Shown here: positions 1-64,000 of the stretch, in pieces | Position numbering within the stretch: the first letter of the stretch is position 1 | How the letters are laid out: the number at the start of each line of letters is the position of its first letter | DNA from: Escherichia coli | GTDB lineage: Bacteria > Pseudomonadota > Gammaproteobacteria > Enterobacterales > Enterobacteriaceae | Direction: 5' to 3' (one strand) | DNA length: 64,000 nucleotides | Assembly (NCBI RefSeq): GCF_003018255.1 | Contig: NZ_CP027440.1 | The notes under the pieces: generated by a model | What the model was told of the DNA's origin: nothing | Database searches by the model: none | Seen by the model: only the letters and a program-made list of their open reading frames with translations | Translations under genes and position numbers: made by a program

Positions 1-198
1 TTGTCGGGTACGTTGTTCAGCAATAATGGTATTTGCTTCAGTAGCAACTTGTTTTGCTTCATTCTCATCAGTTCCTAAGCTATGAAAACGACCGGATAGT
101 GGATGTTTGTATTGCCAATATACCTTTCCGGTTCGCTTATCTAATTTGCAATATAAATTGGGTATAGAGATTTTGTGAGATCGGGGTCTAGCAGCCAT
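1..198 (-). CDS. int: lambda-family tyrosine integrase, first 66 codons only (continues past window edge)
   Basis: Reverse-strand ATG at 196-198. Translation MAARPRSHKISIPNLYCKLDKRTGKVYWQYKHPLSGRFHSLG... resembles the arm-binding N-terminus of lambda Int (MGRRRSHERRDLPPNLYIR...). It overlaps the xis stop by 11 nt, as in lambda. Confidence 0.8.
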   Translation of the reverse strand, partial: MAARPRSHKISIPNLYCKLDKRTGKVYWQYKHPLSGRFHSLGTDENEAKQVATEANTIIAEQRTRQ

Positions 199-424
199 CA
201 GCGATTATCCGTTGGAGTTTTGGGTTTGCGTTTATTGGGAGTTGCGGTTCTGCAAGCGTTCCTACAAAACGGGAATTTCGGTCAATCATCCAGTAGCGAC
301 CAACTTTTATAGCGGGTGGGGCCATCATTTTCCCTTGCGCGTATTTTTTCAGAACTCGCTCACTTGGTGCTAAGTCCCCAAATTCTTCTTTAGCCCAGTC
401 CTGTAAAGTGATTAGTCGAGACAT
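188..424 (-). CDS. xis: excisionase
   Basis: 78-aa ORF directly upstream of and overlapping int, with a strong SD (AGAGGAGGACAA-ATG). It has a LTLQDWA...VGRYWM pattern like lambda Xis (YLTLQEWN...GREYLF). Confidence 0.7.
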   Translation of the reverse strand: MSRLITLQDWAKEEFGDLAPSERVLKKYAQGKMMAPPAIKVGRYWMIDRNSRFVGTLAEPQLPINANPKLQRIIADGC

Positions 425-563
425 TTGTCCTCCTCTTAGCTGCTGAGGGAGTTTGTGACCGATATATCTGACATGATATTAAGCTCATGGCAGGTACATC
501 TCTTGACTGGTCATAGAGATAAATTTAATGCTGAGAAATGCAGTATTGAATTTATCAATTTTT

Positions 564-803
564 CTATTTCCTGCGTATGGCACGTAACTTCTTAATGTGT
601 TCTGCCGTTTCGATCTCTTCTGCTATCCGATCTGCATCAGCTTTATTCACAGGTTCAAAGTCATGATTAAAGCGGAACATGCTGGCGATACATGTTCTGC
701 CTTTTCGGATGTAGTGAACTTTGTTGTGGGTAGAACGCAGGATTTTGCAGGGAGTGCCGTGGTGGTCGACGTACCAGGTGTTAGGAAAAATGATTCTGAA
801 CAT
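564..803 (-). CDS. small phage early-left protein (DUF4222-like, from memory)
   Basis: 79-aa ORF with a GAGGTG SD, co-oriented with the early-left operon. No recognisable catalytic motif. Confidence 0.5.
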   Translation of the reverse strand: MFRIIFPNTWYVDHHGTPCKILRSTHNKVHYIRKGRTCIASMFRFNHDFEPVNKADADRIAEEIETAEHIKKLRAIRRK

Positions 804-850
804 TTTTACACCTCAGTTGGACGATGTTGAAATTTGCTGCTTTGAGGCCA

Positions 851-1069
851 TCACAATCCCCATTGTTTGTTCTTAAGTTCGATCTCCTCCTGGCAACTTG
901 CACAAGTCCGACAACCCTGAACGACCAGGCGTCTTCGCTCATCTATCGGATCGCCACACTCACAACAATGAGTGGCAGATACAGTCTGGTAGTTCAGACG
1001 ACGCATTTTTATTGCTGTATTGCGCTGTAATTCTTCGATTTCTGATGCTGAATCAATGATGTCTGCCAT
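851..1069 (-). CDS. TraR/DksA-family C4 zinc-finger protein
   Basis: 72 aa with CCECGDPI...(17 aa)...CRTCASC, the four-Cys spacing typical of phage TraR/DksA-like proteins. Confidence 0.7.
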   Translation of the reverse strand: MADIIDSASEIEELQRNTAIKMRRLNYQTVSATHCCECGDPIDERRRLVVQGCRTCASCQEEIELKNKQWGL

Positions 1070-1167
1070 CTTCCATTAATCCCTGAATTGTTGGTTAATA
1101 CGCTTGAGGGTGAATGCGAATAATAAAAAAGGAGCCTGTAGCTCCCTGATGATTTTGCTTTTCATGT

Positions 1168-1449
1168 TCACCGTTCCTTAAAGACGCCGTTTAACATGCC
1201 GATTGCCAGACTTAAGTGAGTCGGTGTGAATCCCATCAGCGTTACCGTTTCGCGGTGCTTCTTCAGTACGCTACGGCAAATGTCATCGACGTTTTTATCC
1301 GGAAACTGCTGTCTGGCTTTTTTGATTTCAGAATTAGCCTGACGGGCAATACTGCGAAGGGCGTTTTCTTGCTGAGGTGTCATTGAACAAGTCCCATGTC
1401 GGCAAGCATAAGCACACAGAATATGAAGCCCGCTGCCAGAAAAATGCAT
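1168..1449 (-). CDS. hypothetical early-left protein (alternative start at 1383 gives 71 aa)
   Basis: The ORF's ATG at 1449 directly abuts the upstream gene's stop (TGAATG), suggesting coupling. The first 22 codons are Cys/His-rich and look non-native, so the MTPQQENALRS start at 1383 is equally plausible. Confidence 0.4.
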   Translation of the reverse strand: MHFSGSGLHILCAYACRHGTCSMTPQQENALRSIARQANSEIKKARQQFPDKNVDDICRSVLKKHRETVTLMGFTPTHLSLAIGMLNGVFKER

Positions 1450-1459
1450 TCAGTGGTTG

Positions 1460-1651
1460 TCATACCTGGTCTCTCTCATCTGCTTCTGCTTTCGCCACCA
1501 TCATTTCCAGCTTTTGTGAAAGGGATGTGGCTAACGTATGAAATTCTTCGTCTGTTTCTGCTGGTATTGGCACAAACCTGACTCCAATTTGAGCAAGGCT
1601 ATGTGCCATCTCAATGCTCATTCTTAACTCAACAGGAGATGCTTTGTGCAT
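1460..1651 (-). CDS. lambda orf63-like protein
   Basis: 63 aa, same length and position (just downstream of orf60a/exo) as lambda orf63. Sequence [10 protein letters not shown]...AKAEADERDQV matches my recollection of that protein. Confidence 0.65.
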   Translation of the reverse strand: MHKASPVELRMSIEMAHSLAQIGVRFVPIPAETDEEFHTLATSLSQKLEMMVAKAEADERDQV

Positions 1652-1812
1652 ACAGCCCCTCGTTTATTATTTATCTCCTCAGCCAGCCGCTGGGCTTTCA
1701 GTGGATTTTGGATAACAGAAAGGCTGGGAAATACCCAGCCTCGCTTTGTAACGGAGTAGACGAAAGTGATCGCACCTACCCGGATATTATCGTGAGGATG
1801 CTTCATCGCCAT
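1624..1812 (-). CDS. lambda orf60a-like protein
   Basis: 62-aa ORF overlapping the exo stop and the orf63 start, as in lambda. Confidence 0.6.
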
Positions 1813-2483
1813 TGCTCCCCAAATACAAAACCAATTTCAGCCAGTGCCTCGTCCATTTTTTCGATGAACTCCGGCACCATCTCGTCAAAACTCGCCATGT
1901 AATTTTCATCCCGCTCAACCACGACATAATGCAGGCCTTCACGCTTCATTCGTGGGTCATAGTTGGCAAAGTACCAGGCATCTTTTCGCGTCACCCACAT
2001 GCTGTACTGCACCTGGGCCATGTAAGCCGACTTTATGGCCTCGAAACCACCGAGCCGGAATTTCATGAAATCCCGGGAGGTAAACGGGCATTTCAGTTCA
2101 AGGCCGTTGCTGTCACTGCATAAACCATCGGGAGAGCAGGCGGTGCGCATACTTTCGTCGCGATAGATGATCGGGGATTCAGTAACATTCACGCCGGAAG
2201 TGAACTCAAAGAGGGCTCTGGCGTCGTTCTCGTACTGTTTTCCCCAGGCCAGCGCCTTAGCGTTAACTTCCGGAGCCACACCGGTGCAAACCTCGGCAAG
2301 CAGGGTGTGGAAGTAGGACATTTTCATGTCAGGCCATTTCTTTCCGGAGCGGGGTTTTGCTATCACATTGTGAACTTCTGAAGCGGTGATGACGCCGAGC
2401 CGTAATTTGTGCCATGCATCATCCCCCTGTTCGACAGCTCTCACGTCGATCCCGGTACGCTGCAGGATAATGTCCGGTGTCAT
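1803..2483 (-). CDS. exo: lambda exonuclease (Red alpha)
   Basis: 226 aa, [40 protein letters not shown]...GEQWR. Near-identical to remembered lambda Exo. Confidence 0.97.
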
Positions 2484-3265
2484 GCTGCCACCTTCTGCTC
2501 AGTGGCTTTCTGTTTCAGGAATCCAAGAGCTTTCACTGCTTCGGCCTGTGTCAGTTCTGACGATGCGCGAATGTCGCGGCGAAATATCTGGGAACAGAGC
2601 GGCAATAAGTCGTCATCCCATGTTTTGTCCAGGGCAATCAGCAGAGTGTTAATCTCCTGCATGGTTTCATCGTTAACCGGAGTGATGTCGCGTTCCGCCT
2701 GACGTTCTGCAGTGTATGCGGTATTTTCGACAATGCGCTCGGCTTCATCCTTGTCATAGATACCAGCAAATCCGAAGGCGAGACGGGCACACTGAATCAT
2801 GGCTTTATGCCGCAACATTCGTTTGGGATGCGACTGCCACGGTCCGGTGATTTCTCTGCCTTCGCGGGTTTTGAATGGTTCGCGGCGGCATTCATCCATC
2901 CATTCGGTAACGCAGATCGGATGATTACGGTCCTTGCGGTAAATCCGGCATGTACAGGATTCATTGTCCTGCTCAAAGTCCATGCCATCAAACTGCTGGT
3001 TTTCATTGATGATGCGGGACCAGCCATCAACGCCCACCACCGGAACGATGCCGTTCTGCTTATCAGGGAAGGCGTAAATTTCTTTCGTCCACGGATTAAG
3101 GCCGTACTGGTTGGCGACGATCAACAATGCGATGAACTGCGCATCGCTGGCATCACCTTTAAATGCCGTCTGGCGAAGAGTGGTGATCAGTTCCTGTGGG
3201 TCGACAGAATCCATGCCGACACGTTCAGCCAGCTTCCCTGCCAGCGTTGCGAGTGCTGTACTCAT
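2480..3265 (-). CDS. bet: lambda Beta single-strand annealing protein (Red beta)
   Basis: 261 aa, [66 protein letters not shown]... Near-identical to lambda Bet. 4-nt overlap with exo. Confidence 0.97.
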
Positions 3266-3270
3266 CCGTT

Positions 3271-3567
3271 TTATACCTCTGAATCAATATCAACCTGATG
3301 GTGAGCAATGGTTTCAACCATGTACCGGATGTGTTCTGCCATGCGCTCCTGAAACTCAACATCGTCATCAAACGCACGGGTAATGGCTTTTTTGCTGGCC
3401 CCGTGGCGTTGCAAATGATCGATACATAGCGATTCAAACAGGTGCTGGGGCAGGCCTTTTTCCATGTTGTCTGCCAGTTCTGCCTCTTTCTCTTCACAGG
3501 CGATCTGCTGGTAGTGACGCGCCCAGCTCTGAGCCTCAAGACGATCCTGAATGTAATAAGCGTTCAT
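3271..3567 (-). CDS. gam: Gam RecBCD inhibitor (98-aa GamS form)
   Basis: [21 protein letters not shown]...[10 protein letters not shown] matches lambda GamS. The upstream extension that gives the 138-aa form in lambda is out of frame and stopped here. Confidence 0.93.
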
Positions 3568-3642
3568 GGCTGAACTCCTGAAAATGGCTGTGAAAATATC
3601 GCCCGCGAAATGCCAGGCTGATTAGGAAAACAGGAAAGGGGA

Positions 3643-3849
3643 TTAGTGATTCAGGCCGTTACCGCGTCCGTCGAGAAAAACTTCCACGAGCAAATCACGG
3701 GTATAAGTGCGCTCGATGCCGCGATGCAGATATAGCCGTCCGCGTAAATTAGCTGATGCAGTCCAGGTACCATCTTTGTGTTTGACCAGCATTCCTGGCA
3801 TGACCGCACCTCGATTAACGGTCTGCGTTCCATAATGTTGATGAACCAT
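3643..3849 (-). CDS. hypothetical 68-aa protein in the kil/cIII position
   Basis: ATG at 3849 is preceded by GGAG at 7 nt. The ORF track extends the frame to a TTG at 4053 (136 aa), and an ATG at 3933 is also possible. No family recognised. Confidence 0.45.
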
Positions 3850-4133
3850 AAAAACTCCTGCCCGTAAGCTGGGCTGCTGAACATATAGAGACTTCTGCGC
3901 GTATTCAGGCGGTGGATGGCCGCCGGTTGTCATAACTAAGCCGCCTCGTTGAAGCGACTGAGGTATGAGGTGTTGAGTTGATTTCAGCTGGTCACACCGA
4001 CGTTCACGCGTCCGTTTCACCCCTCGCACTCCCCGGAGCCTGCCGAAATTCAAGCTGCGGATCTAAGCGGTCATCGCAACGGTGAATCAGGCGGTTGCCG
4101 TATCGTTGTGTTGTTGCGACATGGTAATAATAG

Positions 4134-4174
4134 CTATTGCTATTGGTGGTATCAATACTTATTGCTATTGATTG
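4134..4174. promoter_or_regulatory. candidate left operator (OL) region
   Basis: Contains CTATTGCTATTGG (4134-4146) and TTGCTATTGATTG (4162-4174). The 13-mer TTGCTATTGATTG recurs exactly at 6812-6824 in the cI/cro intergenic region. Confidence 0.5.
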
Positions 4175-4298
4175 ATGTGTTTTGATATTAACTGTTTGAT
4201 AGCAAAAAGAATTAATTTTGTGACTTGCATCGCATAGCGATAACTGAAGGGAGGTTGTGGTGGTTTTTCGAACGGTTTGTGTGATGAGGGGAGGGGAC

Positions 4299-4325
4299 AA
4301 AAGAAAACCCGGCACGGTGGCCGGG
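4299..4325 (-). terminator. rho-independent terminator closing the cI-distal kinase operon
   Basis: On the minus strand: CCCGGC-CACCGT-GCCGGG hairpin followed by TTTTCTTTT, starting 1 nt after the stop of the 54-aa ORF. Confidence 0.7.
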
Positions 4326-4490
4326 CTAGATCTTAAAGTATTTATCTTTTAGAGATGTAGATGCAAAATTTTTTGCCTTTGAAAATTTTTTGTCATCAGA
4401 AGAGCTTATGAACTCATCTTTTTTGTAGGGAACCGCTAATGCTGCATCACGTCTGCGAGGCAGCTTACTTACTTCCTCGCACTTTTTCAT
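4326..4490 (-). CDS. 54-aa Lys/Ser-rich peptide, third gene of the kinase operon (below the ORF-track size cutoff)
   Basis: Hand translation: MKKCEEVSKLPRRRDAALAVPYKKDEFISSSDDKKFSKAKNFASTSLKDKYFKI. The ATG lies 2 nt after the kinase stop (TGATCATG), AAGGA lies 9 nt upstream, and the terminator follows the stop. Confidence 0.45.
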   Translation of the reverse strand: MKKCEEVSKLPRRRDAALAVPYKKDEFISSSDDKKFSKAKNFASTSLKDKYFKI

Positions 4491-4492
4491 GA

Positions 4493-5539
4493 TCAGTTAT
4501 CCTTTAATAACCTATACAGTTTTGTAGGGGTACATCCTGAGGATATTGTTAAGTTCGTAGCACGCCTTTTCCGCCCACCATCGTATAAACGAAAACCAGT
4601 AGTAGACGAATTTTCTGCGTCAAAAACTATAGACAGTATAACGTCCCCAGACTTTTTTTGCCATTCATATGTGCCGTTAGTTGGTTTTGTCATCTGTAGA
4701 CGCCAGTCAAGAACGCCATCACTTATAGCTGAGAGATCGTTTAGTACGTCTAGTACGGATTGATATCTTTCATTTGGATCTACATGAATGCATTTGTTTA
4801 CTATTGTTATCAATTTTTTATGTATGTGGGAAGGATACTCTTTTAATGGATAGGAGCCATTAATTATCGACTCTCTGAGTTGTTCAATCGTTCTAAATGC
4901 AGATCTTTCTCTTTCAAAATTATCATATCCAACACACATTCTATATATGGTTAATCCTGCCTGATATATGTCATATGTGAAATTATAATCATTTGTTGAT
5001 AAAGAAAAATATTCCGGTGGCACATGAAAATGATATCCAAACTCAGGCGCAGCTCTCGATTCCTCATTGACTAACTGAGACAATCCAAAGTCAGATAGCA
5101 TGGCCTCATTTCTGTTTGATATCATGATGTTATTAGGTTTTATATCAAAATGCATAAGACCTTTTGAGTGTATATGATAAAGCCCACTTAAAAATTGAAT
5201 AGAATACCGTATTATCTCCCTGCTCGTAAGATTAATCTTTTTTATTAATTGGTTTAGCGAACCATTATGATAAAATGGCATGGCTATATAGATATTGCTC
5301 TCACATTGAGCAGCATACTGAACTTGCACAATATTTGGATGTGCATGTTTATAGAGAAGCCTTGCTTCATTAAAGTAGTCGTCGTGGTTAGTGTTTTCTT
5401 TTTTTTCTATTTCTTTAATCACCAAGTCATGAGCTAGGTGTCTGTCATGAGCCAGATATACTTTTGAAAAACAACCCTGTTCTTCTAGATCACGAATCCA
5501 TTCGAATGCTACATCAGCTCTTTTGTATGGAGTCAGCAT
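4493..5539 (-). CDS. Hanks-type (eukaryotic-like) Ser/Thr protein kinase with ~80-aa C-terminal extension
   Basis: Motifs in order: LVIK42E (VAIK-like), E58, H130-F-D-I-K-P-N-N (HxDxKxxN catalytic loop), D150-F-G, VPPEY (APE-like). AT-rich. ATGCTGA overlap with the upstream gene. Confidence 0.85.
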   Translation of the reverse strand: MLTPYKRADVAFEWIRDLEEQGCFSKVYLAHDRHLAHDLVIKEIEKKENTNHDDYFNEARLLYKHAHPNIVQVQYAAQCESNIYIAMPFYHNGSLNQLIKKINLTSREIIRYSIQFLSGLYHIHSKGLMHFDIKPNNIMISNRNEAMLSDFGLSQLVNEESRAAPEFGYHFHVPPEYFSLSTNDYNFTYDIYQAGLTIYRMCVGYDNFERERSAFRTIEQLRESIINGSYPLKEYPSHIHKKLITIVNKCIHVDPNERYQSVLDVLNDLSAISDGVLDWRLQMTKPTNGTYEWQKKSGDVILSIVFDAENSSTTGFRLYDGGRKRRATNLTISSGCTPTKLYRLLKDN

Positions 5540-5994
5540 CCCCTTACCTCCGCAGATAGTGCAGCCAAAACAGCTTCATTTGTTTCAGTTGTAAAACCAG
5601 AATTATCGATTCCATTTATATTACGGTGTGACTTCAATATTTCTTTATACTCGATCTCTGTTAGGTTCAATGATGACTTCATACCAGATTTTCTAATGGT
5701 GTAATATCTTCTTACATCACTGCTTGAAAATGCTTCTTGAATAACAGCTTCTATATAAAGGCGGTCAATGCTAAGATTATCAGAGTTTGATTCAGTAACG
5801 CGTATAGCAGCTAATTCAACATTATATAAATTAAGAATGTCGAGGATGTTATTTCGCACATACTTTAATTTTTCTGGTGTGTCTAAGGTCGAAGGTATTT
5901 TAATAACATCAACACATTTGAGTGCAGACTCATCAGTGCAATATACAACAAAAGATGTAACTTTGGGCGCCGCCCTAACACCTAGTATTCTCAT
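5533..5994 (-). CDS. 153-aa protein, first gene of the kinase operon (DUF3010-like, possibly RNase H-like fold, from memory)
   Basis: MRILGVRAAPKV... N-terminus and ...RVTESN..DRLYIEAVIQEAF resemble my recollection of DUF3010. Its stop overlaps the kinase start by 7 nt. Confidence 0.55.
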   Translation of the reverse strand: MRILGVRAAPKVTSFVVYCTDESALKCVDVIKIPSTLDTPEKLKYVRNNILDILNLYNVELAAIRVTESNSDNLSIDRLYIEAVIQEAFSSSDVRRYYTIRKSGMKSSLNLTEIEYKEILKSHRNINGIDNSGFTTETNEAVLAALSAEVRGC

Positions 5995-6074
5995 TTTTTA
6001 TATCCCATTTTAGAATCAGGCTGCGTTTCTGCAGCCTCTCTCATCACCCAAATGTCTAATCAGGCTATTATTGA

Positions 6075-6767
6075 TTATCCATGTTTCCTGTATGTTTGCG
6101 GCATGCTCCCAATAACTTTCCCGAAGATAAACACCCGGTTCATCTCGTCTTTCTCGATTGGGTCCCACGGTGAGTAGCTCTTGTTATCAGAGATAACCAG
6201 CAGTTTATCCTTCATCATTTGCAGGCGCTTAACATGGGCTGTGTCGTCATACAGAAACGCATAGATACCATCACCGTCGAAAGATTTAACAGTGATATCA
6301 ACGAACAGAAGATCACCTGGTTCGATCGTTCCTGACATGCTGTCACCGCGTACGTTAATGATGCGGATATTTTCTGCCTTCCTGCCATCGAACATGTGAC
6401 GAGCATCGTCAAACGAGTACTCAACCGAGCGTAGAACTTCTACAAACTCACGGTTGATGACTCCCGGCCCGGCACTCACTTCTATATCAAGAACGTCAAT
6501 CTTGAAGTATTTGGGATGGTTGGCAGCAGGCTTCCCTGATTGTTGACCGTCATTTCTCATCGGGCCTATGCCTGATGAGAGCCACTCTGTTCGAACACCC
6601 AATGCATTAGCTATTTCAACAATTTTTGTTGAGCCGCGTGCGTTGCCGCTTGTCAGTCTCCAGATTGTGGGTTGAGCTACGCCAGACGCCTTTGCAAGAG
6701 CGCCTTGAGACATTCCAGATTGTTCCATCGCTAGGTTTAAGCGATCAGCAAGAGTTTCTTTTTTCAT
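6075..6767 (-). CDS. cI: CI-type prophage repressor (XRE HTH + S24 LexA-like peptidase)
   Basis: MKKETLADRLN...MSQGALAKASGVAQPTIWRL (HTH), a SAG candidate Ala-Gly cleavage site, GDSMSGTI (Ser) and HVKRL (Lys). Divergent from the cro-like gene. The ORF-track TTG start at 6803 is less likely than the ATG at 6767. Resembles e14 CohE from memory. Confidence 0.85.
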   Translation of the reverse strand: MKKETLADRLNLAMEQSGMSQGALAKASGVAQPTIWRLTSGNARGSTKIVEIANALGVRTEWLSSGIGPMRNDGQQSGKPAANHPKYFKIDVLDIEVSAGPGVINREFVEVLRSVEYSFDDARHMFDGRKAENIRIINVRGDSMSGTIEPGDLLFVDITVKSFDGDGIYAFLYDDTAHVKRLQMMKDKLLVISDNKSYSPWDPIEKDEMNRVFIFGKVIGSMPQTYRKHG

Positions 6768-6809
6768 AAGTTTTAATTTATACGCTTGCGTATTGATGGT
6801 CAAAACACG

Positions 6810-6869
6810 TTTTGCTATTGATTGGGTTAATACGCATTGCTATTATCCATTCATTGTAATACCAATAGG
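6810..6869. promoter_or_regulatory. candidate right operator/PR-PRM region
   Basis: Divergent intergenic region with TTTTGCTATTGATTGG (6810-6825), GCATTGCTATTATCC (6835-6848) and CCAATAGG (6862-6869). It shares a 13-mer with the OL candidate. Confidence 0.5.
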
Positions 6870-6877
6870 AATTGATA

Positions 6878-7105
6878 ATGACAAATCAAACCATTCAACT
6901 CGCAATCAGTATTACAGGTAGCCAAAAACGACTGGCAGATCTATGCGGTGTAGCCCAGCCCACTGTTTGGCGTTGGCTACACGGTGGGGGAATTGATGCC
7001 CGCTATGTAATGAAAATTGTCTCAGCCACTGGTGGAAAGATTAAACCAGCAGATATTCGTCCCGACCTTGCACCATTGTTTAACGCGAGTAATTCTGCCG
7101 CCTAA
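6878..7105 (+). CDS. cro: Cro/YdaS-family HTH regulator
   Basis: 75 aa, GSQKRLADLCGVAQPTVWRWL helix-turn-helix, first gene rightward of the operator region. Confidence 0.7.
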   Translation: MTNQTIQLAISITGSQKRLADLCGVAQPTVWRWLHGGGIDARYVMKIVSATGGKIKPADIRPDLAPLFNASNSAA

Positions 7106-7129
7106 ACTGCGGCGTTAACTGATAAGGCA

Positions 7130-7675
7130 ATGATTATGCAACCACTTACATACCAACAGACTAGCGGATTTAGCCCGACTGCGGTGATAAATCGTTCTCA
7201 AATAAAACAGGTGCCAGGCCACGAAAAAATCCGTGATGCCGTTCGCGCCTGGTCGGCTGCAGATAATCAGGATGTTGTTGCCGCACTCATTGTGAATGAG
7301 TATCGGGAGCAGGGCGGCGGCACCATCGATTTCCCTGATGATGTCAGCCGTGCACGCCAGAAGCTGTTCCGCTTCCTCGATAACAAATTCGATTCTGAAA
7401 AATACCGAAATAACGTGCGTGAACTGACCCCGGCAATTCTGGCGGTACTACCGCTGGAATATCGCGGCCACCTGGTTGAGCAGGATAGCTTCATGGCTCG
7501 GCTGGCTGAAATGGAAAAGGAACTCTGTGAGGCAAAGCAGGCGGTCATTCTCAACGCACCACGCCACCAGAAACTGAAGGAGATGAGTGAAGGCATTGTG
7601 TCGATGTTTCGAGTGGACCCGGATCTGGCTGGTCCATTGATGGCGATGGTCACCACCATGCTGGGGGCAATATGA
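7130..7675 (+). CDS. early regulatory protein in the cII slot (e14 YmfL / YdaT-like, from memory)
   Basis: 181-aa ORF between cro and O. Assigned by position plus a weak recollection of e14/Rac homologues. Confidence 0.5.
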   Translation: MIMQPLTYQQTSGFSPTAVINRSQIKQVPGHEKIRDAVRAWSAADNQDVVAALIVNEYREQGGGTIDFPDDVSRARQKLFRFLDNKFDSEKYRNNVRELTPAILAVLPLEYRGHLVEQDSFMARLAEMEKELCEAKQAVILNAPRHQKLKEMSEGIVSMFRVDPDLAGPLMAMVTTMLGAI

Positions 7676-7761
7676 CAGGTTCAAAAATGGCGAAAGTCGG
7701 TCTGCGGGAACAGAACCGACTTTCAGGTGCAAATCGTAACACACTCATTGCGGGAGGAATT

Positions 7762-8691
7762 ATGGCAAACACTGCTGAGATATTCAATTTTCCAGTGCCG
7801 GATGCGGCACAAAAGGAGCCGCGCGTGGCAGATCTCGATGATGGTTATACGCGCATTGCAAATGAGTTGCTGGAAGCTGTGATGCTGGCCGGATTAACAC
7901 AGCACCAGCTTCTGGTCTTCCTGGCTGTCATGCGCAAAACATATGGCTTTAATAAAAAACTGGATTGGGTGAGCAACGAGCAACTGTCCGGATTGACCGG
8001 GATATTACCGCACAAGTGTTCTGCTGCAAAAAGTGTTCTGGTAAAGCGTGGGATTTTGATTCAGAGCGGGCGGAATATCGGTATTAATAATGTGGTCAGT
8101 GAATGGTCAACATTACCCGAATCAGGTAAGAAAAATAAAGTTTACCTGAAAGAGGTAAATTTACCTGAATCAGGTAAGAAAAGTTTACCCAAATCAGGTA
8201 AAGGCGTTTACCCGAATCAGGTAAACACAAAAGACAAACTAACAAAAGACAATATAAAACCTTTTTCGTCCGAGAATTCTGGCGAATCCTCTGACCAACC
8301 AGAAAACGATCTTCCTGTGGTGAAACCAGATGCTGCAATTCAGAGCGGCAGCAAGTGGGGGACAGCAGAAGACCTGACCGCCGCAGAGTGGATGTTTGAC
8401 ATGGTGAAGACCATCGCACCATCAGCCAGAAAACCGAATTTTGCAGGGTGGGCTAACGATATCCGCCTGATGCGTGAACGTGACGGACGTAACCACCGCG
8501 ACATGTGCGTGCTTTTCCGCTGGGCATGCCAGGACAACTTCTGGTCCGGTAACGTGCTAAGTCCGGCCAAACTCCGCGACAAGTGGACCCAACTCGAAAT
8601 CAACCGTAACAAGCAACAGGCAGGCATGATAGCCAGCAAACCAAAACTCGACCTGACAAACACTGACTGGATTTACGGGGTGGATTTATGA
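7762..8691 (+). CDS. O: replication initiator O (non-lambda N-terminal iteron-binding half, lambda-like C-terminal half)
   Basis: MANTAEIFNF...VADLDDGYTRIANELLEA aligns with the lambda O N-terminus. From SSENSGESSDQPENDL to ...DWIYGVDL it is near-identical to lambda O. GGAGG lies 5 nt before the ATG at 7762. The ORF track also allows 7672. Confidence 0.9.
   Translation: MANTAEIFNFPVPDAAQKEPRVADLDDGYTRIANELLEAVMLAGLTQHQLLVFLAVMRKTYGFNKKLDWVSNEQLSGLTGILPHKCSAAKSVLVKRGILIQSGRNIGINNVVSEWSTLPESGKKNKVYLKEVNLPESGKKSLPKSGKGVYPNQVNTKDKLTKDNIKPFSSENSGESSDQPENDLPVVKPDAAIQSGSKWGTAEDLTAAEWMFDMVKTIAPSARKPNFAGWANDIRLMRERDGRNHRDMCVLFRWACQDNFWSGNVLSPAKLRDKWTQLEINRNKQQAGMIASKPKLDLTNTDWIYGVDL
8113..8224 (+). 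repeat. origin iterons inside O
   Basis: TTACC(C/T)(G/A)AATCAGGTAA at 8113-8129, 8161-8177, 8185-8201 and 8208-8224, plus a degenerate copy at 8141-8159. An A/T-rich tract follows at 8225-8262. Confidence 0.8.
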
Positions 8692-9389
8692 AAAACATCG
8701 CCGCACAGATGGTTAACTTTGACCGTGAGCAGATGCGCCGGATCGCCAACAACATGCCGGAACAGTACGACGAAAAGCCGCAGGTACAACAGGTAGCGCA
8801 GATCATCAATGGTGTGTTCAGCCAGTTACTGGCAACTTTCCCGGCGAGCCTGGCTAACCGTGACCAGAATGAACTGAACGAAATCCGCCGCCAGTGGGTG
8901 CTGGCTTTCCGGGAAAACGGGATCACCACAATGGAACAGGTTAACGCTGGAATGCGCGTAGCCCGTCGGCAGAATCGACCATTCCTGCCATCACCCGGGC
9001 AGTTTGTCGCCTGGTGCCGGGAAGAAGCATCCGTTACCGCCGGGCTGCCAAACGCCAGCGAGCTGGTTGATATGGTTTACGAGTATTGCCGGAAGCGCGG
9101 GCTGTATCCGGATGCAGAGTCTTATCCGTGGAAATCAAACGCGCACTACTGGCTGGTTACCAACCTGTATCAGAACATGCGGGCCAATGCGTTGACTGAC
9201 GCGGAATTACGGCGCAAGGCTGCCGATGAACTGTCCTGTATGACCGCACGAATTAACCGTGGTGAGGCTATACCTGAACCAGTAAAACAACTTCCTGTCA
9301 TGGGCGGTAGACCTCTAAATCGTGCACAGGCTCTGGCGAAGATCGCAGAAATCAAAGCTAAGTTTGGGCTGAAAGGAGCAAGGGTATGA
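8688..9389 (+). CDS. P: replication protein P (DnaB loader)
   Basis: 233 aa, MKNIAAQMVNFDREQMRRIANNMPEQYDEKPQVQQVAQIINGVFSQLLATFPASLANRDQNE... Near-identical to lambda P. Confidence 0.95.
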   Translation: MKNIAAQMVNFDREQMRRIANNMPEQYDEKPQVQQVAQIINGVFSQLLATFPASLANRDQNELNEIRRQWVLAFRENGITTMEQVNAGMRVARRQNRPFLPSPGQFVAWCREEASVTAGLPNASELVDMVYEYCRKRGLYPDAESYPWKSNAHYWLVTNLYQNMRANALTDAELRRKAADELSCMTARINRGEAIPEPVKQLPVMGGRPLNRAQALAKIAEIKAKFGLKGARV

Positions 9390-9688
9390 CGGGCAAAGAG
9401 GCAATTATTCATTACCTGGGGACTCATAAGAAATTCTGTGCGCAGGACGTTGCCGCGGTAACAGGCGCAACGGTAACCAGCATAAATCAGGCTGCGGCTA
9501 AAATGGCACGGGCAGGTCTTCTGGTTATCGAAGGTAAGGTCTGGCGAACGGTGTATTACCGGTTTGCTACCAGAGAAGAACGGGAAGGAAAGGTGAGCAC
9601 GAATCTGATTTTTAAGGAGTGTCGCCAGAGTGCCGCGATGAAACGGGTATTGAGGGTATATAAAAGAACATCAATGGGTACACAATGA
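9386..9688 (+). CDS. ren: Ren (Rex exclusion escape protein)
   Basis: MTGKEAIIHYLGTH...AAKMARAGLLVIEGKVWRTVYYRFATREEREGK matches lambda Ren, with a divergent C-terminal tail. Confidence 0.88.
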   Translation: MTGKEAIIHYLGTHKKFCAQDVAAVTGATVTSINQAAAKMARAGLLVIEGKVWRTVYYRFATREEREGKVSTNLIFKECRQSAAMKRVLRVYKRTSMGTQ

Positions 9689-9755
9689 TGAAACAGGTGA
9701 GTTGAGTTCAAACTGTAGTACAATTCTCTCCAGTTTGAACAGGAAAGAATATTCT

Positions 9756-10088
9756 ATGAACCCTTATATTTATCTTGGTGGTGCAATACTTGCAGAGGTC
9801 ATTGGTACAACCTTAATGAAGTTTTCAGAAGGTTTTACACGGTTATGGCCATCTGTTGGTACAATTATTTGTTATTGTGCATCATTCTGGTTATTAGCTC
9901 AGACGCTGGCTTATATTCCTACAGGGATTGCTTATGCTATCTGGTCAGGAGTCGGTATTGTCCTGATTAGCTTACTGTCATGGGGATTTTTCGGCCAACG
10001 GCTGGACCTGCCAGCCATTATAGGCATGATGTTGATTTGTGCCGGTGTGTTGGTTATTAATTTATTGTCACGAAGCACACCACATTAA
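9756..10088 (+). CDS. emrE: small multidrug resistance transporter EmrE
   Basis: 110 aa, MNPYIYLGGAILAEVIGTTLMKFSEGFTRLWPSVGTIICYCASFWLLAQTLAYIPTGIAYAIWSGVG... matches remembered K-12 EmrE (DLP12 prophage). Confidence 0.95.
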   Translation: MNPYIYLGGAILAEVIGTTLMKFSEGFTRLWPSVGTIICYCASFWLLAQTLAYIPTGIAYAIWSGVGIVLISLLSWGFFGQRLDLPAIIGMMLICAGVLVINLLSRSTPH

Positions 10089-10342
10089 AATAATTTGTTT
10101 CTAAACGACTAAAATATGGAGGCTCTTATATTTATATGAGCCTCGTTTTATGCTTTTTGTTAATGTCTTTATTTTTTATGTATTCTTTTGTGCTTTCAAT
10201 ATTATGGCGTAAGAAAATTGCAATACGATTATTGTTGTATATTCAAGATAATGTGACCTTAATTGTCTTTTTAAATAAAAATTAAACAAAAATTATATCC
10301 CACCACTAAGGTTTATAAAAGCATACGTTAGCAGGTGTCACC

Positions 10343-11869
10343 ATGAAAAAAGCCATAGCATATATGCGATTTTCATCACCAGGTCAGATGTCTGGTGACT
10401 CATTAAACCGACAGAGAAGACTTATTGCTGAATGGTTAAAGGTAAATAGTGATTATTATCTTGATACCATAACATATGAAGATTTAGGATTAAGTGCATT
10501 CAAAGGAAAGCATGCACAATCAGGAGCTTTTTCGGAATTTTTAGATGCTATAGAGCATGGTTATATATTGCCAGGAACTACATTGTTAGTTGAAAGTCTG
10601 GACAGACTTTCAAGAGAAAAAGTCGGTGAAGCGATTGAACGTCTGAAATTGATTTTGAATCACGGTATTGATGTTATAACTCTTTGCGACAATACAGTCT
10701 ATAATATTGACTCTTTGAATGAGCCATATTCATTAATAAAAGCCATACTTATAGCACAAAGGGCAAATGAAGAAAGCGAGATAAAGTCAAGTCGGGTTAA
10801 ATTATCATGGAAGAAAAAACGGCAGGATGCACTGGAATCAGGTACGATTATGACGGCGTCTTGTCCGAGATGGCTCTCCTTAGATGACAAAAGAACGGCT
10901 TTTGTTCCAGACCCCGACAGGGTGAAAACTATTGAGCTAATTTTTAAACTCAGGATGGAAAGGCGCTCATTGAATGCAATAGCCAAGTATTTAAATGATC
11001 ATGCTGTAAAGAATTTCTCAGGAAAAGAAAGTGCATGGGGACCTTCTGTAATTGAAAAATTATTAGCGAATAAAGCTCTGATAGGTATATGCGTACCTTC
11101 ATATCGTGCAAGAGGGAAAGGGATAAGTGAAATCGCTGGCTATTATCCCAGAGTCATATCAGATGATTTGTTTTACGCTGTACAGGAAATTCGGTTGGCA
11201 CCTTTTGGTATTAGCAATAGTAGCAAGAATCCTATGCTAATAAATCTACTTCGAACAGTTATGAAGTGTGAGGCTTGTGGTAATACCATGATTGTTCATG
11301 CGGTATCTGGAAGTTTGCATGGCTATTATGTTTGTCCGATGAGAAGATTACATCGATGTGACAGGCCATCAATAAAAAGAGATTTGGTTGATTATAATAT
11401 CATTAATGAATTGCTTTTTAATTGTAGCAAAATTCAACCAGTTGAAAACAAGAAAGATGCTAATGAAACTTTAGAGTTAAAAATTATTGAGCTTCAGATG
11501 AAAATTAATAATTTAATCGTTGCATTGTCTGTCGCGCCTGAAGTTACCGCTATAGCAGAGAAAATAAGACTATTAGATAAGGAATTAAGAAGGGCTTCGG
11601 TATCATTGAAAACTTTGAAGAGTAAAGGTGTAAATTCATTCAGTGATTTTTATGCTATTGACTTAACCAGTAAAAATGGACGAGAGTTATGCCGTACACT
11701 TGCCTATAAAACATTCGAAAAAATCATAATTAATACGGATAATAAAACCTGTGATATCTATTTTATGAATGGCATTGTTTTTAAACACTATCCTTTAATG
11801 AAAGTAATATCCGCCCAGCAGGCGATAAGTGCTCTCAAATATATGGTTGATGGTGAGATTTATTTCTAA
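10343..11869 (+). CDS. ybcK: large serine recombinase (DLP12 YbcK-like)
   Basis: 508 aa. The N-terminal resolvase domain has AYMRFSSPGQ (catalytic Ser) and ...LLVESLDRLSR. A Cys-rich zinc-ribbon (CEACGN...CPMRRLHRC) and a coiled-coil tail follow. Same length as K-12 YbcK. Confidence 0.9.
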   Translation: MKKAIAYMRFSSPGQMSGDSLNRQRRLIAEWLKVNSDYYLDTITYEDLGLSAFKGKHAQSGAFSEFLDAIEHGYILPGTTLLVESLDRLSREKVGEAIERLKLILNHGIDVITLCDNTVYNIDSLNEPYSLIKAILIAQRANEESEIKSSRVKLSWKKKRQDALESGTIMTASCPRWLSLDDKRTAFVPDPDRVKTIELIFKLRMERRSLNAIAKYLNDHAVKNFSGKESAWGPSVIEKLLANKALIGICVPSYRARGKGISEIAGYYPRVISDDLFYAVQEIRLAPFGISNSSKNPMLINLLRTVMKCEACGNTMIVHAVSGSLHGYYVCPMRRLHRCDRPSIKRDLVDYNIINELLFNCSKIQPVENKKDANETLELKIIELQMKINNLIVALSVAPEVTAIAEKIRLLDKELRRASVSLKTLKSKGVNSFSDFYAIDLTSKNGRELCRTLAYKTFEKIIINTDNKTCDIYFMNGIVFKHYPLMKVISAQQAISALKYMVDGEIYF

Positions 11870-12333
11870 ATAATGATCTCGGATTTTAAGTTATGCTATG
11901 GTGATAAAGTGCAAGACAGAATTAATTATCTTTGACGAAACTTAATGGGTAATTACTTTGTTTGCTCCCACAAGCGAGTTTTGTACGGCTGTATTGGGGT
12001 AGTAAATGAGCTATACAATCTTAATCATTTGTTAGGTGAGAACTCTTGGTCGCAGATTCAAATACTGAAAATACGTGACAAATTATTATGAGCAAAATGG
12101 TGTATGTCACGTATTTTGAATGGTAGGTTAAAAAATAACACCGACTTTCGTAGGTATTACTAATAATAAAGCAGAGTTTTTAGATAGTATCAATGTGCTT
12201 TGTGTATATTGTGGCAAATAATTGGGTTGGGGGTACAATTGTGATTGCTTTTGCATAAACATTGCGCCTTTATGCATAATGAGATAAAGGAATATCAAAT
12301 AAAATAACGATAGGTCATAACAAAGAGGTTTTT

Positions 12334-12885
12334 ATGAAAACACTTATCGTTTCAACTGTATTGGCATTCATAACATTTTCTGCGCAGGCTGCAGCATTTC
12401 AGGTCACTAGTAATGAAATAAAAACAGGAGAGCAACTTACAACGTCTCATGTCTTTTCTGGATTTGGGTGTGAAGGTGGTAATACATCGCCCTCATTAAC
12501 CTGGTCTGGTGTTCCTGAAGGTACCAAAAGCTTTGCCGTAACTGTATATGATCCAGATGCACCTACAGGCAGTGGTTGGTGGCATTGGACTGTTGTTAAT
12601 ATTCCAGCAACAATAACATATTTGCCCGTTGATGCAGGGAGACGTGATGGAACAAAACTGCCGACTGGTGCTGTTCAAGGCCGAAATGATTTTGGCTATG
12701 CTGGGTTTGGTGGCGCATGTCCTCCTAAAGGAGATAAACCACATCATTACCAGTTTAAAGTATGGGCTCTAAAAACTGAAAAGATTCCTGTAGATTCTAA
12801 CTCCAGCGGAGCGTTAGTTGGTTATATGCTTAATGCTAATAAAATCGCAACCGCTGAGATAACACCAGTTTATGAGATAAAGTAG
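12334..12885 (+). CDS. ybcL: periplasmic PEBP/Raf-kinase-inhibitor-like protein
   Basis: 183 aa with a signal peptide (MKTLIVSTVLAFITFSAQAAAF) and DPDAP...HW / PPKGDKPHHY PEBP motifs. Matches K-12 YbcL in length and sequence, from memory. Confidence 0.9.
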   Translation: MKTLIVSTVLAFITFSAQAAAFQVTSNEIKTGEQLTTSHVFSGFGCEGGNTSPSLTWSGVPEGTKSFAVTVYDPDAPTGSGWWHWTVVNIPATITYLPVDAGRRDGTKLPTGAVQGRNDFGYAGFGGACPPKGDKPHHYQFKVWALKTEKIPVDSNSSGALVGYMLNANKIATAEITPVYEIK

Positions 12886-12894
12886 GGTGAGAGT

Positions 12895-13692
12895 ATGCTG
12901 GCAAGAGGTAAGACTAACTTAAAGATCGAAGAAATACGGATGCATAAACATCATGAGATTCATAGGGTTAAGCCTCTTATGCCAGCTTTGTGTCGTATCC
13001 GTCAGGGAAAGAAAGTTATCAATTGGGAGACGCATACTTTAACTGTTGATAATAATCAAATAATATTATTTCCTTGTGGTTATGAATTTTATATTGAGAA
13101 TTATCCTGAAGCAGGGCTTTATCTTGCAGAAATGCTTTACTTACCCATTGATTTAATTGAGAGTTTCCAAAAACTTTATACGGTAACTGATCAAATACGT
13201 AACAAAACAAGTTTCTTTTTACCTCAGAATCCTGAGTTAATATATTGTTGGGAGCAACTAAAAACATCTGTTTCCCGAGGCTTCTCAACTAAAATTCAGG
13301 AGCACTTAGCAATGGGCGTTCTACTTTCGTTAGGAGTGAATCATGTTAATCATTTACTTTTATCATATAGTAAACAATCATTGATAAGTCGTTGTTATAA
13401 CCTGCTGCTATCCGAACCCGGCACAAAATGGACAGCAAACAAGGTTGCTCGATATCTCTACATTTCTGTTTCTACATTACATCGCCGTCTAGCAAGCGAG
13501 GGGGTAAGTTTCCAAAGTATACTGGACGATGTGAGGTTAAATAATGCGTTGTCTGCTATACAAACGACGGTAAAACCTATAAGCGAGATTGCCAGAGAAA
13601 ATGGTTATAAGTGTCCTTCTCGTTTTACTGAAAGATTTCATAATCGTTTTAATATAACACCAAGAGAGATAAGAAAAGCTTCCAGAGAGTAA
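12895..13692 (+). CDS. ybcM: AraC-family transcriptional regulator
   Basis: 265 aa. C-terminal AraC double HTH ([21 protein letters not shown] ... [24 protein letters not shown]). Same length as K-12 YbcM. Confidence 0.85.
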
Positions 13693-13808
13693 AAGTGTTT
13701 TAAGAAGGAGCAATTCTATCGATTTTGATTTTGGGAAATCAACACGGCATAATTATGTCACCGGAGCCTGAACAACTCCGGTGACTTCTGCGCTAAACGG
13801 GGACGTTT

Positions 13809-13910
13809 ATGCGCACATACAATCCAAACTCTCTTCTCCCTTCACAGATGCAGAAATGCACCTGCAATTCTTTGCATCTAGCGTTTGACCTCTGCGGAGG
13901 TGAAGCGTGA
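13809..13910 (+). CDS. ylcH: 33-aa DLP12 YlcH-like peptide (below ORF-track cutoff)
   Basis: Hand translation [33 protein letters not shown]. Its stop overlaps the ybcN GTG start. Confidence 0.55.
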
Positions 13911-14362
13911 ACCTCTCACAAGACGGCATCAAATTACATCGCGGCAACTTCACCGCTATCGGTCGGCAGATCCAGCCTTATCTGGAGGAGGGCAAATGCT
14001 TTCGCATGGTGCTTAAACCGTGGCGTGAGAAACGCAGTCTTTCCCAGAATGCACTCAGCCACATGTGGTACAGCGAAATCAGTGAATACCTCATCAGCAG
14101 GGGTAAAACGTTCGCCACTCCAGCTTGGGTAAAAGATGCTCTCAAACACACATATCTCGGTTATGAAACCAAAGACCTGGTTGATGTCGTAACCGGTGAT
14201 ATCACCACTATCCAGTCGTTACGCCATACCTCCGATCTTGATACCGGAGAGATGTATGTCTTCCTGTGTAAGGTTGAAGCCTGGGCGGTGAATATTGGCT
14301 GCCACCTGACTATTCCGCAGAGCTGCGAGTTCCAGCTGCTCCGCGACAAGCAGGAGGCGTAA
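13907..14362 (+). CDS. ybcN: DLP12 YbcN-like protein (151 aa)
   Basis: Length and order (ylcH-ybcN-ninE-ybcO-rusA) match the K-12 DLP12 nin region. Confidence 0.8.
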
Positions 14363-14532
14363 TGGCTACACCGCTTATTCGTGTCATGAACGGACACATC
14401 TACAGAGTATCAAATCGTCGTAAGCGTAAGCCTGAGCTGAAGCCATCCGAAATACCAACACTGCTCGGATATACCGCTAGCCTGGTTGATAAAAAATGGT
14501 TGCGACTGGCAGCAAGGAGGAATCATGGCTGA
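14362..14532 (+). CDS. ninE: NinE
   Basis: Hand translation [56 protein letters not shown] (56 aa). TAATG overlap with ybcN. Confidence 0.8.
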   Translation: MATPLIRVMNGHIYRVSNRRKRKPELKPSEIPTLLGYTASLVDKKWLRLAARRNHG

Positions 14533-14815
14533 TTTGAGAAAAGCAGCGCGTGGTCGGGAATGCCAGGTAAGAATCCCTGGCGTATGTAATGGCAACCCTG
14601 AAACGTCTGTACTGGCACATATCCGGCTGACTGGATTGTGCGGCACCGGTACCAAACCGCCAGACCTGATTGCCACCATTGCATGTTCTGCCTGCCACGA
14701 CGAAATCGACCGCCGCACACATTTTGTCGATGCTGCATATGCAAAAGAATGCGCGCTGGAAGGTATGGCGAGAACACAGGTTATCTGGCTGAAAGAGGGG
14801 GTTATTAAGGCGTGA
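14525..14815 (+). CDS. ybcO: DLP12 YbcO-like putative nuclease (96 aa)
   Basis: [34 protein letters not shown]...[11 protein letters not shown], a Cys/His-rich protein. Same length as K-12 YbcO. Confidence 0.85.
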
Positions 14816-15174
14816 ATACCTACAGTATCACATTACCATGGCCTCCGAGCAATAATCGCTATTACCGCCATAATCGCGGGCGCACGCACGTCAGTGCAGA
14901 GGGGCAGGCATACCGCGATAACGTCGCCCGAATCATTAAAAACGCAATGCTGGATATCGGCCTGGCTATGCCTGTGAAAATCCGCATTGAGTGCCACATG
15001 CCGGATCGCCGTCGCCGTGACCTGGATAATCTGCAAAAAGCCGCTTTTGACGCACTCACTAAAGCAGGTTTCTGGCTGGATGATGCTCAGGTCGTTGATT
15101 ACCGCGTTGTGAAGATGCCTGTTACCAAAGGTGGGAGGCTGGAACTGACCATCACCGAAATGGGGAATGAATGA
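14812..15174 (+). CDS. rusA: Holliday junction resolvase RusA
   Basis: 120 aa, [36 protein letters not shown]...[28 protein letters not shown] matches K-12 RusA. Confidence 0.95.
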
Positions 15175-15311
15175 TGTTTGAGTTTAATATGGCAGAACTT
15201 CTTCGCCACCGCTGGGGGCGTCTGCGCTTATATCGTTTCCCCGGTTCTGTTTTGACCGATTACCGAATACTGAAGAATTACGCCAAAACCCTGACAGGAG
15301 CAGGAGTATGA
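15171..15311 (+). CDS. ylcG: 46-aa YlcG-like peptide
   Basis: Hand translation [46 protein letters not shown]. Overlaps the rusA stop. Confidence 0.55.
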
Positions 15312-15396
15312 AGTCAGAGATAACAATCAACTAATACTGTTTTGTTGATTTTTGCTTGTAATTGGCGTTCTGGTCTGATTTTTGTGGAGTAAGTTG

Positions 15397-15780
15397 ATGC
15401 GTGATATTCAGATGGTTCTTGAGCGTTGGGGAGCGTGGGCGGCTAATAATCATGAAGATGTGACCTGGTCGTCCATTGCCGCCGGTTTTAAGGGATTAAT
15501 TCCTTCAAAAGTAAAATCTCGCCCGCAATGTTGTGACGATGACGCGATGATCATTTGCGGGTGCATGGCCCGTCTGAAAAAGAACAACAGCGATTTGCAC
15601 GATTTATTAGTAGATTATTATGTAGTCGGTATGACATTCATGTCACTGGCAGGTAAGCATTGCTGCTCTGATGGTTATATCGGGAAAAGGTTACAGAAGG
15701 CTGAGGGCATAATTGAAGGGATGTTAATGGCATTAGATATCCGGTTAGAGATGGATATCGTTGTTAATAACTCTAATTAA
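15397..15780 (+). CDS. quuD: late-gene antiterminator Q (QuuD-like)
   Basis: 127 aa, [36 protein letters not shown]... matches K-12 QuuD. It sits upstream of the lysis cassette. Confidence 0.9.
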
Positions 15781-15919
15781 TATGCCAATTGTTTACTAAA
15801 AATTATTAAAAATGGGGCGTTGCAACGCCCCCAAAAATAAAGGGTAATATATAACAGAAGGTTTATATAGTTAGAAGCAAGGTTGTGCTCCTAAAGGAAG
15901 TGGCTTGAGGGAGCCACTT

Positions 15920-15958
15920 ATATGTTGGGGAGGCAAAGCCTCCCCAACATATCTTTTT
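15920..15958 (+). terminator. candidate tR' terminator downstream of Q/pR'
   Basis: 15-bp perfect stem ATATGTTGGGGAGGC-AAA-GCCTCCCCAACATAT followed by CTTTTTC on the plus strand. Confidence 0.5.
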
Positions 15959-15968
15959 CGTAATCAGA

Positions 15969-17066
15969 TTAGAACTGGTAAACCAGACCTACAGCAACGA
16001 TGTCATCAGTGCTTACACCGAGTGCTTTAGTGAAGTCATTTTTGTCAAGCAGGTTGATTTTGTAATCAACGAAAGTAGACATATTTTTGTTGAAGTAATA
16101 GGTTGCACCTACATCAACATATTTGACTAAGTCCTGATCGCCCCATACTCCAAGATCCTTACCTTTAGATTGCAGGTAAGCAACGGACGGACGCAGACCG
16201 AAATCGAACTGATATTGTGCAACAGCTTCGAAGTTTTGAGCTTTATTAGCAACGAAGTGATCAGCAAATACAGTCATATTCTGGGTTTCAGAATAGGTAG
16301 TGGCCAGGTAAATGTTGTTAGCGTCATATTTCAGACCTGCGGCCCAAACTTCTGCATTTTTACCGGAAGCAAATACTTCAGGAAGAACTTTCCCTGCATT
16401 AACTTGAGTGTCGGTACGATCAGATTTCGCATAAGTTGCACCGATACCGAACCCTTCGTATTCATAGGTAGCAGAGAAACCGAAGCCATCACCGTTACCT
16501 TCGGTGTAGTTATCGAAATCGCTACGATCGTTTTTGCCTTGGTACTGAGCAGCAAAGTTCAGACCATCAACCAGACCAAAGAAGTCGTTGTTACGATAGG
16601 TTGCAACACCAGTGGTGCGACCAGTCATGAACACATCTGTTTGGGTCCAGGTATCGCCACCGAATTCTGGCAGAACGTCAGTCCACGCACCGATGTCGTA
16701 TGCTACACCGTAGTTACGGCCGTAATCGATTGAGCCGTAGTCACCGAATTTCAGGCCTGCAAATGCAAGACGGGTTTTGTCTTTGGAGGAACCTTGAGAT
16801 TCAGCGCGGTTGCCTTTGAATTCATATTCCCACTGACCGAAACCAGTCAGCTGATCGTTGATTTGGGTTTCGCCTTTGAAGCCCAGACGAACATAAGTAG
16901 TATCACCATCATCTGCATCGTTAGAGGAAAAGTAGTGCTTGGCATTAACTTTCCCGTACAGATCCAGCTTGTTACTGTCTTTATTATAAATTTCAGCTGC
17001 CTGAGCAGACATCGCCATCAGTACTGATGCAGCTACAGCAGAAATTGCCACTGTTAATTTTTTCAT
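15969..17066 (-). CDS. nmpC: OmpC/OmpF-family general porin, intact
   Basis: 365 aa with a signal peptide ([23 protein letters not shown]), [17 protein letters not shown]..., and a C-terminal ...VAVGLVYQF beta-barrel signature. Same position as DLP12 nmpC. Confidence 0.92.
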
Positions 17067-17654
17067 CGTGAGCCCTTTTTTTTGAACTATTATTAAAAAA
17101 TGATGTCACTGCGCGATAAATATTCATCTAATCAATGTGATTATTTCAAGATGTAAGTTTTAGTTTCTCATTTAATTTGTGAAGTAGATCTCTATTTTTA
17201 TCTGAACTTTTTCTATCGAAACCTATTTATGGCTCTTATTTGAACAAAAATAAACCTATTAGCTAATTTATATTAATGGCTGTTATTTATGGGGGTTCTA
17301 TAATTCGGTGGTTTAATTTAAATTAACTAAAAATAACGCCGGAAATTATTTATTGGTTATTTGTTGAGATTTTCTTATGTATTTGTGGTGGTGTTTTGAA
17401 CACTCGGTAGCATTCTCATAAATATCATTCAGTGGTTTACGTACGTAAAAAATTGGTTATGCTGTTAAGAGTGGTTACTTCGTCACACAGCTTAAACCCG
17501 CCGTCGAGCTGGTTTTTCCATTTTTTGAGTCTCGATATTAGCTGATAACTCAATACCTGAGTTATTCACTGACTCCGAGTCTGTTACGTTTCTGCTTTTT
17601 TGCGATACGTTGTATTCCCTCAATTTACACCCGCTTTGTCTGCGAGGTGGGGTT

Positions 17655-17870
17655 ATGAAATCCATGGATAAGTTAACAACGGGTGTCGCCTATGGCACCT
17701 CAGCAGGTAGTGCCGGTTACTGGTTTTTACAGCTGCTCGATAAAGTCACGCCCTCACAGTGGGCAGCAATAGGTGTGCTGGGTAGCCTGGTATTTGGCCT
17801 GCTGACGTACCTGACAAACCTTTATTTCAAGATTAAAGAAGATAAGCGCAAGGCTGCGAGAGGTGAATAA
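17655..17870 (+). CDS. essD: class II pinholin (S21/EssD type)
   Basis: 71 aa, [71 protein letters not shown]. Dual-start MKSM motif, two TM segments. Matches phage 21 S / K-12 EssD. Confidence 0.9.
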
Positions 17871-18367
17871 TGCCTCCATCATTACGAAAAGCCGTTGCTG
17901 CTGCTATTGGTGGCGGAGCAATTGCTATAGCATCAGTGTTAATCACTGGCCCAAGTGGTAACGATGGTCTGGAAGGTGTCAGCTACATACCATACAAAGA
18001 TATTGTTGGTGTATGGACTGTATGTCACGGGCATACAGGAAAAGACATCATGCTCGGTAAAACGTATACCAAAGCAGAATGCAAAGCCCTCCTGAATAAA
18101 GACCTTGCCACGGTCGCCAGACAAATTAACCCGTACATCAAAGTCGATATACCGGAAACAATGCGCGGCGCTCTTTACTCATTCGTTTACAACGTGGGTG
18201 CTGGCAATTTCAGAACATCGATGCTTCTTCGCAAAATAAACCAGGGCGATATCAAAGGCGCATGTGATCAGCTACGTCGCTGGACATATGCTGGCGGTAA
18301 GCAATGGAAAGGTCTCATGACTCGTCGTGAGATTGAGCGTGAAATCTGTTTGTGGGGTCAGCAATGA
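17870..18367 (+). CDS. rrrD: SAR endolysin (lysozyme, R21/RrrD type)
   Basis: 165 aa. N-terminal Gly/Ala-rich signal-anchor-release segment ([20 protein letters not shown]), followed by [23 protein letters not shown] lysozyme motifs. Confidence 0.92.
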
Positions 18368-18825
18368 ACAGAGTAACCGCGATTATCTCCGCTCTGGTTA
18401 TCTGCATCATCGTCTGCCTGTCATGGGCTGTTAATCATTACCGTGATAACGCCATTACCTACAAAGCCCAGCGCGACAAAAATGCCAGAGAACTGAAGCT
18501 GGCGAACGCGGCAATTACTGACATGCAGATGCGCCAGAGTGATGTTGCTGCACTGGATGAAAAATACACGAAGGAGTTAGCTAATGCGAAAGCTGAAAAT
18601 GATGCTCTGCGTGATGATGTTGCCGCTGGTCGTCGTCGGTTGCACATCAAAGCAGTCTGTCAGTCAGTGCGTGAAGCCACCACCGCCTCCGGCGTGGATA
18701 ATGCAGCCTCCCCCCGACTGGCAGACACCGCTGAACGGGATTATTTCACCCTCAGAGAGAGGCTGATCACTATGCAAAAACAACTGGAAGGAACCCAGAA
18801 GTATATTAATGAGCAGTGCAGATAG
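18364..18825 (+). CDS. rzpD: i-spanin Rz
   Basis: 153 aa, N-terminal TM ([23 protein letters not shown]), then coiled-coil. Overlaps the endolysin stop. Confidence 0.9.
18584..18766 (+). CDS. rzoD: o-spanin Rz1 lipoprotein, embedded in the +1 frame of Rz
   Basis: 60 aa, lipobox LVVVGC, Pro-rich mature part ([20 protein letters not shown]). Lies entirely inside rzpD. Confidence 0.85.
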
Positions 18826-18856
18826 AGCTGCCCATATCGATGGGCAACTCATGCAA

Positions 18857-19150
18857 TTATTGTGAGCAATACACACGCGCTTCCAGCGGAGTATAAATGC
18901 CTAAAGTAATAAAACCGAGCAATCCATTTACGAATGTTTGCTGGGTTTCTGTTTTAACAACATTTTCTGCGCCGCCACAAATTTTGGCTGCATCAACAGT
19001 TTTCTCCTGTCCAATTCCCGAAACGAAGAAGTGATGGGTGATGGTTTCCTTTGGTGTTACTGCTGTCGGTTTGTTTCCAACAGTAAACGTCTGTTGAGCA
19101 CATCCTGTAATAAGCATTGCCAGAGCGGCAGAAAACAACATTTTTTTCAT
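18857..19150 (-). CDS. borD: Bor serum-resistance lipoprotein
   Basis: 97 aa, MKKMLFSAALAMLITGCAQQTFTV...LEARVYCSQ matches lambda Bor/K-12 BorD. ATG at 19150 is preferred over the ORF-track start at 19198. Confidence 0.92.
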   Translation of the reverse strand: MKKMLFSAALAMLITGCAQQTFTVGNKPTAVTPKETITHHFFVSGIGQEKTVDAAKICGGAENVVKTETQQTFVNGLLGFITLGIYTPLEARVYCSQ

Positions 19151-19509
19151 CTTATTATCCTGCATTGTTAAAAACGGCAGAATCCTATGTGACAACAATT
19201 AAACGATAGTTAAATGGATTGATGAAAATTAAAACTATATAGGTGGATGCTCAGCCTATTGGAGGAGGGGGGCACTCAGAATCCTGTGGAATGAAATAAA
19301 CCGCTCTTTCTGTCCATTACCCTTTTAGCTGCGCTGTATCGTCGCCGTATTCCCGCATTAACCATGACCGTAGCCCGACGGGGAATTCCTTCTGCGTGAG
19401 TGTGCGGGAATAATCAAAAACGATGCACACCGGGTTTTACTGTGCTGACAGACGCAGGGTTACCCTCATAGTCGCTTTTCCGGTGCGATGGTGGAAGAAA
19501 CCGGGATGT

Positions 19510-19704
19510 TTATTCATCATCACTTTGGATTGATGTATATGCTCTCTTTTCTGACGTTAGTCTCCGACGGCAGGCTTCAATGACCCAGGCTGAGAAATTC
19601 CCAGACCCTTTTTGCTCAAGAGCGATGTTAATTTGTTCAATCATTTGGTTAGGAAAGCGGATGTTGCGGGTTGTTGTTCTGCGGGTTCTGTTCTTAGTTG
19701 ACAT
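19510..19704 (-). CDS. 64-aa ribbon-helix-helix-like protein present near the right end of lambda (YlcI/DUF3950-like, from memory)
   Basis: NIRFPNQMIEQINIALEQKG...SAWVIEACRRRL fits an Arc/MetJ RHH pattern. The surrounding DNA matches the remembered right end of the lambda genome. Confidence 0.55.
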   Translation of the reverse strand: MSTKNRTRRTTTRNIRFPNQMIEQINIALEQKGSGNFSAWVIEACRRRLTSEKRAYTSIQSDDE

Positions 19705-19879
19705 GAGGTTGCCCCGTATTCAGTGTCGCTGATTTGTATTGTCTGAAGTTGTTTTTACGTTAAGTTGATGCAGATCAATTAATACGATACCTGCGTCATA
19801 ATTGATTATTTGACGTGGTTTGATGGCGTAGATGCACGTTGTGACATGTAGATGATAATTATTATCATTTTGCGGGTCC

Positions 19880-20092
19880 TTTCCGGCGATCCGACAGGTT
19901 ACGGGGCGGCGACCTCGCGGGTTTTCGCTATTTATGAAAATTTTCCGGTTTAAGGCGTTTCCGTTCTTCTTCGTCGTAACTTAATGTTTTTATTTAAAAT
20001 ACCCCCTGAAAAGAAAGGAAACGACAGGTGCTGAAAACGAACTTTTGGGCCTTTGTCGTTTCCTTTCTCTGTTTTTGGCCGTGGAATGAACA
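19880..20092 (+). other. cos: cos site (cosQ-cosN-cosB); 12-nt cohesive end GGGCGGCGACCT at 19904-19915
   Basis: ...CCGACAGGTTACG|GGGCGGCGACCTCGCGGGTTTTCGCTATTTATGAAAATTTTCCGGTTTAAGGCGTTTCCGTTCTTCTTCG... matches the joined ends of the lambda genome. nu1 starts 189 nt downstream. Confidence 0.92.
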
Positions 20093-20612
20093 ATGGAAGT
20101 CAACAAAAAGCAGCTGGCTGACATTTTCGGTGCGAGTATCCGTACCATTCAGAACTGGCAGGAACAGGGAATGCCCGTTCTGCGAGGCGGTGGCAAGGGT
20201 AATGAGGTGCTTTATGACTCTGCCGCCGTTATAAAATGGTATGCCGAAAGGGATGCTGAAATTGAGAACGAAAAGCTGCGCCGGGAGGTTGAAGAACTGC
20301 GGCAGTCCAGCGAGGCAGATCTCCAGCCAGGGACTATTGAGTACGAACGCCATCGACTTACGCGTGCGCAGGCCGACGCACAGGAACTGAAGAATGCCAG
20401 AGACTCCGCTGAAGTGGTGGAAACCGCATTCTGTACTTTCGTGTTGTCGCGGATCGCAGGTGAAATTGCCAGTATTCTCGACGGGATCCCCCTGTCGGTG
20501 CAGCGGCGTTTTCCGGAACTGGAAAACCGACATGTTGATTTCCTGAAACGGGATATCATCAAAGCCATGAACAAAGCAGCCGCGCTGGATGAACTGATAC
20601 CGGGGTTGCTGA

Positions 20613-20638
<26 letters not shown>
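20093..20638 (+). CDS. nu1: terminase small subunit
   Basis: 181 aa, MEVNKKQLADIFGASIRTIQNWQEQGMPVLRGGGKGNEVLYDSAAVIKWYAERDAEIENEKLRREVEELRQ. Near-identical to lambda Nu1. Confidence 0.97.
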
Positions 20639-24319
<3,681 letters not shown>

Positions 24320-24339
<20 letters not shown>

Positions 24340-25639
24340 TCTCCCGCATATTGCCAGCATGGCCTTTAATGAGCCGCTGATGCTTGAACCCGCCTATGCG
24401 CGGGTTTTCTTTTGTGCGCTTGCAGGCCAGCTTGGGATCAGCCGCCTGACGGATGCGGTGTCCGGCGACAGCCTGACTGCCCAGGAGGCACTCGCGACGC
24501 TGGCATTATCCGGTGATGATGACGGACCACGACAGGCCCGCAGTTATCAGGTCATGAACGGCATCGCCGTGCTGCCGGTGTCCGGCACGCTGGTCAGCCG
24601 GACGCGGGCGCTGCAGCCGTACTCGGGGATGACCGGTTACAACGGCATTATCGCCCGTCTGCAACAGGCTGCCAGCGATCCGATGGTGGACGGCATTCTG
24701 CTCGATATGGACACGCCCGGCGGAATGGTGGCAGGGGCATTTGACTGCGCTGACATCATCGCCCGTGTGCGTGACATAAAACCGGTATGGGCGCTGGCCA
24801 ATGACATGAACTGCAGTGCAGGGCAGCTGCTTGCCAGCGCCGCCTCCCGGCGTCTGGTCACGCAGACCGCCCGGACAGGCTCCATCGGCGTCATGATGGC
24901 TCACAGTAATTACGGTGCTGCGCTGGAGAAACAGGGCGTGGAAATCACGCTGATTTACAGCGGCAGCCATAAGGTGGATGGCAACCCCTACAGCCATCTT
25001 CCGGATGACGTCCGGGAGACACTGCAGTCCCGGATGGATGCAACCCGCCGGATGTTTGCGCAGAAGGTGTCGGCATATACCGGCCTGTCCGTGCAGGCTG
25101 TGCTGGATACCGAGGCTGCAGTGTACAGCGGTCAGGAGGCCATTGATGCCGGACTGGCTGATGAACTTGTCAACAGCACCGATGCGATCACCGTTATGCG
25201 TGATGCACTGGATGCACGTAAATCCCGTCTCTCAGGAGGGCGAATGACCAAAGAGACTCAATCAACAACTGTTTCAGCCACTGCTTCGCAGGCTGACGTT
25301 ACTGGCGTGGTGCAAGCGACGGAGGGCGAAAACGCCAGCGCGGCGCAGCCGGACGTGAACGCGCAGATCACCGCTGCGGTTGCGGCAGAAAACAGCCGCA
25401 TTATGGGGATCCTCAACTGTGAGGAGGCTCACGGACGCGAAGAACAGGCACGCGTGCTGGCAGAAACCCCCGGTATGACCGTGAAAACGGCCCGCCGCAT
25501 TCTGGCCGCAGCACCACAGAGTGCACAGGCGCGCAGTGACACTGCGCTGGATCGTCTGATGCAGGGGGCACCGGCACCGCTGGCTGCAGGTAACCCGGCA
25601 TCTGATGCCGTTAACGATTTGCTGAACACACCAGTGTAA
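24320..25639 (+). CDS. C: head maturation protease / scaffold C (S49 ClpP-like)
   Basis: GTG start at 24320 gives the 439-aa (M)TAELRNLPHIASMAFNEPLMLEPAYARVFF... of lambda gpC. The ORF-track start at 24185 lies inside B. Confidence 0.93.
25034..25639 (+). CDS. nu3: scaffolding protein Nu3 (internal in-frame start within C)
   Basis: In-frame ATG (MDATRRMF...) at the position equivalent to lambda nu3 (lambda 5132 plus the offset used by all neighbouring genes). Confidence 0.7.
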   Translation: MDATRRMFAQKVSAYTGLSVQAVLDTEAAVYSGQEAIDAGLADELVNSTDAITVMRDALDARKSRLSGGRMTKETQSTTVSATASQADVTGVVQATEGENASAAQPDVNAQITAAVAAENSRIMGILNCEEAHGREEQARVLAETPGMTVKTARRILAAAPQSAQARSDTALDRLMQGAPAPLAAGNPASDAVNDLLNTPV

Positions 25640-25648
25640 GGGATGTTT

Positions 25649-25981
25649 ATGACGAGCAAAGAAACCTTTACCCATTACCAGCCGCAGGGCAACAGTGACC
25701 CGGCTCATACCGCAACCGCGCCCGGCGGATTGAGTGCGAAAGCGCCTGCAATGACCCCGCTGATGCTGGACACCTCCAGCCGTAAGCTGGTTGCGTGGGA
25801 TGGCACCACCGACGGTGCTGCCGTTGGCATTCTTGCGGTTGCTGCTGACCAGACCAGCACCACGCTGACGTTCTACAAGTCCGGCACGTTCCGTTATGAG
25901 GATGTGCTCTGGCCGGAGGCTGCCAGCGACGAGACGAAAAAACGGACCGCGTTTGCCGGAACGGCAATCAGCATCGTTTAA
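25649..25981 (+). CDS. D: head decoration protein D
   Basis: 110 aa, [52 protein letters not shown]... = lambda gpD. Confidence 0.96.
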
Positions 25982-26036
25982 CTTTACCCTTCATCACTAA
26001 AGGCCGCCTGTGCGGCTTTTTTTACGGGATTTTTTT

Positions 26037-27062
26037 ATGTCGATGTACACAACCGCCCAACTGCTGGCGGCAAATGAGCAGAAATTTAAGTTTGATCCGC
26101 TGTTTCTGCGTCTCTTTTTCCGTGAGAGCTATCCCTTCACCACGGAGAAAGTCTATCTCTCACAAATTCCGGGACTGGTAAACATGGCGCTGTACGTTTC
26201 GCCGATTGTTTCCGGTGAGGTTATCCGTACCCGTGGCGGCTCCACCTCTGAATTTACGCCGGGATATGTCAAGCCGAAGCATGAAGTGAATCCGCAGATG
26301 ACCCTGCGTCGCCTGCCGGATGAAGATCCGCAGAATCTGGCGGACCCGGCTTACCGCCGCCGTCGCATCATCATGCAGAACATGCGTGACGAAGAGCTGG
26401 CCATTGCTCAGGTCGAAGAGATGCAGGCAGTTTCTGCCGTGCTTAAGGGCAAATACACCATGACCGGTGAAGCCTTCGATCCGGTTGAGGTGGATATGGG
26501 CCGCAGTGAGGAGAATAACATCACGCAGTCCGGCGGCACGGAGTGGAGCAAGCGTGACAAGTCCACGTATGACCCGACCGACGATATCGAAGCCTACGCG
26601 CTGAACGCCAGCGGTGTGGTGAATATCATCGTGTTCGATCCGAAAGGCTGGGCGCTGTTCCGTTCCTTCAAAGCCGTCAAGGAGAAGCTGGATACCCGTC
26701 GTGGCTCTAATTCCGAGCTGGAGACAGCGGTGAAAGACCTGGGTAAAGCGGTGTCCTATAAGGGGATGTATGGCGATGTGGCCATCGTCGTGTATTCCGG
26801 ACAGTTCGTGGAAAACGGCGTCAAAAAGAACTTCCTGCCGGACAACACGATGGTGCTGGGGAACACTCAGGCACGCGGTCTGCGCACCTATGGCTGCATT
26901 CAGGATGCGGACGCACAGCGCGAAGGCATTAACGCCTCTGCCCGTTACCCGAAAAACTGGGTGACCACCGGCGATCCGGCGCGTGAGTTCACCATGATTC
27001 AGTCAGCACCGCTGATGCTGCTGGCTGACCCTGATGAGTTCGTGTCCGTACAACTGGCGTAA
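26037..27062 (+). CDS. E: major capsid protein E
   Basis: 341 aa, MSMYTTAQLLAANEQKFKFDPLFLRLFFRESYPFTTEKVYLSQIPGLVNMALYVSPIVSGEVIR... = lambda gpE. Confidence 0.97.
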   Translation: MSMYTTAQLLAANEQKFKFDPLFLRLFFRESYPFTTEKVYLSQIPGLVNMALYVSPIVSGEVIRTRGGSTSEFTPGYVKPKHEVNPQMTLRRLPDEDPQNLADPAYRRRRIIMQNMRDEELAIAQVEEMQAVSAVLKGKYTMTGEAFDPVEVDMGRSEENNITQSGGTEWSKRDKSTYDPTDDIEAYALNASGVVNIIVFDPKGWALFRSFKAVKEKLDTRRGSNSELETAVKDLGKAVSYKGMYGDVAIVVYSGQFVENGVKKNFLPDNTMVLGNTQARGLRTYGCIQDADAQREGINASARYPKNWVTTGDPAREFTMIQSAPLMLLADPDEFVSVQLA

Positions 27063-27103
27063 TCATGGCCCTTCGGGGCCATTGTTTCTCTGTGGAGGAG
27101 TCC

Positions 27104-27502
27104 ATGACGAAAGATGAACTGATTGCCCGTCTCCGCTCGCTGGGTGAACAAATGAACCGTGATGTCAGCCTGACGGGGACGAAAGAAGAACTGGCGCTCC
27201 GTGTGGCAGAGCTGGAAGAGGAGCTTGATGACACGGATGAAACTGCCGGTCAGGACACCCCTCTCAGCCGGGAAAATGTGCTGACCGGACATGAAAATGA
27301 GGTGGGATCAGCGCAGCCGGATACCGTGATTCTGGATACGTCTGAACTGGTCACGGTCGTGGCACTGGTGAAGCTGCATACTGATGCACTTCACGCCACG
27401 CGGGATGAACCTGTGGCATTTGTGCTGCCGGGAACGGCGTTTCGTGTCTCTGCCGGTGTGGCAGCCGAAATGACAGAGCGCGGCCTGGCCAGAATGCAAT
27501 AA
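27104..27502 (+). CDS. Fi: DNA packaging protein FI
   Basis: 132 aa, MTKDELIARLRSLGEQMNRDVSLTGTKEELALRVAELEEELDD... = lambda gpFI. Confidence 0.93.
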   Translation: MTKDELIARLRSLGEQMNRDVSLTGTKEELALRVAELEEELDDTDETAGQDTPLSRENVLTGHENEVGSAQPDTVILDTSELVTVVALVKLHTDALHATRDEPVAFVLPGTAFRVSAGVAAEMTERGLARMQ

Positions 27503-27513
27503 CGGGAGGCGCT

Positions 27514-27867
27514 GTGGCTGATTTCGATAACCTGTTCGATGCTGCCATTGCCCGCGCCGATGAAACGATTCGCGGGTACATGGGAACGTCAGCCACCATG
27601 ACATCCGGTGAGCAGTCAGGTGCGGTGATACGTGGTGTTTTTGATGACCCTGAAAATATCAGCTATGCCGGACAGGGCGTGCGCGTTGAAGGCTCCAGCC
27701 CGTCCCTGTTTGTCCGGACTGATGAGGTGCGGCAGCTGCGGCGTGGAGACACGCTGACCATCGGTGAGGAAAATTTCTGGGTAGATCGGGTTTCGCCGGA
27801 TGATGGTGGAAGCTGTCATCTCTGGCTTGGACGGGGCGTACCGCCTGCCGTTAACCGTCGCCGCTGA
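27514..27867 (+). CDS. Fii: head-tail joining protein FII
   Basis: 117 aa, MADFDNLFDAAIARADETIRGYMGTSATMTSGEQSGAVIRGVFDDPENISYAGQG... = lambda gpFII. Confidence 0.95.
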   Translation: MADFDNLFDAAIARADETIRGYMGTSATMTSGEQSGAVIRGVFDDPENISYAGQGVRVEGSSPSLFVRTDEVRQLRRGDTLTIGEENFWVDRVSPDDGGSCHLWLGRGVPPAVNRRR

Positions 27868-27878
27868 AAGGGGGATGT

Positions 27879-28457
27879 ATGGCCATAAAAGGTCTTGAGC
27901 AGGCCGTTGAAAACCTCAGCCGTATCAGCAGAACGGCGGTGCCCGCTGCCGCCGCAATGGCCATTAACCGCGTTGCTTCATCCGCGATATCGCAGTCGGC
28001 GTCACAGGTTGCCCGTGAGACAAAGGTACGCCGGAAACTGGTAAAGGAAAGGGCCAGGCTGAAAAGGGCCACGGTCAAAAATCCGCAGGCCAGAATCAAA
28101 GTTAACCGGGGGGATTTGCCCGTAATCAAGCTGGGTAATGCGCGGGTTGTCCTTTCGCGCCGCAGGCGTCGTAAAAAGGGGCAGCGTTCATCCCTGAAAG
28201 GTGGCGGCAGCGTGCTTGTGGTGGGTAACCGTCGTATTCCCGGCGCGTTTATTCAGCAACTGAAAAATGGCCGGTGGCATGTCATGCAGCGTGTGGCCGG
28301 GAAAAACCGTTACCCCATTGATGTGGTGAAAATCCCGATGGCGGTGCCGCTGACCACGGCGTTTAAACAAAATATTGAGCGGATACGGCGTGAACGTCTT
28401 CCGAAAGAGCTGGGCTATGCGCTGCAGCATCAACTGAGGATGGTAATAAAGCGATGA
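27879..28457 (+). CDS. Z: tail completion protein Z
   Basis: 192 aa, same length, order and sequence as lambda gpZ. Confidence 0.95.
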   Translation: MAIKGLEQAVENLSRISRTAVPAAAAMAINRVASSAISQSASQVARETKVRRKLVKERARLKRATVKNPQARIKVNRGDLPVIKLGNARVVLSRRRRRKKGQRSSLKGGGSVLVVGNRRIPGAFIQQLKNGRWHVMQRVAGKNRYPIDVVKIPMAVPLTTAFKQNIERIRRERLPKELGYALQHQLRMVIKR

Positions 28458-28849
28458 AACATACTGAACTCCGTGCAGCCGTACTGGATGCACTGGAGAA
28501 GCATGACACCGGGGCGACGTTTTTTGATGGTCGCCCCGCTGTTTTTGATGAGGCGGATTTTCCGGCAGTTGCCGTTTATCTCACCGGCGCTGAATACACG
28601 GGCGAAGAGCTGGACAGCGATACCTGGCAGGCGGAGCTGCATATCGAAGTTTTCCTGCCTGCTCAGGTGCCGGATTCAGAGCTGGATGCGTGGATGGAGT
28701 CCCGGATTTATCCGGTGATGAGCGATATCCCGGCACTGTCAGATTTGATCACCAGTATGGTGGCCAGCGGCTATGACTACCGGCGCGACGATGATGCGGG
28801 CCTGTGGAGTTCAGCCGATCTGACTTATGTCATTACCTATGAAATGTGA
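28454..28849 (+). CDS. U: tail terminator protein U
   Basis: 131 aa, [67 protein letters not shown] = lambda gpU. Confidence 0.95.
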
Positions 28850-28856
28850 GGACGCT

Positions 28857-29597
28857 ATGCCTGTACCAAATCCTACAATGCCGGTGAAAGGTGCCGGGAC
28901 CACCCTGTGGGTTTATAAGGGGAGCGGTGACCCTTATGCGAATCCGCTTTCAGACGTTGACTGGTCGCGTCTGGCAAAAGTTAAAGACCTGACGCCCGGC
29001 GAACTGACCGCTGAGTCCTATGACGACAGCTATCTCGATGATGAAGATGCAGACTGGACTGCGACCGGGCAGGGGCAGAAATCTGCCGGAGATACCAGCT
29101 TCACGCTGGCGTGGATGCCCGGAGAGCAGGGGCAGCAGGCGCTGCTGGCGTGGTTTAATGAAGGCGATACCCGTGCCTATAAAATCCGCTTCCCGAACGG
29201 CACGGTCGATGTGTTCCGTGGCTGGGTCAGCAGTATCGGTAAGGCGGTGACGGCGAAGGAAGTGATCACCCGCACGGTGAAAGTCACCAATGTGGGACGT
29301 CCGTCGATGGCAGAAGATCGCAGCACGGTAACAGCGGCAACCGGCATGACCGTGACGCCTGCCAGCACCTCGGTGGTGAAAGGGCAGAGCACCACGCTGA
29401 CCGTGGCCTTCCAGCCGGAGGGCGTAACCGACAAGAGCTTTCGTGCGGTGTCTGCGGATAAAACAAAAGCCACCGTGTCGGTCAGTGGTATGACCATCAC
29501 CGTGAACGGCGTTGCTGCAGGCAAGGTCAACATTCCGGTTGTATCCGGTAATGGTGAGTTTGCTGCGGTTGCAGAAATTACCGTCACCGCCAGTTAA
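28857..29597 (+). CDS. V: major tail tube protein V (with C-terminal Ig-like domain)
   Basis: 246 aa, [62 protein letters not shown]... = lambda gpV. Confidence 0.96.
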
Positions 29598-29612
29598 TCC
29601 GGAGAGTCAGCG

Positions 29613-30035
29613 ATGTTCCTGAAAACCGAATCATTTGAACATAACGGTGTGACCGTCACGCTTTCTGAACTGTCAGCCCTGCAGCGCATTGAGCATCTCG
29701 CCCTGATGAAACGGCAGGCAGAACAGGCGGAGTCAGACAGCAACCGGAAGTTTACTGTGGAAGACGCCATCAGAACCGGCGCGTTTCTGGTGGCGATGTC
29801 CCTGTGGCATAACCATCCGCAGAAGACGCAGATGCCGTCCATGAATGAAGCCGTTAAACAGATTGAGCAGGAAGTGCTTACCACCTGGCCCACGGAGGCA
29901 ATTTCTCATGCTGAAAACGTGGTGTACCGGCTGTCTGGTATGTATGAGTTTGTGGTGAATAATGCCCCTGAACAGACAGAGGACGCCGGGCCCGCAGAGC
30001 CTGTTTCTGCGGGAAAGTGTTCGACGGTGAGCTGA
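29613..30035 (+). CDS. G: tail assembly chaperone G
   Basis: 140 aa = lambda gpG. Ends 18 nt after the slippery heptamer. Confidence 0.95.
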   Translation: MFLKTESFEHNGVTVTLSELSALQRIEHLALMKRQAEQAESDSNRKFTVEDAIRTGAFLVAMSLWHNHPQKTQMPSMNEAVKQIEQEVLTTWPTEAISHAENVVYRLSGMYEFVVNNAPEQTEDAGPAEPVSAGKCSTVS

Positions 30036-30451
30036 GTTTTGCCCTGAAACTGGCGCGCGAGATGGGGCGACCCGACTGGCGTGCCATGCTTGCCGGGATG
30101 TCATCCACGGAGTATGCCGACTGGCACCGCTTTTACAGTACCCATTATTTTCATGATGTTCTGCTGGATATGCACTTTTCCGGGCTGACGTACACCGTAC
30201 TCAGCCTGTTTTTCAGCGATCCGGATATGCATCCGCTGGATTTCAGTCTGCTGAACCGGCGCGAGGCTGACGAAGAGCCTGAAGATGATGTGCTGATGCA
30301 GAAAGCGGCAGGGCTTGCCGGAGGTGTCCGCTTTGGCCCGGACGGGAGTGAAGTTATCCCCGCTTCCCCGGATGTGGCGGACATGACGGAGGATGACGTA
30401 ATGCTGATGACAGTATCAGAAGGGATCGCAGGAGGAGTCCGGTATGGCTGA
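29613..30451 (+). CDS. T: tail assembly chaperone G-T fusion produced by programmed -1 frameshift
   Basis: The T frame is open from 30017 to 30451 with no SD or start of its own. The GGGAAAG slip site is in the last codons of G, as in lambda. Confidence 0.85.
30011..30017 (+). promoter_or_regulatory. G/GT -1 ribosomal frameshift slippery heptamer GGGAAAG
   Basis: Exact heptamer G GGA AAG read in the G frame, identical to the lambda site. Confidence 0.85.
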
Positions 30452-33005
30452 ACCGGTAGGCGATCTGGTCGTTGATTTGAGTCTGGATGCGGCCAGATTT
30501 GACGAGCAGATGGCCAGAGTCAGGCGTCATTTTTCCGGTACGGAAAGTGATGCGAAAAAAACAGCGGCAGTCGTTGAACAGTCGCTGAGCCGACAGGCGC
30601 TGGCTGCACAGAAAGCGGGGATTTCCGTCGGGCAGTATAAAGCCGCCATGCGTATGCTGCCTGCACAGTTCACCGACGTGGCCACGCAGCTTGCAGGCGG
30701 GCAAAGTCCGTGGCTGATCCTGCTGCAACAGGGTGGTCAGGTTAAGGACTCCTTCGGCGGGATGATCCCCATGTTCCGGGGGCTTGCCGGTGCGATCACC
30801 CTGCCGATGGTGGGGGCCACCTCGCTGGCGGTGGCGACCGGTGCGCTGGCGTATGCCTGGTATCAGGGCAACTCAACCCTGTCCGATTTCAACAAAACGC
30901 TGGTCCTTTCCGGCAATCAGGCGGGACTGACGGCAGATCGTATGCTGGTCCTGTCCAGAGCCGGGCAGGCGGCAGGGCTGACGTTTAACCAGACCAGCGA
31001 GTCACTCAGCGCACTGGTCAAGGCGGGGGTAAGCGGTGAGGCTCAGATTGCGTCCATCAGCCAGAGTGTGGCGCGTTTCTCCTCTGTATCCGGCGTGGAG
31101 GTGGACAAGGTCGCTGAAGCCTTCGGGAAGCTGACCACAGACCCGACGTCGGGGCTGACGGCGATGGCACGCCAGTTCCATAACGTGACGGCGGAGCAGA
31201 TTGCGTATGTTGCTCAGTTGCAGCGTTCCGGCGATGAAGCCGGGGCATTGCAGGCGGCGAACGAGGCCGCAACGAAGGGGTTTGATGACCAGACCCGCCG
31301 CCTGAAAGAGAACATGGGCACGCTGGAGACCTGGGCAGAGAGGACAGCGCGGGCATTCAAATCCATGTGGGATGCGGTGCTGGATATTGGTCGTCCTGAT
31401 ACCGCGCAGGAGATGCTGATTAAGGCAGAGGCTGCGTTTAAGAAAGCAGACGACATCTGGAATCTGCGCAAGGATGATTATTTTGTTAACGATGAAGCGC
31501 GGGCGCGTTACTGGGATGATCGTGAAAAGGCCCGTCTTGCGCTTGAAGCCGCCCGAAAGAAGGCTGAGCAGCAGACTCAACAGGACAAAAATGCGCAGCA
31601 GCAGAGCGATACCGAAGCGTCACGGCTGAAATATACCGAAGAGGCGCAGAAGGCTTACGAACGGCTGCAGACGCCGCTGGAGAAATATACCGCCCGTCAG
31701 GAAGAACTGAACAAGGCACTGAAAGACGGGAAAATCCTGCAGGCGGATTACAACACGCTGATGGCGGCGGCGAAAAAGGATTATGAAGCGACGCTGAAAA
31801 AGCCGAAACAGTCCGGCGTGAAGGTGTCTGCGGGCGATCGTCAGGAAGACAGTGCTCATGCTGCCCTGCTGACGCTTCAGGCAGAACTCCGGACGCTGGA
31901 GAAGCATGCCGGAGCGAATGAGAAAATCAGCCAGCAGCGCCGGGATTTGTGGAAGGCGGAGAGTCAGTTCGCGGTACTGGAGGAGGCGGCGCAACGTCGC
32001 CAGCTGTCTGCACAGGAGAAATCCCTGCTGGCGCATAAAGATGAGACGCTGGAGTACAAACGCCAGCTGGCTGCACTTGGCGACAAGGTCACCTATCAGG
32101 AGCGCCTGAACGCGCTGGCGCAGCAGGCGGATAAATTCGCACAGCAGCAACGGGCAAAACGGGCCGCCATTGATGCGAAAAGCCGGGGGCTGACTGACCG
32201 GCAGGCAGAACGGGAAGCCACGGAACAGCGCCTGAAGGAACAGTATGGCGATAATCCGCTGGCGCTGAATAACGTCATGTCAGAGCAGAAAAAGACCTGG
32301 GCGGCTGAAGACCAGCTTCGCGGGAGCTGGATGGCAGGCCTGAAGTCCGGCTGGAGTGAGTGGGAAGAGAGCGCCACGGACAGTATGTCGCAGGTTAAAA
32401 GTGCAGCCACGCAGACCTTTGATGGTATTGCACAGAATATGGCGGCGATGCTGACCGGCAGTGAGCAGAACTGGCGCAGCTTCACCCGTTCCGTACTGTC
32501 CATGATGACAGAAATTCTGCTTAAGCAGGCAATGGTGGGGATTGTCGGGAGTATCGGCAGCGCCATTGGCGGGGCTGTTGGTGGCGGCGCATCAGCGTCA
32601 GGCGGTACAGCCATTCAGGCAGCTGCGGCGAAATTCCATTTTGCGACCGGAGGATTTACGGGAACCGGCGGCAAATATGAGCCAGCGGGGATTGTTCACC
32701 GTGGTGAATTTGTCTTCACTAAGGAGGCAACCAGCCGGATTGGCGTGGGGAATCTCTACCGGCTGATGCGCGGCTATGCCACCGGCGGTTATGTCGGTAC
32801 ACCGGGCAGCATGGCGGACAGCCGCTCGCAGGCGTCCGGGAAGTTTGAGCAGAATAACCATGTGGTGATTAACAACGACGGCACGAACGGTCAGATAGGG
32901 CCACAGGCGCTGAAGGCGGTTTATGACGTAGCCCGTAAGGCGGCAATGGATGTTGTGACCGGGCAGATGCGCGATGGTGGTCTGTTCTCCGGAGGTGGAC
33001 GATGA
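30444..33005 (+). CDS. H: tape measure protein H
   Basis: 853 aa, same length as lambda gpH, Ala/Gln-rich coiled-coil, ...GGLFSGGGR end. Confidence 0.96.
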   Translation: MAEPVGDLVVDLSLDAARFDEQMARVRRHFSGTESDAKKTAAVVEQSLSRQALAAQKAGISVGQYKAAMRMLPAQFTDVATQLAGGQSPWLILLQQGGQVKDSFGGMIPMFRGLAGAITLPMVGATSLAVATGALAYAWYQGNSTLSDFNKTLVLSGNQAGLTADRMLVLSRAGQAAGLTFNQTSESLSALVKAGVSGEAQIASISQSVARFSSVSGVEVDKVAEAFGKLTTDPTSGLTAMARQFHNVTAEQIAYVAQLQRSGDEAGALQAANEAATKGFDDQTRRLKENMGTLETWAERTARAFKSMWDAVLDIGRPDTAQEMLIKAEAAFKKADDIWNLRKDDYFVNDEARARYWDDREKARLALEAARKKAEQQTQQDKNAQQQSDTEASRLKYTEEAQKAYERLQTPLEKYTARQEELNKALKDGKILQADYNTLMAAAKKDYEATLKKPKQSGVKVSAGDRQEDSAHAALLTLQAELRTLEKHAGANEKISQQRRDLWKAESQFAVLEEAAQRRQLSAQEKSLLAHKDETLEYKRQLAALGDKVTYQERLNALAQQADKFAQQQRAKRAAIDAKSRGLTDRQAEREATEQRLKEQYGDNPLALNNVMSEQKKTWAAEDQLRGSWMAGLKSGWSEWEESATDSMSQVKSAATQTFDGIAQNMAAMLTGSEQNWRSFTRSVLSMMTEILLKQAMVGIVGSIGSAIGGAVGGGASASGGTAIQAAAAKFHFATGGFTGTGGKYEPAGIVHRGEFVFTKEATSRIGVGNLYRLMRGYATGGYVGTPGSMADSRSQASGKFEQNNHVVINNDGTNGQIGPQALKAVYDVARKAAMDVVTGQMRDGGLFSGGGR

Positions 33006-33331
33006 AAACCTTCCGCTGGAAAGTGAAACCCGGTATGGATGTGGCTTCGGCCCCTTCCGTAAGAAAGGTGCGCTTTGGTGATGGCTATTCTCAGCGAGCG
33101 CCTGCCGGGCTGAATGCCGACCTGAAAACGTACAGCGTGACGCTTTCTGTTCCCCGTTGGGAGGCCACGGCGCTTGAGTCGTTTCTGGCTGAGCACGGGG
33201 GCTGGAAATCCTTTCTGTGGACGCCGCCTTATGAGTGGCGGCAGATAAAGGTGACCTGCGCAAAATGGTCGTCGCGGGTCAGTATGCTGCGTGTTGAGTT
33301 CAGCGCAGAGTTTGAACAGGTGGTGAACTGA
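33002..33331 (+). CDS. M: minor tail protein M
   Basis: 109 aa = lambda gpM, MKTFRWKVKPGMDVASAPSVRKVRFGDGYSQRAPAGLNA... Confidence 0.95.
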   Translation: MKTFRWKVKPGMDVASAPSVRKVRFGDGYSQRAPAGLNADLKTYSVTLSVPRWEATALESFLAEHGGWKSFLWTPPYEWRQIKVTCAKWSSRVSMLRVEFSAEFEQVVN

Positions 33332-34029
33332 TGCAGGATATCCGGCAGGAAACACTGAATGAATGCACCCGTGCGGAGCAGTCGGCCAGCGTGGTGCTCT
33401 GGGAAATCGATCTGACAGAGGTCGGTGGAGAACGTTATTTTTTCTGTAATGAGCAGAACGAAAAAGGTGAGCCGGTCACCTGGCAGGGGCGACAGTATCA
33501 GCCGTATCCCATTCAGGGGAGTGGTTTTGAACTGAATGGCAAAGGCACCAGTACGCGCCCCACGCTGACGGTTTCTAACCTGTACGGTATGGTCACCGGG
33601 ATGGCGGAAGATCTGCAGAGTCTGGTCGGCGGAACGGTGGTCCGGCGTAAGGTTTACGCCCGTTTTCTGGATGCGGTGAACTTCGTCAACGGAAACAGTG
33701 ACGCCGATCCGGAGCAGGAGGTGATCAGCCGCTGGCGCATTGAGCAGTGCAGCGAACTGAGCGCGGTGAGTGCCTCTTTTGTACTGTCCACGCCGACGGA
33801 AACGGACGGCGCTGTTTTTCCGGGACGTATCATGCTGGCCAACACCTGCACCTGGACCTATCGCGGTGATGAGTGCGGTTATCACGGTCCGGCTGTCGCT
33901 GATGAATATGACCAGCCGACGTCCGATATCACGAAGGATAAATGCAGCAAATGCCTGAGTGGTTGTAAGTTTCGCAATAACGTCGGCAACTTTGGCGGCT
34001 TCCTTTCCATTAACAAACTTTCGCAGTAA
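33331..34029 (+). CDS. L: minor tail protein L
   Basis: 232 aa = lambda gpL, with the C-terminal Cys cluster (CTWTYRGDECGY...CSKCLSGC). Confidence 0.95.
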   Translation: MQDIRQETLNECTRAEQSASVVLWEIDLTEVGGERYFFCNEQNEKGEPVTWQGRQYQPYPIQGSGFELNGKGTSTRPTLTVSNLYGMVTGMAEDLQSLVGGTVVRRKVYARFLDAVNFVNGNSDADPEQEVISRWRIEQCSELSAVSASFVLSTPTETDGAVFPGRIMLANTCTWTYRGDECGYHGPAVADEYDQPTSDITKDKCSKCLSGCKFRNNVGNFGGFLSINKLSQ

Positions 34030-34033
34030 TCCC

Positions 34034-36132
<2,099 letters not shown>

Positions 36133-36150
36133 ATTTTATAACCCAGAACG

Positions 36151-36174
36151 GGCGTCAGAAATGACGCCTTTTTT
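36151..36174 (+). terminator. rho-independent terminator after J
   Basis: GGCGTCA-GAAA-TGACGCC followed by TTTTTT. Confidence 0.7.
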
Positions 36175-36198
36175 ATTGCAGAAAAGCGAGAGGTAATT

Positions 36199-36798
36199 AT
36201 GCGTAAACTTTATGCCGCCATTTTGTCCGCAGCCATTTGTCTGGCCGTATCCGGTGCGCCTGCATGGGCATCTGAACATCAGTCCACGCTGAGCGCGGGG
36301 TATCTTCATGCCCGGACCAACGTTCCCGGCAGTGATGATCTGAACGGGATTAACGTGAAATACCGTTATGAGTTTACGGATACGCTGGGGCTGGTGACGT
36401 CATTCAGCTATGCAGGAGACAAGAATCGCCAGCTGACCCGTTACAGCGATACCCGCTGGCATGAAGATTCCGTGCGTAACCGCTGGTTCAGCGTGATGGC
36501 GGGGCCGTCTGTGCGCGTGAATGAATGGTTCAGCGCGTATGCGATGGCGGGTATGGCTTACAGCCGTGTTTCGACTTTTTCCGGGGATTACCTTCGCGTA
36601 ACTGACAACAAGGGGAAAACGCACGATGTGCTGACCGGAAGTGTTGACGGTCGCCACAGCAACACGTCTCTGGCGTGGGGGGCTGGCGTGCAGTTTAACC
36701 CGACCGAATCCGTGGCCATTGATGTCGCTTATGAAGGTTCCGGCAGTGGTGACTGGCGCACTGACGGGTTCATCGTGGGTGTTGGTTATAAATTCTGA
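36199..36798 (+). CDS. lom: Lom outer-membrane beta-barrel protein (Ail/OmpX family)
   Basis: 199 aa with a signal peptide, ...STLSAGYLHARTN...INVKYRYEF...GFIVGVGYKF. Matches lambda Lom. Confidence 0.93.
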   Translation: MRKLYAAILSAAICLAVSGAPAWASEHQSTLSAGYLHARTNVPGSDDLNGINVKYRYEFTDTLGLVTSFSYAGDKNRQLTRYSDTRWHEDSVRNRWFSVMAGPSVRVNEWFSAYAMAGMAYSRVSTFSGDYLRVTDNKGKTHDVLTGSVDGRHSNTSLAWGAGVQFNPTESVAIDVAYEGSGSGDWRTDGFIVGVGYKF

Positions 36799-36824
36799 TT
36801 AGCCAGGTAACACAGCGTTATGAC

Positions 36825-36852
36825 AGCCCGCCGGTTCAGGCGGGCTTTTTTG
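36825..36852 (+). terminator. rho-independent terminator after lom
   Basis: AGCCCGCC-GGTTCA-GGCGGGCT followed by TTTTTT. Confidence 0.75.
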
Positions 36853-36862
36853 TGGGGTGAAT

Positions 36863-39778
36863 ATGGCAGTAAAGATTTCAGGTGTACTGAAAGACGGCAC
36901 AGGAAAACCGGTACAGAACTGCACAATCCAGCTGAAAGCAAAACGTAACAGTACCACGGTGGTGGTGAACACGCTGGCCTCAGAAAATCCGGATGAAGCC
37001 GGGCGTTACAGCATGGACGTTGAGTACGGTCAGTACAGCGTTATTCTGTTGGTGGAGGGATTCCCGCCGTCACATGCCGGGACCATCACCGTGTATGAAG
37101 ATTCTCAACCCGGTACGCTGAATGATTTTCTCGGTGCCATGACGGAGGATGATGCCCGTCCGGAGGCACTGCGTCGTTTTGAACTGATGGTGGAAGAGGT
37201 GGCGCGTAACGCGTCCGCGGTGGCACAGAACACGGCAGCCGCAAAGAAGTCAGCCAGCGATGCCAGCACATCTGCCCGTGAGGCGGCAACCCGTGCGACT
37301 GATGCTGCAGGCTCAGCACGCGCAGCCAGCACGTCAGCCGGACAGGCCGCGTCGTCGGCTCAGTCAGCGTCTTCCAGCGCAGGAACGGCATCAACAAAGG
37401 CCACTGAAGCATCAAAAAGTGCTGCCGCTGCTGAGTCCTCAAAAAGCGCGGCGGCCACCAGTGCCGGTGCGGCGAAAACGTCAGAAACGAATGCGGCAGC
37501 GTCACAACAATCAGCAGCCACTTCTGCATCCACCGCGACCACGAAAGCGTCAGAAGCTGCCACCTCAGCCCGGGATGCGTCGGCTTCAAAAGAGGCGGCA
37601 AAATTATCAGAAACGAGCGCAGCCTCGAGCGCCAGTAGTGCAGCCTCCTCGGCAACGGCAGCAGGCAATTCCGCGAAGGCGGCCAAAACGTCTGAGACAA
37701 ACGCTAAGTCCTCTGAAACGGCAGCAGAACAGAGTGCCTCCGCAGCAGCAGGCTCAAAAACAGCGGCTGCATTATCTGCCAGTGCCGCGTCAACAAGTGC
37801 CGGGCAGGCCTCAGCCAGTGCCACCGCCGCCGGAAAATCGGCAGAAAGTGCTGCATCGTCTGCTTCAACAGCCACAACGAATGCTGGCGAAGCCGCTGTA
37901 CAGGCCAGCGCAGCAGCGAGGTCTGCTTCCGCAGCGAAGACATCCGAGACGAACGCGAAAGCGTCGGAAACCAGCGCAGAATCCTCAAAAACGGCTGCCG
38001 CATCGTCCGCCAGTTCGGCGGCGTCATCGGCATCATCTGCGTCTGCTTCAAAAGATGAGGCGACCAGACAGGCGTCAGCAGCAAAGGGCAGCGCCACGAC
38101 GGCATCCACGAAGGCGACAGAGGCAGCTGGCAGTGCGACGGCGGCAGCTCAGAGCAAAAGTACGGCGGAATCCGCGGCAACGCGCGCCGAGACAGCGGCA
38201 AAACGGGCAGAGGATATTGCATCCGCCGTGGCGCTTGAGGATGCGAGCACGACGAAAAAGGGGATAGTACAACTCAGCAGTGCGACTAACAGCACTTCCG
38301 AGTCACTGGCGGCAACGCCAAAAGCCGTTAAGGCCGCGTATGAGCTGGCTAACGGGAAATACACCGCACAGGATGCAACGACAGCACAGAAAGGGATAGT
38401 TCAGCTTAGCAACGCGACCAACAGCACATCTGAAATGCTGGCGGCAACGCCAAAGTCGGTAAAGGCAGCCTATGACCTTGCTAACGGGAAATATACTGCT
38501 CAGGACGCTACGACAGCACAAAAAGGAATTGTCCAGCTCAGTAGTGCAACCAACAGCGCATCTGAAACGCTTGCCGCGACACCGAAAGCAGTGAAAGCAG
38601 CTAATGATAATGCGAATGGTCGGGTACCTTCTGCCCGTAAGGTGAATGGTAAGGCGCTTTCATCGGATATAACACTGACGCCGAAAGATATTGGTACGCT
38701 TAACTCAACAACAATGTCATTCAGCGGTGGTGCTGGTTGGTTCAAATTAGCAACGGTAACCATGCCACAGGCGAGTTCTGTTGTTTCAATTACGTTGATT
38801 GGTGGCGCGGGATTTAACGTGGGGTCACCTCAACAGGCAGGTATATCTGAACTTGTTTTGCGTGCAGGTAATGGTAATCCGAAGGGGATTACTGGTGCTT
38901 TATGGCAGCGCACATCGACAGGGTTTACAAATTTTGCCTGGGTCAATACATCTGGTGATACTTACGATATTTACGTTGCAATCGGAAATTATGCGACTGG
39001 TGTAAATATTCAATGGGATTATACCAGTAATGCCAGCGTGACGATTCATACGTCACCAGCATATTCTGCTAATAAGCCGGAAGGGTTAACGGACGGTACA
39101 GTTTATTCACTCTATACGCCATCAGAGCAGTTTTATCCGCCTGGCGCACCAATCCCGTGGCCATCAGATACCGTTCCGTCTGGCTATGCCCTGATGCAGG
39201 GGCAGACTTTTGACAAATCTGCATACCCGAAACTTGCAGCCGCTTATCCGTCAGGCGTGATCCCTGATATGCGTGGCTGGACGATTAAGGGCAAACCTGC
39301 CAGTGGTCGGGCCGTATTGTCTCAGGAACAGGACGGCATTAAATCGCACACCCACAGCGCCAGCGCATCCAGTACGGAATTGGGGACGAAAACCACATCG
39401 TCGTTTGATTACGGCACTAAATCCACGAATAACACCGGGGCGCACACGCACAGTGTGAGCGGTACAGCCGCAAGTGCCGGAAACCATACTCATAGTGTCA
39501 CAGGCGCATCAGCAGTCAGCCAGTGGTCACAAAATGGGTCAGTACATAAGGTAGTGTCTGCGGCCAGTGTGAATACAAGTGCTGCAGGAGCGCACACTCA
39601 TAGTGTCAGCGGCACAGCTGCATCTGCAGGTGCTCACGCACATACTGTCGGTATTGGTGCTCATACGCACTCTGTTGCGATTGGCTCACATGGACACACC
39701 ATCACCGTTAACGCTGCTGGTAACGCGGAAAACACCGTCAAAAACATCGCATTTAACTACATTGTGAGGCTTGCATAA
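36863..39778 (+). CDS. stf: side tail fibre protein Stf (full length)
   Basis: [37 protein letters not shown]... = lambda Stf N-terminus. It has a long Ala/Ser/Thr-rich shaft, three tail-fibre repeats and a C-terminal HxH repeat region. Confidence 0.92.
38258..38620 (+). repeat. 2.75 tandem copies of a 132-bp (44-aa) phage tail-fibre repeat inside stf
   Basis: KGIVQLS(S/N)ATNS(T/A)SE(S/M/T)LAATPK(A/S)VKAAY(E/D)[15 protein letters not shown] starting at 38258, 38390 and 38522. Confidence 0.9.
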
Positions 39779-40362
39779 TGGCATTCAGAATGAGTGAACA
39801 ACCACGGACCATAAAAATTTATAATCTGCTGGCCGGAACTAATGAATTTATTGGTGAAGGTGACGCATATATTCCGCCTCATACAGGTCTGCCAGCAAAC
39901 AGTACCTATATTGCACCGCCAGATATTCCGGCTGGCTTCGTGGCTGTTTTCAACAGTGATGAGGCATCGTGGCATCTCGTTGAAGATCATCGGGGTAAAA
40001 CGGTTTATGACGTGGCTTCCGGCGACGCGTTATTTATTTCTGAACTCGGCTCATTACCGGAAAATGTCACCTGGTTATCCCCGGAAGGGGAGTTTCAGAA
40101 GTGGAACGGCACAGCCTGGGTGAAAGATGCAGAAGCAGAAAAACTATTCCGGATCCGGGAGGCGGAAGAAACAAAAAACAGCCTGATGCAGGCAGCGAAT
40201 GAGCATATTGCGCCACTTCAGGATGCTGTGGATCTGGAGATCGCAACGGAAGAAGAGGCGTCGTTGCTGGCAGCATGGAAGAAGTATCGGGTGTTGCTGA
40301 ACCGTGTTGATACATCAGTAGCACCGGATATTGAGTGGCCTGCTGTCCCTGTTATGGAGTAA
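39778..40362 (+). CDS. tfa: tail fibre assembly chaperone Tfa
   Basis: 194 aa, [43 protein letters not shown]...EWPAVPVME = lambda Tfa. Confidence 0.95.
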
Positions 40363-40465
40363 TCGTTTTGAGATACGCCGCATACACGTTGTATGCAATA
40401 ACGTGCTGCGGCTTGGTAAATTTTAGCTAGTTTCAGCAGGAGACATAAAAAACTTCAATATAAGA

Positions 40466-41254
40466 TTAAGCATCACGTATTGCCAATCTGATTTTTGACT
40501 GATACCAATTGGGGCCTTCTGCAATTATTTCTTCCTCAACATGCATGATGGGATGCATTTCAATTTCAGAGTTTTTGACTTTTAGATCTAGTCCATATTT
40601 TTTTGAAATTTGTAAAACTTCATTTTTGAAATCCTTATCTGCGAAAGGTGAAATCCTTATTTCTTCCAACAGATTGTTAAGAGATACAGGGACTAGTTTT
40701 CCCTTTACAGGTGGAGTGTTAAAGGTATTCTCTTGAAAAATAGCTCTAAACTCTTTTTCGTATTCGAAAGATGGTCTCTTGTTAAAGAATACATCTGATT
40801 CTGGATTGTATTGTTTTATCCAGAAATTTTTGACGTATTTTACGTGTTTTAATTGTAGTTTGTTTAAATTATTATTTTCAAGTTGGCTTTGGAGGTTTTT
40901 TTTCTTTGATTTTATGACAACGCCTTTAGCGGGGTTTTTACAATACAGCTTCCACATAGCTTCAGATTCATGTTCGTTACAATGCCAGCAACTTATATAT
41001 GTCCTCTCGCTTATTTCCTTAAGTGTCTTTAAATTGAATGCCATGAAAGGATCTAAGTCCATGCCGGCACCATGAGTAGCGCATAGTTTTTCCTGTGTCT
41101 CAATGAATTTTTTATAGCCAGTATGTCCCCAAGCAAATTCACCTTCGAATGGATCTTCAAAATTTTTTGCTGAGCAAAAAAATAAAGCATTTTGTTCGAG
41201 TAACATAGAGAATTTCTCTATGTCAAGGTATCGCCATATATACTCAGTGTGCAT
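40466..41254 (-). CDS. DUF2971-like protein (262 aa), accessory b-region gene
   Basis: IWRYLDIEKFSMLLEQNALFFCSAKNFEDPFEGEF and YISCWHCNEHESEAMWKLYC match my recollection of the DUF2971 signature (FNDPFE ... S.W...ES.AMW..Y). AAGGAG lies 6 nt before the ATG at 41254. AT-rich. Confidence 0.65.
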   Translation of the reverse strand: MHTEYIWRYLDIEKFSMLLEQNALFFCSAKNFEDPFEGEFAWGHTGYKKFIETQEKLCATHGAGMDLDPFMAFNLKTLKEISERTYISCWHCNEHESEAMWKLYCKNPAKGVVIKSKKKNLQSQLENNNLNKLQLKHVKYVKNFWIKQYNPESDVFFNKRPSFEYEKEFRAIFQENTFNTPPVKGKLVPVSLNNLLEEIRISPFADKDFKNEVLQISKKYGLDLKVKNSEIEMHPIMHVEEEIIAEGPNWYQSKIRLAIRDA

Positions 41255-41380
41255 GATAGCTCCTTGCAATATAACTATTTCTATCTGTTCATTTGTACTT
41301 AAAAAGGATTGAGTAGCCTGAACAGTTCTATCCGTAAATATACCAGATAGAAGAGTTGTACAATAACAAATCCTCCGTAT

Positions 41381-41421
41381 AAGAACCAGCCATAATAGTC
41401 TGGTTCTTAAGGTTTTTTTTT
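41381..41421 (+). terminator. hairpin plus T9 tract (plus-strand terminator-like) between the two minus-strand accessory genes
   Basis: AAGAACCAG-CCATAATAGT-CTGGTTCTT, then AAGG and nine T (41413-41421). Confidence 0.4.
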
Positions 41422-41427
41422 GTTCGA

Positions 41428-41437
41428 GGGGGGGGGG
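41428..41437. repeat. G10 homopolymer tract
   Basis: Ten consecutive G, 30 nt downstream of the 400-aa gene's stop and ~175 nt upstream of the DUF2971-like gene's start. Confidence 0.9.
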
Positions 41438-41466
41438 CTACGATTCGTCCCCATATCGGCGATAAA

Positions 41467-42669
41467 TTAGGCTTGTACCAACGCTTCTGTTTCTGTGAGT
41501 GAAATCTGATAGCGTTTTACTGCCTCAGCAAAGGCGTGCGCGGCATCTGCATTTGATACCATATATTCTTCAGTTACCCCTGTTTGAGAATGGAAAGTAA
41601 TATTTCCATAAATGCAAATAGGGATTTGGTAGTTGTCTTTAAAACGACGGTCTGGTGAGCCATTCTTATTCGTTTTCGCCCATGTATAACCATCTATGCG
41701 TGAGTCACTGGGAACACCTTCTTCCTCATGGAATCTTAGATATTCTGAACTAATTTGTAATTCGCGTAAATCAATCAGAGCGAATGCTCCATCAGCTCGT
41801 GGTATGACTGCAACTCCAGGATAAAGCAAAATATCGTCTCCATTTACATTTTCAAACCTCATCGCACGCCCTGTAAATTGAATGAGATCCGTTGAACTAA
41901 AATCAAAGGTAACTGGGTGACGATTAACAGACCGGGTTGCTAATGTTCTTTCAGCAAACTGGTCTGTAGCTTTATCTGCAGTAATATCCCATTTTTTGAC
42001 ACTCGATTTTAACATATCAAATGCATGGACCATCGCTGCATATGCGCGCTGTGAAGCATCACTGCTCTCGAATGTTATGGCTATTTTTGTGCTGTCTTCC
42101 CATGAAACTAGGCGAGATATCTCAGCTTGGGTTAGGGGGAGTAGTGTCTCAAGTTCTGCGATGCGTCGTTTGTAAAACCAACGGAATAGACTTGATTTGC
42201 GTCGAGCCAGCTCGCTTTTTTGTTTTGATTCTTCGGCAAGAGCCTCTTGAAGATCTGCTTTTATCTCTGCTCTTTGTTCTCGTGCTTTAGCAATCAAATC
42301 TCGTAAAGGTAAAAGGGAGGTACTTGTAAGGACTTCTACCGAAGCGCTGGATATTTCATTCATGCCAGCTACAGGCATATATATTTTAGCGTTCGATGGT
42401 GTGTTTTCTGGAGATGACCCAGACTCCAAATGAGGTTCTGTAGGGGCTGGATTTAATGGATTGGTAACTGAGTATCCATCATCATAGGGCAAGGTAGGTG
42501 TAGTATAAGATAAGCCTGTGCCCGGTAATCCGACAGTTGCTCTAACCCCTTTTTTACCAACATTGACAGTTGCGCCAGGCACGCCAATGCTTGCACTTAT
42601 TCCACGCTTGCCAATGTTGAGTCGAACGCCAGGAAATAGAGTAAAGGTTTGTCTGAAACGAAGAGACAT
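41467..42669 (-). CDS. DUF4236-like N-terminal domain protein with ~340-aa uncharacterised C-terminal region
   Basis: MSLRFRQTFTLFPGVRLNIGKRGISASIGVPGATVNVGKKGVRATVGLPGTGLSYT matches the remembered DUF4236 repeat pattern. A Pro-rich linker, a predicted coiled-coil (REQRAEIKADLQEALAEESKQKSELARRK) and a beta-rich C-terminus follow. Confidence 0.65.
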   Translation of the reverse strand: MSLRFRQTFTLFPGVRLNIGKRGISASIGVPGATVNVGKKGVRATVGLPGTGLSYTTPTLPYDDGYSVTNPLNPAPTEPHLESGSSPENTPSNAKIYMPVAGMNEISSASVEVLTSTSLLPLRDLIAKAREQRAEIKADLQEALAEESKQKSELARRKSSLFRWFYKRRIAELETLLPLTQAEISRLVSWEDSTKIAITFESSDASQRAYAAMVHAFDMLKSSVKKWDITADKATDQFAERTLATRSVNRHPVTFDFSSTDLIQFTGRAMRFENVNGDDILLYPGVAVIPRADGAFALIDLRELQISSEYLRFHEEEGVPSDSRIDGYTWAKTNKNGSPDRRFKDNYQIPICIYGNITFHSQTGVTEEYMVSNADAAHAFAEAVKRYQISLTETEALVQA

Positions 42670-43114
42670 AAAGTTATACCTATGTAGTTTTGTACACCAA
42701 AGTTCGAAATGTTTTTATATGAATATTGAGCTGATTCATAAGATTATTCCTAGCTCATCTTCATTCCGCCATGATACAACGGTTTGCTTGCAGGTGAAGA
42801 AAAACGTAAAAGCCCAATAATGATTGGTGGGCTGGTGGAGTTGAAACCGCAGGCTCGTCGTCTGCAAGAAAGTGCTGCGGCTGGCTGGTCAGCTTCTGAT
42901 AGTGAGAATATTGAATGATTTCAAGCTGTTATCGATTTTGCGTATTTTTTGTATGGGAGGATTTGTGCCTCCTCCCATCGGTCCTCCATGACTTTACGCC
43001 ACTGTCTCTAGGGCTGCTATGTGCCAGAAGCTGACATGGCTAGTCCCTAGGCACATTGACCAGCAGGTCATCCATCCCTTAACATATCGTTATGAAATTT
43101 AAAGGATCGATGTT

Positions 43115-43744
43115 ATGGCTTATGAATTAACTTACAGACCCCTCGAATACGGATCGAATGAAAATTATCTTCGCAGAAGTTTGAAAGACCCTTCATTACT
43201 AATTCCTGAAAAAGAGATAGGATGTTTTCTAGTTCTCCAATCCTCATATGCACTACATGAAACTATTGGACTTTCAGCCCAAAACCTAGATATTTCATGG
43301 CAGTCTAACCAAAATTACTTATCGTCAAATTGTGATGGTGAGGCCCCTCTAGCTTGTTATCCTATTTATTTGATTACAGTTGGAGATGATGAAAATGAAA
43401 GGCTTGTTTACATCGGCAAGACATCATCGAAGAGCTCACGATTTTCTTCAGGCCATAGCGCAATTACTAAGTTACACCATCCTAAATATGACAATTTGTC
43501 AAAGCGTATATATTTGTGCTGCGTTGTTTTTTTAAAAAACAGCCAAACCATCCCAATAGAATGGATTAAGCCTTTTGATTTCGCTGAGAAACTATTGAGT
43601 GAATTTGAAGCGAACTTGATTTATTGGAATAAACCAGAGTTGAATACGCAACATATGAAGAAAGAACCTACATTTGAATATGGGCAAGTTCATGCACAAA
43701 ATGTAACTGGCGCAACGTATTTTTGGCATGATAAATTCATTTAG
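43115..43744 (+). CDS. GIY-YIG-like nuclease domain protein (209 aa) with ~80-aa N-terminal extension
   Basis: P83-I-Y...(13 aa)...Y99-I-G-K-T...R109...H114...E163/E165...N172 aligns with I-TevI GIYQIKN...VYVGSA..R..H...ERENFWIKELN. AAAGGA SD. Confidence 0.6.
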   Translation: MAYELTYRPLEYGSNENYLRRSLKDPSLLIPEKEIGCFLVLQSSYALHETIGLSAQNLDISWQSNQNYLSSNCDGEAPLACYPIYLITVGDDENERLVYIGKTSSKSSRFSSGHSAITKLHHPKYDNLSKRIYLCCVVFLKNSQTIPIEWIKPFDFAEKLLSEFEANLIYWNKPELNTQHMKKEPTFEYGQVHAQNVTGATYFWHDKFI

Positions 43745-44171
43745 AACTATATAAACAAAACTTGAGTTAATTCTCTATTTTCCGCACTTTTTTTCCAATG
43801 AGTTCTACATATTGGTCAAGATTGTGCTCAAGGGCGCAATAAACTTAGTATTGCGTCTGTAATTCGCTCAGACTGTGTGAAAACGGTTTAAGCTTCAGAG
43901 GTGAATGCAAAAGAGGCTGACGCCTGCGCTTTTAAGTAAAATCTGCATCATCTTTCTATGTAAATTTTCTAAGAAGTCATCTAAACGCGTGACCTTCTGT
44001 CAGCAATCAGAGTTTTCATACAGCCTGCGTTCGAAGCTGCCCTTGGGCCCGCCTATGGCAGTTGAGTGCCAGAAGCGGACATTTTAACTAATATTCAGCA
44101 TGTTTATCATTATGTCACACGCAAAATGATAAATTAATATATTCAGAGGATTTTTTAACTCAAAAATGGCG

Positions 44172-44199
44172 TTGTAATTCAATGAACCATGCCTATAAT
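44172..44199 (+). promoter_or_regulatory. candidate sigma-70 promoter for the DUF3800-like gene
   Basis: TTGTAA-16 nt-TATAAT, ending 39 nt upstream of the TTG start at 44238. Confidence 0.35.
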
Positions 44200-44237
44200 C
44201 TAACATAAAAATAATATATCATTGAAAGGATAAGGCT

Positions 44238-44972
44238 TTGAATATTTACATTGATGAGTCGATACACGAGGAGTTTGGGTTTATGATCTTGGCTTATGTA
44301 GTTTGTAATCAGGATCCTCAGTCTGATATATACAAGATTCTTTCAGAACATTCAGTTGATGAACATCACTCATGCGCAAGAATGGATAAATCTGAATCTT
44401 TAAGAAATTTGAGGAGTAATCTTATTTCCTACTTAAACGCAAATTGTCGATGGGGGGCATTTATTATGCCAAGTGAGTATCGCCATCGTTCTTATGAGGA
44501 TGTGTCTTTTTTATTAAGCTTATTGATTAAGAATTTTCCAGACAGGAAAGGGAATATTTTTTTCGATGAAGGTATCATAAACCCTACAGAAGCTCTCAGT
44601 CTATGCTCTGATGAAGTCAAAGTTATAACATGCTCATCCCATGAAGTTTGTGGGATACAACTTGCTGATCTAGTAGCATCTTTTAGTGGTGTTAGGTTGA
44701 GAGAAACAATAACAGGAAAAGCAAAAATTTTAACTTACGGTTACGACTTCGGCTATGAGCCCCCAATAGAATCCCCGCTTGGATTTGAGCTTTTTGCTAC
44801 ACTTCGACAATCTATGCTCAGGGGAAATGAACCTCTTGGGAATGAGATGCCTGAATTTGCCACATTTAAAACTATTAATAAAGGATTGGTTTTGTCGAAA
44901 AACTTAACAACTGAATTTAGTCAGTTGGCATTAAAAACCTTTGGGGAAGTGTACTTAGGTTGCATCCATTAA
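44238..44972 (+). CDS. DUF3800-like protein (244 aa, TTG start)
   Basis: N-terminal NIYIDESIHEEFG and later GIQLADLVA match the remembered DUF3800 hallmarks (Y.DESG ... Q.AD). AAGGA lies 8 nt upstream of the TTG. Confidence 0.6.
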   Translation: MNIYIDESIHEEFGFMILAYVVCNQDPQSDIYKILSEHSVDEHHSCARMDKSESLRNLRSNLISYLNANCRWGAFIMPSEYRHRSYEDVSFLLSLLIKNFPDRKGNIFFDEGIINPTEALSLCSDEVKVITCSSHEVCGIQLADLVASFSGVRLRETITGKAKILTYGYDFGYEPPIESPLGFELFATLRQSMLRGNEPLGNEMPEFATFKTINKGLVLSKNLTTEFSQLALKTFGEVYLGCIH

Positions 44973-45220
44973 ATGTAATATTACTATTTATCAATTACTA
45001 GCAAAATTAAGCTAGGTGTTCCTAAGAATATAGGTGACGATGATACAACTGACTTCCGCTTTTCGCTCATAACAGACATTCACTACAGTTATGGTAGAAG
45101 GTATGCATGCTGGGTGGGGAAAGTATGAAGGAAAAGAAGACTGCCGCGCCGTTTGTCGTCACATTTATCTTCATTGGCTATGCAAGTCGTAATACAAGGT
45201 GGGACAAAACAGAGACACAT

Positions 45221-45251
45221 AAGGTCTCACAAAGGTCTGCAAGGCCTCACA
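45221..45251 (+). repeat. three tandem ~10-bp repeats, candidate integrase arm-type binding sites in the att P arm
   Basis: AAGGTCTCACA / AAGGTCTGC / AAGGCCTCACA in helical phase, ~190-220 bp from the icd junction in AT-rich DNA. Confidence 0.3.
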
Positions 45252-45440
45252 TGTATTGAGATGTTAATAAAATGTAGACTTGTAATTTGGATATAAATGG
45301 TAGAGAAAACCTTTCCCCAAAATAAAAACGAACGTCAATGAAATCAAACGGTTGAATAAAGTTGATTTTGGCTAATAAAAAGACAATAAAATAATTTTTA
45401 TCATTAAATATCAATGAATTGAACTTAATGTTTTTATATA

Positions 45441-45605
45441 CTGTTACGCCATATGGGCTGGACTGAAGCCGCAGACCTGATTGTTAAAGGTATGGAAGGC
45501 GCAATCAACGCCAAGACTGTAACCTATGACTTCGAACGTCTGATGGAAGGCGCTAAACTGCTGAAATGCAGCGAGTTTGGTGATGCGATCATCAAGAACA
45601 TGTAA
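45441..45605 (+). pseudogene. icdC: displaced native 3' end of isocitrate dehydrogenase gene (icdC), marks attR
   Basis: Translates [54 protein letters not shown], the last ~54 residues of Icd, with no upstream icd sequence. 165 bp, as for the K-12 e14 icdC. Confidence 0.9.
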
Positions 45606-45628
45606 TCTCTACATGTGTTAAATATTGA

Positions 45629-45660
45629 AACGGGCGTATAACACGCCCGTTGTTTTATTT
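45629..45660 (+). terminator. icd rho-independent terminator
   Basis: AACGGGCGT-ATAAC-ACGCCCGTT followed by GTTTTATTT. Confidence 0.8.
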
Positions 45661-45707
45661 ATGTGGATATTATTAATAGCATGTCGAGCATATTTATATG
45701 AAGCCCA

Positions 45708-46031
45708 TTACTTGAGTCCATATGGGCATATTTTTATAATACAACTATTATGCAAACATTTATTTGGTATTTCGCTTTCTCCAGGAGGACACTCTTGACT
45801 GCTTTTGAGTAAACTCCATAAATCCTTGTTAAATGGTGCGATGTTATAAATAGTAATAGGGTATTCTTTATCCTTAAGGATAATACCAGACTTAACCGGT
45901 GTAAATATACTTCCAGGAGGGAGAAATATAGTAGATTGATACCAGATGATCATTTTCATATCACCCCATATGGCTGAAAAAGATATGCCGCATGTAGGTT
46001 GAATTAACGTGTCAATTACTATCCACTTCAT
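45708..46031 (-). CDS. iraM: anti-adaptor protein IraM (RpoS stabiliser)
   Basis: 107 aa, [69 protein letters not shown]... matches K-12 IraM. Confidence 0.9.
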
Positions 46032-46472
46032 TTGTTATGTCTTATCCCACGGTATTTAATATAGTTCATTAGGATGTTCATTTCTTGATTTTGCATATGA
46101 GTATATTATCCCCTCAAAAATATTAATTAAAAATTAAAACCGTTGCCTATATAAAACAAAATTTAAAGCAAGAAATCTCAATAGATATTAAACAAAATGA
46201 TATTTAGTGAAAACAATAAATTATTCACTTCGTTTTAGATTTGTTTAGCTATAATGTTATACATTCAAATGACTGAACATCATGTAATTAAAACATAGCC
46301 TTTATGCTACTTTGTGCCAATTTGCTAAATATTATGGTTGCATTTTTATATAACGATAATAATGAATATAAGCATGACATGAGAATAAGGTTTCAATTTT
46401 TGAGTTATATAGGAATGGTTAAACCCGTTCCTGACTAAAATACATATAATCGGATGATGACTAAACCAAAAC

Positions 46473-46522
46473 ACATGTGCGTTAAGTATTGAAACGGGCG
46501 TATGGCACGCCCGTTGGTTTTA
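46473..46522 (+). repeat. second diverged copy of the icd 3' UTR/terminator
   Basis: ACATGTGCGTTAAGTATTGAAACGGGCGTATGGCACGCCCGTTGGTTTTA versus ACATGTGTTAAATATTGAAACGGGCGTATAACACGCCCGTTGTTTTA at 45611-45657. Confidence 0.85.
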
Positions 46523-46730
46523 TAAATATGTTAACCGTTATAAAATAACGTATAGAAAGTCAAGTGATCACATTTCAAATATCAAGTTGATAGTATTGGC
46601 CTGGTGATTATTTATGGGTGGCAATAAAAAGACAGTATTTATCATCCATAGGGATAGTCTCTGCACTTTTATTTCCATTATGCTAATGTCTTACTGAATT
46701 ATGAAGCATTTTTTAAGCATCCAACTTTAG

Positions 46731-47135
46731 CTAGATTAATGGTTTATTATTTTCTACATCTTCAATATATAAAAGCGTATTATCAATGGCGTAGTAACTG
46801 CGTTTGTTATGATTAACATCAGTAACCCACCGGAAAACGCCCGCGTCTGCCAGTGTTGAACAGTACTCCCGAAATGTAGATTTTCCGGAAATATGAAGCA
46901 ATGCGGCCTCTTTTATTTTAGCAGGGTTCTTTTTCGTACTAACTTTTAACAGGTTCCTGGTTCCTCTTAATAACAAAACCGTGTCATCGTGAGTAATAAT
47001 TCTGATGTTATCCGTAGCCAGATAATAAATGTAATGTGCAACACGGTGATGTTTTAATTCTGAATAAAACCAGGAGAAGTTTTGCTCTTTTCTCACTTGC
47101 TCAAACATCTTTTGAAAAACAACGACCTGATCCAT
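46731..47135 (-). CDS. ycgX: DUF1398 family protein YcgX
   Basis: 134 aa, same length and neighbourhood as K-12 ycgX. Confidence 0.85.
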   Translation of the reverse strand: MDQVVVFQKMFEQVRKEQNFSWFYSELKHHRVAHYIYYLATDNIRIITHDDTVLLLRGTRNLLKVSTKKNPAKIKEAALLHISGKSTFREYCSTLADAGVFRWVTDVNHNKRSYYAIDNTLLYIEDVENNKPLI

Positions 47136-47355
47136 CAGGATAATAACCTCTTGTTAGTTGTGAGACTGCGTAGTGTGCACGATCGGTTTTACCACTTCAA
47201 TCTGGTCTGTCCTTTGGCTGTGATATGTACAAAGTGTGAAAGGGGGATTACCTGAATTCTCCCGGTGAGCATTTTGCAACGGACCAGCTCCGGTACAAAA
47301 GCTGTTGTGGGTTCAGATTATAAGATTCTGTCTAAGGGGCGGGATAAAGGTGAAA

Positions 47356-48087
47356 TTAGGGGGCATGAAAGATGACTTTATAACCTTGCTCACCCCAGTG
47401 TTGTAAAAGTTCGTTTTGCCTTCTCGTTGGTGCCATGCCTGTCCAGACAATCAATGTTTGCGTCGGGAACAGTTCCGGGCGCGGCGATTCAATGGGATCA
47501 GCAAGAACAGAAATGTGCCATCCTGACAATGATAAACGCCATGCTTCCAGCCACAATCGTGCTCTCTCTTCAACATTCCACGCCATCAGAATGGCTTCTT
47601 TACCGGGCTTACGGCGCATTTCGAAAAGTGAGGCTGCTGCGTATTCAATTAATGCGCCGTCAAACATACTGCTCATAATGCGGGAGGTGTTGTGATCAAG
47701 CACGAGACGCTGGCGAACAGGAAGGTAAACATGATTAATCAATTGATCTACTGGGTACTCTCGACCCAGTGAAATAATTCTCGCGCGTAGTTTGGCAGGA
47801 TTAGCCATACGAAGAATTGACATCATCTCTTCTTGCAGGCGACTCCAGTCATCTTCCGTATCCTGGCTGGTGGTTTCCAGTAATGCTTTAACTTTGCCTA
47901 CAGGAACGCCATTACTTATCCAACGCTTGATCTCTTCGATGCGTTGTATGTCTTCTTCATCAAAGAGTCGGTGTCCGCCTTCACTGCGCTGTGGTTTTAA
48001 CAAACCGTAGCGGCGTTGCCAGGCCCGGAGAGTGACAGGATTAATCCCGCAACGTTCAGCAACATCACCAATGCTGTAATAAGCCAC
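47356..48087 (-). CDS. bluR: MerR-family repressor BluR (YcgE)
   Basis: 243 aa, [56 protein letters not shown], MerR HTH. Matches K-12 BluR. Confidence 0.93.
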
Positions 48088-48291
48088 AATTCCTCCTTGC
48101 GGTCACAAATCTCCGTCGCCTGTACACGACCCAATAATACTTTGTACAATATACGCTAAAATTGTACAAAGTATAAATAAGATTTCAGCTAAATTGAATG
48201 AAACATTATTTTTAATGTGGATTAAATTTAAACATAACGTATTCATTTTCACGATGATTTACGGAAATCATGTGAAATAATGTGCTGAAAA

Positions 48292-49503
48292 TTATTTTTT
48301 CTCTGGCCACGCAACTGAAGGGATACCATTCAATTTAGCTTTCGCAAACAGATCTCCCTGAAACATCTCAATTCCTGCAGATTCAAGCCACATCCACTCT
48401 TCTGGTGTTGTCACACCCATAGCAGAGACTTGAATTTCAAGTGATGTACAGCATTTTATGATCGCCTGAATAATTGCCTGCCGTGGCCCACTTTTATGGA
48501 CATTGGTAATCAATTCCTGACTGATTTTAATTCTGTCAGGCTGGAAGCGTGACAGGAGTAACAAACCGGCAAAACCTGCGCCAAAATGATCAATTGCTAC
48601 ACTGATACCAGCAGCCTTTAGCGATTTAACCGCTTCGGCAAACTCATCAAACCGAGATATGACTTCACTTTCAGTAAATTCAACGATGATTTGTTCAGGC
48701 ACCAGAGCATTGGCCTTTATTTCATCAAGTAAAAAAGAGACTGCGTCAGGTTCGTTAACCAGGGTCATAGGTAATAGATTGATTGAAATCATTTTATCAC
48801 CGAGGTCAAGTGCGTGTGCCATCGCGAATGCAAGCGCCTTACTTTTGAGATCCGCTGTATAGATTTCCCCTTCTTTACGCTGCCCAACCGCTATAGCTGA
48901 CGGGCTGTCTTCATTTTTTTGCACAATGGCTTCAAAAGCGATTATCCGCCGCGATAAGGGATCGACAATAGGATGAAAGGCAAAGTGGTCGTTTATATTT
49001 GGTGAAAGGGTACAGGAATCAAGTTCTTTATCAGATCCGTCAGCGATAAAAAGCCAGGAGTCTTCGGCAGGGATCTCGAAATAGGTTGCTTGTTCGGTTG
49101 CAAGGACAAAAGTACGAAAAAATTGTAGCGCTCTGTCATCATAAGTTAGCTGAAATTTTGATGTGCCTTTGTCGAATACGGCCTGTAAAACGTCATCTCG
49201 CTCGTGCAGGCGCAAATCAAATAATTCCATTCCCGCTTTGCCAAAACGGCGAGCAGGCGCGTAATCGCACATCAGCTCAACAATATTATAGTGCCGTGGA
49301 TCCTGGCATATAGCCCGATATATCATTTTAACCTGTTCTTCCGGACCTTCCAGAAGCTGGAAAAAATGAGAACCATTAAACAGTAAGATCCCTGTTACGT
49401 CAGACTGCATGTTCCTGCGATTTGCTATCGAAACCATTTCTTCGATTTTTTTGACAGGTTCGTCGTCACGTATATGGCTACGATAAATAAGGGTGGTAAG
49501 CAT
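48292..49503 (-). CDS. bluF: blue-light sensor BluF (BLUF + degenerate EAL; YcgF)
   Basis: 403 aa from MLTTLIYRSHIRDDEPVKKIEEMVSIANRRNMQSDVTGILLFNGSHFFQLLEG (BLUF), with a C-terminal EAL-like domain. The ORF-track start at 49581 is 26 codons too long. Confidence 0.93.
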   Translation of the reverse strand: MLTTLIYRSHIRDDEPVKKIEEMVSIANRRNMQSDVTGILLFNGSHFFQLLEGPEEQVKMIYRAICQDPRHYNIVELMCDYAPARRFGKAGMELFDLRLHERDDVLQAVFDKGTSKFQLTYDDRALQFFRTFVLATEQATYFEIPAEDSWLFIADGSDKELDSCTLSPNINDHFAFHPIVDPLSRRIIAFEAIVQKNEDSPSAIAVGQRKEGEIYTADLKSKALAFAMAHALDLGDKMISINLLPMTLVNEPDAVSFLLDEIKANALVPEQIIVEFTESEVISRFDEFAEAVKSLKAAGISVAIDHFGAGFAGLLLLSRFQPDRIKISQELITNVHKSGPRQAIIQAIIKCCTSLEIQVSAMGVTTPEEWMWLESAGIEMFQGDLFAKAKLNGIPSVAWPEKK

Positions 49504-49816
49504 TAACTGTCCAGGGTAATGGGAGAGGCGAGAGTAAGACGGTAACAGACATATCTTCCGGTGTCTTTCTTTTAATACCAAAACATAACTGTTTCTTTAC
49601 ATTGATAAAAAATGGAAAAAGTTGAAGATGAGTTAGCGAAAATTCTTGTATAGGTTGTAATTTAAATGATGCAATATTTTTTATCATAACCTGTTGTTTT
49701 ATATGTATTAGCACTAAATGCAAAAAATTAATTTATCATTCTGTACACATATTTCGTACAAGTTTGCTATTGTTACCTCACTTAACATTGATTAACATTT
49801 TTAACAGAGGCGTAGC

Positions 49817-50053
49817 ATGCATCAAAATTCAGTGACTTTAGATTCTGCGGGAGCAATCACTCGTTACTTTGCAAAAGCTAACTTGCCTACTCAGCAGGAA
49901 ACTCTCGGGGAAATTGTGACTGAGATTTTGAAAGATGGACGTATTCTGAGTCGAAAGTCGCTTTGTGCCAAACTTCTATGCCGACTGGAACAAGCGACAG
50001 GGGAAGAGGAACAGAAACATTATAATGCACTAATTGGGTTGCTTTTTGAATAA
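49817..50053 (+). CDS. ycgZ: two-component connector YcgZ
   Basis: 78 aa, MHQNSVTLDSAGAITRYFAKANL... matches K-12 YcgZ. Confidence 0.9.
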   Translation: MHQNSVTLDSAGAITRYFAKANLPTQQETLGEIVTEILKDGRILSRKSLCAKLLCRLEQATGEEEQKHYNALIGLLFE

Positions 50054-50095
50054 TGCAACAGCCTGATTATTTAACAGGTTAGCTATGAAGTCGTT

Positions 50096-50368
50096 ATGAA
50101 GACATCTGATAATGAAAGTACAAAATATGCAATTACTGGCCAGGCGGTGCTCCAGATACTGCGCATGAAGATAAATTTTTCGTTGCAGACTCTTATTAAG
50201 CAATTACTCGTAATGAAATCTGTTGAGGAAAATGCTTTCCGACGAGATTTAATTGACAGCATAATTCGTGATTTTAGCAACAGTGATACAGGAGGGCCAA
50301 ACAGAAGAACAGCGATAACTGACAATAAAAGTATTTTCAATGGTAAGAAAATAAACAGAATACATTAA
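50096..50368 (+). CDS. ymgA: connector protein YmgA
   Basis: 90 aa, MKTSDNES.KY.ITGQAVLQILRMKINFSLQTLIKQLLVMKS... matches K-12 YmgA. Confidence 0.9.
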   Translation: MKTSDNESTKYAITGQAVLQILRMKINFSLQTLIKQLLVMKSVEENAFRRDLIDSIIRDFSNSDTGGPNRRTAITDNKSIFNGKKINRIH

Positions 50369-50396
50369 AATTTCATAAGTAAGATGAGAGGTTACT

Positions 50397-50663
50397 ATGC
50401 TTGAAGATACTACTATTCATAATGCAATAGCTGATAAAGCGTTATCAAATTACTTTCGCAGTTCGGGTAATTTGTTAGAAGAAGAGTCAGCTGTGTTAGG
50501 GCAGGCTGTCACCAATTTAATGCTTTCAGGTGATAATGTTAATAATAAAAATATTATCCTAAGTCTGATACACTCCCTGGAAACAACAAGTGATATTCTC
50601 AAAGCTGATGTGATTAGAAAAACACTGGAAATCGTGTTGCGATACACAGCGGATGATATGTGA
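50397..50663 (+). CDS. ariR: acid-resistance/biofilm regulator AriR (YmgB)
   Basis: 88 aa, same order and length as in K-12. Confidence 0.9.
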
Positions 50664-50775
50664 CTTTTAATTATTAAGTATAAGTTTATAGAAAACTCAT
50701 TCATCTTATTTTTGTCTGTCGCTTTAGACTATACACAGCATAATTTTATTGGGTTAATATTTCTACGAGGCTGAC

Positions 50776-51024
50776 ATGAATAATTCAATCCCAGAGAGAT
50801 TTATTTTGCAATGTGCTTTGTTTAAAAATCTCGAGAGGGAGGTGTTCATGACGCATGGGTATGTTGATAGTTATATTATTGATCAGGCTTTACGCTTGCG
50901 TTTAAAAGATGAAACCAGTGTGATTCTTTCTGATCTCTATCTGCAAATATTGCAGTACATTGAAATGCATAAGACTACACTAACGGATATCATTATTAAT
51001 GACAGGGAATCCGTGATCTCTTAG
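50776..51024 (+). CDS. ymgC: YmgC
   Basis: 82 aa, last gene of the ycgZ-ymgA-ariR-ymgC operon. Confidence 0.85.
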   Translation: MNNSIPERFILQCALFKNLEREVFMTHGYVDSYIIDQALRLRLKDETSVILSDLYLQILQYIEMHKTTLTDIIINDRESVIS

Positions 51025-51359
51025 AACTTGAGTAAGGTTATAGAATAAACATCAGCTGTATCACCATGCTGGTGCAAAGTGAGCATTTCAGGCGTTATGC
51101 TTTCTTAATATATCCGCAATATCAGGGGGCAAACAGGAATGGAGAGCGCTCGTTTTTCATTCTTGACGCCTGATATCCCACCTAATTTGTTTAATTCTGC
51201 CTACATTGTGCTCAATAATTAATAGGTTAGATGAAGTTGGAGAAAATTTTATCTTCGGCGTGGATATTTGTGATGCTCTCTACCATGCTCTCTGTAGACG
51301 CCAGCGCGAGCGAATGAACGTCATTTTCATGTATTAAACCCTTTGTCCGGGACAAGCGA

Positions 51360-52883
51360 ATGCGCAATACACTCATACCCATCCTCGTTGCGATATGCTT
51401 GTTTATAACCGGTGTCGCTATTTTGAACATCCAGCTCTGGTATTCCGCGAAAGCAGAGTACCTGGCGGGAGCGAGATATGCCGCTAACAATATCAATCAT
51501 ATACTTGAAGAAGCGTCACAGGCGACTCAAACGGCGGTTAACATTGCCGGGAAGGAATGCGACCTCGAGGAGCAATATCAGCTTGGCACTGAAGCAGCTC
51601 TGAAGCCTCACCTGCGCACAATCATCATTCTCAAACAGGGAACGGTCTGGTGTACATCCTTACCGGGGAATCGGGTCCTACTGTCTCGTATTCCTGTTTT
51701 CCCGGACAGTAATTTACTGCTGGCTCCGGCAATCGACACCGTTAATAGATTACCTATCCTGCTCTATCAGAGCCAATTTGCAGATACGCGCATTTTGGTT
51801 ACGATAAGTGATCAGCATATTCGCGAGGCGCTTAATGTACCCTTGAAAGGGGTAAGGTATGTATTACGCGTGGCAGATGACATTATTGGACCTACGGGTG
51901 ATGTGATGACGCTTAATGGACACTATCCCTATACCGAGAAGGTTCACTCTACAAAATATCATTTCACTATTATCTTTAACCCGCCGCCACTCTTTAGCTT
52001 CTACAGACTTATCGATAAAGGCTTTGGGATTTTGATATTTATTCTGTTAATCGCCTGCGCCGCTGCCTTCCTGCTTGATAGGTATTTCAATAAAAGCGCA
52101 ACGCCTGAAGAGATCCTGCGACGGGCTATAAATAATGGGGAGATCGTCCCTTTTTACCAACCTGTGGTAAATGGTCGGGAAGGGACATTGCGGGGAGTTG
52201 AGGTGTTAGCCCGCTGGAAACAACCTCACGGTGGATATATATCACCTGCGGCATTTATTCCACTTGCTGAAAAATCCGGATTAATCGTTCCGCTTACGCG
52301 AAGCCTGATGAATCAGGTTGCCAGACAGATGAACGCTATCGCGAGTAAATTGCCGGAAGGTTTTCATATTGGAATTAATTTTAGCGCCTCGCATATTATT
52401 TCGCCGACGTTTGTCGACGAGTGCTTAAATTACCGTGACAGTTTTACCCGCCGCGATTTAAACCTCGTTCTGGAAGTTACCGAGCGTGAGCCATTAAATG
52501 TTGATGAAAGTCTGGTTCAGCGGTTGAACATTCTGCATGAAAATGGTTTTGTCATCGCGCTGGATGATTTCGGTACTGGCTACTCAGGGCTTTCTTATCT
52601 GCATGACCTGCATATTGATTATATCAAAATTGATCACAGTTTCGTTGGCCGCGTCAACGCAGACCCAGAATCAACCCGAATTCTGGATTGTGTATTGGAT
52701 CTGGCGCGTAAACTTTCGATCAGTATCGTCGCTGAAGGTGTCGAAACGAAAGAACAACTTGACTATCTGAATCAAAATAATATCACATTTCAGCAGGGTT
52801 ATTATTTCTATAAACCTGTTACATACATCGACCTGGTCAAAATTATCCTTTCTAAACCGAAGGTGAAGGTTGTGGTTGAGTGA
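51360..52883 (+). CDS. pdeG: CSS-motif c-di-GMP phosphodiesterase PdeG (YcgG)
   Basis: 507 aa. N-terminal TM, periplasmic CSS domain (VWCTSLPG), second TM, then an EAL domain (EVLARW..., EVTERE, DDFGTGYSGLSYL, QGYYFYKP). Confidence 0.92.
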   Translation: MRNTLIPILVAICLFITGVAILNIQLWYSAKAEYLAGARYAANNINHILEEASQATQTAVNIAGKECDLEEQYQLGTEAALKPHLRTIIILKQGTVWCTSLPGNRVLLSRIPVFPDSNLLLAPAIDTVNRLPILLYQSQFADTRILVTISDQHIREALNVPLKGVRYVLRVADDIIGPTGDVMTLNGHYPYTEKVHSTKYHFTIIFNPPPLFSFYRLIDKGFGILIFILLIACAAAFLLDRYFNKSATPEEILRRAINNGEIVPFYQPVVNGREGTLRGVEVLARWKQPHGGYISPAAFIPLAEKSGLIVPLTRSLMNQVARQMNAIASKLPEGFHIGINFSASHIISPTFVDECLNYRDSFTRRDLNLVLEVTEREPLNVDESLVQRLNILHENGFVIALDDFGTGYSGLSYLHDLHIDYIKIDHSFVGRVNADPESTRILDCVLDLARKLSISIVAEGVETKEQLDYLNQNNITFQQGYYFYKPVTYIDLVKIILSKPKVKVVVE

Positions 52884-53014
52884 AAATCGATCAGTAAGGC
52901 CATAGTGCGGTGTAATTATAGACAGCTAATTAGCTCGTTGCCTCTTGTTACTATTGTTCATTATTTTGTTTGCTATAATTGTTTGAAAGTTTTGACAGGA
53001 TTGCCATTAGTAGC

Positions 53015-53233
53015 ATGAACAATAGTAATAATCTGGATTATTTCACTCTCTATATCATCTTTTCCATTGCATTTATGCTGATCACTCTCCTGGTCATCCT
53101 TATTGCAAAACCCAGTACCGGGCTGGGAGAAGTGCTTGTGACGATAAATTTGCTTAATGCCCTTGTTTGGCTGGCGATCAATCTGATTAATCGATTAAGG
53201 GAAAGACTCGTAAGCCACAGGGATCAGCACTAA
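53015..53233 (+). CDS. ymgF: inner-membrane division-associated protein YmgF
   Basis: 72 aa from MNNSNNLDYFTLYIIFSIAFMLITLLVILIAK..., with two TM segments. Confidence 0.85.
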   Translation: MNNSNNLDYFTLYIIFSIAFMLITLLVILIAKPSTGLGEVLVTINLLNALVWLAINLINRLRERLVSHRDQH

Positions 53234-53630
53234 TCTTTCAGTTTCTCACTGTCAGTATGCGGCTGAATGGGTTGCTGGCAGTGAACGCCTGGATCATTGA
53301 AGAAAGGAATTATTGCGCAAATAGTTGTCAACTCTGGTGTTATCACAGTTGTTTTATATATCATTGAAATAATTTCTATGGCAACTATTAATGGTTTTGA
53401 TGTCGAAGAGTTATTTGTTAAACAAAATCGTCACCCCAAAGTGATCAATGTCATGAAAATAAGGTGAAAAATGATAATGCCGCCTTATTTATCATTTATA
53501 TATTGTCGCTGTTTATCTATTTAAATTTTTTGTGCTTTTGTTTTTGTCTTTACCCTCCGTTTTGGTAATCTGAACTCATAGGTTATTTGACCAGGAATGT
53601 TTGTTAATCCAATGAATGGATGGTTAATCT

Positions 53631-56273
53631 ATGAAACTGAAAAAACTCCCCGGGTTTAGTTTAGGACTTATTGCTTTGGCGGTGGGTAATGCATATGCTG
53701 AACAGTTTATTCAGCACGATGAACCTAAACATGTTGTTGAAATAAAAGATGGAGAAGTAAAAGATATTGATAATGCGCTAGTTATAACAACGGGTAATGG
53801 AAGTTACGGTGTATCTGTTGCAGGAAAGGGTAGCAATTTAACCATTAACAATGGCGTCATTGTAACAACGGGCGGTTTATATCCTTCTGACAATAGTTCT
53901 CTAAGCACAGCATATACAGCTAGCGCAGTCGTAAGTGAATATGGCGGTGCTGTCACTTTGCGGGGTAATAATACGATTGTCACGACGGGAGATTATTCTG
54001 TTGGTTTGTTAAGTCAAGTTGATGGAAACCTGAATACTGATACCATAATAAGAGTCAACCCTGACGGTTCGGCTACCCCCTCTTTTTCTGACGGAGGTAA
54101 TACTTTTATCGTTACTGCGGGTAATCACGCAGTCGGCGTTCTTGCGTGTGCATCTCCCGGAAGCGCGCGTGCGTGTGTATCTTCTCTTGATGAAGAAAGT
54201 ACTGCCGATACAGGAAGTAATGAAAATAACGCCAAAGCAAAACTGGATATGGCAAAAGGGGAGATAACAACCCACGGAACAGAAAGTTATGCCGCTTACG
54301 CTAATGGCACTGTCGTCAAGGAGGGTAGCAAGCTTGATTATACCAATGCCAGCGTTACATTAACCGATGTTGATATCACCACGCATGGGGACAATGCTCA
54401 TGCCATCGCTGCTCGCCAGGGGACAGTTTCATTTAACCAGGGAGAAATTTATACAACGGGTCCTGACGCCGCGATTGCTAAAATTTATAATGGCGGCAAG
54501 GTGACGCTGAAAAATACATCTGCAGTCGCGCATCAGGGGGCTGGAATTGTGCTGGAGTCTTCCATAAATGGTCAGGAAGCAACGGTAGATATTTTATCTG
54601 GTAGCTCACTACGGTCAGCAAATGAAATCCTCTACCATAAAAATGAGACGAGTAACGTGACCATTACGGATAGTGAGGTATCATCGGCTGCAGATGTTTT
54701 TATTAATAATATTAAAGGTCATTTGACCGTCGATGCAACTAATTCAAAAATAACGGGTTCAGCCAATCTTTCAACAGATGATAACACTCATACCTATCTG
54801 TCGCTTTCAGATAATAGTACCTGGGATATTAAAGCTGACTCAACGGTGAGCAAACTCACGGTTGATAATAGTACGGTCTATATTTCCCGGGCAGATGGAA
54901 AGGATTTCGAACCAACAAGATTGACAATAACTGAAAATTACGTTGGTAATAATGGCGTATTGCATCTCAGAACTGAATTGGGTGATGATAATTCAGCTAC
55001 GGATAAAGTCGTTATTAATGGAAATACCTCTGGAACAACCCGAGTTAAAGTTACCAATGCTGGCGGCAGCGGGGCTTACACGTTAAATGGGATAGAGATT
55101 ATCAGCGTTGAGGGGGAATCAAATGGAGAATTTATTAAGGATTCGAGGATTTTCGCCGGTGCCTACGAATATTCATTAACCCGAGGTAATACCGAAGCGA
55201 CCAATAAAAACTGGTATCTGACTAACTTCCAGGCAACGAGCGGCGGTGAAACAAACTCCGGAGGAAGTTCAGCGCCTACTGTTGCGCCTACCCCCGTCCT
55301 GCGCCCTGAAGCTGGAAGTTACGTCGCCAACCTGGCAGCCGCTAACACTCTTTTTGTTATGCGTCTGAACGATCGTGCAGGTGAAACGCGTTACATCGAT
55401 CCTGTAACTTAACAGGAGCGTTCAAGCCGGCTTTGGCTACGTCAAATTGGCGGGCATAATGCCTGGCGTGACAGCAACGGACAGTTGAGAACGACCTCGC
55501 ATCGCTACGTCTCGCAGTTAGGGGCGGATCTGTTAACCGGTGGTTTTACCGACAGTGACAGTTGGCGTTTGGGAGTGTTGGCTGGTTATGCCCGCGACTA
55601 CAACTCAACTCATTCCAGCGTGTCGGATTATCGTTCGAAAGGGAGTGTCAGAGGCTATAGCGCAGGGCTGTATGCCACCTGGTTTGCCGATGACATCAGT
55701 AAAAAAGGCGCATACATTGACACCTGGGCGTAATATAGCTGGTTTAAAAACTCGGTGAAAGGGGATGAATTAGCCTATGAATCCTATAGCGCGAAAGGTG
55801 CAACCGTCTCGCTGGAAGCGGGTTACGGTTTTGCCCTGAATAAATCCTTTGGTCTGGAAGCGGCGAAATATACGTGGCTCTTCCAGCCACAGGCTATCTG
55901 GATGGGCGTCGATCATAATGCGCACACGGAAGCCAATGGCTCACGTATTGAGAATGACGCAAATAACAACATCCAGACCCGACTCGGCTTCCGCACCTTT
56001 ATTCGTACTCAGGAGAAAAACAGCGGTCCGCACGGTGACGACTTTGAACCTTTTGTTGAAATGAACTGGATCCATAACAGTAAAGATTTTGCTGTCTCAA
56101 TGAACGGTGTGAAAGTTGAACAAGACGGGGCGCGTAATCTGGGGGAAATTAAACTTGGCGTAAATGGCAATCTGAATCCGGCGGCCAGCGTCTGGGGTAA
56201 TGTGGGCGTGCAGCTGGGGGATAATGGCTACAATGACACCGCAATGATGGTGGGCCTGAAATATAAGTTCTGA
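53631..56273 (+). pseudogene. ycgH: AIDA-type autotransporter adhesin YcgH, inactivated by two in-frame TAA codons
   Basis: A single reading frame carries a signal peptide, a pectate-lyase-like passenger repeat region and a C-terminal beta-barrel ending ...MVGLKYKF. It is interrupted only by TAA at 55410-55412 and 55731-55733. Confidence 0.88.
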
Positions 56274-56330
56274 TCCCGCCATTAGCTAAAAAACCGCGTC
56301 GAATTCATCGACGCGGTAACATATGAAATA

Positions 56331-56660
56331 TTATTTTTTGCCGATAGCACGCATGGTGTCATCAATTGCCGTGATCAACAGCATTTGCGGGTCTTTAGCG
56401 CAAACCTGATTCAGTTTTTCTACCACTTTGGCGCTTAGTTCCGGAGATTGCTCAATTTTTAAATCACGGCTGGCAACGCTGGCATTACCCATTACCGCAA
56501 CAATTTCTGCAACCTGTGCGCTGTCAGTTTTTGCCATTTCGTTGGCTTCTGCGCAAGTAATATAGGTTTCTGACGGCAAACCGTTTTTAATATTGTAGTC
56601 CTGCGCCCAGGTCATTGGTGCGAAAACAAACAGACCCGCCAGTAAAGCAAATTTTTTCAT
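56331..56660 (-). CDS. ymgD: periplasmic protein YmgD
   Basis: 109 aa with a signal peptide, MKKFALLAGLFVFAPMTWA. Matches K-12 YmgD. Confidence 0.88.
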   Translation of the reverse strand: MKKFALLAGLFVFAPMTWAQDYNIKNGLPSETYITCAEANEMAKTDSAQVAEIVAVMGNASVASRDLKIEQSPELSAKVVEKLNQVCAKDPQMLLITAIDDTMRAIGKK

Positions 56661-56669
56661 CATCATTCC

Positions 56670-57014
56670 TTATTTCATTTTACCCAGAATTGCACCACCC
56701 GTACCGCCAATCACGGCACCTTTAATCGCCCCTTCGAGGCCATTGCCGGTCAGAACGCCAGTGACAGCACCAACGGCGGCACCCACTTTTGCACCTTTAC
56801 GCGCATTTTTACCGTCGCGGCCTTTTTCTGTTACTGCACCAACACCAGCGCCAACAGCTGCACCTTTCAGTACGCCATTAACACCATTGCCAGTAAGTAA
56901 ACCAACGCCTGCGCCTAGCAATGCACCTTTCGTGGTGCGGTTCATATCCGCCATCGCTGGCGTGGAGCAGAACAATGCTGAGATAAGCCCGAAGGCAAGT
57001 ATTTTTTTCTTCAA
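56670..57014 (-). CDS. ymgG: glycine-zipper protein YmgG
   Basis: 114 aa with repeated GxxxG/GAxVG motifs. Matches K-12 YmgG. Confidence 0.88.
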
Positions 57015-57490
57015 CTTAGATGTCCGGTATTAAGTAAGTTGCACACACAATAATTTCGTCTTCAATTAAGATCTGCTTAACTAAAGAACGCTCGCTATTA
57101 TTCAGATAATTCAAAATGAGCGTGACTGTGATGATAGGAATTATGTTTTTTACGGGAATAAGAATAATCTCAAATGATAAATAACTCATTGATTGACAAT
57201 ATTTTTATTCAAGAAGTGTCATTGAGTGTTAATACAATGTTGTAAAGGTAAGATAATCTGATTTATGAATATTATTGTGTGATTTTTATGTGAGCAGAAA
57301 ATATTCATCAGCAATGATTACATTAGTCATTTTATTTTGTCGACGGCCTCATTGTCGAAAAATAAGCGTACAACAGTATTATCAGAAAAGAGTGATTTTT
57401 TATCCAACTACACTTCAGCGCACTGCGTTTAAAAAATGCCTCTTTCTTATGCGGGATATCATTATTTCATCATGATGTCTTTGGTGAGCG

Positions 57491-57934
57491 GTGAACACAA
57501 TACACTTGCGCTGCCTATTCAGGAGCAATCCCCTGGTCTGGTGCCTGCGGGATGATGTTGCAGCAGAGCTAAGGTCACTTAGACGCTACTATCATTTATC
57601 CAATGGCATGGGGTCGAAATCAGTCGATACCCGCAGTATATATCGTGAACTTGGTGCAACGCTGAGTTACAACATGCGTCTGGGGAACGGCATGGAAGTT
57701 GAGCCGTGGCTGAAGGCGGCTGTGCGCAAAGAATTTGTCGATGATAACCGGGTGAAAGTGAATAATGACGGTAATTTTGTCAATGATTTGTCGGGCAGAC
57801 GTGGAATATATCAGGCAGGTATTAAAGCCTCATTCAGCAGTTCGTTAAGCGGGCATCTCGGGGTGGGGTATAGCCATGGTGCCGGTGTGGAATCCCCATG
57901 GAACGCGGTGGCTGGTGCGAACTGGTCGTTCTGA
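57491..57934 (+). pseudogene. ycgI: autotransporter beta-domain C-terminal fragment (YcgI-like remnant)
   Basis: Only the last ~100 aa look like a barrel (…GIKASFSSSLSGHLGVGYSHGAGVESPWNAVAGANWSF). There is no passenger domain or signal peptide. Confidence 0.6.
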
Positions 57935-58299
57935 CCATCAACGATTAAACTGCGCTTCGGCGCAGTTTTCGTTTACCGGGTGCTAAAAGGGAAAATTCTG
58001 CGGCAAAAAAAGCCCGCCAGTTACGGCGGGAAACCTCATCCTATGGGAGAACAATGAATAATGAAATTGCGGGGTTATCATCTCCCAGTATACCCATACT
58101 AACAATAAGGTTATTTACTCAGCCAGGTATAAACAATTTGTTCTGTGTGGGGGGAACGGCATTAAGATGTAAAGGGGGGGAAGCAATGAGTAGCATCAGC
58201 AAGAATACTCGCCGCTCTTATCAAACGTGGATGAGGGGGATGAAAAACTCAAGGCAGAGATGACTCTGCCTTGAAGATAAATGCGCTTTTACAGCGGGC

Positions 58300-58566
58300 T
58301 TATTTCAGCTCTTCTGCTTCCGGTAAGGTCACGTTCAGCTCAAGAATAGAAATATCGCCATCTTTTTGCTCAAGCTGTACGGTTACCATCTCAGGATCAA
58401 TTTGTACGTATTTACAAATGACCTCAAGAATATCTTTACGCAACTGCGGCAGATAATGCGGTTCTGCATCACTGCGACGGCGTTCAGCAACAATAATCTG
58501 CAGCCGTTCTTTTGCAATGTTGGCCGTGTTTTTCTTCCGCGATAGAAAGAAATCGAGTAATGCCAT
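58300..58566 (-). CDS. minE: cell division topological specificity factor MinE
   Basis: 88 aa, [31 protein letters not shown]... Confidence 0.98.
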
Positions 58567-58569
58567 AAC

Positions 58570-59382
58570 TTATCCTCCGAACAAGCGTTTGAGGAAGCCT
58601 TTCTTCTCTTCTTCAATGAAGCGGAAAGGACGTTCTTCTCCCAACAGACGTTCTACGGTATCTGCGTAGGCTTTACCCGCATCGGCGTTAATGTCGAGAA
58701 TGACCGGTTCACCCTGGTTAGAGGCGCGCAATACTGATTGATCCTCAGGGATCACGCCGACGAGTTTGATGCGCAGGATCTCCAGCACATCTTCCATGCT
58801 CAGCATGTCACCTCTGCTTACGCGGCCTGGGTTATAGCGCGTTAACAGCAGGTGCTCTTTAATAGGCTCTTCGCCATTTTCTGCGCGGCGTGATTTCGAC
58901 GCCAGAATGCCTAAAATACGGTCAGAGTCGCGTACTGAGGAGACTTCCGGGTTGGTGGTAATAATGGCTTCGTCTGCAAAATAGAGTGCCATTAGCGCAC
59001 CGGTCTCAATCCCTGCCGGGGAGTCGCAAACAATAAATTCAAAGTCCATCGCTTTCAGATCATCAAGAACTTTGGCGACCCCTTCACGGGTGAGGGCATC
59101 TTTATCGCGAGTTTGCGATGCCGGAAGAATATAGAGATTTTCAGTACGCTTATCTTTAATTAACGCCTGATTTAGCGTTGCATCGCCCTGAATGACGTTG
59201 ACGAAATCGTAAACGACCCGACGTTCACAACCCATAATCAGGTCGAGATTACGCAGGCCGATATCAAAATCTATCACGACAGTTTTCTTTCCCTTCTGGG
59301 CCAAACCAGTGGCGATGGCCGCGCTGGAGGTTGTCTTACCAACACCCCCTTTGCCCGAAGTAACAACAATAATGCGTGCCAT
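58570..59382 (-). CDS. minD: septum site-determining ATPase MinD
   Basis: 270 aa, MARIIVVTSGKGGVGKTTSSAAIATGLAQKGKKTVVIDFDIGLRNLDL..., deviant Walker A. Confidence 0.98.
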   Translation of the reverse strand: MARIIVVTSGKGGVGKTTSSAAIATGLAQKGKKTVVIDFDIGLRNLDLIMGCERRVVYDFVNVIQGDATLNQALIKDKRTENLYILPASQTRDKDALTREGVAKVLDDLKAMDFEFIVCDSPAGIETGALMALYFADEAIITTNPEVSSVRDSDRILGILASKSRRAENGEEPIKEHLLLTRYNPGRVSRGDMLSMEDVLEILRIKLVGVIPEDQSVLRASNQGEPVILDINADAGKAYADTVERLLGEERPFRFIEEEKKGFLKRLFGG

Positions 59383-59405
59383 AGAAATTCCTTGTTAAAA
59401 AGGGA

Positions 59406-60101
59406 TCAATTTAACGGTTGAACGGTCAAAGCGTTTTCGACTAACTGCAGTCGCGCCGCTTTGCCATAAAATTCTGCTGGGATTTGATCACTCAGCCAGT
59501 ATTCACCTGCGATGGACACCAGTTCCGCCATCAGGTTCGTACAAAATATTTGCGTTTCCCGGTCACCACTTGCCCCTGCCAGCGCACGACCGCGCATCAT
59601 GCCATAGACGTGAATATTACCATCGGCAATCAATTCGGCCCCAGCGCTAACGTGGCTTGTAACAATCAGATCACATTGTGGAGCATAAATACGCTGACCG
59701 GAACGCACCGGGGTATCTATTAAACGCGTTTTTGTGACCGGCGTTGTATTTTGCGCTGGAGCCTGCGGTGCGGGAGCTGGACGCGGCGCTTTTTCCTTTC
59801 CTTCCGTCAGGATAGGCAGCCCCATCTTTTCAATTTCGGCTTTAAGTTGCGCATCTTTGCAGCCACTTACGCCAATAACCCGCAAACCGGTTGCCGAAAC
59901 CGCCTTATGCATCGCTGACCAGTTTACCGGGTCTTCCAGTGCACTGACGTTGAGTACAACGGGGGCATGTTTTAAAAATGCGGGGGCCTGAGCGATTTTG
60001 TCTTCCAGCGCCTGATGGATAACCTTAGGTTCTGCCTCATGCAGATGAACCACAGATAAAGTGAAGCTACTGCCTTTAAGCTCGATTGGCGTGTTTGACA
60101 T
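59406..60101 (-). CDS. minC: septum site-determining protein MinC
   Basis: 231 aa from [40 protein letters not shown]... The ORF-track start is 5 codons upstream. Confidence 0.97.
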
Positions 60102-60619
60102 CCTGGCCTTACTCAATTAGCTATTAATCATCGCCAGCGCGCGATGATGTTCCGAAGACTATAAGGCATGTTATAGTCTGGATTATATTGAGGCAAGTCA
60201 CCCTCCCATTTATTCAGAGTAAAAGTCTATTCTGTGATAAATGGCGCTGATTCATAGCTTAAAAAATACCCTTGTCAATCAACCCATTGCCGTCGTACTT
60301 TTGATTGTTCTTATTTACGCTTCCTTTTTCCGCACCCTAATCGTGACAGCATCTTCAGACCTGTTTAAATATCCAGTATTGAGGCGAGTGTATTTTTTCA
60401 CCACGCCAGGCTTTCTTAACTTTCCATTTTTGCAGCATCATTAAAGAACAGATACCCGTTATCTTAATATCCGCCACAGAATTGCTCTATCATAGAAACC
60501 GCAGAAGACGTCTGATACTTCTGTCAGGTCATCGTAACTCGTCCAGGTCAGCGGTTTTGATTACGGATTGATGATGAAATGAGCATAAGTGTTGTACGGT
60601 TGGATTATCAGGATGTGCT

Positions 60620-60988
60620 ATGAATATGATGCGTATTTTTTATATCGGATTGTCAGGTGTGGGGATGATGTTCTCATCAATGGCGTCTGGACATGACGCT
60701 GGCGGACTTCAATCTCCGGCGTGCGGCGTTGTTTGCGACCCGTATATTTGTGTTAACTCAGATGGCATTTCCCCAGAGTTAACAAGGAAATATCTCGGCG
60801 AAAAAGCCGCTGAAAACTTACAATCATTACAAGGCTACGATCCCAGCGAATTTACATTCGCTAACGGTGTATTTTGCGATGTTAAAGAAAAATTATGTCG
60901 TGATGATCGTTATTTTGGTGTGAATGGTAAGCGGAGTGGAAAAATCAATCAAACCACCACAAAGATGTTATTTATGTGTCGTGAGTGA
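60620..60988 (+). CDS. ycgJ: YcgJ (secreted protein of unknown function)
   Basis: 122 aa, position and length as in K-12. Confidence 0.85.
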   Translation: MNMMRIFYIGLSGVGMMFSSMASGHDAGGLQSPACGVVCDPYICVNSDGISPELTRKYLGEKAAENLQSLQGYDPSEFTFANGVFCDVKEKLCRDDRYFGVNGKRSGKINQTTTKMLFMCRE

Positions 60989-61090
60989 TGTCTTGTTTAC
61001 ATTATGTTCTATTCGTCATTAACCTCTTGAGCGACAGAGAGGAGTGGGGCGTTAACGTTTATGACGGGGAGAGTCCCCGTCGGTTGATAT

Positions 61091-61492
61091 TTACTTAATT
61101 TGAATATCGACGTTATATTTTTTAGTTTTGTTTTTACGGGCGTCGTTTCGGGTTTGCAGCACTCGCAACTCATATTTGCCAGAAGCAGGGAGTGAGTATT
61201 GTCCGTGACTATCGAGTTCTGGGGAATATCTGGATAAATCAACAGAATCATCGATTCCTGGCCCGAAGAGGTAAGTATCAGCGCCTTCATTAGAGATACT
61301 CACATGCACTTTCTGACCTTTTTTGGCATAGAAGGTATATGTATCGTAATCGTATCCCTTTATTTCGCCGGAGTACTGAGCGCTGCTATGGCCTTTTCTG
61401 AACTCAACATTGACATTCTTACCCGCAGCAAAGCTCGTGGAGGTTAGCAGTGCAAGCAACAATACAGCCTTACTGATGCCCTTAATTTTCAT
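61091..61492 (-). CDS. pliG: periplasmic inhibitor of g-type lysozyme PliG (YcgK)
   Basis: 133 aa with a signal peptide. Length and position as in K-12 ycgK. Confidence 0.85.
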
Positions 61493-61700
61493 TGGTAGTC
61501 TCCTGTTCAGAATGAGTACGATGAACTGTTATAATATAACAATTCATCACAGGAGAATTCCAGTGGCTTTCCTGCGTTCGGTTAAATCCCGGCGCGGCAT
61601 TTTTGCCGGGGGGATTACTTATAAAGGGGGCATGGACTGAACAAACCGTAGGAATCTACAGCTGGCTGGCTTGTGGCGCGGGTTTCATTGATGTTAGCTT

Positions 61701-62027
61701 ATGCCAAAACCTGGCATCTTAAAGAGTAAAAGTATGTTTTGTGTGATTTATCGAAGCAGCAAGCGTGATCAGACCTATTTATATGTCGAAAAAAAAGACG
61801 ATTTTTCGCGTGTTCCTGAGGAACTGATGAAAGGTTTTGGTCAGCCTCAGTTAGCGATGATTCTTCCGCTGGATGGGCGGAAGAAACTGGTCAATGCCGA
61901 TATTGAAAAGGTTAAACAGGCATTAACCGAGCAAGGTTACTATTTGCAGTTACCGCCACCACCCGAAGATTTGCTGAAGCAACATCTTTCCGTCATGGGG
62001 CAGAAAACAGACGACACGAACAAATAA
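61701..62027 (+). CDS. ycgL: YcgL (UPF0745)
   Basis: 108 aa, ...[36 protein letters not shown]... Confidence 0.88.
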
Positions 62028-62098
62028 CCGATATCCGGCGGTGGCATTATCTTTGTCGGCGCGGGTTTTCATATCCACGATAAGGTGAGGGGAACGTT

Positions 62099-62758
62099 AT
62101 GTATCAACATCACAACTGGCAAGGTGCGCTGCTGGATTATCCGGTGAGTAAAGTAGTCTGTGTTGGTAGTAACTATGCCAAACATATTAAAGAGATGGGC
62201 AGCGCAGTGCCCGAAGAGCCAGTGCTGTTTATTAAACCAGAAACGGCACTGTGCGATCTGCGGCAGCCATTGGCGATCCCATCCGATTTCGGTTCAGTTC
62301 ATCATGAAGTCGAACTGGCGGTATTGATTGGCGCGACGCTGCGTCAGGCTACGGAAGAGCATGTCCGTAAAGCCATTGCCGGTTACGGCGTGGCGCTCGA
62401 TCTGACATTGCGTGATGTTCAGGGAAAAATGAAGAAAGCCGGGCAGCCGTGGGAAAAGGCCAAAGCGTTTGATAACTCTTGTCCGCTTTCCGGGTTTATT
62501 CCCGCGGCGGAATTCACCGGCGATCCGCAAAATACAACGCTGGGCCTGAGCGTAAACGGCGAACAACGCCAGCAAGGTACGACTGCGGACATGATCCATA
62601 AAATCGTTCCGCTGATCGCTTATATGAGCAAGTTCTTTACCCTCAAGGCCGGTGACGTTGTGCTGACAGGCACGCCTGATGGCGTCGGCCCGTTGCAAAG
62701 TGGTGATGAGCTGACAGTCACTTTCGATGGGCATTCTTTGACAACTCGCGTTTTGTAA
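62099..62758 (+). CDS. ycgM: fumarylacetoacetate hydrolase-family protein YcgM
   Basis: 219 aa, FAH-fold motifs ([12 protein letters not shown]...[11 protein letters not shown]...[10 protein letters not shown]). Confidence 0.9.
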
Positions 62759-62834
62759 TACTTTTTGCCGCCTGAAAGCGGCGGCAAAACTTGCATCGCT
62801 GTGCCAGACTGGTTATAAGGTGCGTTTTAACGTA

Positions 62835-63296
62835 ATGGCGGAACACCTGATGAGCGATGTACCTTTCTGGCAAAGTAAAACCCTGGACGAAATGAGCGAT
62901 GCGGAATGGGAGTCGTTGTGTGATGGTTGCGGTCAGTGTTGCCTGCATAAGCTGATGGATGAAGACACCGACGAAATCTACTTCACTAACGTCGCCTGTC
63001 GCCAGCTCAATATTAAAACCTGTCAATGTCGGAACTACGAACGTCGTTTCGAGTTTGAACCTGACTGCATTAAATTAACCCGTGAAAATCTGCCAACATT
63101 CGAATGGCTGCCAATGACCTGCGCTTATCGCTTGCTGGCGGAAGGTAAAGATTTACCTGCGTGGCATCCGCTGCTTACTGGTTCGAAAGCGGCAATGCAT
63201 GGTGAACGTATCTCTGTGCGTCATATCGCAGTGAAAGAATCAGAAGTGATTGACTGGCAGGATCATATCTTAAATAAACCTGACTGGGCGCAGTGA
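62835..63296 (+). CDS. ycgN: YcgN (UPF0260, Cys-rich)
   Basis: 153 aa from [36 protein letters not shown]... Confidence 0.88.
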
Positions 63297-63502
63297 TAAA
63301 TTTAATAGATGTTGATGGGGGCTTTCTTAATATACGTCTGGATACTCGCCATTTCGTAGCCCTGTTTTTGAAAGCGCTCTGTCATAATGAGAGTTACCCG
63401 ATACCTTATTATCAACAGGTAACTCTCAATCTTTAAAAAACGGCTGTGTTTTTAAATGTGATAAACCTTATACCTTGAGTACATGGAGAGAATAATCGCT
63501 TA

Positions 63503-64000
63503 TCAGACTTCAGGTACCTCAAAGAGTGTCTTTTTACCGTGTCTTTTCTGATACTCATTACAGGTGTTAATCATTTTTTTGGCCGCTTCTTTTAGCAAAG
63601 AAAGCATTAAATCATCATAATCAACATAGAATCTGGTTGTTTCAGTTTCCGTTTTTATCTCCCCGATGGCGGCTATTTCGGTGGTTAATTTCAATTTGGC
63701 GGCATCGATATCTTTATTCGCTTGTTTAACCGTGTTAGACAGGGTGGTAAAGAAACTCTGCACAGATTTTAACTTGTTCTTCAATTCTGGAATCAGTTTC
63801 CCTTCAACTACGCCCGCTGCAACAGAATACAGTTTCTTGATGCCGTCATCCAGTACCTTAATGAGAATGCCTTTCTGGGCGAATGCTTCTATTCTATTTT
63901 TTAGCCGGGCGATATTTTTCATTTCTGCTGGATGAGCGTCGTCGCCAGAAGGCCACGTGAGCACAGGATAAGAGAACGAAAAATCAGCAGTCTATGCAGC
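63503..64000 (-). pseudogene. hlyE: hemolysin E / cytolysin A remnant with internal deletion and upstream disruption
   Basis: The C-terminal 108 aa match remembered ClyA (Y196 onward, ...GKLIPELKNKLKSVQ...KKTLFEVPEV). Upstream, ...AQKGILIKVLDDGIKKL joins directly to YSVAAGVVEGK, so residues ~128-195 (about 204 bp) are missing. The frame hits a TAG about 10 codons upstream of 63964. Confidence 0.8.

Follow-up and report, generated by a model that had tools for sequence, protein, structure and literature searches.

An allele of the 933W stk operon behind the cI repressor of a 4A7-like Escherichia coli prophage, and the two small genes conserved with its kinase

Introduction

Stk, encoded by the Stx phage 933W, is among the first kinase-based abortive-infection effectors to have been described. 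According to three sources, the kinase is expressed by the prophage with little or no activity in the absence of infection, and it is infection by HK97 that activates it and leads to the exclusion of this phage by abortive infection (PMC3681748, PMC6356687, PMC8008677). Another source, citing Tyler et al. 2004, states that stk is co-transcribed with cI from PRM (PMC3564112). The 153-aa protein encoded beside the kinase has been detected in lysogens of phi24B, where its expression is restricted to the lysogen (PMC3342100, PMC4651098). Riley et al. 2012 reported that the two genes next to cI on its downstream side reach levels far above those of cI. Both the GenBank record of 933W (AF125520) and its RefSeq copy (NC_000924) annotate three ORFs (L0083, stk, and L0081) followed by a terminator (tM).

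Two other types of systems are close to this locus, one by position and the other by its effector. RexA and RexB of lambda are likewise accessory exclusion genes: they follow cI on the PRM transcript, precede the terminator immediately ahead of OL, are expressed in the lysogen, and abort infection by other phages (PMC3564112). PD-T4-6 and Stk2 share with Stk the use of a Hanks-type kinase as the abortive-infection effector, and both have been described as single genes.

Results and Discussion

An allele of the 933W operon

We analyzed a window of 64,000 nucleotides of E. coli contig NZ_CP027440.1, in which a first reading made from the sequence only had pointed to a compact kinase operon directly downstream of a cI-type repressor. 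The three tightly coupled ORFs of 153, 348, and 54 aa (here gene 1, stk, and gene 3) were found, from the ORFs and the sequence itself, exactly where that reading had placed them (Table 1). The first two overlap by ATGCTGA and the third begins 2 nt past the stop of stk. The cassette is AT-rich, with a GC content of 36% compared to 47% in the window as a whole, and ends in the clean terminator that had been noticed (stem 4327-4306 followed by a T-run), with a folding energy of -15.9 kcal/mol (z = -3.0), which is the sole terminator-like site within 3900-7200. The hairpin seen between cI and gene 1 indeed lacks a T-run; 933W has kept it, with a compensatory change in one pair. A search of the minus strand from 5995 to 6075 gave no promoter-like site for gene 1, and there was no Rfam match in or near the cassette. 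The resulting order, PRM-cI-hairpin-three genes-terminator-OL, reproduces the lambda arrangement cI-rexA-rexB-tImm-OL that the sequence-only reading had recognized.

Table 1. Features of the cassette and of the surrounding immunity region (coordinates within the window)
Feature	Coordinates	Strand	Remarks
OR/PRM/PR control region	6775..6860	.	Promoter and operator-repeat search, sequence read
cI-type repressor, 230 aa	6075..6767	-	ATG at 6767, as used by PGAP
Mobile cassette: hairpin, three genes, and terminator	4300..6057	-	Common to 933W-type Stx phages, 96.9% nt identity
Hairpin in the cI-gene 1 gap	6018..6037	-	Without T-run; within the shared cassette
Gene 1 (933W L0083, phi24B "res")	5533..5994	-	153 aa, predicted RuvC fold
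stk	4493..5539	-	348-aa Hanks-type kinase, non-RD type (HFD)
Gene 3 (933W L0081)	4326..4490	-	54 aa, basic
Intrinsic terminator, counterpart of 933W tM	4299..4327	-	Stop codon of gene 3 inside the stem
OL operators, overlapping a pL-like promoter	4125..4175	.	AATAGCAA at 4137-4144 and 4162-4169

When compared to 933W, positions 4300-6057 aligned with NC_000924 9911-11666 at 96.9% nucleotide identity, collinear over all three genes and the terminator. The proteins differ from those of 933W at 2 of 153 residues (gene 1), 11 of 348 (Stk), and 4 of 54 (gene 3), 17 in all, and none of the changes in Stk falls in a catalytic motif. As in 933W and phi24B, the three genes with their hairpin and terminator lie on the cI strand, behind cI and before OL/pL, and the kinase motifs are intact. 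The comparison identifies the cassette as an allele of the 933W L0083-stk-L0081-tM operon and not merely as something similar to the 933W locus. The first reading had left room for a new locus, while granting that identity to a characterized one would take the novelty away. Since the operon of 933W is characterized and 97% identical, the locus was already known and most of this novelty is gone; a kinase defense in the rex slot is also already known. On the other hand, the expression in the lysogen that had been predicted is documented for the ~97%-identical cassette of 933W and phi24B (PMC3564112, PMC3342100, PMC4651098), and 933W Stk, named there as an abortive-infection kinase acting against HK97, is reported as such in PMC3681748 and PMC6356687.

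Among 5,426 complete genomes of E. coli, 224 contained the same block, and 222 of these carriers have it whole. The likeness to Rex is positional only: no Rex domains were found by Pfam at E <= 1 in any of the three proteins, Rex has two genes and the cassette three, and the effector, which is a membrane channel in lambda, is a protein kinase here.

The surrounding prophage differs from 933W

In contrast to the cassette, what surrounds it is not that of 933W. The repressor expected upstream of the cassette carries the HTH and S24 peptidase domains of cI-type proteins (Pfam) and is 99% identical to the cI of the lambda-like phage 4A7, whereas the match to 933W cI was only 26% identity over 65 aa, so that the repressor and operators of the window are, on sequence grounds, of a different immunity type. 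In 933W, moreover, a DUF3024 gene (PADLOC PDC-S43) separates cI from the cassette, a gene absent in the window, and the prophage that hosts the cassette here is not an Stx phage. In phage 4A7 the rex slot holds a different cargo behind the same cI backbone.

The operator-like repeat AATAGCAA occurs in five copies in the window, four of which form two pairs with a spacing of 25 bp, one at OL (4137-4169) and the other at OR (6812-6844, with cores at 6812-6819 and 6837-6844). The first pair agrees with the operators that had been expected about 125 nt beyond the terminator, and OL also contains the palindrome ATCAATAGCAATAAGTATTGAT at 4151-4172 and a pL-like promoter on the minus strand (4155-4127). 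At OR, a PR-like promoter is found on the plus strand (6818-6846) and a PRM-like promoter, TTGACC-17-TAAATT, on the minus strand (6803-6775); the latter would initiate at about the ATG of cI and give a leaderless mRNA. We had also considered that the prophage might be decaying, as the N gene is missing between pL and kil. This was dropped because the genome of 4A7, deposited as that of a complete phage and sharing this backbone, has no annotated N there either.

The kinase

The product of stk matched the Pfam Pkinase domain (PF00069) with an E value of 1.2e-46 and 159.7 bits, compared to a cut-off of 31.7 bits. Every catalytic motif listed in the sequence-only reading was found in place: K42 (VIK), E58, HFDIKPNN at 130-137, DFG at 150-152, and PPEY at 174. 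Among 118 aligned family members, at least 90% share Tyr at position 169, within the activation loop, making it the majority residue there. The Ser/Thr label that had been attached to the protein does not agree with the literature, as PMC3681748 reports 933W Stk as a tyrosine kinase and Tyler and Friedman 2004 call it so in their title (listed in PMC3430580). Residues ~273-348 form a C-terminal domain made of a beta-meander plus a helix, for which no confident fold match was obtained. The dN/dS of the gene is ~0.08.

It had been suggested that the kinase be compared with PD-T4-6 using defense-finding tools. The PADLOC models for PD-T4-6 do match Stk (best E value of 1.5e-36, 124.6 bits), as does the model for mad6, but the PD-T4-6 match spans residues ~20-275, that is, the kinase domain only, and is a generic one. 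These matches would fit another explanation, namely that Stk is a complete single-gene defense like PD-T4-6, as annotated, and that the 153-aa and 54-aa genes are passengers on its transcript. In the same direction, purified recombinant Stk is said to be active by itself and to autophosphorylate in vitro, and a plasmid-borne stk was reportedly used to show the exclusion of HK97; if stk was indeed alone on that plasmid, exclusion of this phage, at least, does not require the partners. The literature covered also names Stk alone (PMC3681748, PMC8008677).

A three-gene neighborhood conserved across phyla

The distribution of the genes makes us regard the passenger explanation as unlikely. The gene 1 homologue was directly followed by a Stk-family kinase at 58 of the 59 species-level genome loci and on 73 of the 74 viral contigs, and in the two exceptions the sequence ends at a contig end. 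The pair spans alpha-, beta-, and gammaproteobacteria, cyanobacteria, and one myxobacterium. After the kinase, a basic ORF of ~50 to 70 aa was present in all 56 testable loci, compared to 28% at random positions, and an ORF of this kind carrying both motifs (the Arg and the C-terminal aromatic one) in 54 of the 56, compared to 1.9%. Wherever the junction was checked, the start of one gene overlaps or abuts the other by 1 to 8 nt, and all three genes are under purifying selection. Of the 449 family representatives, the best 150 included none with the length needed for a fusion of gene 1 to a kinase, and a gene 1 homologue without the kinase was never seen where sequence was available. Thus, while PD-T4-6 and Stk2 are described as single genes, the Stk-family kinase has a conserved C-terminal domain of its own and is flanked by both partners in essentially all loci. 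The idea, raised from the tight coupling alone, that both small genes belong with the kinase is borne out by this near-universal co-occurrence across phyla. A survey of 100 flanking genes revealed no consistent fourth partner.

Nor is the association restricted to one genomic setting. The pair was also located outside immunity regions, in a Pseudomonas island together with Abi_2 and an integrase, in the tail region of an Acinetobacter prophage, and beside a type I restriction-modification system of Vibrio. The variety of mobile contexts (prophages, integrase islands, and Tn7-like TniQ neighborhoods) would also suit a toxin-antitoxin-like addiction or stress cassette, in which the kinase would be the toxin and one of its two neighbors (gene 1 or gene 3) the antitoxin, mainly stabilizing the prophage or island, with exclusion as a side effect. 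A compact, translationally coupled operon with a small basic protein beside a potentially toxic enzyme has this appearance, and Stk is reported to be silent until triggered (PMC3681748). We nevertheless judge it quite improbable, considering that there are three conserved components and not two, that Pfam detects no DNA-binding antitoxin domain in either small protein, and that the reported trigger is a specific phage, HK97, and the reported phenotype abortive infection (PMC3681748, PMC6356687). Even so, this explanation and a three-component defense are not mutually exclusive.

The same distribution bears on a role of the eukaryote-like kinase in lysogenic conversion or virulence, directed at an animal host or at host-cell physiology and not at phages. 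Its carriage by Stx phages of EHEC might suggest such a role, but the E. coli that carry the allele of the window are non-Stx and come from water, livestock, and wildlife, and the module extends to Methylobacterium, cyanobacteria, marine gammaproteobacteria, and other groups, which leaves this explanation with hardly any credibility.

Among the papers searched, we found none that assigns a role to the two neighbors of Stk, and no relevant description of a RuvC-plus-kinase system or follow-up of PD-T4-6. As far as can be judged from the genomes compared, the conservation of both small genes with the kinase across phyla is the new part of this analysis.

Gene 1, a probable pseudo-nuclease

The 153-aa protein is predicted to adopt an RNase H-like (RuvC) fold over its whole length, as the sequence-only reading had guessed. 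The likeness to DUF3010 also proposed there was not supported, as Pfam gave no DUF3010 match at E <= 1. Similarity to RuvC itself is low at the sequence level: the Pfam RuvC profile (PF02075) scored 13.6 bits against a cut-off of 22.2 bits (E = 0.062), and a profile search of PDB sequences with the gene 1 family recovered no RuvC, only noise. A local full-length hhalign comparison was weak (probability 8%, P = 0.004), although collinear and in agreement with the partial Pfam alignment.

These alignments allow the catalytic tetrad of E. coli RuvC (D7, E66, D138, and D141) to be tentatively mapped, by weak profile alignments and fold similarity, onto R7, R65, a gap, and E140, respectively. R7 was placed at the catalytic Asp by three alignments; 120 of the 121 family representatives have it, and all 121 have R/K65. 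The remaining near-invariant residues are R47, E68, R78, E82, E87, and E140. The gene is under purifying selection (dN/dS of 0.04 to 0.10). RuvC folds without nuclease activity have precedents in TEFM and in the YqgF-like domain of Tex/Spt6. On this evidence, gene 1 probably encodes a pseudo-nuclease that partners the kinase, although it may have a non-canonical active site, because E68, E82, E87, and E140 are near-invariant.

The names given to the protein ("res," "RuvC-like Holliday junction resolvase") imply instead an active resolvase involved in phage recombination or serving as a DNA-cutting effector. Several observations argue against it: the sub-threshold RuvC score, near-invariant Arg at the D7 and E66 positions and no counterpart of D138, an acidic to neutral protein (pI 5.9, with mildly acidic family medians of 5.5 to 6.3), expression in the lysogen and not alongside lytic recombination genes (PMC3342100, PMC4651098), and the constant pairing with the kinase even outside phages. 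We find an active resolvase very doubtful.

Gene 3, a small gene missed by annotation

PGAP leaves gene 3 unannotated in this allele, and it had been found by hand. That it is a real gene is supported both by its dN/dS of ~0.2 at a dS of ~0.9 to 1.0, which indicates purifying selection, and by the positional homologue in every testable locus. The protein has a pI of 9.8 and ends in the aromatic motif KYFKI. An HMM derived from small proteins outside the enterics missed it among the six-frame ORFs of the window; in a profile-profile comparison (hhalign) with the wider small-protein family, the P value was 0.006. Its homology to that family is only suggestive.

A proposed mechanism for the module

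Taken as a whole, we consider it likely that the cassette is a three-component abortive-infection module, the 933W stk allele, which occupies the cI-to-pL slot of a 4A7-like lambdoid prophage as interchangeable cargo. Expression, kinase activity, and defense are carried over to this allele by inference from 933W and phi24B. Following these two phages, the cassette would be transcribed in the lysogen by read-through from PRM behind cI, ending at its own terminator. Stk would be the effector, nearly silent without infection, until a superinfecting phage (HK97 in the case of 933W) turned the kinase on; it would then phosphorylate host proteins and the infection would be aborted, as the 97% identity and the intact motifs lead us to expect.

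What we add to this scheme is that Stk would provide the catalytic subunit in a module of three conserved genes. Gene 1, translationally coupled and mildly acidic, appears to have lost most of the acidic metal-binding residues, two of them replaced by near-invariant Arg, and would most likely be a regulatory or sensing subunit and not a resolvase. Gene 3, a basic micro-protein of ~55 aa with its Arg and aromatic motifs, would most likely restrain or target the kinase, perhaps as a labile inhibitor or by serving as a pseudosubstrate. For gene 1 and gene 3 alike, the particular role named here is a guess that we would expect to miss more often than to hit.

There is about as much reason to accept as to doubt a broader proposal, by which the locus of the window would represent a widespread, undescribed three-gene immune module composed of a RuvC-fold pseudo-nuclease as sensor or regulator, a non-RD Hanks kinase that has a C-terminal beta-meander domain, and a gating micro-protein of ~55 aa. 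It would behave as a self-contained cassette moving between prophage immunity regions, moron sites in tail regions, transposons, and defense islands of Proteobacteria, cyanobacteria, and myxobacteria.

The locus itself, whose kinase has been characterized, is a textbook-style case of exclusion genes that the lysogen expresses from the rex slot; the partners are what makes it of value. Current defense finders would call the system a generic single-gene kinase (PD-T4-6), and automated annotation overlooked one of its conserved small genes in this allele. With the two partners considered, an old single-gene story would become a testable three-component system, and the question it raises is how an inactivated resolvase fold and a micro-protein might couple phage infection to the activation of a kinase.

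Identity with the 933W stk operon and genomic context

Comparison with phage genomes indicates that this locus is an already known one, an allele of the stk operon of the Stx phage 933W set in a new immunity backbone. The cassette (4300-6057) is 96.9% identical to positions 9911-11666 of 933W (NC_000924), and more than 50 further Stx-phage records match it likewise. In 933W-type records the block is annotated as L0083 (gene 1, "RuvC-like"; "res" in phi24B), stk, L0081 (the 54-aa ORF) and tM, the putative terminator of the PRM transcript. The products differ from those of 933W at 2 of 153 (gene 1), 11 of 348 (Stk) and 4 of 54 (gene 3) amino acids, and the catalytic motifs are untouched. Homology to 933W runs from 18 nt past the cI stop codon to the terminator end, and the 933W cI is unrelated to the repressor found here (26% identity over 65 aa). 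In contrast, the lambda-like phage 4A7 and its relatives have a cI that is 99% identical, and 4A7 also shares cro, the replication genes and the kil-gam-bet arm, but its slot carries a 353-aa hypothetical protein and an ASCH-domain protein instead of the kinase cassette. The cI-pL slot is a hotspot for cargo genes, and the two genes of 4A7 may encode a further exclusion system. The sharp ends of homology, the dissimilar repressors and the different cargo of 4A7 show that the cassette is a self-contained mosaic module moving between lambdoid backbones.

Unlike the window, 933W has an additional DUF3024 gene, matching the PADLOC defense candidate PDC-S43, between cI and the cassette. It occupies the same interval in phi24B, and in Proteus penneri and Erwinia aphidicola it lies directly 5' of the cassette. 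It could be either an optional fourth member of the cassette or a system of its own.

Among 5,426 complete E. coli genomes, 224 carried the cassette, whole in 222 of them. Two alleles were distinguished, that of the window (at least 99% identity, 29 of 225 matching records) and that of 933W (about 96.9%, some 195 records). Twenty-nine genomes, of human, livestock, wildlife and water origin, had the exact combination of cI and cassette, in a prophage whose integration site adjoins icd. The match was split in two in NZ_CP051219 (SFE8) and NZ_CP031916 (FWSEC0003) (hits H46, H56 and H77), where an IS3-family transposase is annotated under the match and may have disrupted the cassette.

Organization of the cassette and its control region

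Features of the cassette, its control region and compared loci (window coordinates unless a locus is named)
Feature	Location	Strand	Basis or remark
Gene 1, 153-aa ORF	5533-5994	-	ORF calling
Gene 2 (stk kinase), 348-aa ORF	4493-5539	-	ORF calling
Gene 3, 54-aa ORF	4326-4490	-	ORF calling
Terminator stem and T-run	4327-4306		Sole terminator-like site within 3900-7200
Hairpin without T-run	6018-6037		Sequence reading and folding
cI-type repressor	5' of cassette		Pfam; HTH and S24 peptidase domains
Operator pair OR	6812-6844		AATAGCAA repeats, 25 bp apart
Operator pair OL	4137-4169		AATAGCAA repeats, 25 bp apart
pL-like promoter	4155-4127		Promoter prediction
PRM-like promoter	6803-6775		Would yield leaderless cI mRNA
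4A7 cargo slot	L154 (phage 4A7, NC_049946) 3774-5190		Counterpart of window 4300-6074
DUF3024 gene	L001 (933W) 2653-2994; L018 (a compared locus) 3555-3893; L079 (Erwinia aphidicola) 2519-2860		

Genes 1 and 2 overlap by ATGCTGA, and 2 nt separate the stop of the kinase gene from the start of gene 3. The terminator stem has a folding energy of -15.9 kcal/mol (z = -3.0), and the cassette has a GC content of 36% versus 47% for the window. The repeat AATAGCAA occurs five times across the 64 kb, four of the copies forming two pairs with 25-bp spacing, and the cI start assigned by PGAP is the ATG at 6767. The operator pairs, the PRM-like and pL-like promoters and the terminator therefore make the lambda-like order of PRM, cI, accessory genes, terminator and OL/pL real. 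This layout had been proposed in the sequence-only reading together with the three ORFs, their overlap and 2-nt gap, the terminator, the hairpin, the AT richness and an intact set of kinase motifs, all of which were recovered here.

The hairpin between cI and gene 1 is also present in 933W, where one T-A pair is replaced by C-G (a compensatory change) and one G-C pair by G-U. The Enterobacter lignolyticus and Proteus copies have hairpins at the same site that are unrelated to it. The window's hairpin could serve in RNA processing or stability, and this might account for the transcript level of the genes 3' of cI, which was far above that of cI itself (Riley et al. 2012). The ca. 280 nt between the pL-like promoter and the kil homologue at 3643-3849 (3849-4127) contained only an 11-codon ORF, with no gene for an N-type antiterminator and no Rfam match. 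Phage 4A7 has the same N-less layout, so this group may use another antitermination device. Two Rfam models scored above their gathering thresholds elsewhere in the window, IS009 (203 bits, 40121-40319) and the 5' part of the sRNA C0299 at the window end (63952-64000), both unrelated to the cassette.

The Stk kinase and its published activity

The kinase matches Pfam Pkinase (E = 1.2e-46) and has K42, E58, HFDIKPNN (130-137), DFG (150-152) and PPEY (174), a catalytic core conserved throughout 118 aligned sequences (this Stk plus 117 family members). The family is of the non-RD type (HFD). At position 169, in the activation loop, Tyr is the majority residue (at least 90% of the 118 sequences), a pattern that fits tyrosine autophosphorylation without proving it. 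Residues ca. 273 to 348 form a domain of conserved length that starts with LDW and is modeled from 31 sequences (pLDDT of 84.8) as a five-strand meander followed by a C-terminal helix. The PADLOC models PD-T4-6 and mad6 match only the generic kinase domain, and a gene that all analyzed S. thermophilus genomes possess, with very mild resistance, is called by the PD-T4-6 models as well; the PD-T4-6 label therefore says little about relationship.

Three papers that cite the primary work (PMC3681748, PMC6356687 and PMC8008677) describe 933W Stk as a eukaryote-like tyrosine kinase expressed by the prophage, with little or no activity in uninfected cells, that is activated by HK97 infection and then mediates exclusion. 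Tyler et al. 2004, as cited in PMC3564112, is the source for cotranscription of stk and cI from PRM. The 153-aa and DUF3024 proteins were detected by 2D-PAGE in phi24B lysogens, and their genes had lysogen-restricted qPCR profiles (PMC3342100). Transcriptome sequencing grouped cI, stk and res with genes that are not switched on together with the lytic ones (PMC4651098). In PMC3342100, spot P2 (17.1 kDa) is 933W p23 and P3 (13.5 kDa) is p24 in Table 2, with the accessions swapped in Table 3; the mass identifies P2 as the 153-aa protein.

The lysogenic expression and abortive-infection kinase expected from the sequence alone are thus documented for the nearly identical cassette of 933W and phi24B and, by analogy, would hold here. 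The "Ser/Thr" label was inexact, since tyrosine is the reported target of the enzyme. The locus also loses its novelty, as the sequence-only reading had itself allowed for identity with a characterized cassette.

A three-gene architecture across phyla

Homologues of gene 1 (75 clusters) came mostly from Enterobacterales, with a few distant ones such as Terasakiella. An HMM search of 1.84 billion representatives extended this to 449 clusters at E ≤ 0.001 (251 at E ≤ 1e-10), nearly all stand-alone proteins of 150 to 175 aa, and no sequence among the best 150 of the 449 clusters was long enough for a fusion to the kinase. In Klebsiella, Proteus, Terasakiella, Pseudomonas, Acinetobacter and Vibrio, homologues with 40 to 69% identity lie directly 5' of a kinase gene of the Stk family, and the two genes overlap or adjoin within a few nucleotides. 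The contexts are as different as unrelated 5' repressors, an integrase island that also carries Abi_2, the tail region of a prophage and the vicinity of a type I restriction-modification system. At the species level, 59 loci were found in alpha-, beta- and gammaproteobacteria, cyanobacteria and one Polyangium MAG. A kinase or kinase fragment was immediately downstream on the same strand in 58, the exception being a 1.1-kb contig that ends there; in IMG/VR the figure was 73 of 74, again with a contig end as the exception. The genes flanking the trio are heterogeneous (S24 repressors, integrases, TniQ, transposases and tail genes), with scattered defense genes (dGTPase, Old, AbiJ, AriA, SAVED-HNH and restriction enzymes), surroundings typical of mobile defense cargo. 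No fourth partner appeared in this survey of flanking genes.

All 56 loci with enough sequence had an ORF of ca. 50 to 70 aa whose start lay no more than a few nucleotides from the kinase stop, compared to 28% of random positions. Of the 56, 54 combined an N-terminal Arg motif with a C-terminal aromatic one (1.9% at random positions). Most of these peptides form one alignable family (K-I/V-K-N-D..Y..R-S..L near the N terminus, D-F...I-D..F-Y..F near the C terminus). The enterobacterial versions are divergent (PRRRDAALAxPY ... KYFKI) and were not detected by an HMM built from the other members, but profile-profile alignment of the two was collinear (P = 0.006), and intermediates occur among viral contigs. 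Against the Enterobacter lignolyticus copy, a dN/dS of ca. 0.2 (dS of ca. 0.9 to 1.0) indicates purifying selection on the 54-aa ORF within the E. coli clade. The ORF has no RefSeq/PGAP gene in the window's allele (L077, NZ_AP045067) and is annotated in 933W-type records. The C-terminal aromatic residue, read by eye in a 47-member alignment, is Tyr in ca. 80% and Phe or His in most others, a pattern that would suit a docking or pseudosubstrate role. In Erwinia aphidicola (L079, 4505-4648) the gene has only 47 codons owing to a one-base length change in an A-run, and the ending KNKYFKL is legible in another frame, reflecting either a sequencing error or phase-variable-like slippage.

Gene 1 as a putative pseudo-nuclease

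The 153-aa protein was modeled by AlphaFold with a pLDDT of 90.8 (37-sequence alignment) and scored 13.6 bits against Pfam RuvC, under the 22.2-bit threshold. Three independent alignments (the partial Pfam match, hhalign against E. coli RuvC and full-length local hhalign against 104 RuvC sequences) placed R7 where RuvC has its first catalytic aspartate. In the full-length one (P = 0.004, 141 columns), the RuvC tetrad D7/E66/D138/D141 corresponds to R7/R65/gap/E140. Among 121 representatives, one per 50%-identity cluster, G5, R47, R78, E82 and E87 do not vary, R7 occurs in 120 and E68 in 119, position 65 is R or K throughout, and position 140 holds only E or D. With a pI of 5.9 (family medians of 5.5 to 6.3), the protein is mildly acidic. 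This pseudo-nuclease reading combines weak sequence alignments with fold similarity. Within it, the apparent loss of metal-binding acids, the strictly conserved charged constellation and lysogenic expression beside a kinase argue that a resolvase fold was repurposed as a regulatory or sensing subunit, and the protein is probably not the Holliday junction resolvase named by annotations.

Proposed mechanism

It seems to us highly probable that the cassette works as an exclusion module of the Stk type. In the lysogen it would be read from PRM, as reported for 933W-type phages; Stk would stay nearly silent until activated by a superinfecting phage, and its kinase activity would then abort the infection, as reported elsewhere. 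We consider it likely, with somewhat less assurance, that the three genes are one functional system, and the comparison suggests a unit of three proteins with coupled production. The main caveat for this three-gene model is that the original stk work reportedly used stk alone on plasmids. In the literature searched we found no role assigned to gene 1 or gene 3, and the specific roles that follow are tentative guesses, each rather doubtful. The RuvC-fold pseudo-nuclease might bind Stk, perhaps via its C-terminal domain, and couple it to an infection cue, while the basic micro-protein might restrain or direct the kinase. The earlier interpretation is partly supported: a lysogen-expressed abortive-infection kinase is likely here, the Ser/Thr label is inexact, and the locus is an allele of the 933W operon. 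The remaining interest lies in a previously undescribed three-gene architecture that spans phyla and in its putative pseudo-RuvC partner, both of which are directly testable.

Follow-up and report, generated by a model that had tools for sequence, protein, structure and literature searches.

A low-GC prophage segment next to icd in Escherichia coli as a probable array of single-gene cargo units at conserved junction sites

The prophage that is located at icd in the Escherichia coli contig NZ_CP027440.1 is a phage-21-like lambdoid element with a cargo slot between the tail-fibre assembly gene tfa and the attP arm, and the question raised by this slot is what the four genes inside it are and how they came to stand next to each other. 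A sequence-only reading of the window (i.e. the whole analysed stretch of 64,000 nucleotides) had regarded them as two divergent gene pairs in an AT-rich island, and as candidates for undescribed immunity systems. Here, we consider it rather probable that the island consists of single-gene cargo units (morons) that were acquired independently of one another and now form an array, probably of defence effectors, placed at junction sites. With this, the movement of anti-phage-type cargo between viruses becomes testable; some of the units are bounded by sites that flank the anti-phage gene of phage P2. The features of the slot are listed in Table 1.

Table 1. Coordinates of the cargo slot, its anchors and its junction elements, as positions in the window.
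Feature	Position	Strand	Remarks
tfa (tail-fibre assembly gene)	39778..40362	+	conserved left anchor of the slot
Element E, partial (first 51 nt)	40363..40413	+	identical to the start of E in strains without the insert
DUF2971 protein gene	40466..41254	-	262 aa
DUF4236 protein gene	41467..42669	-	400 aa
Element E, full, about 200 nt	42830..43037	+	ends in HP2
GIY-YIG cassette	43038..44065	+	gene 43115-43744, 209 aa
Second HP2 site, GTGCCAGAAGCGGACAT (exact)	44066..44082	+	GIY-YIG/DUF3800 cassette junction
DUF3800 cassette	44066..45054	+	gene 44238-44972, 244 aa, TTG start
HP1 site, TTCCGCTTTTCGCTCATAACAGAC	45054..45077	+	closes the array; opening part of the phage-21-type arm
Phage-21-type arm beside attP/attR	45055..45440	+	conserved right anchor of the slot
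Displaced 3' fragment of host icd (attR side)	45441..45605	+	iraM next

All four open reading frames are present at the positions given by the sequence-only reading, and the AT-richness is borne out: the GC content is 0.384 over 40363-45054, compared with 0.501 over 1-40362 and 0.555 in the tail genes (the range in the prophage being 0.50-0.56, against 0.38 in the island). Low GC alone does not separate the island from its right-hand neighbour, because the chromosomal flank, where the icd fragment is followed by iraM, ycgX and bluR, is AT-rich as well (0.43 overall, 0.27-0.37 around iraM). Of the extent claimed earlier, 40363-45440, the left edge and the icd junction at 45441 stand, but the last part is the conserved arm, which is 90.5% identical to phage 21 and is found in more than 2000 E. 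coli genomes, in addition to phage 21; therefore, the variable part is 40363-45054. E. coli LD91-1 (NZ_CP042585) matches the window at 100% identity, and the complete island is present in only 30 of 5426 E. coli genomes. On the left anchor, an Rfam IS009 match is located inside tfa (40121-40319).

The four spacers of the island, which measure 212, 445, 493 and 468 bp, contain conserved junction sites that delimit cassettes, and their length is explained by the junction elements that sit in them, i.e. the ~200-nt element E, which ends in the site HP2, and the partner site HP1. The order of the array is partial E, DUF2971, DUF4236, full E with HP2, GIY-YIG cassette, HP2, DUF3800 cassette, HP1 and attP arm. 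The two copies of E are seen as repeat D1 and as two-piece 205-bp matches (H92-H94); in other prophages, E comes after tfa or pinE. The HP2 site at the end of E, GTGCCAGAAGCGGAC (consensus GTCCGCTyT-GTGCCAG-AAGCGGAC), occurs here as GTGCCAGAAGCTGACAT at 43021-43037, and 3' of it all loci diverge. HP1, with the consensus GTCyGyT-yyTCGCTCAw-AGCrGAC (GTCCGCT-yyTCGCTCAw-AGCGGAC), has its inverted arms in common with HP2, while the centres are different. The window holds only two HP2 matches, both at cassette borders, where 0.17 would be expected by chance. In the local HP2 copies the left arm is poor, and the local HP1 is a hybrid, with left and right half-stems from different variants; the local array may be a fossil. 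A degenerate HP1-like stretch is located ~30-55 nt upstream of the second HP2. The 44-aa ORF that RefSeq places at 42784-42918 overlaps the full E and is probably no gene.

The comparison of HP sites across genomes has revealed that cassette homology begins or ends at them in at least five unrelated contexts; seven cargo clusters are joined to at least two unrelated upstream contexts, and 12 upstream contexts to at least two cargos, always at the HP2 site, and in many unrelated contexts the same cargo with different neighbours meets exactly at these 15 nt. In about half of the true HP2 contexts (30/59), HP1 follows 0.55-2.1 kb further on. With respect to the sites, the cargo genes can point either way, and this speaks for a role of the sites at the level of DNA. 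Cassettes would swap between phages and islands through recombination at HP sites, the likeliest mechanism being a site-specific exchange in which HP2 recombines with HP2 and HP1 with HP1, similar to recombinase-mediated cassette exchange. A candidate for the exchange enzyme is a 200-aa tyrosine recombinase, which in 16% of E. coli genomes forms an HP1/HP2-flanked cassette of its own; the window does not contain it, and it is located beside only a few of the HP sites sampled and may be mere cargo.

The same sites are found around the Z/fun cargo locus of phage P2, where HP2 ends the left inverted repeat, HP1 begins the right one, and fun(Z), a blocker of T5, is located between them, directly after gene G. 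This Z/fun ('TO') region, inverted repeats included, was reportedly described by Nilsson, Karlsson & Haggard-Ljungquist in 2004 in Mol Biol Evol, with the GenBank entries AJ512676-AJ512683. The entry AJ512683 labels the same sequences as the left and right inverted repeats of the P2 Z-region. Common to the island and P2 are the position directly after the tail-fibre assembly gene, the sites at the repeat ends and a variable, low-GC cargo, which in P2 includes the classic anti-phage gene fun(Z). In contrast to P2, the carrier of the island is a lambdoid prophage of the phage-21 type, the right anchor is the attP arm and not gene FI, HP2 is preceded by a different element (E), and several tandem cassettes with internal junctions are present. 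The array also resembles integron cassettes (attI/attC, IntI), in that cassettes of ~1 kb follow one another, their junction sites are imperfect palindromes that share one orientation, breaks fall at one fixed point of the site and a conserved primary element (E) heads the array; however, the HP sites bear no relation to the attC core GTTRRRY, IntI is absent, two site classes occur instead of one, and the cargo is placed either way round with its own promoters.

The Pfam domains assigned earlier are correct for DUF2971 (E 8e-7) and DUF3800 (E 5e-7), both above cut-off, and for DUF4236 (E 3e-21), where the match covers only residues 3-56. The GIY-YIG call is weak, as its E of 0.002 falls short of the Pfam cut-off, but it is confirmed by the fold and by invariant catalytic residues. 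The DUF2971 protein, for which RefSeq gives a shorter start (246 aa) while 262-aa homologues favour the start at 41254, has an ADP-ribosyltransferase-like fold with invariant Y140, K159, E166-x-E168 and R170. In a PADLOC search it matches PDC-S31 (E 3.5e-20), which is a candidate family only, and the other three proteins have no meaningful match. Aristaios, a validated Abi gene of lactococci, encodes a DUF2971 protein (PMC11381338), and a relationship of DUF2971 to DarT and AbiGi has been reported in which a Tyr and an ExE motif are conserved (PMC12522546), the latter motif being kept here. The protein is thus probably ADP-ribosyltransferase-like, of the Aristaios/PDC-S31 family, and a putative defence effector, which, by analogy with DarT and Aristaios, would ADP-ribosylate DNA or protein and cause abortive infection. 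It has the core, the stand-alone gene and the mobile-element carrier in common with Aristaios/PDC-S31; the host is enterobacterial and the carrier a prophage, and its likeness to Aristaios is at the level of the DUF2971 domain. Unlike DarT of DarTG, it has neither an adjacent macrodomain antitoxin nor a PADLOC DarT match, and its family is not DUF4433.

The DUF4236 protein begins with a Gly-rich beta domain (1-57), which a variable linker connects to a helical hairpin (122-193), and it ends in an alpha/beta domain; it is probably a coiled-coil protein without an assignable mechanism, and a putative defence effector. The GIY-YIG cassette has a promoter-like site at 43056-43085, and the DUF3800 cassette a conserved one, TTGTAA-16-TATAAT, at 44172-44199; expression from the lysogen is therefore assumed. 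The GIY-YIG protein would cut phage DNA; its relatives adjoin HEPN, Mrr, HNH and integrase genes, and it shares the fold and the single-gene layout with PD-T4-3, the E. coli GIY-YIG 5hmC-specific restriction endonuclease, which is itself an HP2-bounded cassette in a viral contig (L143). The DUF3800 protein, with the motifs D6-E7 and Q141-x-x-D144, would work as an RNase H-like nuclease; in the literature, this fold is reported for DUF3800 accessory proteins, and the domain occurs in retron type VII and in CRISPR accessory roles. The Pfam domain and the DE...QxxD motifs are common to these proteins (retron type VII, TPR-DUF3800 with Cas12a2/a3, Csx32), but the island protein is solitary, with no reverse transcriptase, Cas gene, TPR domain or DUF3800-associated RNA motif. 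Both DUF2971 and DUF3800 are also named among P2/P4 hotspot cargo in the literature, so that "undescribed" was overstated for these two, already discussed in defence contexts.

The four genes would act separately against incoming phage. That DUF4236 works with DUF2971 and GIY-YIG with DUF3800, each pair as a toxin-antitoxin or sensor-effector system, is highly improbable, although the first two are carried together on a single segment of 2.7 kb by 121 E. coli genomes, thrW being a second chromosomal site, and the other two occur together in 30 genomes: the E. coli copies are 98-100% identical in nucleotides, which indicates recent common descent, and in none of the loci examined outside E. coli is one of the four genes accompanied by another within +/-4-6 kb. 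Each gene is found alone elsewhere, contrary to the divergent pairs of the sequence-only reading: DUF2971 in an Enterobacter P2-like prophage (common unit 40466-41272), DUF4236 in Klebsiella (common unit 41449-42815), Serratia, Paracoccus and Phaeobacter, GIY-YIG in E. coli Eco_23-2667 (the same cassette, with HP2 at both ends, L018 6984-7000 and 8029-8045), Aeromonas, Photobacterium and Priestia, and DUF3800 in six loci. Moreover, an HP2 junction separates GIY-YIG from DUF3800, whose cassette homology (Pectobacterium, Enterobacter, viral contigs) begins exactly at HP2 and extends to about 45077. DUF2971 and DUF4236 are two separately mobile genes; that their borders are E copies and not HP2/HP1 speaks against the reading of the island as HP-bounded cargo. 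Only marginally less improbable is that the nuclease-like genes are selfish, i.e. that GIY-YIG is a free-standing homing endonuclease and DUF3800 an RNase H-like enzyme for cassette movement; they are located at recombination junctions, and the best structural match of the former is the phage enzyme T4 EndoII, but the same sites flank dozens of unrelated cargos without either gene, the GIY-YIG family is missing from deposited phage genomes and the protein has no NUMOD- or HTH-type DNA-binding tail of the Seg/Tev kind. It is somewhat unlikely that the junction sites are short conserved linkers for general or phage Red/RecET-type homologous recombination and not recombinase targets. Short-homology recombination of this type could give similar junctions, the ~200 nt of E and the ~90-115 nt of the inverted repeats in P2 are long enough for homologous exchange, no recombinase is linked in the window, and Rousset et al. 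prefer homologous recombination at another P2 hotspot; against this, breakpoints fall at the 15-nt site with the left arm variable and the centre and right arm fixed, two site classes combine identical inverted arms with different centres, hybrid HP1 copies are joined inside the centre, and the small tyrosine recombinase always lies between an HP1 and an HP2.

We regard as unlikely, yet clearly less remote than gene pairs or selfish nucleases, that the genes are morons with non-defence roles, i.e. in host fitness, lysogenic conversion or counter-defence for the phage's own infection. The slot between tfa and attP at icd has proved to be a variable cargo site, as had been claimed, and its content differs between elements: the transporter genes sitABCD with one further ORF in phage 21 and Nissle, sitABCD in BH100, a McrBC-type system in EC195, while HP2-bounded cassettes elsewhere carry GNAT, NUDIX, HAD, glyoxalase, LysR, NmrA and ChaC genes; a defence role does not follow from position alone. 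Solo DUF4236 homologues stand among housekeeping genes in Serratia, Paracoccus and Phaeobacter, and are unusually conserved for a defence gene (65-93% identity); longer relatives of the DUF4236 protein have SH3b or peptidoglycan-binding domains, which point to the envelope. However, the enzyme folds seen in three of the four proteins are those that immune effectors typically have (ADP-ribosyltransferase, GIY-YIG nuclease, RNase H-like), relatives are located in defence-type neighbourhoods, and many HP2 cassettes hold validated systems: HP sites elsewhere bound PD-T4-3, DarTG, Septu-like, retron and type IV restriction cassettes, and 15 of 20 cargo proteins of other HP2 cassettes, chosen by eye and not at random, match PADLOC (e.g. 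PD-T4-3, DarTG, PtuAB, retron RT, mREase_IV, PD-T7-3). As the sequence-only reading had held, no virion or lysogeny function is recognisable: none of the four is a core phage gene, and among 50,697 deposited phage genomes (E<=1e-10), P2 Z-region entries included, the only match is a distant DUF4236-family homologue in Microcystis phages. Its account of e14 of K-12 is likewise accurate, mcrA adjoining attR and lit being located near the opposite end; in phage 21 itself, HP2, one ORF and then HP1 follow each other beside attP.

The four open reading frames that the sequence-only reading had recognised between tfa and the icd junction are all present (see the table), and its domain calls stand for DUF2971 (30.7 bits, Pfam cut-off 22), DUF4236 and DUF3800 (PF12686, 31 bits, cut-off 21), which exceed the Pfam cut-offs; the GIY-YIG match falls below its cut-off (E 0.002), yet the call is correct, because the catalytic residue set is invariant. 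What we do not retain is the proposed arrangement in two divergent pairs: each gene is found without the others in other genomes, and a tblastn search with all four proteins against all fetched loci has shown no pair of them at any locus outside E. coli; the paired layout is an accident of assembly. Nucleotide comparison has revealed sharp unit borders in the island which, judged from such comparisons, is a cassette array bounded by sites of the P2 Z-region type, with an exchange mechanism that is testable. The whole island occurs in 30 of 5426 complete E. coli genomes, with the sequence of E. coli LD91-1 being identical to the window; the left 2.7 kb (DUF2971 and DUF4236) occurs in 121 E. coli genomes, a thrW-integrated remnant among them, and the right 2 kb in 30, the GIY-YIG part being present without the rest in one further genome.

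Positions of the cassette units, junction sites and related features, in the window unless an L-number (another locus compared) is given
Feature	Position	ORF (strand)	Remark
IS009 match (Rfam)	40121-40319		lies within tfa
Partial E (initial 51 nt)	40363-40413		directly after the tfa stop
Inverted repeat at the E start	40378-40413		GCCGCA-TA-CACGTT-(9)-AACGTG-C-TGCGGC
DUF2971 unit	40466-41272	40466-41254 (-)	borders from nucleotide comparison
DUF4236 unit	41449-42815	41467-42669 (-)	borders from nucleotide comparison
44-aa hypothetical, RefSeq WP_001297180.1	42784-42918		within conserved element E
E (~200 nt)	42830-43037		
HP2 17-mer	43021-43037		end of E
GIY-YIG unit	43038 to about 44080	43115-43744 (+)	borders from nucleotide comparison
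HP2 17-mer, second copy	44066-44082		start of DUF3800 homology to other genera
DUF3800 unit	44066 to about 45077	44238-44972 (+)	borders from nucleotide comparison
HP1	45054-45077		TTCCGCTTTTCGCTCATAACAGAC; closes the array, also first part of the phage-21 arm
Phage-21-type arm	45055-45440		adjoins attP
Displaced icd 3' end	from 45441		directly beyond the arm
Hairpin with T-run	45610-45679		directly 3' of the icd fragment
HP2 after gene G, P2-EC58	L159 3-115		
HP2 after gene G, P2	L166 1045-1059		
Right repeat, P2-EC58	L159 1743 onward		GTCTGTTTTTCGCTCAAAGCAGAC
252-aa ORF of the HP2...HP1 cassette, phage 21 CPT_21_31	L014 6172-6930		by attP
flxA region, K-12 Qin	L165 5982-6996		
HP1-like sequence, K-12 e14	L160 4606-4620		
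200-aa recombinase, RefSeq WP_001305361.1	L163 7014-7616 (E. coli KKo009); L018 6353-6956; L164; L162; L104		

The borders of the GIY-YIG and DUF3800 units coincide with junction sites of two classes, to which we refer as HP1 and HP2. Element E, found 3' of tfa or pinE in many other prophages, terminates in GTGCCAGAAGC(G/T)GACAT, directly beyond which all loci diverge; since the tfa stop is also followed by the initial 51 nt of E, the segment with DUF2971 and DUF4236 has a partial E on one side and a full E on the other. The 17-mer at the end of E occurs twice in the 64-kb window (0.17 expected by chance), the other copy being located at the start of the DUF3800 unit, and in the loci that share this start the sequences 5' of the motif are mutually unrelated. 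In most cases the 17-mer makes up the loop and 3' stem of GTCCGCTyT-GTGCCAG-AAGCGGAC (HP2), the left arm being degenerate in the window; its partner HP1 (GTCyGyT-yyTCGCTCAw-AGCrGAC) is located 5' of internal HP2 copies. The GIY-YIG cassette of E. coli Eco_23-2667 has the motif on either side, as does the DUF3800 cassette in Enterobacter and in one viral contig.

Two smaller features of E are mentioned here. The near-perfect inverted repeat at its start, directly after which the DUF2971/DUF4236 segment begins, may be a third junction site; the pin-type E variant retains only its outer 6 bp. The 44-aa hypothetical protein annotated within E is probably not a gene, since in the alignment other E copies are frameshifted or have a stop ahead of it.

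The same layout is seen in the Z-region of P2-like phages. The 97-nt context of an HP2 site in a viral contig matches these phages directly 3' of gene G, and GenBank entries AJ512676-AJ512683, those of Nilsson et al. 2004, label this context the "left inverted repeat" of the proviral Z-region, with a "right inverted repeat" that starts with HP1. In both settings the left repeat, ending GTCCGCTyT-GTGCC(A)-...AGCGGAC, follows a tail-fibre assembly gene (matched in the window at both 17-mer copies), the right repeat starts with HP1, and related elements carry differing cargo between the same sites. In P2, fun(Z), annotated as blocking T5, is located between HP2 and HP1, and next to attP of phage 21 we find HP2, one ORF and HP1, as in P2. 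Because P2 and phage 21 have this same layout, the island is a lambdoid-phage version, with several cassettes, of the cargo slot first described in P2. The phage 21 ORF encodes an uncharacterised protein of 252 aa, and its cassette lies 3' of sitABCD and a partial E element. A literature search for the site sequences or a described cassette system, with a coverage that did not extend to Nilsson 2004 and Odegrip 2006, has returned nothing relevant.

In K-12, we have ruled out mcrA of e14 as an HP-flanked cassette, there being no HP sites at its flanks. Weak resemblances, with 2-3 mismatches, occur as degenerate HP2-like and HP1-like flanks of flxA in Qin and as an HP1-like sequence 17 nt past the lit stop in e14.

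A scan of viral contigs with the HP2 15-mer has given at least 123 exact matches in at least 120 stretches. About 60 of the 123 matches listed have the complementary left arm or HP1 on their 5' side; the remaining half or so, where this flanking context is absent, were excluded as chance-like. Among the matches listed, 30 of 59 true HP2 contexts are followed by HP1 0.55-2.1 kb 3', after one or two ORFs in either orientation; also among these matches, seven cargo types each occur behind at least two unrelated 5' contexts, and 12 such contexts precede two or more different cargos, the join always being at the site. A strict search for the HP1-N-HP2 composite has found only 6 loci. Some HP2 sites (viral contigs L051 and L107) directly adjoin the 3' end of a tRNA gene, and therefore cassettes can abut tRNA-linked integration sites.

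The cargo was compared with the PADLOC models using 20 proteins picked by eye from 51 representatives of the matches listed, and 15 of these 20 have a match: PD-T4-3 (E 4e-137), DarT with DarG, PtuA/PtuB-type proteins, a retron RT, a type IV restriction enzyme, PD-T7-3 and NsnA, as well as the candidate families PDC-S35, PDC-S49 and PDC-S06. Other HP2 cassettes carry GNAT, NUDIX, HAD, glyoxalase, LysR, NmrA and ChaC genes; defence genes are frequent in this class of cassette, which is not confined to them. Since 15 of the 20 eye-picked cargos match known or candidate systems, the unmatched cargos and the four island genes are enriched defence candidates, and the HP sites could guide searches for new defence genes.

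How the cassettes would be joined at these sites is suggested by a gene located just 5' of the HP2 that precedes the GIY-YIG cassette of Eco_23-2667, annotated as a frameshifted "site-specific integrase". Intact copies encode a 200-aa tyrosine recombinase with the Phage_integrase catalytic domain only, carried by 886 of the 5426 E. coli genomes; at each of the five loci examined, an HP1 variant (TCGCTCATAAGGGAC) occurs about 40 nt before its start and HP2 28 nt past its stop, and the gene is embedded in HP1/HP2 arrays with all sites in one orientation. HP1 and HP2 have the same inverted arms and dissimilar centres, and some HP1 copies, including that of the window, are hybrids of two variants joined within the centre; from the shared arms, unlike centres and centre-joined hybrids, we infer a resemblance to the core sites of tyrosine recombinases. 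Two heterospecific sites around a cassette would permit its clean exchange. Neither the window nor most of the HP loci sampled contain the recombinase gene, which could itself be mere cargo. An identity of "intK/ydfW" of K-12 Qin with this small recombinase was not borne out.

Other readings of the sites have been weighed. A sigma-54 promoter, a CRP site, a LexA site and a terminator were dropped for HP2 on account of misfitting spacing, the lack of a U-run and an orientation that tracks the array and not the genes. HP2 may resemble the sfx sites of the shufflon recombinase Rci (GTGCCAA core, conserved right arm). An integron would consist of IntI, attI and attC, the core consensus of attC being GTTRRRY; the site sequences of the window differ from attC, and no integrase ORF was found in the island. 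It is possible, though on the unlikely side, that heterospecific HP1/HP2 sites and a dedicated 200-aa tyrosine recombinase form an integron-like exchange and that the GIY-YIG protein with its N-terminal domain, the stand-alone DUF3800 protein and the very conserved DUF4236 coiled-coil protein are new single-gene anti-phage systems. Such an exchange would move promoter-bearing single-gene defence cassettes among P2-like phages, lambdoid prophages and enterobacterial chromosomal islands.

The fast turnover of defence genes in phage hotspots is an open question, stated for P2/P4 (Rousset et al. 2022), and the cassettes offer a handle on it: short, defined junction sites common to P2-like phages, lambdoid prophages and chromosomal islands; clear instances of one cargo meeting different neighbours at an identical 15-nt site; and a candidate small recombinase. 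Cassette exchange is therefore testable by a simple plasmid assay. If the four genes are inactive against phage, the island is ordinary prophage cargo.

A defence role of the island genes is plausible, to a different degree for each gene. It is probable for the DUF2971 protein, which matches the PADLOC candidate PDC-S31 (model PDLC04993, E 3.5e-20) and has Y140, E166 and E168 invariant across 24 homologues. According to PMC12522546, the family belongs to the ADP-ribosyltransferases, is close to DarT and AbiGi and conserves a Tyr and an ExE; this core (motif II Tyr, motif III ExE) is present in the window's protein. DUF2971 is also the domain of Aristaios, a validated single-gene Abi (PMC11381338). 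The protein does not fit DarTG, i.e. DarT (DUF4433) with an adjacent macrodomain protein DarG: neither DarT nor DarG (by PADLOC) nor a macrodomain ORF was found in the island. DUF2971 is a lone gene in two other prophages, a P2-like one of Enterobacter soli, at whose end it lies, and one of Pseudomonas; neither DUF4236 nor any other fixed partner accompanies it there.

In the GIY-YIG protein, residues Y85, Y99-I-G101, R109, H114, E165 and N177 are invariant in an alignment of 35 homologues, corresponding to the catalytic set of the superfamily (two tyrosines, Arg, His/Tyr, Glu, Asn). The protein also has the GIY-YIG fold; it is a predicted nuclease with an N-terminal domain of ~75 aa, of uncharacterised kind. 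Relatives occur alone in Aeromonas, beside IS110 and an Mrr-type gene in Photobacterium, in an island with HNH, HEPN and integrase genes in Priestia, and alongside HEPN, kinase, FRG and helicase genes in another E. coli island. The PADLOC model of PD-T4-3 does not match the window's protein; by analogy with the PD-T4-3 precedent and from these neighbourhoods, a restriction-like role has an even chance.

The DUF3800 protein has the motifs D6-E7 (N-terminal) and Q141-LA-D144 (C-terminal), which agree with PMC7736814; for the family, an RNase H-like fold and roles beside retrons and CRISPR systems have been reported, and both DUF2971 and DUF3800 are among the P2/P4 hotspot cargo (Rousset et al. 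2022). Retron type VII has an adjacent or fused RT and msr/msd, and the window's protein is without both: neither an RT ORF nor an msr/msd RNA (by Rfam) was found in 40000-46500. It is a lone gene in Pectobacterium, in Enterobacter and in four viral contigs; a defence role is slightly less likely than not. The 493-bp spacer was rejected as the site of a DUF3800-associated RNA: only its last ~172 nt, which hold a conserved promoter, belong to the cassette, the region 5' of the gene is no more stably folded than its shuffled versions (z -0.72) and lacks covariation support, and the motifs DUF3800-I to XI give no Rfam match at E<=1.

The Pfam match of the DUF4236 protein covers only its N-terminal 55 residues; full-length identity is 65-93% across Klebsiella, Serratia, Yersinia, Pectobacterium, Edwardsiella and even Paracoccus and Phaeobacter, a conservation that the alignments mark as unusual for accessory cargo. 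E. coli and Rhodobacterales copies share 65-69% identity, those of Enterobacterales 87-93% among themselves (L003, L004, L005, L009), the linker of residues 58-93 being the sole variable part. In every genome examined it is a lone gene with a GC content below its surroundings, situated at a prophage end adjoining ssrA in Klebsiella and amid housekeeping genes in Serratia and the alphaproteobacteria. The C-terminal 300 residues form a large family (2905 cluster representatives), whose longer members carry extra SH3b or peptidoglycan-binding domains. A defence role is less likely for this protein, and on the unlikely side, given its strong conservation and housekeeping neighbourhoods.

The island was described in the sequence-only reading as AT-rich, which is true in relation to the prophage (GC 0.384 in 40363-45054, against 0.50 in the rest of the prophage and 0.555 in the tail genes) but does not set it apart from the chromosomal side, where iraM and ycgX have an AT content on par with the island. 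The arm that follows lies outside the variable island and is conserved in phage-21-type elements (more than 2000 E. coli genomes and phage 21). Between the tail-fibre assembly gene and this arm, phage 21 and Nissle 1917 carry sitABCD and one ORF, BH100 carries sitABCD and EC195 a McrBC-type system, while K-12 e14 has mcrA at the corresponding end and lit near the other; the positional argument for a cargo slot is sound, as cargo varies among the icd elements compared, but this cargo is not always defensive (e.g. sitABCD).

The strong hairpin with a T-run beyond the icd fragment (AACGGGCGT-ATAAC-ACGCCCGTT) resembles the Rfam family tpke11 weakly, below threshold, and its simplest reading is as the icd terminator. 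Rfam scans of 40000-46500 (E<=1) and of 16 related loci gave no match in spacers or junction elements; they matched only IS009 in tfa, with sok and CyaR elsewhere. The IS009 match is full-length (203 bits), and the related viral contig L138 has the same match.

Follow-up and report, generated by a model that had tools for sequence, protein, structure and literature searches.

What are the two almost identical sequences of 17 nucleotides that stand on the plus strand in front of the two cargo genes of a lambdoid prophage integrated in icd of Escherichia coli? In the window, which is the whole analysed stretch of 64,000 nucleotides, they are found at 43021-43037 (GTGCCAGAAGCTGACAT) and 44066-44082 (GTGCCAGAAGCGGACAT). 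A sequence-only reading had proposed shared regulator-binding sites, recombination scars at cassette boundaries, or what is left of the 3' end of a gene that was duplicated at every insertion.

The repeat and the cargo region

The positions of the two copies were given correctly in that reading, as were their single difference (T/G at position 12) and the distances to the start codons, 78 nt (43115-43037) and 156 nt (44238-44082). The inverted repeat that it described around copy 1 is present as well, with the left arm ATGTGCC lying at 43019-43025 and not at 43017-43023; the other parts are GGCACAT (43050-43056), CTAGGG (43008-43013) and CCCTAG (43045-43050). An upstream likeness of the form T(A/T)GGGC..GC.TAT accompanies both copies, and 43008-43037 matches 44053-44082 without gaps over 30 nt at 80% identity; this upstream segment is not conserved in the alignment of the element family described below.

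Shuffled windows searched with the 17-mer pattern, up to three mismatches being allowed, gave a mean of 0.37 matches, and five of 100 shuffles contained at least two. By our own arithmetic about 6 pairs agreeing at 16 of 17 positions are expected by chance anywhere in 64 kb and about 0.01 inside the 2.9-kb cargo region, and the pair by itself is therefore significant only locally. That the repeat is real follows from comparative evidence: in about 2000 E. coli genomes conserved blocks terminate in the same motif, and the strict element pattern was found at 98 loci in other species, nearly all of them Enterobacterales, where about 2 are expected (own calculation). The motif does mark cassette junctions in E. 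coli prophages, and it is neither restricted to two places nor devoid of conservation in related prophages. The features of the region are as follows (window coordinates).

42847-43020, plus strand: block A, a backbone segment conserved in lambdoid prophages, equivalent to phage lambda J02459 24162-24334; it ends at site II
43021-43037, plus strand: 17-mer copy 1, which is site II at the junction of phage backbone and cassette 1; core GTGCCA 43021-43026, outer arm GAAGCTGACAT 43027-43037
43027-44065, plus strand: cassette 1, with an ORF at 43115-43744 (209 aa) followed by 3' non-coding DNA
44007-44087, plus strand: full copy of the bipartite element, closing cassette 1 on its 3' side (nhmmer E = 1.5e-15; alignment row 44004-44091)
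44066-44082, plus strand: 17-mer copy 2, which is site II at the junction of cassettes 1 and 2; core GTGCCA 44066-44071, outer arm GAAGCGGACAT 44072-44082
44072-45062, plus strand: cassette 2, with an ORF at 44238-44972 (244 aa, DUF3800)
45052-45077, plus strand: site I, the right cargo boundary, and the first bases of block B; ACTTCCGCT-TT-TCGCTC-AT-AACAGAC, core TCGCTC 45063-45068
45063-45300, plus strand: block B, conserved backbone with homology to the sib/tI region of lambda, next to attP

The order is thus block A with its terminal site II, cassette 1 with a full element (site I to site II) at its end, and cassette 2 followed by site I and block B. The prophage ends near 45440 and adjoins the displaced 3' fragment of icd (45453 onward). 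The left part of block A is the remnant of a tail-fibre gene end; about 2000 E. coli genomes have the block, as do 170 phage records, and its homology always ends at window positions of about 43034-43037. On the right side homology starts at 45051-45055 in 2435 E. coli genomes. At 43032 the window has a T in common with the same cassette in strain Eco_23-2667, whereas the other sampled copies of block A have G. The 209-aa product of cassette 1 gives a weak GIY-YIG match under the Pfam cut-off, and cassette 2 is known only from 28-30 genomes with the same arrangement. Neither cargo protein of the window is recognised by PADLOC as a known defence protein; the DUF3800 protein has a weak N-terminal match to PDC-M04A and nothing else.

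A bipartite element of Enterobacterales

The 17-mer is site II (core GTGCCA and arm GAAGCGGAC) of a bipartite element of about 78 nt. Such an element begins with site I, GTCCGCT-nn-TCGCTC-An-AGCGGAC, continues with a variable centre of about 25 nt and ends with site II, GTCCGCT-TT-GTGCCA-GA-AGCGGAC. Both sites are palindromic, with inverted arms of roughly 9 bp, built on GTCCGCT/AGCGGAC, around a 6-bp core. A collection of 141 distinct full elements from many Enterobacterales genera gave the aligned consensus AACGTCCGCTnnTCGCTCAnAGCGGACC...GTCCGCTTTGTGCCAGAAGCGGACGTTG with heptamers at columns 15-21, 32-38, 64-70 and 81-87. In the copy at 44007-44087 site I is degenerate, its core position 44027-44032 lying between arms at 44018-44024 and 44035-44041; the hairpin arms of this copy are AGCTGCC (44035-44041) and GGCAGTT (44057-44063), followed by the site II core.

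The element was detected at 2265 places in a collection of 28.0 billion bases, which is roughly one per 12 Mb, and an E. coli genome has 1-5 detectable copies. The elements often form arrays of two to five co-oriented copies, 0.6-4 kb apart, which divide cassettes of one to three genes (loci L007, L024, L089, L087, L108-L110 and L117-L121). The genes between co-oriented elements are found on either strand. Genes of GNAT, toxin-like and defence-like type are frequent in the cargo. As a separate observation, the cassette genes seem to possess promoters of their own.

The family alignment does not support the proposal of a duplicated gene end, since the motif is non-coding there and its conservation tracks the inverted heptamer arms and not codons. 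A mini-ORF on the minus strand (ATG TCN GCT TCT GGC AC, in which the mismatch is synonymous) was considered and rejected: both frames stop after 6-9 codons, and conservation in the family is arm-like, not codon-like. Duplication of a tRNA-type att site was rejected as well, the motif having no resemblance to a tRNA end.

The arms are conserved mostly as sequence. Pairing in the inner hairpin reaches 79.2%, compared with 77.4% in shuffles, and 29 double changes were counted against 19, a weak covariation; explicit pair counts revealed no covariation in the site I palindrome, and RNAalifold returned no consensus structure for the element alignment. The complementarity of outer arms (out of 9 positions) was 6.21 within the same element, 6.30 within the same cassette and 6.38 in random pairs. 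These values would lend little weight to recognition of the element as a folded single strand in the manner of attC.

Empty sites, cassette movement and breakpoints

The cargo of lambdoid prophages is invariably enclosed by site II, with which block A ends, and site I, with which block B starts, and ea31-ea59 of phage lambda is flanked likewise (24336-24349 and 27320-27345). An empty junction, ...GCTATGT/ATGCTG... (the slash marks the join), occurs in 17 E. coli genomes. Comparison of empty and occupied sites places the left boundary inside the would-be terminal repeat (TATGT/GCCAGAAGC), and a transposon, insertion sequence or MITE with terminal inverted repeats was therefore rejected; the same comparison gave no recent target-site duplication.

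One cassette has moved. Window positions 43020-44080 are 99.3% identical to 31254-32314 of locus L007, which is an unrelated island of E. coli Eco_23-2667, and cassette 1 is bounded there by the same two sites as in the window. A truncated copy exists in E2348/69. The variant left outer arm of the cassette (GCTGAC) travels with it, and at its right end the three contexts (window, E2348/69 and Eco_23-2667) diverge from position 7 of the 17-mer onward.

Breakpoints were located by first-mismatch analysis; the ends of BLAST high-scoring pairs were dropped, being confounded by extension through the conserved arms. In most events the first mismatch at a break of homology falls at -1 or +6/+7 relative to the 6-bp cores. 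For site I this applies to 10 of 12 events when walking 5' and to 10 of 17 when walking 3'; for site II, 11 of 25 events lie at +6/+7, and six more at +15, which is the next variable position. Events were counted from both partners and related genomes were included, hence these counts are not independent. One pair of loci (L010/L012) is an exception, with a break between site I and the loop and not cleanly in the core.

These data bear on a competing explanation, namely that the 17-mers are functionless edges of backbone blocks A and B, the cargo being swapped by homologous recombination (RecA or phage Red) within these blocks. Homologous recombination is the accepted route of exchange at other phage hotspots (PMC9122126, PMC13586616). 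In favour of this reading, blocks A and B each measure about 200 nt and share 80-95% identity among thousands of prophages, and the terminal element of block B is unchanged whatever cargo adjoins, which fits homologous recombination in the flanks as well as site-specific exchange. Nevertheless, passive joints are an unlikely explanation: the motif occurs, within a defined 78-nt element, also in non-phage arrays of many genera; a prophage and an island without common flanks have exchanged cassette 1; first mismatches cluster directly beside the cores; and the same cores lie on either side of a recombinase gene. The notion of recombination scars was essentially right: both copies lie exactly where homology with other genomes ends. 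The 17-mers look, however, like working recombination sites of a defined element family and not like passive scars.

A linked tyrosine recombinase

The gene in question encodes a tyrosine recombinase of 200 aa which consists of the catalytic domain only (PF00589 is the sole Pfam match) and in which all catalytic residues, R51, K79, H148, R151, H174 and Y183, are invariant. Its ATG is preceded at about 48 nt by a TCGCTC core, and about 30 nt beyond its stop codon there is a GTGCCA core; the gene sits between site I and site II, where the variable centre would be. This core-framed unit was found in E. coli, Proteus and contigs of marine gammaproteobacteria. Examples of the protein are WP_023147793.1 and WP_001305755.1, and strains A1_181, AVS0710, EF5-18-41 and Eco_23-2667 carry the recombinase. 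By sequence its closest relatives are Xer proteins, and these are distant: the XerC model gives E = 1.1e-11 and 44.7 bits at a cut-off of 335, and XerD in PDB gives E = 4e-3. The NCBIfam integron-integrase models score 17.6 and 17.2 bits, with cut-offs of 435 and 265.

Three E. coli recombinase loci were sampled from a spread list, and each has full elements within about 4 kb, compared with the overall density of roughly one element place per 12 Mb. Starting from the elements, three of 98 selected loci (L044, L074 and L092) contain the recombinase inside their 8 kb. A recombinase beside every array was rejected after clustering of 2053 ORFs from about 100 loci, which yielded LysR, LysE, SDR, ars and IS3 and no common recombinase. 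No copy was found in the window, and in a sister genome the recombinase is apparently absent.

A recombinase gene at the position of the variable centre gives the 78-nt elements the appearance of internally deleted copies, and they are imperfect palindromes. Both features would suit a selfish repeat, in which a tyrosine-recombinase element and its MITE- or REPIN-like miniatures insert between accessory genes and the cassettes are merely the genes that happen to lie in between. Such an origin is improbable in view of the low copy number per E. coli genome and of the common travel of site variants and cargo; besides, in prophages site II stands to the left of the cargo and site I to its right, and such a separation of the two halves would not result if an entire element were simply inserted.

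Regulation and chance

A regulatory role upstream of each cargo gene, whether as the operator of a shared repressor, a transcriptional insulator or a terminator, is very improbable. Inverted heptamer arms are typical of operators, and both copies in the window precede plus-strand genes. However, promoter-like hexamers follow the 17-mers at unequal distances (19 and 90 nt), as do the start codons, and genes next to an element may be on the same strand or on the opposite one; with neither distance nor orientation fixed, the proposal of shared regulator-binding sites is not supported. The terminator scan detected no terminator-like site at either 17-mer, the hairpins are not followed by T-runs, and Rfam 15 at the gathering threshold gave no match there, its sole hits in the window being IS009 and C0299 elsewhere. 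The homology breakpoints would also be left unexplained. A repeat devoid of biological meaning, for which a 16/17 match expected somewhere in 64 kb and the few shuffles with two hits might speak, is refuted for practical purposes by the conserved blocks, the recurrence of cassette 1, the 98 loci and the family alignment.

Proposed mechanism and its significance

Judged from sequence comparison, the 17-mers are probably site II of a bipartite recombination element which marks the joins between cassettes and prophage, in an integron-like, possibly cassette-exchange system linked to a small recombinase. The prophage backbone would serve as a docking point at which the GIY-YIG-like and DUF3800 cassettes dock in tandem. 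We infer that the 200-aa recombinase, which would be supplied in trans and is not encoded in the window, acts on these sites by binding the heptamer arms and exchanging strands within the 6-bp cores, and that the sites may be active at present. Events between two copies of site II would insert or excise circular cassettes in the fashion of integrons. Since site I and site II have different cores, replicons could also trade cargo that is enclosed between II and I, in the manner of recombinase-mediated cassette exchange.

A wider picture is put forward tentatively. A cassette-capture and exchange system of Gammaproteobacteria may exist in which the recombinase resides inside its own bipartite site, 78-nt miniature sites delimit mobile cassettes, and islands together with the lambdoid b region provide docking places; ea31-ea59 of lambda would be such a cassette, and the two cores would permit insertion and excision as well as exchange. 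Many of the cassettes look like defence genes. Full-text literature searches found no description of the element and recombinase system, which apparently has not been described before.

Integrons explain the turnover of defence islands in Vibrio, not in E. coli. If the sites are active, they would provide a homology-independent mechanism by which defence and accessory genes hop among prophages, islands and plasmids across Enterobacterales. They would also offer a new reading of an unexplained part of lambda (the unannotated block at 24.16-24.35 kb and the flanks of ea31-ea59), and a recombinase of very small size whose two sites are heterospecific by nature, which might be useful for cassette exchange. 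If the sites are inactive, a precise map of mosaic joints at a prophage hotspot is still obtained. The 78-nt model can serve as a practical marker, both to delimit cassettes and in the search for new cargo genes.

Comparison with known systems

Integrons are similar in having small mobile cassettes in arrays, structured co-oriented sites between them and a docking site on a larger replicon. The architecture of attC, reportedly described by Stokes et al. in 1997, is said to comprise two simple sites of inverted boxes of about 7 bp around a spacer, with a variable centre. In the present element, too, a variable and partly palindromic centre separates two simple sites, the right-hand box past the crossover belongs to the next cassette, and GNAT, toxin-like and defence-like genes are among the cargo of both. 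The differences are considerable. The boxes are GTCCGCT/AGCGGAC with the cores TCGCTC/GTGCCA, whereas attC has RYYYAAC/GTTRRRY. The linked recombinase is a catalytic domain far under the integron-integrase cut-offs, whereas IntI is full-length with an extra domain; the gene of the linked recombinase lies inside the element or array and points into the array, whereas the integron integrase diverges from attI. Finally, in the present system both simple sites appear to be breakpoints, and the cassette genes lie on either strand, seemingly with promoters of their own.

The pdif modules of Acinetobacter plasmids are Xer-dependent: pdif is a 28-bp XerC-XerD binding site related to dif, on which the host XerCD acts. 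They share with the cassettes the form of discrete gene modules, short sites built as arm, 6-bp core and arm, and occurrence in many contexts; in addition the recombinase is nearest to Xer proteins by sequence. In contrast to pdif, a dedicated recombinase gene is linked to the site, each element has two different cores, and the sites are in direct orientation, where those of pdif alternate. The element site is presumably unrelated to dif.

In the Rci/sfx shufflon of IncI plasmids, the sfx site combines a 7-bp core, GTGCCAA, with a right arm that is conserved and a left arm that is not. The core GTGCCA(G/A) of the element, its conserved outer arm and an inner arm divergent in several copies are reminiscent of this, a resemblance which may be a coincidence. 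Unlike the present system, the shufflon inverts segments within one gene, Rci is larger and the arm sequences differ.

The defence and moron hotspots of temperate phages (P2/P4, and boundary or linker exchange in lambdoid phages) also show hypervariable cargo between conserved blocks at a fixed place of the genome, and the cargo of the present system likewise includes defence candidates. Exchange at those hotspots is attributed to homologous recombination within the core genes on either side, whereas here the boundaries are a recombination-type pair of sites which is common to non-phage arrays and to the recombinase gene.

Engineered recombinase-mediated cassette exchange with heterospecific lox or FRT sites resembles the arrangement in that cargo lies between two sites with the same arms and different cores. 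Heterospecific sites should not recombine with each other, each pairing with its counterpart elsewhere, and TCGCTC and GTGCCA are putatively heterospecific in this sense. That method is a laboratory technique, and the prophage cargo region may represent its natural equivalent.

The repeat pair and its prophage setting

The window represents E. coli chromosome with a lambdoid prophage inserted in icd, in which tail genes, tail fibre and tail-fibre assembly are followed by three minus-strand cargo genes (DUF2971, hypothetical and DUF4236), two plus-strand cargo genes, the displaced icd 3' fragment and iraM. The two 17-mers noticed in the sequence-only reading were confirmed on the plus strand, GTGCCAGAAGCTGACAT at 43021-43037 (copy 1) and GTGCCAGAAGCGGACAT at 44066-44082 (copy 2), together with their distances of 78 nt upstream of ORF 43115-43744 and 156 nt upstream of ORF 44238-44972. 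The inverted repeat described around copy 1 is also present, with the left arm located at 43019-43025, two bases away from where it had been placed. Both 17-mers lie in a gap-free 30-nt match of 80% identity. According to our own arithmetic a 16/17 pair anywhere in 64 kb is unsurprising alone, at least two matches at up to three mismatches appeared in 5 of 100 shuffles, and a chance origin of the pair inside the 2.9-kb cargo region is unlikely; it is the comparative data that settle its reality. The 17-mer comprises the core and the outer arm of site II, one half of a larger element of ~78 nt (site I, variable centre, site II).

The entire 2.8-kb arrangement is common to 30 of 5426 complete E. 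coli genomes, three of which (H17 S1-KEN-03-A, H18 S1-KEN-04-A and H21 EC0430) have an IS5-family element (ISKpn26-like) annotated under the match to 42700-45500. Other features of the window are as follows.

40121-40319, plus strand, Rfam IS009 (RF02111), full-length, 203 bits, inside the tail-fibre-assembly ORF 39778-40362
40466-42669, minus strand, the prophage's second cargo region, which lies right of tail-fibre assembly and left of block A (the conserved backbone segment left of the cargo)
63952-64000, plus strand, 5' part of C0299 sRNA (RF00119), the rest being cut off by the window end

The second cargo region has no flanking elements. PDC-S31, a candidate defence family of PADLOC, is matched by its DUF2971 protein (E = 1e-20), which is encoded alongside the DUF4236 protein. 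In other prophages the region gives way to ea47, to a type II R-M system or to a LEM-3-like GIY-YIG gene.

The element family

The E. coli genome Eco_23-2667 carries an island with eight co-oriented copies in 13 kb, situated between single genes such as HEPN, DUF4160, DUF8087 and GNAT. The profile made from these copies gave three matches in the window.

43009-43039, right half of the element
44007-44087, complete element (E = 1.5e-15)
45052-45077, left half of the element

When one genome of each species was scanned with a strict pattern, 98 loci emerged against about 2 expected by our own calculation, nearly all in Enterobacterales (Citrobacter, Klebsiella, Enterobacter, Pantoea, Erwinia, Rahnella, Yersinia, Serratia and others). 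Many of them hold 2-5 co-oriented elements spaced by 0.6-4 kb, and the cassettes in between comprise 1-3 genes on either strand, for example GNATs, ASCH-like proteins, hydrolases, LysR/LysE pairs and defence-like genes. The alignment of 141 distinct full elements has the consensus AACGTCCGCTnnTCGCTCAnAGCGGACC-(~25 variable)-GTCCGCTTTGTGCCAGAAGCGGACGTTG, where four heptamers (GTCCGCT, AGCGGAC, GTCCGCT, AGCGGAC) form two palindromic simple sites, each built around a conserved 6-bp centre (TCGCTC in site I, GTGCCA in site II). Full elements are detectable in 1425 of the 5426 E. coli genomes (1-5 per genome), and none of those detected is annotated. In E. coli C10 (locus L003, 4101-4257) two site II copies are found 140 nt apart with a geneless interval, which looks like an "empty" cassette.

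RNAalifold found no consensus fold for the element alignment. Covariation of the inner hairpin is weak (79.2% paired versus 77.4% in shuffles, double changes 29 versus 19), explicit counts gave none for the site I palindrome, and complementarity of the outer arms within element or cassette is no higher than random. On these results the arms resemble protein-binding sequences, and an attC-like folded single strand is not supported, although in copy 2 of the window both hairpin arms are replaced in a compensatory manner (AGCTGCC/GGCAGTT).

The proposed docking site in lambdoid prophages

About 2000 E. coli genomes carry block A (42847-43037, left of copy 1), as do 170 phage records, and the match stops at 43034-43037 in every case; in lambda the block corresponds to J02459 24162-24351, unannotated, between ea47 and ea31. 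Block B, the backbone segment right of the cargo (45063-45300, plus strand), is homologous to the lambda sib/tI region, and homology on this side begins at 45051-45055 in 2435 genomes. The variable cargo of lambdoid prophages sits between site II, with which block A ends, and site I, the first bases of block B; in lambda itself GTGCCGGAGCGGAC (24336-24349) and ACTTCCGCTCCTCGCTCATAACAGAC (27320-27345) bracket ea31 and ea59. Both blocks are directly joined in 17 E. coli genomes, ...GGACTGCTATGT running into ATGCTGATTGGGG..., and in one prophage they are separated by a single GNAT cassette. From this cargo position and the empty and single-cassette junctions, the window can be read as block A ending in site II, cassette 1 (GIY-YIG-like gene), a full element, cassette 2 (DUF3800 gene), then site I opening block B.

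Several other details of these blocks were noticed. The left block A region (42784-42950, plus strand), in which the 44-aa ORF WP_001297180.1 is annotated, has its match in the 3' end of the phage mEpX2 side-tail-fibre gene and is probably a late-gene-end remnant, not a real gene. A block A hairpin (42974-42997, plus strand; GGGAGGA-TTTGTGCC-TCCTCCC) has GTGCC in its loop, resembling the site II core, the lambda counterpart having GTACC and weaker arms. The lambda record J02459 (L122) bears an unlabelled misc_recomb at 24389-24390, 38 nt right of lambda site II. The lambda homologue of block B adjoins attP, yet the window prophage uses the icd attachment site.

Recurrence of a cassette in another context and position of the joints

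The 339 nt left of copy 2 were found again in E2348/69 and Eco_23-2667, where the match ends at the 17-mer too. Eco_23-2667 contains complete cassette 1, 99.3% identical, in an unrelated genomic island (start ...TGTGCCAGAAGCTGACAT, end ...GAGTGCCAGAAGCGGAC), and the unusual T of copy 1 (GCTGAC) moves with this cassette, being G in other sampled block A copies. At the right end of cassette 1 three contexts diverge from 17-mer position 7 onward, which places the junction in or directly after GTGCCA.

BLAST alignment ends cluster at elements, but conserved arms prolong the alignments, and therefore breaks were measured by walking outward from a shared segment to the first mismatch leading into divergence. 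For site I, counted from the first base of TCGCTC, it fell at -1 in 10 of the 12 events followed in the 5' direction and at +6/+7 in 10 of the 17 followed in the 3' direction. For site II it fell at +6/+7 in 11 of 25 events and at +15, the next variable position, in 6; events were tallied from both partners, related genomes included, and the counts are indicative only. These positions suggest that both cores act as mosaic joints, placed within ~6-8 bp. In one pair, L010/L012, the break lies between the loop and site I. Exchange by homologous recombination within blocks A and B would account for the constant terminal element, although it leaves both the arrays outside phages and the core-hugging breaks unexplained.

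A linked tyrosine recombinase

In Eco_23-2667 a frameshifted 200-aa tyrosine recombinase gene adjoins one site II. About 1000 of the 5426 E. coli genomes carry it intact, with the DNA match ending at the 17-mer as well; the window contains no copy. The protein consists of the catalytic domain only (PF00589), is distantly Xer-like and comparable in size to FimB/FimE; it is 77-95% identical across E. coli, Proteus, Providencia, Idiomarina, Pseudoalteromonas and Cycloclasticus, with R51, K79, H148, R151, H174 and Y183 invariant. In E. coli, Proteus and marine contigs the unit starts with a TCGCTC core ~48 nt ahead of the ATG and closes with a hairpin CAGGGCTG...CAGCCCT, after which GTGCCA-GAAGCGGAC comes ~30 nt past the stop codon. 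Framed by both cores, the gene thus stands where the elements have their 25-nt variable centre, and the 78-nt elements resemble miniature versions derived from the recombinase unit. Full elements lie within ~4 kb at all three recombinase loci picked from a spread list, the baseline being 2265 element places in a 28.0-billion-base collection (~1 per 12 Mb); the cassettes at the three recombinase loci include reverse transcriptase, dynamin-like, CBS, SIR2-nSTAND, AbiJ-like and OLD/UvrD-like genes.

In Proteus mirabilis (L118-L121, 4620-14300) an island with the small tyrosine recombinase, YaaC and several elements is located between icd and an icd 3' fragment, making icd a shared target of these mosaics in another genus; some strains have more icd fragments and a prophage after the island. 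In E. coli A1_181 (L108, 8800-15400) the small recombinase and elements occupy the early region of a Rac/Qin-like prophage, beside hokD and rem. The K-12 Qin pseudogene intK/ydfW lies at the corresponding position and could be what is left of this recombinase.

Interpretation and comparison with known systems

A selfish miniature repeat would not explain split halves around cargo. Varying distance and orientation contradict an operator or insulator, and promoter-like hexamers are located downstream of the 17-mer, within each cassette. The evidence best supports a site-specific cassette system, with moderate-to-high confidence in its anatomy and moderate confidence in its mechanism. In the full-text literature covered, which takes in few subscription journals, neither the element nor the recombinase nor the lambda sites were found described; an earlier account may exist.

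In architecture the system resembles integrons, in which a variable centre is likewise flanked by two simple sites and which also have arrays and a docking site. It differs from them in box sequence, in the recombinase, which scores 17 bits against IntI models, in the position of the recombinase gene, and in apparently using both simple sites. Because sites I and II have common arms and different cores, a cargo with II on one side and I on the other could swap between replicons without deletion; such swapping would be nature's equivalent of recombinase-mediated cassette exchange.

Follow-up and report, generated by a model that had tools for sequence, protein, structure and literature searches.

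T4 EndoII (DenA; PDB 2WSH) is a GIY-YIG enzyme of 136 amino acids with a short N-terminal region that contains the DNA-binding residue K12. It is encoded by a lytic phage and degrades host DNA that contains cytosine, and its activity is governed by cytosine modification (PMC2764454). On the side of bacterial defence, PD-T4-3 / CMoRE (PDB 9U75) is a single-gene GIY-YIG type IV restriction enzyme that reads 5hmC, and it possesses an acidic autoinhibitory loop, which has been proposed to block the DNA-binding face (PMC12923530). Self-sparing in CMoRE combines this acidic autoinhibitory element with the modification of the target (PMC12923530). SNIPE, a membrane-anchored defence nuclease, joins DUF4041 to a GIY-YIG domain (preprint), and together with Uzume and PD-lambda-1 it belongs to the reported single-gene anti-phage systems. 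Additional members of the superfamily include the restriction endonucleases R.Eco29kI and Hpy188I, which are paired with a cognate methyltransferase, and the homing enzymes of the I-TevI/Seg kind, in which linker-joined C-terminal modules (NUMOD, zinc finger, HTH) bind the DNA.

Here, we describe a further GIY-YIG gene found in a 64,000-nucleotide stretch of Escherichia coli DNA (contig NZ_CP027440.1), which is referred to as the window (Table 1). It appears reasonably likely that this open reading frame encodes an active, divergent GIY-YIG DNA endonuclease, with EndoII as its nearest relative, which would act as a single-gene restriction-like defence. The family to which it belongs is a promising candidate for defence by a single-gene nuclease, a role suggested by its genomic context. 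In the literature, no paper was found on this family or on EndoII-like defence genes.

Like PD-T4-3 / CMoRE, the protein is a single-gene GIY-YIG protein of E. coli without a methyltransferase, and of the two it is CMoRE for which defence is established (PMC12923530). CMoRE consists of an N-terminal nuclease and a C-terminal 5hmC sensor, whereas in our protein the core (residues 83-180) is preceded by an extra region and no separate sensor domain is present. Similarly, the CMoRE motif is GIYxY-YIG with a third tyrosine, in contrast to the P-I-Y85-L-I87 of this protein and the PIYLITVG consensus of its family. PADLOC gave no PD-T4-3 / CMoRE match for the query or 44 members of the family, and profile searches of the PDB did not retrieve 9U75. 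Membership in PD-T4-3 / CMoRE was rejected on architecture, on the third tyrosine and on the profile and structure comparisons. With SNIPE, Uzume and PD-lambda-1 the protein shares the GIY-YIG domain, which here would be the effector. SNIPE itself was rejected as an identity, as neither DUF4041 nor another Pfam domain nor a PADLOC match was found and the protein is much shorter, with a compact fold that is predicted to be soluble.

Table 1. Positions of the GIY-YIG gene, its parts and the surrounding features in the window
Feature	Position	Strand	Remarks
DUF2971 cargo gene	40466-41269	-	PADLOC candidate PDC-S31, 2.4e-20
DUF4236 cargo gene	41467-42669	-	with DUF2971 forms a separate two-gene module, 40466..42669
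Single-gene cassette, 1124 bp	42957..44080	.	comprises the promoter, the ORF and, on the 3' side, 336 bp without coding sequence; 97% identity with the otherwise unrelated prophage contig L033
D2 direct repeat, left copy, 30 nt	43008..43037	+	homology with other cargo islands stops at 43037
Sigma-70-like promoter, TTGACC - 18 nt spacer - TAACAT	43056..43085	+	travels with the gene
Ribosome-binding site AGGA	43103..43106	+	8 nt before ATG; read from the sequence
Predicted EndoII-like GIY-YIG nuclease ORF, 209 aa + stop	43115..43744	+	ATG start; RefSeq E. coli 'hypothetical protein' WP_039022692.1
N-terminal extension, aa 1-82, acidic	43115..43360	+	model confidence, charge, conservation
GIY-YIG catalytic core, aa 83-180	43361..43654	+	Pfam, conservation, hhalign
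Codon of Y85	43367-43369		core
Codon of Y99	43409-43411		core
Codon of R109	43439-43441		core
Codon of H114	43454-43456		core
Codon of E165	43607-43609		core
Codon of N177	43643-43645		core
C-terminal tail, aa 181-209, conserved strand	43655..43741	+	alignment, model, phrog_16890
D2 direct repeat, right copy, 80% identical	44053..44082	+	cassette right end, before the next cargo gene
DUF3800 cargo gene	44238..44972	+	no linkage to the GIY-YIG gene at other loci; absent beside the cassette in L033
Duplicated icd 3' fragment (partial isocitrate dehydrogenase), right attachment site	45453..45605	+	iraM next

Catalytic core and fold

The residue map obtained by script contains P83-I84-Y85, followed after 13 residues by Y99-I100-G101-K102-T103, and then R109, H114, E163, E165, N172 and N177. 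An ordered GIY-YIG regular expression matched none of 20,000 shuffles of the protein, and among the 146 six-frame open reading frames of at least 100 aa in the window it was matched by this one alone. The first-pass annotation had read the motif order and spacing over residues 83-177 from an alignment made by eye, and the script, the shuffles and the conservation all bear this reading out. The alignment was thus correct, but the sequence signal alone lies below threshold, as PF01541 places residues 83-174 onto positions 3-74 of its 78 with an E-value of 0.0022 and 18.7 bits (cutoff 22.6). Likewise, PF20815 matches at E 0.03 and 14.7 bits (cutoff 22.4), and the query reaches the curated Pfam cutoff for neither profile. 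Sub-threshold matches to PF01541 and PF20815 were obtained for 15 and 21 of 44 homologues, respectively, with a best E-value of 0.0012.

Conservation separates the catalytic positions more sharply. Y85, Y99, G101, T103, R109, H114, E165 and N177 are, along with others, invariant among the 44 homologues, and when the comparison is extended to 109 sequences, down to ~21% identity, no substitution is seen at Y99, G101, R109, E165 or N177, and conservation at Y85 and H114 is at least 90%. This agrees with the earlier designation of Y85, Y99, R109 and H114 as catalytic. Of the glutamate pair E163/E165, which had been offered as the catalytic acid, E165 is conserved but E163 is not, and the proposed catalytic asparagine N172 has to be replaced by the conserved N177, N172 being a serine in a 98%-identical copy. 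As judged from the alignments, the conservation of the catalytic columns is decisive for the GIY-YIG assignment.

In the full-length structural model, the GIY and YIG strands (84-89 and 96-102) form the hairpin motif of the superfamily, E165 is located within a helix spanning 154-172, and R109, E165 and N177 provide the Arg/Glu/Asn set that is typical of its members. The model has the three-dimensional fold of the solved GIY-YIG domains. All catalytic residues are present in the protein, and its fold is that of GIY-YIG. Furthermore, the open reading frame is under purifying selection, with a dN/dS of 0.235 against a Klebsiella copy and 0.08 against an Aeromonas copy.

The NCBIfam profile search of the query returned no match, Foldseek found no significant match for the model in the PDB or BFVD, and the profile search of the PDB reached only UvrC, at E 0.22, with the 44-sequence profile and nothing with the 109-sequence profile. 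The Foldseek result and a PDB search that extends only to UvrC indicate that the family is a divergent GIY-YIG branch. The text of Dunin-Horkawicz et al. 2006 yielded no match between its 'Bacillus-1/2' GIY-YIG groups and the family. An hhalign comparison of the family with single, approximate UvrC and I-TevI sequences gave no signal and was disregarded.

Relationship to T4 EndoII

An EndoII profile was assembled from T4 denA, taken from the T4 record, and 36 EndoII homologues from IMG/VR, and it was compared with the family by hhalign. The family alignment (A1) matched it with 88.5% probability and an E-value of 2.7e-6 over 92 columns, pairing residues 78-183 with EndoII 38-144, and the 109-sequence alignment (A3) matched with 92.5%. 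The reversed control gave 0.1% and 20 column shuffles remained at or below 7.1%, and EndoII compared with the catalytic-domain profile of T4 Seg/I-Tev gave 4.7%. In the alignment, G101, R109, E165 and N177 are paired with EndoII G49, R57, E118 and N130, the first three of which are published functional residues (PMC2764454). In addition, the query matches phrog_1111 at E 0.0043 and 17.9 bits; this is the EndoII family, to which T4 EndoII itself scores 219.7 bits (2.3e-65).

These three lines, namely the hhalign result, the residue pairing and the PHROG match, point to EndoII as the closest characterised relative, and the weak phrog_1111 score combined with hhalign probabilities of 88-92% shows a sister family of EndoII rather than a member of it. 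I-TevI, which had served as the reference for the earlier alignment, led to the right GIY-YIG core, but the nearest known relative is T4 EndoII. Compared with EndoII, the protein of 209 residues adds an acidic extension of 82 aa and a conserved tail of 29 aa. The genetic settings also differ, since EndoII is encoded by a lytic phage and the genes of the present family are found in prophage cargo, plasmids, integrons and defence islands.

It may be added that EndoII is a phage weapon directed at host DNA and not a host defence, which counts against a defence reading.

Terminal extensions

The region in front of the core (aa 1-82) has a net charge of -5 and a pI of 4.5, and its net charge is negative in 91% of the 44 members, with a median of -5.5. 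Members from Firmicutes have an additional insertion of ~20-30 residues that is rich in acidic residues. Family-specific conserved positions are found at L10, E34, G36, L58, W62, Y68, P78 and C81, and most of the 72 homologues that were found align over 85-100% of the query, which indicates that the N-terminal region belongs to the family. No consistent Pfam match to this region was detected in the query or in the 44 homologues, and the distant relatives that have other N-termini gave no Pfam domains.

In the full-length model, the extension has a pLDDT of ~90 and contains a 10-residue strand at 37-46. When aa 1-82 were folded alone with their own alignment, the pLDDT fell to 68.9 and this strand was lost. 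As judged by model confidence, the extension packs on the core and is not an autonomous domain. The initial description of an unassigned N-terminal domain of 80 aa thus holds with regard to the absence of a Pfam relative, but the drop in pLDDT speaks against a separate domain. At the other end, the tail contains the motif [VI]H[IVA]QN at aa 192-196, in which N196 is conserved in at least 90%, and phrog_16890 spans residues 75-209. Both the N- and the C-terminal extension are family-specific and fold together with the core.

Size and distribution of the family

A profile search of 1.84 billion cluster representatives retrieved 252 at E <=0.001, most of them 210-250 aa in length and alignable over their entire extent. 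The family occupies 19 loci in 185,579 species representatives, with a patchy phyletic distribution that extends over Gamma-, Beta- and Deltaproteobacteria, Bacillota and metagenome-assembled genomes labelled Fibrobacter, Bacteroidetes and Nitrospinota. IMG/VR yielded four loci, and seven are located on plasmids, six of which are ~110-kb Klebsiella IncFIB replicons with phage-type replication genes. In E. coli, a 100% identical gene, annotated as 'hypothetical protein', is present on chromosomes and occurs in 35 of 5,426 complete genomes.

The low frequency bears on the idea of a housekeeping-type nuclease of repair or recombination, either similar to UvrC, Cho or Slx1 or structure-specific, that has come to reside on mobile DNA by chance. 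This idea is at odds with a family of great rarity and patchiness (~252 clusters among 1.84 billion representatives) that is always found in accessory DNA and lacks repair-type partner domains, all of which makes this origin extremely improbable.

A single-gene cassette

The blastn comparison between the IMG/VR prophage contig L033 and the window detected, besides distant tail-fibre genes, the cassette only, and the genes that flank the cassette in that contig differ from those in the window. Short direct repeats, termed D2, are located near the two cassette ends, and the 17-mer core of D2 occurs twice in the window against an expectation of 0.06. As a general site, the 17-mer was rejected, because it is present only in the E. 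coli copies. In strain D97-1, the DUF2971-DUF4236 module occurs without the GIY-YIG gene, in a different element and with a different gene following it, and the homology of D97-1 to the window ends at 43037. The promoter appears to be part of the mobile unit, as the 75 bp upstream of the ATG, including the promoter-like site, share 75% identity with the corresponding stretch of the Klebsiella phage-plasmid copy, which encodes a protein of 73% identity.

To identify recurrent neighbours, all open reading frames of at least 70 aa within 10 kb were clustered across 29 non-redundant loci, and a tyrosine recombinase alone was found to recur (8 of 29). Beyond the 75-bp promoter stretch, no small open reading frame or non-coding element upstream or downstream of the gene is conserved across taxa, and Rfam detected nothing in the flanks of the GIY-YIG gene in the window. 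Since neither a small open reading frame nor a partner is conserved across taxa, a toxin-antitoxin pair is not supported. The gene had been described as stand-alone from the outset, and the 29 loci together with its transfer as a single-gene cassette substantiate this. The gene thus forms an autonomous unit, equipped with a promoter of its own, that moves alone. Its carriers are prophages, phage-plasmids, integrative elements, integron arrays and chromosomal defence islands; Vibrio campbellii, for example, carries the homologue as a single cassette in a chromosomal integron array, enclosed by two of the ~19 attC-like repeats of that array.

A mobile nuclease gene of this type could also be a free-standing, homing-type selfish GIY-YIG endonuclease, which would cut cassette-less alleles and spread its own cassette with no benefit to the host. 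Membership in the GIY-YIG superfamily, the patchy distribution (19 of 185,579 species representatives) and the sharp exchange boundaries of a 1.1-kb cassette between short direct repeats would all suit such an element, and nuclease genes are known at phage recombination boundaries (PMC10448857). However, the I-TevI/Seg enzymes have DNA-binding modules beyond a linker, whereas here only a tail of 29 residues follows the core, and Pfam detects nothing beyond the core in the query or the 44 members, homing-type DNA-binding modules included. Consistent with this, when the family was compared by hhalign with a profile of five T4 Seg/I-Tev members, the probability was 1.4%, which is a weak negative given the small profile. 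In addition, the flanks of the cassette-bearing loci are non-homologous across taxa and therefore offer no template for classical homing, and the occurrence as an integron cassette and in a BREX-like operon suggests that other mobility systems have captured the gene. Taken together, these points render homing quite improbable, and they accord with the remark of the first-pass annotation that a classical homing arrangement is not evident, the gene lying in accessory cargo and not within another gene.

The solitary state of the gene is equally relevant to the possibility that it encodes an orphan restriction endonuclease of Type II, resembling Eco29kI or Hpy188I, with its methyltransferase encoded elsewhere or lost. 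R.Eco29kI and Hpy188I are accompanied by a cognate enzyme, whereas no methyltransferase recurs next to the gene in the 29 loci, and those methyltransferases that are encoded near homologues are each part of a complete system of the type I, BREX-like or MmeI kind. A sequence-specific enzyme deprived of its methylase would kill its new host, yet the cassette passes from host to host unaccompanied, and no sequence similarity to R.Eco29kI or Hpy188I was detected. An orphan restriction enzyme is thus very improbable.

Association with defence genes

Of the 18 non-redundant contexts with annotation, 14 place the homologue within 8-10 kb of known genes for defence, restriction or toxins; the tally has no genome-wide background rate beside it, and the association is accordingly suggestive and not statistical. 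The homologue of Paraclostridium has hsdR-M-S of a type I restriction-modification system immediately upstream and a McrBC-like pair downstream. In Variovorax, the homologue is inserted into a BREX-like operon, where it is flanked by the gene at the position of brxC and that of a PglX-like methyltransferase, with gaps of 13 bp and 5 bp, and an AAA/SMC ATPase and GmrSD come beyond the methyltransferase; BrxB, the methyltransferase and GmrSD are supported by Pfam, and BrxC is deduced from position and size. Hachiman (HamA and a helicase) and BREX genes are found nearby in Thauera, an OLD-family nuclease directly upstream in Niallia, and DarT with a Macro-domain protein (DarTG) in the vicinity of the Guptibacillus homologue. 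Similarly, the neighbourhoods include Mrr in Photobacterium, HEPN, HNH and integrase genes in Priestia, NERD, Vsr and a BglII restriction-modification system in Cytobacillus, AbiEi and RES in Vibrio kanaloae, DndB in Paenibacillus, and a NERD-like nuclease gene on a plasmid of Alkalihalophilus. The Billgrantia homologue resides on an integrative conjugative element carrying MmeI. In the window itself, the neighbouring DUF2971 protein matches a PADLOC defence candidate (Table 1). PADLOC gave no match for the query, and among the 44 members only three weak PDC-S14 matches (E 0.012) were obtained.

These locations can be set against the alternative that the gene encodes an offensive nuclease on the side of the phage, which, similarly to EndoII, would break down host or competitor DNA during lytic growth and recycle the nucleotides, without protecting the lysogen. 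Many copies are not located in phages at all, as they occur in a BREX-like operon, in an integron cassette, on an integrative conjugative element and in islands with restriction-modification, Hachiman or DarTG genes, and tblastn of 50,697 deposited phage genomes gave no match to the family. Furthermore, the gene has its own promoter and is positioned at the prophage end by attR, after a pair of cargo genes of opposite orientation, where lysogen-expressed morons are usually found, and no DNA modification by which the temperate host phage could protect itself is evident. An offensive function is therefore improbable.

If the defence role holds, the family would represent an uncatalogued group of single-gene anti-phage nucleases that is absent from PADLOC, and it would link T4 EndoII, a classic phage weapon, to genes in bacterial and prophage defence loci.

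Possible mode of action

As a restriction-like defence, the nuclease would be produced from the resident prophage in a lysogen and would nick or cleave incoming phage DNA or other foreign DNA. Because each GIY-YIG domain has one active site, a double-strand cut would require assembly into a dimer or tetramer, as is the case for EndoII, Eco29kI and Hpy188I, and the terminal extensions are likely to be elements of oligomerisation or DNA contact. A bare cassette of 1.1 kb without a protective partner raises the question of how a small, probably promiscuous nuclease avoids the host chromosome. Although neither a methyltransferase nor an immunity partner accompanies the gene, E. coli retains intact copies, so that the host DNA would have to escape through either target chemistry or latency. 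In the first case, the enzyme could recognise a feature of foreign DNA such as a base modification, and in the second it could be inactive until infection, perhaps, as a speculation, with the acidic extension lying over the DNA-binding face in a manner comparable to the acidic loop of CMoRE.

With a pI of 6.0, the whole protein is also acidic, an unusual property among DNA-binding nucleases that counts against the reading as a defence nuclease.

A more specific version of the latency route can be formulated, in which a defence nuclease of EndoII stock, without a sensor domain, would have an acidic N-terminal lid that mimics DNA and silences a promiscuous nickase until infection or the appearance of foreign DNA chemistry; in this detailed form it is unlikely. 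If true, the cassette would fit any host, be it a prophage, an integron or a BREX operon, without a methylase or an antitoxin.

The cargo region in E. coli

According to the RefSeq annotation of a genome with the identical gene, the host element is a lambdoid prophage, in which gpJ, Lom, the tail fibre and tail-fibre assembly genes are followed by the cargo region, the partial icd and iraM. The cargo genes are arranged in the order DUF2971, DUF4236, a small open reading frame, the GIY-YIG gene and DUF3800, and the G+C content of the region is ~35%, compared to 50-60% in the tail genes. The whole region is carried by 30 E. coli genomes, and in other strains the same slot is occupied by other genes, such as a HEPN gene. 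The icd-proximal end of the prophage is thus a modular cargo slot. The sequences at the slot junctions recur across almost all E. coli genomes, where they flank different defence-like genes.

A modular cargo slot at the prophage end

The prophage has a modular cargo slot after its tail-fibre assembly gene, and the slot reaches as far as the icd fragment, the duplicated 3' piece of icd that marks the right attachment site. Each module in the slot is bracketed by short direct repeats. The exact combination of modules seen here is found in only 30 of 5,426 E. coli genomes. A G+C-rich hairpin (GGGAGGA, 7 nt, CCTCCTCCC) lies at the left edge of the GIY-YIG gene's 1124-bp cassette, which another prophage shares. 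The neighbouring DUF2971 and DUF4236 genes travel together as a two-gene module, and strain D97-1 has the module too, in another integrative element located at tRNA-Thr. Upstream of the DUF3800 gene lies the second 30-nt repeat copy, and the product of this gene has only a weak match in PADLOC (PDC-M04A, E 6.5e-5). Outside the slot, the tail-fibre assembly gene contains a full-length match to Rfam IS009, which scores 203 bits against a gathering score of 117.

Features of the cargo slot and the adjoining tail-fibre assembly gene in the window
Feature	Position	Strand	Details
Rfam IS009 match	40121-40319	+	
Modular cargo slot	40363-45452		
Direct repeat pair 1	40378-40413 with 42847-42882		81%
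DUF2971 gene	40466-41269	-	Product hits PDC-S31, a defence candidate in PADLOC, at E 2.4e-20
DUF4236 gene	41467-42669	-	400-aa protein
44-aa ORF	42784-42918	+	RefSeq hypothetical protein WP_001297180.1
194-bp junction sequence	42844-43037		
G+C-rich hairpin	42955-42976		
Direct repeat pair 2	43008-43037 with 44053-44082		80%
DUF3800 gene	44238-44972	+	TTG start; separate cargo gene
205-bp sequence	45055-45259		

Repeated junction sequences

Two sequences of the slot recur widely in the species and resemble junctions at which recombination exchanges cargo. Nearly all complete E. coli genomes (5,384 of 5,426) have the 194-bp junction sequence, with a median of 2 copies and a maximum of 9, and 3,965 have the 205-bp sequence. 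Together they flank a HEPN gene in strain ARL09/232, and one or the other lies near an AAA ATPase and HNH pair by ybhB-bioA and, in an e14-like element, after pinE. The 44-aa ORF overlaps the repeated junction sequence; it is probably not a true gene but an artefact of annotation.

Homologues in other genomic contexts

In Vibrio campbellii, the homologue resides in a chromosomal integron array (L011 1-13325) of about 19 cassettes with attC-like repeats (TAACAA...GCGTTA) of roughly 125-150 bp between them. Other genes in the array's cassettes include those for HNH, DUF2971, acetyltransferase and glyoxalase proteins and for T5orf172/MUG113, which is another GIY-YIG-type family. In Variovorax sp., a BREX-like operon (L028 4845-18450) has additional defence genes inserted in line. 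These are the GIY-YIG homologue, which sits between the gene at the brxC position and the PglX-like methyltransferase, and, further along, genes for an AAA/SMC ATPase and the type IV enzyme GmrSD. The homologue of a Nitrospinota MAG (L029 1573-3592) is a pseudogene: roughly 1.3 kb of inserted DNA, with a 388-aa IS4-like transposase encoded on the opposite strand, interrupts it at the GIY motif. Furthermore, a distant relative in an Iningainema sp. MAG (L032 537-1046) keeps the YIGKTS and PELN motifs and is devoid of the N-terminal extension, and its C-terminal tail resembles small ribbon-helix-helix ORFs that adjoin BREX genes in the Variovorax locus and in another locus, L016.

Follow-up and report, generated by a model that had tools for sequence, protein, structure and literature searches.

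Proteins of the DUF3800 family have been described alongside several nucleic-acid-based systems. In type VII retrons they were modeled on RNase H2 templates and proposed to act as the toxic or effector nuclease; the family description quoted in that work is an N-terminal D-E with a C-terminal Q-x-x-D, and the retron-linked proteins lack the Q of QxxD and have DEED (PMC7736814). The 2025 CRISPR classification lists DUF3800 as "an RNase H fold nuclease" accessory to V-A2 and VI-F loci (PMC12669027), TPR-DUF3800 accessory proteins are found at Cas12a2/Cas12a3 and type VI (Cas13) loci (PMC10910872, PMC12669027, bioRxiv 10.64898/2026.01.16.699850), and eleven RNA motifs, unrelated to one another, have been linked to DUF3800 genes (PMC5737381). 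We found no experimental work on any DUF3800 member in the searchable literature. A first-pass annotation of the locus discussed here stated that the family has no assigned function; this holds as far as experiments go, but an RNase H fold and links to retrons, CRISPR loci, and RNAs had been published already. The RNase H-like inference made in the same annotation is correct but not new because both the fold and the links are on record (PMC7736814, PMC10910872, PMC12669027, PMC5737381). A second relevant precedent is PeSL, the mobile regulatory cassettes of T4-type phages that carry stem-loop motifs at their borders (Arbiol et al. 2010, PMC2839356).

The DUF3800 gene considered here lies in a stretch of 64,000 nucleotides of Escherichia coli DNA (the window), of which the first ~45 kb is a lambdoid prophage. 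The left part of the prophage encodes RecT, a YqaJ exonuclease, a Ser/Thr kinase, a cI-like repressor, and replication protein O, and toward its right lie lambda-like head and tail genes, Lom, a tail fiber, and a tail-fiber assembly gene. A displaced 3' fragment of icd follows and, after it in the RefSeq annotation, iraM, ycgX, and bluR; like e14, then, the prophage is integrated in icd, and its attL is beyond the window limits. Between the tail-fiber assembly gene and icd there is a 5-kb block of 34-43% GC (the structural genes have 56%) with four cargo genes: DUF2971 and DUF4236 on the minus strand and, on the plus strand, a weakly GIY-YIG-like 209-aa ORF and, beside it, the DUF3800 ORF. The last of these is the final CDS ahead of the icd fragment at 45453-45605, in agreement with its earlier description as the attR-proximal gene of the prophage. 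The features of the locus are as follows.

44053..44082, plus strand: left junction site, with spacer GTGCCAG at 44066-44072 and arm AAGCGGAC at 44073-44080; the outer arm is degenerate
44066..45077, plus strand: DUF3800 cassette, made up of left half-site, promoter, gene, and right site; 35% GC, delimited by DNA homology
44172..44199, plus strand: sigma-70-like promoter TTGTAA-16-TATAAT, a 10/12 match and the top site of the region
44225..44230, plus strand: Shine-Dalgarno sequence AAAGGA (core AAGGA at 44226-44230), 7 nt before the TTG, read from the sequence
44238..44972, plus strand: DUF3800 CDS, 244 aa with a TTG start; putative catalytic residues D6, E7, D110, and D144
45052..45077, minus strand: right junction site ACTTCCGCTTT-TCGCTCA-TAACAGAC, whose spacer has the reverse complement TGAGCGA; an imperfect inverted copy of the left site
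45453..45605, plus strand: displaced icd 3' fragment on the attR side, from its ORF translation and from RefSeq (partial isocitrate dehydrogenase)

The 244-aa, TTG-initiated ORF at 44238-44972 on the plus strand was found exactly as first annotated, and its assignment to DUF3800 is borne out by a match to Pfam PF12686 (31 bits, where the gathering cut-off is 21; E 4.9e-7), in which residues 2-148 align with positions 1-144 of the 149-position profile, and by RefSeq, in which the identical protein WP_001028881.1 is named "DUF3800 domain-containing protein." The two motifs on which that assignment had been based, an N-terminal IYIDES and a late IQLADL, occupy residues 3-8 and 140-145. The motif aspartate is D144; a D154A mutant proposed in the first-pass annotation is off by ten, residue 154 being a leucine. 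Searches of PHROGs and NCBIfam gave no match for the protein. PADLOC gave a weak match to PDC-M04A of the multi-gene candidate system PDC-M04, its best-scoring stretch covering residues 1-37 only (E 6.5e-5), and matched none of the gene's neighbors.

This ORF is a real, selectively maintained gene. Among seven enterobacterial orthologues the frame is intact in every copy and dN/dS is 0.11-0.39 (about 0.2). Forty homologues of 244-275 aa, from many phyla (Gammaproteobacteria, Alphaproteobacteria, Desulfobacterota, Bacteroidota, Cyanobacteria, Acidobacteriota, and others), align with it from the first residue to the last. Sixteen positions are invariant in the 40 sequences (D6, H10, E42, R59, R82, D110, G139, Q141, A143, D144, K163, G172, E184, R190, C242, and H244), and E7 is nearly invariant (at least 90% conserved). 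The N-terminal D-E and late Q-x-x-D of the family are thus both in place, with D6, Q141, and D144 unchanged in all 40 homologues, and in the C-terminus, ...YLGCIH, invariant C242 and H244 are accompanied by nearly invariant G241 and I243. A profile of the subfamily recovers just 492 clusters among 1.84 billion representatives, which makes it a small, divergent branch of DUF3800; the best 150 of these 492 clusters are all single-domain proteins of ~250 aa that match to the C-terminus. Since the Pfam model stops at residue 148, the C-terminal ~95 residues (149-244) are specific to the branch. The gene is a new member of a known family, in a distinct stand-alone branch; most relatives lie in chromosomal islands.

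The expression signals were also present as annotated, with TTGTAA-16-TATAAT at 44172-44199 and an AAGGA Shine-Dalgarno sequence before the TTG, and both are kept in cassette copies described below. The promoter-like site is alone in matching at 10/12 in the 3.1 kb from 42600 to 45700, the remainder reaching 9/12. By chance alone, the 172-nt spacer (37% GC) would contain a match of 10/12 or better with P ~0.035, and promoter-like sites, which AT-rich DNA such as this commonly has, are not enriched here as a class (15 found versus 10.2 expected). What raises the site above chance is the conservation of its hexamers across cassette copies: both are kept in Pectobacterium, Enterobacter, Citrobacter, and Yersinia (five genera with E. 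coli), and in the Citrobacter copy nearby bases differ while the hexamers are unchanged. The AAAGGA sequence is invariant in 7/7 aligned cassettes. The TTG is the sole start giving the conserved N-terminus; an in-frame TAA lies two codons upstream, and more distant homologues have ATG at the same codon (9 of the 10 read, each followed by N-I-Y-I-D-E-S or a near variant). The next ATG is M26, and a start there would drop strand beta-1 with D6 and E7. The start was read in three enterobacterial copies, those of Pectobacterium, Enterobacter, and Citrobacter, and is TTG in each. Taken as signals in the DNA, these features support the gene as an autonomous unit with its own putative promoter, Shine-Dalgarno sequence, and TTG start; the AT-rich DNA around the promoter-like site may be prone to H-NS silencing. 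An inverted repeat of 9-10 bp upstream of the promoter (~44101-44135, z ~-2) was considered as an operator and set aside, being absent from the Pectobacterium, Yersinia, and Enterobacter cassettes.

AlphaFold2, run with the 40-sequence alignment, returned a model with pLDDT 93.5 and pTM 0.90. When this model was compared with the whole PDB by Foldseek, 14 type-2 RNase H chains ranked first (best E 3.6e-5, probability 1.00), with TM-scores of 0.43-0.5 over ~140-180 residues, and no solved DUF3800 structure was among the matches. A search of BFVD gave no significant viral structural relative. The predicted structure has the fold of the RNase H-like superfamily, as the first-pass annotation had surmised, with type-2 RNase H on top. 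The tetrad of RNase HII consists of an adjacent D-E pair on beta-1, a D at the end of beta-4, and a D in the following helix. In the model, D6 and E7 are on beta-1, D110 ends the strand formed by residues 105-110, and D144 is in the helix after strand 127-132, so that D6-E7-D110-D144 would have the same layout as the RNase HII DEDD tetrad. We infer this equivalence from fold and topology, because there is no sequence homology to RNase HII or to any PDB chain. Alignment of the subfamily profile by hhalign with an RNase HII profile (built from E. coli, Thermotoga, and Staphylococcus sequences that had been checked against the PDB) gave a probability of 0.2% and no sequence-level link, a PDB profile search by sequence matched no chain, and the 244-aa protein does not match Pfam RNase_HII; a sequence bridge to RNase HII was dropped on the first two of these results. 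The suggestion that the protein is nuclease-like and metal dependent is supported by the fold and the acidic residues, at a likeness that is confined to the fold level. For the C-terminal Cys-x-His, E42, and H10, the possibilities include a further site for metal binding and a tail extending to the active site. We consider it very probable that the DUF3800 protein is a functional metal-dependent nuclease of the RNase H fold, and that its gene is prophage cargo.

The gene travels in a portable cassette of 1.0 kb. Loci in Pectobacterium, Enterobacter, and Citrobacter share 85-94% DNA identity with it, starting at 44066-44071 and ending at 44977-45077; copies in Yersinia, Edwardsiella, and Serratia align over the same span, and the contexts beyond these limits are unrelated between copies. 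The cassette is found in at least five other enterobacterial genera, and it is not confined to prophages: in Serratia it lies in a core-gene island, and in Yersinia it also occupies an island. There was no DNA match to it among 50,697 phage records and none in the plasmid database. In E. coli the gene is present in 31 of 5,426 genomes. Its DNA is at least 99% identical in 30 genomes, and at least 29 of the 31 carriers have one copy of it; in two further carrier genomes a second matching place is the query split by an IS5 insertion. Its rarity, together with its loss through an IS5-associated deletion in one strain, means that it is dispensable. About 2,400 E. coli genomes have the DNA downstream of the right site and are without the DUF3800 gene; the shared DNA begins there at the right site or at most ~145 bp downstream, and at exactly ~45055 for most of the matches listed. 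Three different cassettes end at this same right site (that of the window and those of loci L268 and L269). Judged as a moron, the cassette has a conserved promoter-like site and 35% GC against 56% in the prophage structural genes, and the gene is absent from most icd prophages; after the gene, a terminator scan found no intrinsic-terminator-like site on the plus strand before 45629.

The cassette limits themselves proved to be a recurrent element. The left limit is GTGCCAGAAGCGGACAT, and a complete border site is a ~24-bp palindrome, GTCCGCTTT-N7-AAGCGGAC. A 30-nt direct repeat of the left site is located at 43008-43037, before the neighboring 209-aa ORF. In IMG/VR the exact 17-mer GTGCCAGAAGCGGACAT occurs 72 times, with 42 distinct right and 46 distinct left flanks, and is almost always intergenic in these viral contigs. 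A search with the arms only gave at least 120 loci, with centers of the classes GTGCCA[G/A], GAGCGA[A/G], GGGTCA[A/T], and others; compensatory arm variants were few, in a sample biased by the manner of its collection. In 21 of the 24 distinct contexts with enough sequence, a partner site that faces inward lay 0.3-3.5 kb downstream, most of these partners being of the GAGCGA class, compared with 4/24 in a positional control and 7/24 in shuffled DNA. The two ends of a cassette carry differing 7-nt centers, GTGCCAG at one and GAGCGA[A/G] at the other. Two contigs have different cassettes, of 2.7 and 3.0 kb, between the same pair of sites, and one of the two was found again in a different context, where the homology stops within the sites. 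In the Qin prophage of K-12, a border-site pair flanks flxA and adjoins relBE. Genes on the cargo side of the sites include those for DarT, AbiC, AbiJ, RelA/SpoT-like, SMEK, NUDIX, and GNAT proteins; UmuC-like polymerases, tail-fiber assembly genes, and others lie on the opposite side. Because the same sites flank unrelated cargo and homology breaks at them, they are junctions at which cargo is generally exchanged. No earlier account of the border motif was found in the literature, coverage of which was incomplete, and the nearest is the analogous PeSL system.

A dedicated recombinase may act on the border sites. The arm-center-arm layout and the two different centers suit heterospecific cassette exchange by such an enzyme. 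The exchange could also be short-homology recombination by phage RecT/Red-type enzymes on a conserved hairpin, for which the PeSL cassettes are a precedent (PMC2839356) and the prophage here encodes a RecT. The more ambitious proposal, that cassettes of 0.4-3.4 kb, each with one gene or a few, are swapped between enterobacterial prophages and islands by a dedicated site-specific recombinase in the manner of recombinase-mediated cassette exchange with heterospecific sites and that the DUF3800 protein is the first case, in a tractable host, of a DUF3800 immunity nuclease that stands alone, seems to us unlikely to be right as a whole. Two other ideas about the sites were rejected. DUF3800 as the transposase of its own inverted repeats is contradicted by the presence of the same sites around flxA, an EMARD/DUF7380 protein, a 256-aa hypothetical protein, and other cargo, by full palindromes rather than bare ends at both junctions, and by the single-copy state of the gene in at least 29 of 31 genomes. 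Nor are the border hairpins intrinsic terminators: a U-tract is lacking, and the terminator scan did not pick them up.

The first-pass annotation had pointed to defense islands as a place to look for the family, and the neighborhoods of the homologues are indeed rich in integrases and defense genes, a context that is accessory or defensive and is no proof of defense. The immediate neighbors, of a kind typical for defense islands and integrative elements, include seven integrases, components of type I, II, and III restriction-modification systems, Shedu, AbiL, and PARIS AriA, together with Old, Septu PtuA, and MADS proteins; Pnkp ligase RNA-repair genes stand beside homologues three times, twice with Hen1. 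Among the close homologues, that of Edwardsiella lies in a prophage next to SIR2+DUF87, that of Yersinia next to a CHAT protease and an EMARD protein, and that of Serratia next to VapBC. When the ORFs within 3.5 kb of 84 homologue loci were clustered, an HNH_2 protein recurred in 14 loci, all of one Rhodobacteraceae lineage, and since no neighbor family extended beyond that one lineage, a conserved partner gene was dropped from consideration. The 209-aa ORF was likewise rejected as a partner, being unrelated to the ORF upstream of a Neptunomonas homologue, and the cassette contains no antitoxin-like partner ORF. No DUF3800-associated RNA (DUF3800-I to XI, drum, or skipping-rope) was found by Rfam in 41000-46500 at E <= 10, nor at gathering score in 22 subfamily loci from other phyla. 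An RNA partner was also dropped, as Rfam gave nothing relevant at permissive or gathering thresholds and the flanks fold like shuffled sequences. The neighborhoods therefore support both an accessory or defense context and a stand-alone mode of action.

These results suggest a model in which the DUF3800 protein would be a stand-alone metal-dependent nuclease, with a fold closest to type-2 RNase H and a putative DEDD center formed by D6, E7, D110, and D144. The gene would ride as "moron" cargo in its 1.0-kb AT-rich cassette, with a sigma-70 promoter, a Shine-Dalgarno sequence, and a weak TTG of its own, signals that would make low-level expression possible from a repressed prophage. The conserved weak start behind a good promoter suggests that the dose is held low, as with harmful effectors. 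The nuclease may then attack a nucleic-acid structure made in infection and so shield the lysogen from other phages or mobile elements. Our leading guess for this structure is an RNA-containing duplex or a structured RNA or DNA, by analogy with type-2 RNase H and with the pairing of DUF3800 with msDNA, crRNA, and structured RNAs. Catalysis, substrate, expression, and a defense phenotype are all things that we infer for this gene. Of the possible roles, defending the lysogen from other phages or mobile DNA has the best support, and our confidence in it is moderate; the full statement (RNase H-fold nuclease cargo, defense role included) we likewise hold to be about evenly balanced between right and wrong.

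A gene that serves the phage itself would fit some of the same evidence. It might act in replication or recombination, on RNA primers, R-loops, or intermediates, or as a counter-defense nuclease against nucleic acids of host defense, such as retron msDNA or guide or signaling RNAs; the predicted RNase H2-like fold suits the processing of RNA:DNA hybrids, the prophage has its own RecT/YqaJ recombination genes, and DUF3800 is elsewhere physically linked to RNA- or msDNA-based systems (PMC5737381, PMC7736814). We nevertheless think such a role improbable, given that the gene is not part of the early or late operons and stands, behind its own promoter, in the AT-rich cargo block by attR, that the same cassette is found outside prophages in Serratia and Yersinia and most relatives are in chromosomal islands, and that the 50,697 phage records gave no DNA match and BFVD no significant structural one. 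Somewhat more doubtful again is a selfish or tolerated toxic nuclease that persists through its mobile cassette with no benefit to host or phage. The weak TTG kept in the three enterobacterial copies read is what would be expected of a product that is harmful at high dose, and the distribution is sporadic and rare, with an IS5-associated loss that had no obvious consequence; strong purifying selection (dN/dS ~0.2) and 16 residues invariant across phyla nonetheless argue for a selected activity, and an antitoxin-like partner is missing from the cassette.

It is also conceivable, though quite unlikely, that the protein works only with a noncoding RNA from the cassette flanks (170 nt upstream and 105 nt downstream). 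These flanks do travel with the gene at 85-94% identity, and eleven unrelated RNA motifs are linked to DUF3800 genes (PMC5737381). Against this, Rfam found none at E <= 10 in the flanks and none at gathering score in the window or the 22 loci, the flanks show no folding advantage over shuffled sequence (z +0.15, -0.37, and +0.69), and many distant homologues have gaps of less than 100 nt on both sides. Finally, a non-ATG start, AT-rich DNA prone to H-NS silencing, and the want of a same-strand terminator-like site before 45629 could be taken as signs of a decaying or unexpressed remnant. We give this reading hardly any credence in view of the intact frame in 7/7 copies with dN/dS of 0.11-0.39, the identity of 99% or more in the matched DNA covering the gene across 30 E. 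coli genomes, and the full-length alignment to other phyla up to an invariant C-terminus.

DUF3800 is widespread and recurs beside nucleic-acid-based immune modules (type VII retrons, Cas12a2/a3, Cas13, and the eleven orphan RNA motifs), and the E. coli copy offers a minimal, tractable test case: one 244-aa protein with no partner, in a 1-kb cassette with its native signals. The border sites are the more novel lead of the two and merit a study of their own. They show, at the nucleotide level, the breakpoints at which cargo and defense genes are shuffled between enterobacterial prophages, and they could be used for the systematic discovery of new cargo genes.

With the type VII retron effectors the DUF3800 protein of this locus shares its Pfam family, the modeling on RNase H2, and a predicted role as a defense nuclease, but Q141 and D110 are kept here, and neither a reverse transcriptase nor an msr/msd was found near the gene by ORFs, Pfam, RefSeq annotation, or Rfam. 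The TPR-DUF3800 proteins of CRISPR loci resemble it in having a DUF3800 domain, an AlphaFold-predicted RNase H fold, and a place in defense loci, whereas the protein here is a single-domain, stand-alone one without TPR; its annotated neighborhood contains no cas gene or CRISPR array, and no CRISPR Rfam family reached gathering score in the window. From the type-2 RNases H (RNase HII, RNase HIII, and H2A) it differs in its C-terminal region. The cassette is like morons and PeSL in being a single accessory gene with its own putative promoter between conserved phage modules, and like PeSL in that short, repeated border motifs containing a stem-loop coincide with recombination breakpoints. It departs from both in having no terminator-like site on its own strand before 45629, and from PeSL in that the border motif is a ~24-bp palindrome without promoter or U-tract, present as an inverted pair with two 7-nt centers, and is found in temperate enterobacterial elements rather than in T4-type phages. 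With Pfam DUF3800 at large the protein shares the D6 E7 motif, the late Q141...D144 motif, and the typical size of ~245 aa, and it is set apart by an extension, residues 149-244, that contains the invariant K163, G172, E184, R190, and C242/H244.

In enterobacterial prophages and islands, palindromic sites flank many cargo cassettes that are unrelated to one another and hold between one and a few genes each, and homology breakpoints coincide with these sites. Each is a palindrome of about 24 bp with the layout GTCCGCTTT-N7-AAGCGGAC, found in inverted orientation at the cassette ends; the centre reads GTGCCAG in some copies versus GAGCGA[A/G] in others. The following features of the window concern the DUF3800 cassette and its neighbour.

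43008-43037, palindromic border site
44053-44082, plus strand, palindromic border site
45052-45077, minus strand, palindromic border site
43021-44052, neighbouring cassette
43115-43744, plus strand, ORF with a 209-aa product

Elsewhere, the sites were located at L140, L155, L157, L092, L090, L268 and L269 (the last two being cassettes that end at the right site of the DUF3800 cassette), and at L163, the Qin prophage of K-12; in K-12, a pair of them lies on the two sides of flxA. In IMG/VR, the exact 17-mer of the site has 42 different flanking sequences on its right and 46 on its left, and a 32-nt query made from the site matched about half of E. coli genomes. A literature search found no published description of these sites.

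The neighbouring cassette opens with the same palindromic site as the DUF3800 cassette. Its 209-aa product strongly matches PHROG 16890, a family of unknown function, and has a subthreshold GIY-YIG match (E = 0.002). The ORF may be a second nuclease cargo gene. As a neighbour of DUF3800 at other loci, this ORF is not conserved. The other two genes of the cargo block are enclosed by a different repeat of 36 nt (CCGCA...TGCTGCGGCT), which may represent a second type of cargo-block border.

40121-40319, plus strand, Rfam IS009 match, full-length (203 bits), overlapping the tail-fibre assembly gene at its 3' end, right ahead of the cargo block
40378-40413 and 42847-42882, 36-nt repeat, copies 81% identical
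40466-41269, minus strand, DUF2971 gene
41467-42669, minus strand, DUF4236 gene

A faint DUF2971 ORF also lies directly upstream of the DUF3800 homologue of Neptunomonas.

Variants were seen in strains S1-KEN-03-A (L084) and 99RCEF (L085). In one lineage ISKpn26, a member of the IS5 family, has inserted shortly after the stop codon of the DUF3800 gene, and in another strain the entire four-gene cargo block that lies between the tail-fibre assembly gene and the IS is absent; the block is therefore dispensable.

Farther afield, a 299-aa ORF, probably the HNH_2 endonuclease of our neighbour scan counts, immediately precedes the DUF3800 homologue in a Rhodobacteraceae lineage (L029, L037, L039, L040, L042, L047, L052, L057, L060, L061, L063 and others). 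The two genes abut with a 0-nt gap, and the arrangement suggests a two-gene variant of the system in this clade. Among the loci in alignment A2, a Pnkp ligase gene adjoins three DUF3800 homologues, accompanied in two of the three by Hen1. This RNA repair pairing would be notable if the DUF3800 nuclease damages RNA, but the proximity could be a chance effect of island content.

The prophage also carries a kinase gene, with the recombination genes on one side of it and the repressor on the other.

4493-5539, minus strand, eukaryotic-type Ser/Thr protein kinase, 348 aa (Pkinase, E = 1e-46)

It is reminiscent of Stk, the exclusion kinase of phage 933W.
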